Source: Deinococcaceae bacterium (GTDB lineage: Bacteria; Deinococcota; Deinococci; Deinococcales; Trueperaceae). From it: a DNA stretch of 17,242 bases. Below, in pieces: positions 1-17,242 of this stretch. The notes beneath the pieces are model-generated. The model was given only the letters and a program-made list of their open reading frames with translations, was not told where the DNA came from and ran no database searches. Positions within the stretch are counted from its first letter, which is position 1, and every line of letters starts with the position of its first letter. The stretch lies in the NCBI GenBank assembly GCA_040256005.1, contig JBDZWC010000062.1, positions 1-17,242 of the forward strand, read 5' to 3'. The position numbers and the translations under genes were made by a program.

Positions 1-1307
<1,307 letters not shown>

Positions 1308-1308
<1 letters not shown>

Positions 1309-2735
1309 TGGCCGTCACTACGGGCAAGCCGTTCGTGGAGACCAACCGGGTCATCGGGCCCGGGCAGACGTACGCCAAGATCGACGACTCCGTCCTCTCG
1401 CCGGTCCTCCTGGACGTGCAGCGGACGCCGCGCTGGTGGTGGATCGGCTTCGGGATCTCGCTGGCGTTCCTGGCGATGTACCTGACGTCGATCGTGCACC
1501 TCATCACGACGGGCATCGGGATCTTCGGCAACAACATCCCGGTCGCGTGGGGGATGCCGATCATCAACTTCGTGTGGTGGATCGGTATCGGTCACGCCGG
1601 GACGCTGATCTCTGCGGCCCTGCTGCTCTTCAGGCAGCCGTGGCGCACGACGATCAACCGCTTCGCCGAGGCCATGACGATCTTCGCCGTCGTCTGCGCT
1701 GGCCTCTACCCCATCCTCCACCTAGGTCGCCCCTGGGTCTTCTACTGGCTGTTGCCGTACCCCAACACGTACGGCCTCTTCCCGCAGTTCCGCAGCCCGC
1801 TCGACTGGGACCTCTTCGCGATCGGCACGTACGCGAGCGTCTCGGTCCTGTTCTGGTTCATCGGCCTGATCCCCGACATGGCCAGCCTGCGGGACCGCGC
1901 CAAGCTGCCGTTCCAGAGGCTGCTCTACGGCGTGCTGTGCCTCGGTTGGACCGGCTCGGCGAAGGAGTGGCAGCGCTACCAGCGCGCCTACCTCCTCCTG
2001 GCAGCCCTCTCCTTCCCACTGGTGCTCTCCGTGCACAGCACGATCGCCATGGACTTCGCCGTGGCCCAGGTACCGGGCTGGAACAACACGATCATGCCGC
2101 CCTACTTCGTCGCCGGGGCCGTCTTCGCCGGGTTCGCCATGGTGCTCATCCTGGCCATCCCGCTGAGACGGGCGTTCGGCCTCGAGAACCTGATCACGAT
2201 GCGCCACCTGGACAACTCGGCGAAGCTGATGCTCGCCACGGGCATGATCGTGGTCTACGGGTACCTGCTCGAGATCTTCATCGCCTGGTACTCCGGCGTC
2301 GAGTTCGAGCGCTACATGATCTGGAACCGCATGTTCGGGGATCACGCCCAGTTCTTCTGGGCGCTGATCCTGTGCAACTTCGTCGCGATCCAGCCCCTGT
2401 GGCTGAGGAGCGTCAGGCAGAGCCCCATCGGCCTGTTCATCATCTCGATAATCGTCTCCGTCGGCATGTGGCTCGAGCGCTTCGTGATCATCGCCGTGTC
2501 GCTGACGAAGGACTTCCTACCGTCGTCGTGGGGCGACTACGTCAGCACGTTCTGGGACTGGGCGCTGTACCTCGGTAGCTTCGGCCTGTTCTCCACCCTC
2601 TTCTTCCTGTTCATCCGTCTCCTGCCTTCGATCGCCACGGCCGAGACCAAGGAGACGGCGTACCACTACAGCCACCACAAGATCGACCCGTACGAAGACA
2701 TCAGGGCCGAGGTGTTCCAGGAGGTGAGCGCGTGA
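1308..2735 (+). CDS. actC: ACIII subunit ActC (NrfD/PsrC-family quinol-binding membrane protein)
   Basis: True start is ATG 1308, overlapping the actB stop (TGATG 1306-1310). About 10 hydrophobic helices. Motifs 'NFVWWIGIGHAGTLISA', 'INRFAEAMT', 'HLGRPW', 'FRSPLDWD', 'LVLSVHS', 'GMWLERFVII'. Confidence 0.95.
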
Positions 2736-3307
2736 GCATGACGACGGTCGGGGAGCCCGGCCACATGACGCGCCCCCAGAGGCCACTACACGGCGTCGCA
2801 GCTCAGTTCGGCACCGTCGACGACCTCATGGCCGCCGCGGAACGGGTGCGCGACGCCGGCTACACGAGGACCGACGCGTACACGCCGTTCCCTGTCGAGG
2901 ACCTGGACGAGGCCCTCGGCATGAAACCGACGCGCATCGGTTGGATCGTGCTGGCGGCGGGCGTGCTCGGGGGCTTGGGCGGCTTCTTCATGCAGTGGTG
3001 GGCCAACACCAGCTACTACCCGCTCATCATCGGCGGCAAGCCCCTCAACAGCTGGCCGAACTGGATCGTCATCATGTACGAGCTCACCATCCTGTCGGCC
3101 GCGTTCACGGCCGGCCTCGGGATGATCCTGCGCAACGGCCTGCCCCGCGCCTACCACCCCATCTTCAACACGCCCGGCTTCGAGGGCGCCAGCCGCGACA
3201 AGTTCTTCATCGCCATCGAGGCCAGGGACCCACAGTTCGACCTCAGGCGGACGACCGCGTTCCTCGAGAGCCTCGGGCCGGAGCGCGTCAGCGAGGTCGA
3301 AGCGTGA
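2732..3307 (+). CDS. actD: ACIII subunit ActD (DUF3341-type, two TM helices)
   Basis: GTG start overlaps the actC stop (GTGA), with SD GGAGG upstream. Motifs 'DAYTPFPVEDLDEALG', 'YPLIIGGKPLNSWP', 'YELTILSAA', 'ASRDKFFIAIEA'. Confidence 0.93.
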   Translation: MSMTTVGEPGHMTRPQRPLHGVAAQFGTVDDLMAAAERVRDAGYTRTDAYTPFPVEDLDEALGMKPTRIGWIVLAAGVLGGLGGFFMQWWANTSYYPLIIGGKPLNSWPNWIVIMYELTILSAAFTAGLGMILRNGLPRAYHPIFNTPGFEGASRDKFFIAIEARDPQFDLRRTTAFLESLGPERVSEVEA

Positions 3308-3930
3308 GCGCAGTTCCTCCGCGAGACGGTCGACAAGCGCCCCGGCGCACCATGCCGGCCGTGGCCCTCAGCGTCGCCCTCACCCTTCTGCTGACGGCCT
3401 GCGGACGCAACATGTTCGATCAGGCGAAGGTCGAGCCGTTCGAGAGCTCCACGTACTTCGAGGACGGGGCGGGCATGCAGGTGCCGCCGCCCAACGCGAT
3501 CTCCCGCGAGCGCGGCGGCCTCGACCCGGCGTTCCTGACGGGTCAGAACGCGCAGGGCATGCTCACGGAGCTGCCCTTCGAGCTGACCGTCGAGGTCCTA
3601 CAGCGGGGCAAGGACCGCTTCGACATCTACTGTTCGCCCTGTCACAACTACAACGGCGACGGCACTGGCGCGGTCGTGCGGCGCGGGTTCCCCCAGCCCC
3701 CCTCCTTCGTCGACGAGCCGCGGCTCCTGGCTGCCCCCGTCGGCTACTTCTACAACGCCATCACCAACGGCTTCGGCCGCATGTTCTCCTACGCCTCGCG
3801 CGTCGCTCCCGAGGACCGTTGGGCCATCTCCGCGTACGTCAAGGCCCTGCAGCTGTCGCAGAACGCGGACCCGTCCGACATCCCAGAGGGCGCCGAGGTA
3901 ACGCTGCCGAACACGGAGGCGGCCAGATGA
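3304..3930 (+). CDS. actE: ACIII subunit ActE, monoheme cytochrome c lipoprotein
   Basis: GTG 3304 overlaps the actD stop; ATG 3352 is an alternative start. Lipobox LTA-C followed by 'GRNMFDQAK'. Single CXXCH (CSPCH), likely axial Met in 'GFGRMFSYA', and 'DRWAISAYVKALQ'. Confidence 0.92.
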   Translation: MSAVPPRDGRQAPRRTMPAVALSVALTLLLTACGRNMFDQAKVEPFESSTYFEDGAGMQVPPPNAISRERGGLDPAFLTGQNAQGMLTELPFELTVEVLQRGKDRFDIYCSPCHNYNGDGTGAVVRRGFPQPPSFVDEPRLLAAPVGYFYNAITNGFGRMFSYASRVAPEDRWAISAYVKALQLSQNADPSDIPEGAEVTLPNTEAAR

Positions 3931-5156
3931 GCCTAGACGCCCACCAACCTGCTCACGTCCACACCGCCTTGGACGTCCCCGCCCCCGACACCGGCAGGTT
4001 CCAGACGATCGCGCTGGGGATCGGCGTGATCGCGGTCGTCGGCGGCGCCGTGCTCGGCTTCTTCGGTCAGGGCGGAGCGGCCGGCTTCTTCCAGTCGTAC
4101 CTGATGGCCTACGTCTTCTGGCTGGGCATCTCGCTGGGCGCGCTGGTGATCCTCTTCACCCAACACCTGGCAGGCGGTCCGTGGGGGCCGCTCATCGCGC
4201 GGCCGCTCGAGTCGGCTGCCACGGTGATCCCCCTCATGGCGCTGCTGTTCGTGCCGGTGCTGCTGGGAGCAGGGGACCTGTATCCCTGGACGAACGCCGC
4301 CTACGTCGCCGAGCATCCCACGGTGGCGGCCAAGCAGGAGTACCTCAACATGCCCTGGTTCATCGTGCGCAGCGTCGCCTACTTCGCGGTCTGGATCGCC
4401 GCCGCGATGCTCTACCGGCGCAGTTCACTCGACCAGGACGCGGCCGCTCAGACAGCGGGCAAGATCGGCTACCGACTGCGCAGCGCGGCCGGCATGTGGT
4501 TCGTCTTCTACGTGCTGAGCATGACCTTCGCCGGCTTCGACTGGGCCATGTCGCTCACGCCGACCTGGTTCTCCGGTATCTACCCCACGATCCTGATGGC
4601 GACGCAGGCCATCACCGGCATCGCGTTCATGATCATCGTCATCACCTGGATCGCGAGCCGCAACGCGACGGTGGACGCCCTGCTCACGCCGCGGCGCCTG
4701 CAGGACCTGGGGAACTTCCTGATGGCCTTCACCATGTTCTGGGCGTACGTGCAGGTGTCGCAGCTGATCATCCAGTGGAGCAACAACGTCGTCGAGACCG
4801 CCAGCTGGTACGTGCTGAGGTTCAGCCCCGGTTGGATAGGGGTGTCGGCGTTCCTGCTGTTCTTCGGCTTCTTCGCACCCTTCTTCGTCCTGTTCTCGCG
4901 TTGGGTGAAGCGGAAGCGGAGGGCGCTCGTGGTGGTGGCCGTCTGGTCCCTGTTCATGCAGGCGCTCAACTACTTCTGGTTCCTGGCGCCGGCCTTCGGA
5001 CGGGAGGGCTTCGCCTTGACCCTGTCCGACGTGCTGCTGTTCATCGGCATCGGCGGGATCTGGCTCGCGGCCTTCGCCAGGCAACTCGCCAGCCGGCAGG
5101 TCTTGCCGGCGCACGACCCGCGTCTCGTCGCCGCGGCTGCGGAGCATCATGGCTGA
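3927..5156 (+). CDS. actF: ACIII subunit ActF (ActC-paralogous membrane subunit)
   Basis: ATG 3927 overlaps the actE stop (ATGA), with SD GGAGG. About 10 TM helices. Motifs 'FDWAMSLTPTWFSGIY', 'LQDLGNFLMAFTMFWAY', 'QLIIQWSNN'. Confidence 0.92.
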   Translation: MSLDAHQPAHVHTALDVPAPDTGRFQTIALGIGVIAVVGGAVLGFFGQGGAAGFFQSYLMAYVFWLGISLGALVILFTQHLAGGPWGPLIARPLESAATVIPLMALLFVPVLLGAGDLYPWTNAAYVAEHPTVAAKQEYLNMPWFIVRSVAYFAVWIAAAMLYRRSSLDQDAAAQTAGKIGYRLRSAAGMWFVFYVLSMTFAGFDWAMSLTPTWFSGIYPTILMATQAITGIAFMIIVITWIASRNATVDALLTPRRLQDLGNFLMAFTMFWAYVQVSQLIIQWSNNVVETASWYVLRFSPGWIGVSAFLLFFGFFAPFFVLFSRWVKRKRRALVVVAVWSLFMQALNYFWFLAPAFGREGFALTLSDVLLFIGIGGIWLAAFARQLASRQVLPAHDPRLVAAAAEHHG

Positions 5157-5928
5157 GGATCGCGGAACCGGGTTCGAGCCCACGCGTCAGTACCTACTGA
5201 GCGAAGGGCAGGTGCGCATCGCCTTCGTGCTGTCGGCCGTCGGCATGGCGGGCTTGTTGCTCCTCCTGCTGGTCTTGGCGATGGCCAAGCCGCAGGTGCG
5301 GCTCACGCCAGCGAACGCGACCGAGTTCCAGGCGGGCCTGGAAGCCGCGACCGGCGCGCTCGCCGGCTATGAGGTCTACGAGGACGGCCGCGCTCGCATC
5401 GACATCGACAGGGCCATGGAGCTCGTGGCCGAGCGCGGCGTTCAGGCGCCGGGCATCGTCGCCCCCGGAGCGGCCCCCAGCGCGCCCGTGGGCGGCGACG
5501 CGGCTGGCGGGGCCGACGACGACGAGCAGGCGCAAGCCTCGGTAGACGGCGCCGTGGCCTTCGCGACCTGCGCGGCGTGTCACCAGGCCAACGCCGCCGG
5601 CATCCCCGGCGCCTTCCCTCCCCTAGCGGGACACGCGGCGGAGCTCTACCAGGCGGAACGCACCTACATGCTCGACGTGGTGCTCTTCGGCCTCACCGGG
5701 CAGATCCAGGTCGACGGCGTGTCGTACAACGGTTTCATGCCTTCGCATCAGCACCTCGCCGACGAGGAGATCGCAGCGATCCTCAACCACGTCATGACCT
5801 CCTTCGGCAACGAGGACGCCGGGGTCTCTTTCGAGCCCTACACGGCCGCCGACGTCGCGGGGCAACGCGAGCTGGCGCTGACCTCTGACCAGGTACATCA
5901 ACTGCGCTCGGAGCTGGGCTTGGAGTGA
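5149..5928 (+). CDS. Membrane-anchored ActG-like protein fused to a C-terminal class I cytochrome c (Thermus c552-like)
   Basis: One TM helix (about aa 24-46), then an ActG-like 'GYEVYEDGRARIDIDRAMELVAERG' segment and an Ala/Pro/Gly/Asp linker. The C-terminal domain has CAACH (codons from 5569), 'GIPGAFPPLAGH', 'YNGFM' and 'DEEIAAILNHV', matching the T. thermophilus c552 pattern as I recall it. Confidence 0.85.
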   Translation: MAEDRGTGFEPTRQYLLSEGQVRIAFVLSAVGMAGLLLLLLVLAMAKPQVRLTPANATEFQAGLEAATGALAGYEVYEDGRARIDIDRAMELVAERGVQAPGIVAPGAAPSAPVGGDAAGGADDDEQAQASVDGAVAFATCAACHQANAAGIPGAFPPLAGHAAELYQAERTYMLDVVLFGLTGQIQVDGVSYNGFMPSHQHLADEEIAAILNHVMTSFGNEDAGVSFEPYTAADVAGQRELALTSDQVHQLRSELGLE

Positions 5929-6890
5929 GGCCGCGAGTGTTCGTCGCCCGCCGGCTGCCCGAGGCCGGCCTCGCGCCGCTGCGTGAGGCCGGCCTTCACG
6001 TGGATGTGCACCACTCCGAGGAACCGATCACGAGGCAGGAACTACTGAGCCGTGCGGCAGGCGCCCACGCCCTCATCACCCTGATGTCCGAGCGTGTCGA
6101 CGACGCGCTGCTGGACGCGGCCGGGCCGCAGTTGAAGGTCGTGGCCAACTTCGCCGTGGGCTACGACAACATCGACGTGCCCGCCTGCCGCCGGCGCGGT
6201 GTCGTGGCGACGAACACGCCCGGGGTACTCGACGACGCGACCGCCGACATGGCGTTCGCCCTTCTGCTGGCTGTGGCCAGGCGACTGCCTGAGGGCGAAG
6301 CTCTGGTGCGCTCTGGCGCCTGGACCGGCTGGCGGCCGGAGCAGCTCCTGGGCGCTCACGTGACCGGGGCGACCATCGGCATCGTGGGCCTGGGCCGGAT
6401 CGGCCGCGCCGTCGCCAGGCGGGCGCGCGGGTTCGACATGCGGTTGCTCTACCACAACAGGCGGCCGGATCCTGCGGCCGAGCGGGAGCTGAACGCGAGG
6501 TACGAGACCATGGACGAGCTCCTGAGCCAGAGCGACTTCGTCAGCCTGCACGTGCCGCTGACGGCCGAGACCAGGCACCTGATCGGGCAGCGCGAGCTGG
6601 CGCTCATGAAGCCCACGGCCGTGCTCGTCAACACCGCGCGCGGTCCAGTCGTGGACGAGGCGGCGCTGGTCTCCGCGCTGCAGGGCGGAAGCATCGCCGG
6701 CGCGGGCCTTGACGTCTACGAGGACGAGCCGGCGGTCGACCCGGGACTGCTGGGCCTGCAGAACGTGGTCCTCGCCCCCCACCTAGGCTCAGCCACGCGC
6801 GAGACCCGCACGGCTATGGCCCGCCTGTGCTCCGAGGCTGTTCTCGCCGTGCTGGCCGGACGCGAACCGGCCAACGCGATAAGCGGCTAG
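5925..6890 (+). CDS. D-isomer-specific 2-hydroxyacid dehydrogenase (glyoxylate/hydroxypyruvate reductase, GhrB/GyaR-like)
   Basis: Motifs 'NFAVGYDNID', 'TNTPGVL', Rossmann GLGRIG, 'YHNRR' (suggests NADPH), 'NTARGPVVDE', 'LDVYEDEP' and catalytic His in 'APHLGSAT'. The GTG start overlaps the upstream stop. Confidence 0.93.
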   Translation: MRPRVFVARRLPEAGLAPLREAGLHVDVHHSEEPITRQELLSRAAGAHALITLMSERVDDALLDAAGPQLKVVANFAVGYDNIDVPACRRRGVVATNTPGVLDDATADMAFALLLAVARRLPEGEALVRSGAWTGWRPEQLLGAHVTGATIGIVGLGRIGRAVARRARGFDMRLLYHNRRPDPAAERELNARYETMDELLSQSDFVSLHVPLTAETRHLIGQRELALMKPTAVLVNTARGPVVDEAALVSALQGGSIAGAGLDVYEDEPAVDPGLLGLQNVVLAPHLGSATRETRTAMARLCSEAVLAVLAGREPANAISG

Positions 6891-6926
6891 TAGCCCGCGC
6901 TCGCGCAGGTCGTCCGGAACGAACGA

Positions 6927-6964
6927 GGGGCGGTCCCAAGGGCAAACGCGGGATCGCCCCCGCG
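6927..6964. terminator. GC-rich inverted repeats between convergent genes; possible terminator
   Basis: GGGGCGGTCCC (6927-6937) pairs with GGGATCGCCCC (6950-6960) with one G-U. An alternative stem is CGCGGG/CCCGCG (6947-6964), followed by only UUU on the minus strand. Confidence 0.4.
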
Positions 6965-6976
6965 AAACCGCGTCCG

Positions 6977-9005
<2,029 letters not shown>

Positions 9006-9086
9006 ACAGATTTCCCCGTCCAGGACGGGCCAAAAGCCAAGGTGAACGGGTCTTGGGCGTGCCGCTGACGAGCGGCGCTGGGCTGG

Positions 9087-10334
9087 CTAGCCCCTCACCT
9101 CTCCGGAGCCCTCGACGAGGTACTTGTACGTGACCATCTCGGCCAGGCCCATGGGCCCGCGGGCGTGGAGTTTCTGCGTGCTGATGCCTATCTCCGCGCC
9201 GAAGCCGAACTCGAAGCCGTCGTTGAACCGGGTCGAGGCGTTCACGAACACGGCGGCGGCGTCCACCTCCCGCCTGAAGCGCTCGGCGCTGGCGAGCGAA
9301 CGGGTGACGATCGCTTCGCTGTGCCCGGTGCCGTGTCGCTCGATGTGCTCCAGCGCCTCGTCCAGGCTGTCAACGACCCTCACGGCCAGCTTCAGCGCCA
9401 GGAACTCGGTGTCCCAGTCCGCCTCGGTGGCTGGCGCCACCTCCGGACACAGGTCTCGGGCCCTCTCGCAGCCCACGACCTCGACGCCGGCCCGCCGCAA
9501 CCGCCCGACGAGCGTGGGAAGCAGTCGGGCAGCCTCGGCCACGTGGACGAGAAGGGTCTCCATGGCGTTGCACACGCCCGGCCTCTGGACCTTGGCGTTC
9601 ACCGCGATCTCCTCGGCCATCGCGTGATCAGCACCCTCGTCCACGTAGACATGGCAGTTGCCCACCCCGGTCTCGATGACCGGCACCGTGGCGTTCTCGA
9701 CGACGTGGCGTATCAGGCCGGCCCCGCCGCGCGGGATCACCAGGTCGACGAGCCCGTTCGCGCGCAACAGACCCGTCACGGACTCGCGGCCCGGGTCGTC
9801 CAGCAGCTGGACGGCGTCTTCCGGCACACCTGCGCCCGGTAGGCACCGCCGCATGCTCGCGACCAACGCCCTGTTGCTGCGCAGCGCGCTCGAAGAGCCC
9901 CGGAGCACGACCGCGCTGCCCGCCTTGAGCGCCAGCGCGGCGGCGTCAACGGTGACGTTGGGGCGCGACTCGTAGACCATGCCGATGACGCCGAACGGCA
10001 CGGTGACCTTCCGGACATGCGGCCCCGCCCGCAGCGTCCAACCGTCCAGCACGCGGCCGAGCGGGTCGGGCAGCTCCGCGACGAGCTCGCACGCGGCGGC
10101 GATCGCTTCCAGCCGCTGCTCGTCCAGCGCCAGGCGGTCGACCTGTGGGGCCTCCATGCCCTCTGCCCTGGCGGCCGCCACGTCGGCGGCGTTCGCGGCG
10201 AGCAACTCCGAGGCGTCACGCCTGAGACCCGCCGCGATCGACAGGAGCGCGGCATCCCGGTCGGCGGCGGCGAGGCCCCTCGAGGCCCGCCGCGCCGCCC
10301 TGAGCTGGTCATGCAAGGTGGGGGCCACGATCAT
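9087..10334 (-). CDS. proA: Gamma-glutamyl phosphate reductase (glutamate-5-semialdehyde dehydrogenase)
   Basis: Start ATG 10334 (MIVAPTL...). Motifs 'VPFGVIGMVYESRPNVT', 'DLVIPRGGAGLI', 'GVCNAMETLL' (catalytic Cys) and 'NASTRFNDGFEFGFGAEIGISTQKLHARGPMGL'. Confidence 0.97.
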   Translation of the reverse strand: MIVAPTLHDQLRAARRASRGLAAADRDAALLSIAAGLRRDASELLAANAADVAAARAEGMEAPQVDRLALDEQRLEAIAAACELVAELPDPLGRVLDGWTLRAGPHVRKVTVPFGVIGMVYESRPNVTVDAAALALKAGSAVVLRGSSSALRSNRALVASMRRCLPGAGVPEDAVQLLDDPGRESVTGLLRANGLVDLVIPRGGAGLIRHVVENATVPVIETGVGNCHVYVDEGADHAMAEEIAVNAKVQRPGVCNAMETLLVHVAEAARLLPTLVGRLRRAGVEVVGCERARDLCPEVAPATEADWDTEFLALKLAVRVVDSLDEALEHIERHGTGHSEAIVTRSLASAERFRREVDAAAVFVNASTRFNDGFEFGFGAEIGISTQKLHARGPMGLAEMVTYKYLVEGSGEVRG

Positions 10335-10376
10335 CGCCGGAGTATACGAGCGTGCACCACGCCATAGACTCGGGCC
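10335..10376. promoter_or_regulatory. Back-to-back -10 boxes driving leaderless proA and SDR transcripts
   Basis: Minus strand: TATACT (10346-10341), 6 nt, ATG 10334. Plus strand: TAGACT (10365-10370), 6 nt, ATG 10377. Neither gene has an SD. Confidence 0.75.
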
Positions 10377-11096
10377 ATGAGCGACGAAGCGAGCCCCCGC
10401 CCCGGCGCCTACGCCGCGGTGACGGGCGCCGGCGGAGCCGTGGGCCCCCACCTGGCCGCGGCCTTGGTGGAACGGGGGTGGCAGGTCGCGCTGCTCACCC
10501 GCCCGGGCGGCGAGGAACGCGCAGCGTCCCGCGTCGCCGACCTGACAGGCGGCCGCGCGGCGCGGGCTGCCGTCGGCCTTGACCTGACCGACGAGCGGAC
10601 CACCCAGGCGACGTTCGCGGGCCTGGCGGAGAAGCTGGGTCACTGCGCCATGCTCATCAACGCCGCCGGCGGCTTCGCGATGAAGCCGGCGCACGAGGCC
10701 ACGGCGTCCGACCTGGAGCACATGTTGGGCCGCAACCTGGTGTCAGCGGTCAACGCCACGCGCGCAGCGCTTCCCGGCATGAGGGAGCGCGGCGCGGGCT
10801 TCGTGCTGGGGGTGTCGGCGGGCGCCGCCCGGAACCCCGCCCCCGGCCGTACCGCCTACGCCGCAGCCAAGGGCGCAGTGAGCGGCTACTTCAGGTCGCT
10901 GGCCGCCGAGCTGGCCGGCACAGGAGTGCACGCTGCCGTCATCGTCCCCATGGGAACGATCGACACCGAGCCCAACAGGGCCGCCATGCCGGGCGCCGAC
11001 TTCTCGGCGTGGATCCCTGTCTCCTCGATCGTCTCGGCCGCGCTCTACCTGGCCTCCCACCCCGGCGTCAGGGAGCTCGAGGTTCACGCCGGCTGA
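10377..11096 (+). CDS. Short-chain dehydrogenase/reductase (classical SDR), substrate unknown
   Basis: TGAGGAVG cofactor loop, 'INAAGGF', Ser in 'VSAG', and catalytic YAAAK. Confidence 0.9.
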   Translation: MSDEASPRPGAYAAVTGAGGAVGPHLAAALVERGWQVALLTRPGGEERAASRVADLTGGRAARAAVGLDLTDERTTQATFAGLAEKLGHCAMLINAAGGFAMKPAHEATASDLEHMLGRNLVSAVNATRAALPGMRERGAGFVLGVSAGAARNPAPGRTAYAAAKGAVSGYFRSLAAELAGTGVHAAVIVPMGTIDTEPNRAAMPGADFSAWIPVSSIVSAALYLASHPGVRELEVHAG

Positions 11097-11107
11097 TGTC
11101 CCAGCGG

Positions 11108-11137
11108 TGGACACCGGCCTCCGCCAGCTAGTAAGCT
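11108..11137 (+). promoter_or_regulatory. Probable sigma70 promoter of rplY-pth
   Basis: TGGACA (11108-11113), 18 nt, TAAGCT (11132-11137). SD GGAGG at 11179-11183. Confidence 0.55.
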
Positions 11138-11187
11138 GACCAACTGGTCTTGCGCGCGGCTCATAGGCGCCGCGCCGTGGAGGAACG

Positions 11188-11826
11188 ATGAAGCTTGCAG
11201 CCGAGAAGCGTGGCAAGGGCGGTCTGGGCGAGCTCAGACGCAACGGTCGCCTACCCGCTGTCATGTACAACCGAGAGATCAACGTGCCCGTCAGCATCGA
11301 GATGCGCGCCTTCGACAAGGCGTTCCGGCAGGTCGGCAACTCCAGCCTGATCGACCTCGACATCGCTGGCGACGTGCACAGCGTGATCGTCAGGCAGGTC
11401 CAGATGGACAAGCGGCGCCGGGAGCCCATGCACGTGGACTTCTACGCCGTGAGCGCCAACGAGCCGGTCCAGGTGCCCGTGCCCGTCGAGTTCGTGGGCA
11501 GCCCGGTGGGCGTCCGTGACGGCGGCCAGCTGCACGTGCAGCGCCGTGAGGTCAGCATCTCGGTGCTGCCGCGCTTGATCCCGGCCCACATCGAGCTGGA
11601 CATCAGCGGTCTGGCCATCGGCGACAGCCTCCACGTGTCCGACATCGTGGAGAAGCTGCCGCCGGAGGCCGAGATCCTCGACGAGCTCGACCTCGCCCTG
11701 GTCGCCGTCGTGCCACCGCGTGTCGCGGAAGAGGAAGAGACCGCGGAGGCCGCCGAGCCGCAGGTCGTCGGTGAACGGGACGAAGAGGGTGACGAAGGCG
11801 CCGAGGAGGCCTCCTCGGAGGACTGA
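11188..11826 (+). CDS. rplY: 50S ribosomal protein L25 / general stress protein Ctc (TL5-type long form)
   Basis: Motifs 'LRRNGRLPAVMYN', 'FDKAFRQ', 'VRQVQMDKRRREPMHVDFY', 'IPAHIELDISGLAIGDSLHVSD'. Acidic C-terminal tail. Conserved adjacency to pth. Confidence 0.96.
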   Translation: MKLAAEKRGKGGLGELRRNGRLPAVMYNREINVPVSIEMRAFDKAFRQVGNSSLIDLDIAGDVHSVIVRQVQMDKRRREPMHVDFYAVSANEPVQVPVPVEFVGSPVGVRDGGQLHVQRREVSISVLPRLIPAHIELDISGLAIGDSLHVSDIVEKLPPEAEILDELDLALVAVVPPRVAEEEETAEAAEPQVVGERDEEGDEGAEEASSED

Positions 11827-11847
11827 AGCCGGCCTTAGGAGCCACGA

Positions 11848-12447
11848 GTGCACGTGATAGTGGGGCTCGGCAACCCTGGGCCCAGGTACGCAGGAACCCG
11901 GCACAACGCCGGGTTCCTCGTCGTAGAAGAGCTCGCCAGGCGCTCTGGCGCGGAGTTCCGCCGCGTCGGGCGGGGCGACGCCGCACGCGAAGAAGCGCGG
12001 GCGAAGCTGGGCGCAGGTGGGCCAGGCTCGGACGCGCTGCTCGTCAAACCTCAGGCCTACATGAACCTGTCAGGGGCCGCGGTGCAGGCCGTGCTCGCCA
12101 GGTACCGCGCCGTCCCGGGTGACCTGCTGGTCGTGCACGACGACGTCGATCTGCCGCTGGGCCGGCTGCGCTTCAAGCAGGCAGGCGGCGCGGGCGGCCA
12201 GAAGGGCGTGAGGCACGTCATCCACCGGATAGGCCCCGAGTTCCTCAGGCTCAAGATCGGCGTGTCGCGGCCGCCGGAAGGCTGGGCCACCGACGCCTGG
12301 GTTCTGTCGCGCTTCGGACCGGACGAGCGCGACCTGGTGAGCCGGGTCGTCGCCGCGGCCGCGGACGCCCTCGAGGCGCTGCCGGCGGAAGGCCTGGAAG
12401 CTGTCATGAACCGCGTCAACGGCCTGGACCTGGCGGCGATCGACTGA
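11848..12447 (+). CDS. pth: Peptidyl-tRNA hydrolase
   Basis: GTG start with SD AGGAG (11837-11841). Motifs 'IVGLGNPG', 'TRHNAGF', 'KPQAYMNLSG', 'VHDDVDLPLG', 'RLKIGVSRP'. Confidence 0.96.
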   Translation: MHVIVGLGNPGPRYAGTRHNAGFLVVEELARRSGAEFRRVGRGDAAREEARAKLGAGGPGSDALLVKPQAYMNLSGAAVQAVLARYRAVPGDLLVVHDDVDLPLGRLRFKQAGGAGGQKGVRHVIHRIGPEFLRLKIGVSRPPEGWATDAWVLSRFGPDERDLVSRVVAAAADALEALPAEGLEAVMNRVNGLDLAAID

Positions 12448-12534
12448 GGCCGAGGCGCCTGGGTCCCGCCTCGCTCAGCACGGGCGTCCACGCCTGTCCC
12501 AGCCGGGTCAGACGGTTCCTACGAGCTCCGCTCG

Positions 12535-12560
12535 GGCTCCTGGCCTACCGGCCAGGAGCC
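12535..12560. terminator. Perfect 11-bp hairpin between convergent pth and VWA genes
   Basis: GGCTCCTGGCC-TACC-GGCCAGGAGCC, 8 nt beyond the VWA stop. No U-tract on either strand. Confidence 0.55.
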
Positions 12561-12568
12561 GGAAGGGC

Positions 12569-13804
12569 TCAGTTGACCATCTTGGTGCGTCGCGCCTCGA
12601 AGTCCTGCAGCACGTAGCGCCCGATCGTGTGGGGCGTCGTGAAGTACGCCTTGCCACGTGTCATGGCCGATACCCGCCTCACGAACGCGATGAGCTCCGG
12701 GTCGCGCGCCAGCATGAAGGTGTTCACCTGGATGCCGTGACGCCGACAGTTGCCTACCTCGCGTAGCGTCTCCCCCAGCACTAGCGGGTCCAGCCCGTAG
12801 GCGTTGCGGTAGACCCGGCCGTCCGGCAGCGTGATCGCGGAGGGCTTGCCGTCCGTGATCATGATGATCTGCTTCATGTCCTTGTTCTCGCGTTTCAGGA
12901 TCTTCTGGGCGAGACGCAGGCCCTCGGCCGTGTTCGTGTGGTACGGGCCCACCTGGGCACCCGCCAGCTGGGCGAGCGGGATCTCCTCGGCCGAGTTGTG
13001 GAACAGCACGTACCTGATCGAGTCACCGCGGTACTGCGTACGGATGAGGTGAGCCAGCGCCAGGGCGACCCGTTTCGCCGGGGTGAAGCGGTCCTCGCCG
13101 TAGAGGATCATCGAGTGGCTGCAGTCCAGCATGACCACGGTGGCAGCCGAGGAGCGGTACTCGGACTGCATGGCGTACAGGTCGTCCTCCTCCAGCTCGA
13201 GGCTGCCCAGCCCGTGACGGGACGCGCGCTTCAGGGTCTCGGCGACGTCGAGGTTGAGGCTATCGCCGAACTCGTAGCGCTTGGGCTCTCCCACCGCTTC
13301 TACGCCGGCGGCCGTGAACCTGGTGTCGTGGCTACCGACGCTCGACCGCCCCGCGGCCCCCAGCAGGTCACGCAGCGTGCGGTAGCCCAGGAAGTCGATC
13401 GCCTTGTCGGTCAGTTGGAACTGGGTCTGCCCCGAGGCGTCACCGGCGTAGCCCTGCCCCGCCTCCTGGGCCTCGCTGGGATCCTGGCCCACGGGCCGGA
13501 TGTAGCCGTCGTCCGACAGGCGCTGGGCCAGGCGCTTCACGGCACGGCCGAGCTCCGAGTCCATCCAGTCCTCGGCGTCCATGGCCTGCCTGATCATCTC
13601 CTCGGTCACCAGGTCGTTGTCCAGCAGCGACTCCGCGATGGCCTCGTAGAGGTCTTCCATGCTCGGACGCCAGTCCGGGTCGGGGTCGAACGGGTCACGG
13701 TCGAAGCCCGACTGCAGCAGCCGGTCCTCGAGCATGCGCATGAGGTCCGAGGTCTCCAGGTCCTCGAGCGTGGCCTCGTAGCGGGAGTAGCGGACCGTGG
13801 GCAC
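12569..13804 (-). CDS. von Willebrand factor A domain protein, partner of the upstream AAA+ ATPase
   Basis: MIDAS DxSxS 'MLDCSHSM', Thr in 'YHTNTAEGL', Asp in 'IIMITDGKP'. Pre-VWA '[16 protein letters not shown]' motif and an acidic helical N-terminus. GTG start 3 nt after the ATPase stop. Confidence 0.9.
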
Positions 13805-13807
13805 GTG

Positions 13808-15301
13808 CTAGTTCCAGCGTGCGCGTGGCGCCTGCGCAGCGGCTTCCAGGTCAGGGGCGCTGTAGCCGCGTTCCTCGCTGCGCGAGATCAGCTTGCGGGC
13901 GTGCAGACCCTCCAGGACGAACTCGGCCGCCGCAGCGACCTCGTCCGCGACCTGGCTCGCGGCGACCGCGCGCGCCGCGTCCAGCAGGCCTGGCACCTCT
14001 CCGAGCACACCCGTGAGGTCCCCGCTCCTGACGTCCTCGGGGATGCGCAGTTGGTTCTCGGCCTCGAAGTGGGCAACGACCTCGTCGGTGGGAACGCTGG
14101 CAGCGCGACGCCCGAAGACCTGACCTATGGCACGCCTGACGATGTCGCGGGCGACGGCCTCGGCCCCCTTGAGCTCGCCCTCGTACTCGAGCTCGAGCTT
14201 GCCGGTCACGGCCGGCAAGGCGGCGTAGAGGTCCGCGATGCGGGCGATGGGGCGGTCCTCGCCCAGTAGGAGGGCCCGGCGCTCGGCGTTGGAGGCCACG
14301 TTCTCCATCAGCGTGATGGGCAAGCGCTGCGACACGCCGGAGTGCTTGTCGACCCTCGCGTCGTCACGGGCTTGGAACGCGACCTCTTCTATCGCCTCGG
14401 CCACGAACGCGGGCACGTGGACGCCTTCCGCACCGGCGACCTGGCCGTCACGGGCGAGCCAAGCCTCCTGGCTGGTGATCGCCATGCCCTCCTCGACGGT
14501 GCGGGGGTAGTGCGTGCGGATCTCGCTGCCGATGCGGTCCTTGAGGGGCGTGATGATCTTGCCGCGGGCCGTGTAGTCCTCCGGGTTGGCGCTGAAGACC
14601 AAGAGGACGTCGAGCGGCAGGCGCACGGGGTAGCCCTTGATCTGGACGTCGCCCTCCTGCATGACGTTGAAGAGCGCCACCTGCACCTTCCCCGCCAGGT
14701 CTGGCAGCTCGTTCATGGCGAACACGCCGCGGTTCGCGCGCGGCAGGAGCCCGTAGTGGACCGCGCGCTCGTCCCCGAGGGAGGTGCCCAGCTTGGCGGC
14801 CTTGATGGGGTCGATGTCGCCTATGATGTCTGCGACCGTGGAGTCCGGCGTGGCCAGCTTCTCGAGGTACCTGGCCTCACGCTGCAGCCATGCCACAGGC
14901 GTGGCGTCACCGCACTCCGCGACGATGGCCTTGCCCTCGCGCGTCACAGGGGCGAACGGGTCGTCGTGGAGCTCCGTCCCGGCGATGTAGGGGATCTCTT
15001 CGTCCAGCAGGTTGACGAGCGCCCTCAGGATGCGCGTCTTCGCCTGGCCGCGCAGGCCGAGGAGGATGAAGTTGTGGCGGCTGAGGATGGCGTTCACTAC
15101 CGCCGGTGTGACGGTCTCCTCGTACCCGAGAACGCCCGGGAACAGCTCCTCACCGCTCCTGAGCTTCGCGATGAGGTTGGACCGGAGCTCGTCCTTGACG
15201 GTGCGACCGGCCAGCCGCTCCCAACGGGTACCCTTCAGGTCCTTGAGCACCGTGGAGCGCGCTCCGCTGCTGCGCGGAGGGATAGCTGTTGGCTCGTTCA
15301 T
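13808..15301 (-). CDS. AAA+ ATPase of the Mg-chelatase-I/MoxR-related clade (function unknown)
   Basis: Variant Walker A 'GLRGQAKT'. '[13 protein letters not shown]', 'GLLPRANRG', variant Walker B 'FAMNELPDL', sensor 'FSANPEDYT', Arg finger 'PLKDRIG', and 'SGVSQR'. Confidence 0.88.
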
Positions 15302-15307
15302 GGCGCG

Positions 15308-15313
15308 ATGCTA
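15308..15313 (-). promoter_or_regulatory. -10 box for a leaderless AAA+/VWA transcript
   Basis: Minus strand: TAGCAT, 6 nt (CGCGCC), ATG 15301. No SD. Confidence 0.65.
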
Positions 15314-15399
15314 GCACCGGCCTCTGGGACGACCGTGAACAGGATGGGCGCGTGCCCAGCGGGGTAGGCAGCGTGCCACGGTCGCACACAACGGGCAGG

Positions 15400-15432
15400 A
15401 AAGAAAGGACCCTGCGTGGGGGGCGCAGGGTC
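15400..15432 (-). terminator. Rho-independent terminator
   Basis: Perfect stem GACCCUGCG/CGCAGGGUC (15432-15408) with a 7-nt loop CCCCCCA, followed by CUUUCUUU on the minus strand. Confidence 0.75.
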
Positions 15433-15509
15433 AAAGAGGAGATGGTGGAGGGGCTTGCCCTCCGCAGGCGCTGGGGTGAGCGCCCATCTCGGTCCCGGGG
15501 GTGGGGACC
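15400..15509 (-). ncRNA. Candidate ~110-nt structured small RNA with C-rich loops (family not recognised)
   Basis: -10 TAGAAT (15521-15516) and 6 nt precede a 5' hairpin GGUCCC/GGGACC. A three-way junction follows (GAGAUGG/CCAUCUC closing GGCGCU/AGCGCC and GGAGGG/CCCUCC), then a 9-bp terminator stem and CUUUCUUU. Confidence 0.6.
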
Positions 15510-15515
15510 ACACGG

Positions 15516-15521
15516 ATTCTA
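15516..15521 (-). promoter_or_regulatory. -10 box of the candidate sRNA
   Basis: TAGAAT in the only relatively AT-rich patch of the intergenic region. Its 6-nt spacing to the first paired G (15509) equals the -10-to-ATG spacing of the three leaderless genes. No consensus -35. Confidence 0.55.
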
Positions 15522-15621
15522 CTACATGGAGGGCAGTACTATCGTCTCCGATGAGAGCCTCGAACCGTGAACCCGCCGCCCGCAGCCACGTAGCGGACCG
15601 CGGCGCAGGTCGTCCGCGCTG

Positions 15622-17052
15622 ATGACGGTCGAGCGCGCCGAGCTTATCAGCGTGGGCACCGAGCTCCTGCTCGGCGAGATCGTAGACACCAACAGCGCCT
15701 ACCTCGCCACGTACCTGGCGGGGCGCGGCGTGGACGTGCTCTGGTCCTCGCGGGTGGGCGACAACCTGGATCGGATAAGGCACCTGCTGGAGACCGGGCT
15801 CTCGCGCAGCGACCTGGTCGTGCTGGGCGGTGGGCTGGGGCCCACGGAGGACGACCTCACCCGCGACGCCGTCGCCGCCGTCGTGGGCGAGGAGCAGACC
15901 GTCGACCCCGAGCTGGAGCGCTGGCTGCGCGCGCACTTCGCCTCGGGCGCCGGACCCATGCCGGAACGCAACCTCCAGCAGGCGCGCGTCATCCCCTCTG
16001 CCGAGGTCCTGGCCAACCCCATCGGCACGGCGCCCGGCTGGCTCGTCCGCACGCGCTGGCAGAGCGCGGACCGGGTGATCGTCACCCTCCCGGGACCGCC
16101 GCGCGAGCTGAAGCGCATGTGGGAGGAACAGGCGGTGCCACGCCTGCGGTTCCCCACCAGCCAGATCTTCACGCGGACGTACAAGACCCACGGGGTAGGC
16201 GAGTCGGCGGTCGCAGACCGACTCGGCGAGCTCACCAGCGGCGCCAACCCCAGCGTCGCCACGTACGCCAAGCGCGACGGCGTACACGTCCGGGTCGCTG
16301 CGAAGGGACCGTCCCCGGAGGCCGCGCGGGAGCTGGCCTCGGGGACCATGCGCGCCGTCGAAGCGGCGCTCGGGGCTGCCGTGTGGGGTGAGGACGACGA
16401 CGAGATGGCGGCGCTTGTGGTGCGCCGGCTCACACAGCGCGGCCTCACGCTGGCGGTCGCGGAGGGAGCGAGCGGCGGCCTCCTGACCGATCTGCTCGAG
16501 GAGGCCAAGGAGGGTCTCGCACCCGGCGGGCTGTTCGACTCGGTCGAACACGGCTCTGCCGCCCAGGACGCCGCTCCCGGTAGCCGGGGCGAAGGCGTGT
16601 CGGAGCTCGACCCGGCTCGGGCGCTCGCAGGGAGCGTGATAGCATGGCGACTGGAAACCATGCGAACGCTCCTACCCGCCCTGGACCTGCTCAGACGCCT
16701 CCCCGCCGGGGTTCAAGCCGGCGCGGCCGAGGTCGTCGCGGCTGTCGCCATGGCGGTCAGGACCATGTTCGCCGCGGACGTCGGGCTCGCCATCGGCTAC
16801 CCGTACGCGGCCCCGGCCGCGGCGGGCGCCGGCGGTTCCGGCGTCCTGTCACGACCCAGCGAGGACGAGAACGAAACGGGCACGGCCGGGCGCAAGGGCG
16901 CCAGGCCCCAGTTACGCCTAGAGATCGCGTTAGCCGTAGGCGACGACGTCACCACACGAACCCTCACCCTCCCACCACTCGGGCGGGCATGGGCGCGCGA
17001 ACGGTCAGCCTTCTCCGGTCTCCACCTCCTCCTGCGGTCGGCACTGCGCTGA
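15622..17052 (+). CDS. cinA: CinA-family protein: intact N-terminal COG1058 (MoCF-like, ADP-ribose pyrophosphatase) domain plus degenerate PncC-like C-terminal domain
   Basis: Motifs 'ELISVGTELLLGEIVDTNS', 'VGDN', 'GGGLGPTEDDLTRDA', 'NPIGTAPG', 'LPGPPREL' and a KH-like middle 'GVGES'. The C-terminal domain has 'LAVAEGASGGL' in place of AESCTGG. Directly upstream of recA. Confidence 0.92.
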   Translation: MTVERAELISVGTELLLGEIVDTNSAYLATYLAGRGVDVLWSSRVGDNLDRIRHLLETGLSRSDLVVLGGGLGPTEDDLTRDAVAAVVGEEQTVDPELERWLRAHFASGAGPMPERNLQQARVIPSAEVLANPIGTAPGWLVRTRWQSADRVIVTLPGPPRELKRMWEEQAVPRLRFPTSQIFTRTYKTHGVGESAVADRLGELTSGANPSVATYAKRDGVHVRVAAKGPSPEAARELASGTMRAVEAALGAAVWGEDDDEMAALVVRRLTQRGLTLAVAEGASGGLLTDLLEEAKEGLAPGGLFDSVEHGSAAQDAAPGSRGEGVSELDPARALAGSVIAWRLETMRTLLPALDLLRRLPAGVQAGAAEVVAAVAMAVRTMFAADVGLAIGYPYAAPAAAGAGGSGVLSRPSEDENETGTAGRKGARPQLRLEIALAVGDDVTTRTLTLPPLGRAWARERSAFSGLHLLLRSALR

Positions 17053-17157
17053 CCTGACGGCTACCGCGCGAGCGGTCGCCAACGTCCGGTCGGCGCGTCG
17101 GGACCGGCTCGCCCCGTAGTACCGGGCGGCCCCGACCGGACGGAGGGCTGTGCCGCC

Positions 17158-17242
17158 ATGAACGAGGACCGAAAGAGGGCACTCGATACCGCGGTCTCTC
17201 AGATCGAGAGGCAGTTCGGTAAGGGCGCGATCATGCGTTTGG
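17158..17242 (+). CDS. recA: Recombinase RecA, 5' end only (not in the ORF track)
   Basis: ATG 17158 translates [28 protein letters not shown], the RecA N-terminal signature. SD GGAGG at 17142-17146. cinA-recA synteny. Confidence 0.96.

Follow-up and report, generated by a model that had tools for sequence, protein, structure and literature searches.

Background

Several bacterial small RNAs, including FsrA, sX13, MmgR/suhB and 6C, are short, C- or CU-rich and end in a terminator. The closest described system is LhrC1-5 of Listeria monocytogenes; according to the accessible part of PMC4132741, these multicopy RNAs are 111-114 nt long, have a CU-rich loop, linker and terminator loop, and can dispense with Hfq. 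In the order examined here, sRNA work centres on D. radiodurans, where base pairing is reported, in the source text available, for PprS/Dsr2, dsr11, DnrH, OsiR, OsiA and DsrO. The present locus belongs to a conserved family in the Trueperaceae.

Position and structure of the RNA

The window is the whole stretch of DNA analysed (17,242 nt). On its minus strand, all of the features read by an earlier note are present at 15400..15521: the -10 box, the hairpins, the junction, a CUCUUU linker between junction and terminator, and the terminator (Table 1). Judged by sequence comparison, this element is a real, conserved small RNA gene of about 110 bases. The earlier proposal of a standalone sRNA gene is borne out by its own -10 box and terminator, its conservation and its independence from its neighbours.

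Table 1. Features of the sRNA locus and its flanks in window coordinates
Feature	Position	Strand	Basis or remark
-10 box TAGAAT of the sRNA promoter	15516..15521 (15521-15516)	-	read from sequence
Predicted sRNA, about 110 nt	15400..15509	-	predicted ends; 5' end placed 6 nt past the -10
Hairpin 1, loop CACCCCC	15491..15509	-	free-sequence 5' hairpin in other genera
Genus-specific insert: GAGAUGG plus GCGCU/AGCGC arm, loop CACCCC	15468..15490	-	alignment
GAGAUGG pairing with CCAUCUC	15490-15484 with 15445-15439	-	closing stem of the putative three-way junction
Arm with loop CACCCC	15483-15468	-	fold
Hairpin 2, GGAGGG/CCCUCC, loop CAAGC	15447..15463	-	stem scan
Conserved CU-rich core ACCAUCUCCUCUUU, proposed seed	15433..15446	-	family consensus CAUCUCCUCUCU
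Intrinsic terminator: 9-bp stem, C-run loop, U-rich tail	15400..15432	-	terminator scan, covariation
Terminator stem-loop (loop CCCCCCA); tail CUUUCUUU	15432-15408; 15407-15400	-	
ChlI-like AAA+ ATPase promoter (-10 TAGCAT, 15313-15308) and start (leaderless ATG at 15301, 6 nt past the -10)	15301..15313	-	context, outside the RNA
Divergent cinA -10 TACTAT (15537-15542) and leaderless ATG (15551)	15537..15553	+	context

The 121-nt stretch folds with a minimum free energy of -55.6 kcal/mol (z -4.26), and none of 200 shuffles is as stable. Folding is just as good for the plus strand (z -4.78); consequently, the strand call rests on the orientation of the -10 box and the U-tail and not on folding. 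One terminator-like site is found in 15000-16000 against 0.2 expected, and the scan of this region gave no full sigma-70 promoter.

This folding would also suit a short plus-strand gene of the kind known from type I toxin-antitoxin loci, whose ribosome-binding site and start (GAGGAG-ATG) would be the tract. Read on that strand, the sequence is GAGGAG ATG GTG GAG GG, and some variants alter third codon positions only. However, there is zero spacer between the Shine-Dalgarno-like tract and the ATG, the -10 box and U-tail are oriented the opposite way, and frame length ranges from 3 to 537 codons; across 72 rows, of which 3 are chance matches, nothing is conserved past residue 4. The plus-strand peptide was dropped on this lack of conservation, and such a gene is barely credible.

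Independence from neighbouring genes

Downstream of the RNA are the ChlI-like AAA+ ATPase gene (13808-15301) and then a VWA gene; cinA is divergent, and the ORF at 17159, going by how its start reads, is presumably recA. Both cinA and the ATPase have leaderless promoters. At the level of sequence, the RNA has a promoter and terminator independent of its neighbours.

A leader, attenuator or terminator acting in cis on the ATPase-VWA operon or on cinA-recA would fit the long-kept synteny of the RNA with cinA and the ATPase, the back-to-back sRNA and cinA promoters, and the position of the terminator 100 nt ahead of the ATPase start. Against this, the ATPase has its own leaderless promoter, some orthologs adjoin either cinA or the ATPase but not both, and siblings occur in tandem and at unrelated loci. 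In addition, four cinA loci were taken from genomes with no match or a weak match to the model: in two (G019 and G023), cinA and the ATPase are directly divergent with no RNA between them, while the remaining two comprise one diverged RNA copy and one other context. Since G019 and G023 keep both genes without the RNA, it is a removable unit and not a leader; this agrees with the earlier reading of an independent gene, which had pointed to the ATPase's own -10. A cis element is therefore very unlikely.

The sRNA and cinA -10 boxes (15516-15542) stand back-to-back, 15 bp apart; for this reason the two promoters must overlap, and they may compete. The leaderless ATG past the cinA -10 (window 15551-15622 (+)) is out of frame in L001-L005 and in frame in L006-L010. 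L001-L005 have an unconserved uORF of 19-30 aa with a stop that overlaps an ATG (TGATG/ATGA), which in the window is the cinA start; translational coupling of uORF and cinA is possible. CinA itself (15622-17052 (+)) matches its family only over residues 5-294 and its other 180 residues have diverged. These 180 residues do align in 13 relatives, while in 8 others the alignment stops near residue 292-348; degeneration of the deamidase domain is possible. The window also has an Alternative complex III cluster (138-5928; NrfD, ActD, cytochromes c) and rplY-pth (11188-12447), both ordinary.

Conservation in the Trueperaceae

BLAST finds the whole element in 11/11 other genomes of the window's genus; in other Trueperaceae genera, matches cover only its 3' half. 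Across the genus, identity to the window is 84-99% for the RNA, 54-70% upstream and 50-74% downstream (one downstream value was lost to Ns). Among the first 24 loci, cinA is kept beside the RNA in 22 and the ATPase in 20, and every locus has at least one of them. Of the 80 records listed in a scan for the motif, 18 bear the name Trueperaceae or Truepera, most with the same flanking genes; the family name used here comes from these. An exact 16-mer scan over all genomes gave unrelated taxa among the matches listed and is uninformative.

A widened model (R2) has matches at E<=0.001 in 101/128 Trueperaceae genomes (a tally that takes in the unpublished genome G067) and 31/36 genera, with 1-10 copies per genome. 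Some Trueperaceae genera, including complete genomes such as G033, have no R2 match. Going by these matches, the RNAs form a previously unannotated family with multicopy siblings in Truepera-like bacteria. In line with the novelty claimed earlier, the Rfam 15 scan gives no match overlapping 15400-15521 at E<=10. The list of 41 Dsr RNAs aside, no description of a Trueperaceae sRNA family was found in Rfam 15 or in the available portions of the literature (PMC4007540, PMC8217566, PMC7022480, PMC6798082, PMC7247583, PMC9195949, PMC6843392).

In the family, a 5' hairpin of free sequence is followed by a G-rich/CCCUC hairpin, the CAUCUCCUCUCU linker and a terminator whose loop contains a run of C; hairpin 1 is missing from the shortest copies (63-66 nt). 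Sibling types differ in the tract, which is CAUCUCCUCUCU, CCCAUCCUCUUCC or CAUCCCAUUUCUCUCCCC, and some copies are in tandem. The type-A set contains 69 copies (72 pattern rows minus 3 chance matches); the seed and the C-rich loop belonged to the search pattern, and the invariance of the 9-nt seed is thus built in. TAnnnT lies about 21, 51 or 71 nt upstream of the seed, in three narrow distance classes, in 67/69 type-A copies. At least four T are found among the 10 nt past the terminator stem in 64/67 copies. The terminator covaries: 6/10 pairs are changed on both sides in 17 sequences, and 9/10 in 60 model-fitted sequences with 94% of cells paired, compared with 29-51% in slid controls; model-based alignments lean towards the model.

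The first model (R1) finds two paralogs in the window's genome. One (C2:974-1047) is upstream of an S1 gene, and the other (C18:9087-9172) is tail-to-tail with a phosphate-ABC-type ATPase gene. By eye, both adjoin TPR/winged-helix-like regulator genes (L301 3-503, L302 1771-3084), a reading without Pfam support. The S1 gene after the C2 paralog has a long acidic N-terminal extension.

Copy numbers of up to 10 per genome could suggest a REP/MITE-like repeat. Alternatively, the element could be a tRNA/tmRNA 3'-end remnant: CCCUCCACCA resembles an acceptor end, and R1 weakly matches tRNA/tmRNA-like ends outside the family. However, the window's genome contains one full copy and two diverged paralogs with no near-identical copies, which speaks against the repeat that the earlier note had kept in view. 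The copies examined have a -10 box at a fixed distance and a U-tail, conservation continues past the CCA, and there is no Rfam tRNA/tmRNA match. Either origin is extremely unlikely. An acceptor-stem mimic was rejected, as the first pair is lost in many copies and conservation extends past the CCA.

Across four other families (24 genomes), R1 reaches a best E of 0.015, with matches to tRNA/tmRNA-like ends or apparent coding sequence. R2 in 40 genomes of family f4 gives a best E of 7.7e-4; none of 12 matches viewed is convincing by eye, L419 being the nearest. Genome G048 of family f5 has two elements (L438 799-882 (-) and L444) in which a terminator follows a tract that matches the 16S end exactly or nearly so; they probably lie antisense to the ribosome-binding site of a small gene. 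In G016 (L016, about 1320-1500), the 3' half of the terminator and its flank are tandemly repeated about three times after the RNA, with a 79-nt period.

Conserved core and genus-specific insert

On the alignments, the conserved part of the RNA is the linker CAUCUCCUCUCU, the hairpin before it and the covarying terminator with its C-run loop. Hairpin 2, counted as the longest stem by script and without a shuffle control, is a stem of 5-8 bp directly before the seed in 69/69 type-A copies; variants include GUAGA/UCUAC and AAGGG/CCCUU. Stems vary in sequence while the unpaired core stays constant.

The insert is present in 12/12 loci of the window's genus (g1) and in 0/12 loci of other genera (alignment A1). 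Within the genus, 99.5% of the cells of the three-way junction pair and 1/33 pairs is changed on both sides; this makes the junction compatible with the data, not proven. Covariation upholds the terminator of the earlier structure; in its three-way junction there is almost none.

The earlier note also proposed selection on three CACCCC-type loops. This is not supported for two of them: the CACCCC arm loop is limited to the genus, where UUCG or CCCGU replaces it in 2/12 members, and outside the genus a C4 run occurs in the loop of hairpin 1 in 24/49 three-hairpin members. The best-kept loop, and the one for which conservation stands, is the terminator C-run loop; it is present too in Deinococcus units found by promoter alone. 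As for action in trans through exposed loops, the RNA most likely acts through its CU-rich seed, which is not a loop but the linker/stem strand CAUCUCCUCUCU.

In the window RNA, the insert pairs with the core and the predicted unpaired probability of the seed is about 0.01 (seed ~99% paired). At 37 C, opening the seed is predicted to cost 3.7 kcal/mol; at 60 C the figure is 1.9. This cost is 1.9-3.8 kcal/mol in 10/10 copies with the insert; without it, 27/57 copies are below 1.5 kcal/mol and others reach 4.8.

Proposed mechanism

The core CAUCUCCUCUCU is identical to the 3' end of the 16S rRNA of the same genome at 10/12 positions. As mRNAs dock at this end of the rRNA, the RNA probably blocks translation of other genes. 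The best model, which we consider rather probable, is an Hfq-independent, LhrC-like trans-acting sRNA that blocks ribosome-binding sites. The RNA would be transcribed from its own -10 promoter to the intrinsic terminator, with transcription and exact ends as predicted here. Its CU-rich core, framed by two hairpins, would pair with AGGAG(G/A)UG-like Shine-Dalgarno regions in several mRNAs. This pairing would keep ribosomes from loading in the manner of LhrC, and the C-run loops may contribute. A U for C change in the core may let it pair with both AGGAGGUG and AGGAGAUG. In the window's genus, the inserted GAGAUGG strand would fold back on the core, and either the target would have to invade or this lock would have to open (about 3.7 kcal/mol). 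We infer the base-pairing mode, the repression and the role of the lock.

Starts led by a Shine-Dalgarno sequence and leaderless ones both occur in the rough gene set of the window's genome (2817 genes, with starts from our own rough gene caller). Predicted duplexes with the seed concentrate immediately upstream of starts. When GU pairs are allowed, sites complementary to seed 9-mers are 3.4-4.7-fold enriched directly ahead of predicted starts, with 7-11 sites per 9-mer. The complement of the 16S 9-mer is enriched 8.2-fold in the same test, and that of the terminator loop is not enriched at starts (0.84-fold). Among non-leaderless start regions, 249/2307 bind the seed at <= -11 kcal/mol versus 187 +/- 73 for shuffles; the order of the seed is not special, as 45/200 shuffles of the same composition reach the observed count. 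The zero seed matches on 424 leaderless starts are a consequence of the class definition.

The top target prediction, the leuA start region, was rejected; its strong site is kept in only 2/29 relatives, both in the genus, and pairing is weaker (-24 to -27) in 3 more genus members. Other top predictions, including a DivIVA-like gene, stand as predictions only. Neither an Hfq gene nor a TROVE/Ro gene was found in the window's genome (96.8% complete), which has two KhpA/B-type KH genes.

The RNA could instead be a decoy, with the CU tract and C-run loops titrating a pyrimidine-binding protein such as KhpA/B, S1, Rho or a cold-shock protein. The KhpA/B-type genes would fit this, as would the S1 gene downstream of one paralog, a seed order no better than that of CU-rich shuffles, the loss of the one predicted target examined for conservation (leuA), and siblings that vary the tract (CCCAUCCUCUUCC, CAUCCCAUUUCUCUCCCC) while its composition stays. 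However, the tract is identical letter for letter across genera within each sibling type, which suits pairing better than composition-based binding. CsrA sponges, moreover, have a repeated short motif, of which there is none in this RNA. A decoy is thus on the unlikely side, and blocking of ribosome-binding sites is retained as the preferred model.

Transcript-side data comprise four of 22 runs, all of them contigs. Run X18, assembled from relatives' sequence, has a summed depth of 170 at 15401-15450 versus 0 and 16 in the next bins; this depth comes from contigs, which cannot show level, strand or ends, and is not counted as support. A contig of the probable DNA run X9 stops at the same place as the X18 signal (15409).

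Promoter box and Deinococcus look-alike

In many siblings, a box TGT(A/C)AG-N5-TGT(A/C)AG sits 10-12 nt ahead of the -10. Allowing up to 2 mismatches, TGTAAG-N5-TGTAAG is present in 27/60 aligned siblings, 22 of these 10-11 nt before TAnnnT. It is absent from the insert-bearing copies (0/10), including that of the window. Compared with a reversed control, the box is enriched in four of five Trueperaceae genomes (34 vs 3, 29 vs 4, 42 vs 9 and 15 vs 5; G021, 4 vs 3), and G033 has 10 vs 0. The window's genome has three relaxed sites (C18, C20, C199). We take the 11-bp direct repeat to suggest an activator of the OmpR/PhoB or SARP type; no literature on the identity of a box-binding protein was found.

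Fifteen hand-picked genes behind the box include 2 with a pilin N-methyl motif, 6 with GGDEF/EAL/HD domains and 4 with other signalling or regulatory domains. At L487-L537, the box precedes pilin, GGDEF/EAL/HD and response-regulator genes in both Trueperaceae and Deinococcaceae. Further short promoter-to-terminator units lie behind it at L488/L515, L489, L524 and L532; R2 gives no score to the last three, which may be other sRNAs.

When position 4 may be A or C and the pattern includes the -10, the box is found in 30/61 genomes of family f2, with no control matches, and in 0/61 of family f4. Of the 30 f2 loci viewed, six have a 70-80 nt unit with the same layout as the Trueperaceae RNA. The Deinococcus unit is CU-rich and sRNA-like, lies after cysS and occurs in named Deinococcus species, among them D. 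yunweiensis, D. phoenicis and D. marmoris. It is present in 68/111 genomes of the genus (g27) at E<=0.01, with the box in 41/49 viewed (loci L541-L547, L569-L572, L575-L606, L617-L648). R2 scores 12/12 cysS-linked loci at 18-30 bits, and the best match of the Deinococcus model in the window's genome is the window RNA (E 0.137). Homology of the Trueperaceae and Deinococcus RNAs is plausible on these scores, not proven. The cysS-linked RNA may already be named among the 41 Dsr RNAs of D. radiodurans. In the dRNA-seq tables searched for D. deserti, a species that may lack the RNA, the interval from cysS to its neighbouring gene holds no orphan start site.

A wider circuit can be sketched, though it is distinctly unlikely in full. 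An unknown activator at TGT(A/C)AG-N5-TGT(A/C)AG would co-activate pilin/c-di-GMP genes and ancestral sRNAs that mimic the 16S 3' end; these would damp Shine-Dalgarno-led mRNAs and spare leaderless ones, and the genus lock would make the window's copy conditional. Leaderless mRNAs account for 60% in D. deserti, according to the part of PMC4007540 available. If true, the circuit would be shared by Trueperaceae and Deinococcaceae and would constitute a translation-class switch in an Hfq-less lineage.

Should the anti-Shine-Dalgarno model be correct, it would tie riboregulation to a hallmark of this lineage, its division of mRNAs into leadered and leaderless. The family offers clear predicted ends, a predicted seed, natural cases of absence and a candidate upstream box. 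The look-alike RNA behind the same box is found in named, cultured Deinococcus species, which makes it amenable to ordinary genetics. A new lead in its own right is the promoter box, which also stands ahead of pilin and c-di-GMP genes.

Comparison with known small RNAs

The window RNA reaches the gathering score of no Rfam 15 family, and sibling loci give sub-threshold scores only. Siblings score 21-26 bits against FsrA, sX13 and MmgR/suhB, far below the cut-offs of 80, 50 and 41. 6C RNA (RF01066) has no match at the locus; its best matches in the genome are elsewhere, at 19-20 bits against a cut-off of 47. A Y RNA is not indicated, with neither a TROVE partner gene nor an Rfam match. In the source text available, DnrH, OsiR and dsr11 of D. 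radiodurans are located at loci other than cinA or cysS; the window RNA and the loci compared contain no match to the PprS probe or to one dsr11 primer.

The cuckoo RNAs (ar14) of Alphaproteobacteria are likewise multicopy and keep an anti-Shine-Dalgarno-like motif while their stems vary, as described in the accessible sections of PMC4615179. In the same sections, they carry CCUCCUCCC in each of 2-4 adjacent hairpin loops, whereas the Trueperaceae core lies between hairpins. The loops of the window RNA are CACCCCC, CACCCC, CAAGC and CCCCCCA; the ar14 model scores the paralogs at 20.6-21.3 bits (cut-off 58.8) and does not match the window RNA.

LhrC1-5 share more features with this family. In the portion of PMC4132741 available, they are multicopy, consist of a hairpin, a CU-rich single strand and a terminator with a CU-rich loop, block the Shine-Dalgarno site and have siblings under a common regulated promoter. 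The Trueperaceae RNA differs in having no LhrC sequence match in Rfam scans, in belonging to another phylum and in its genus-specific locking insert; loop A, linker and terminator loop differ in sequence. Its core is CAUCUCCUC, in contrast to the CUCCC/UCCC repeated at three sites in LhrC, as far as the available text describes. By analogy, the Trueperaceae RNA would work most like LhrC1-5, with the cuckoo RNAs as a looser likeness.
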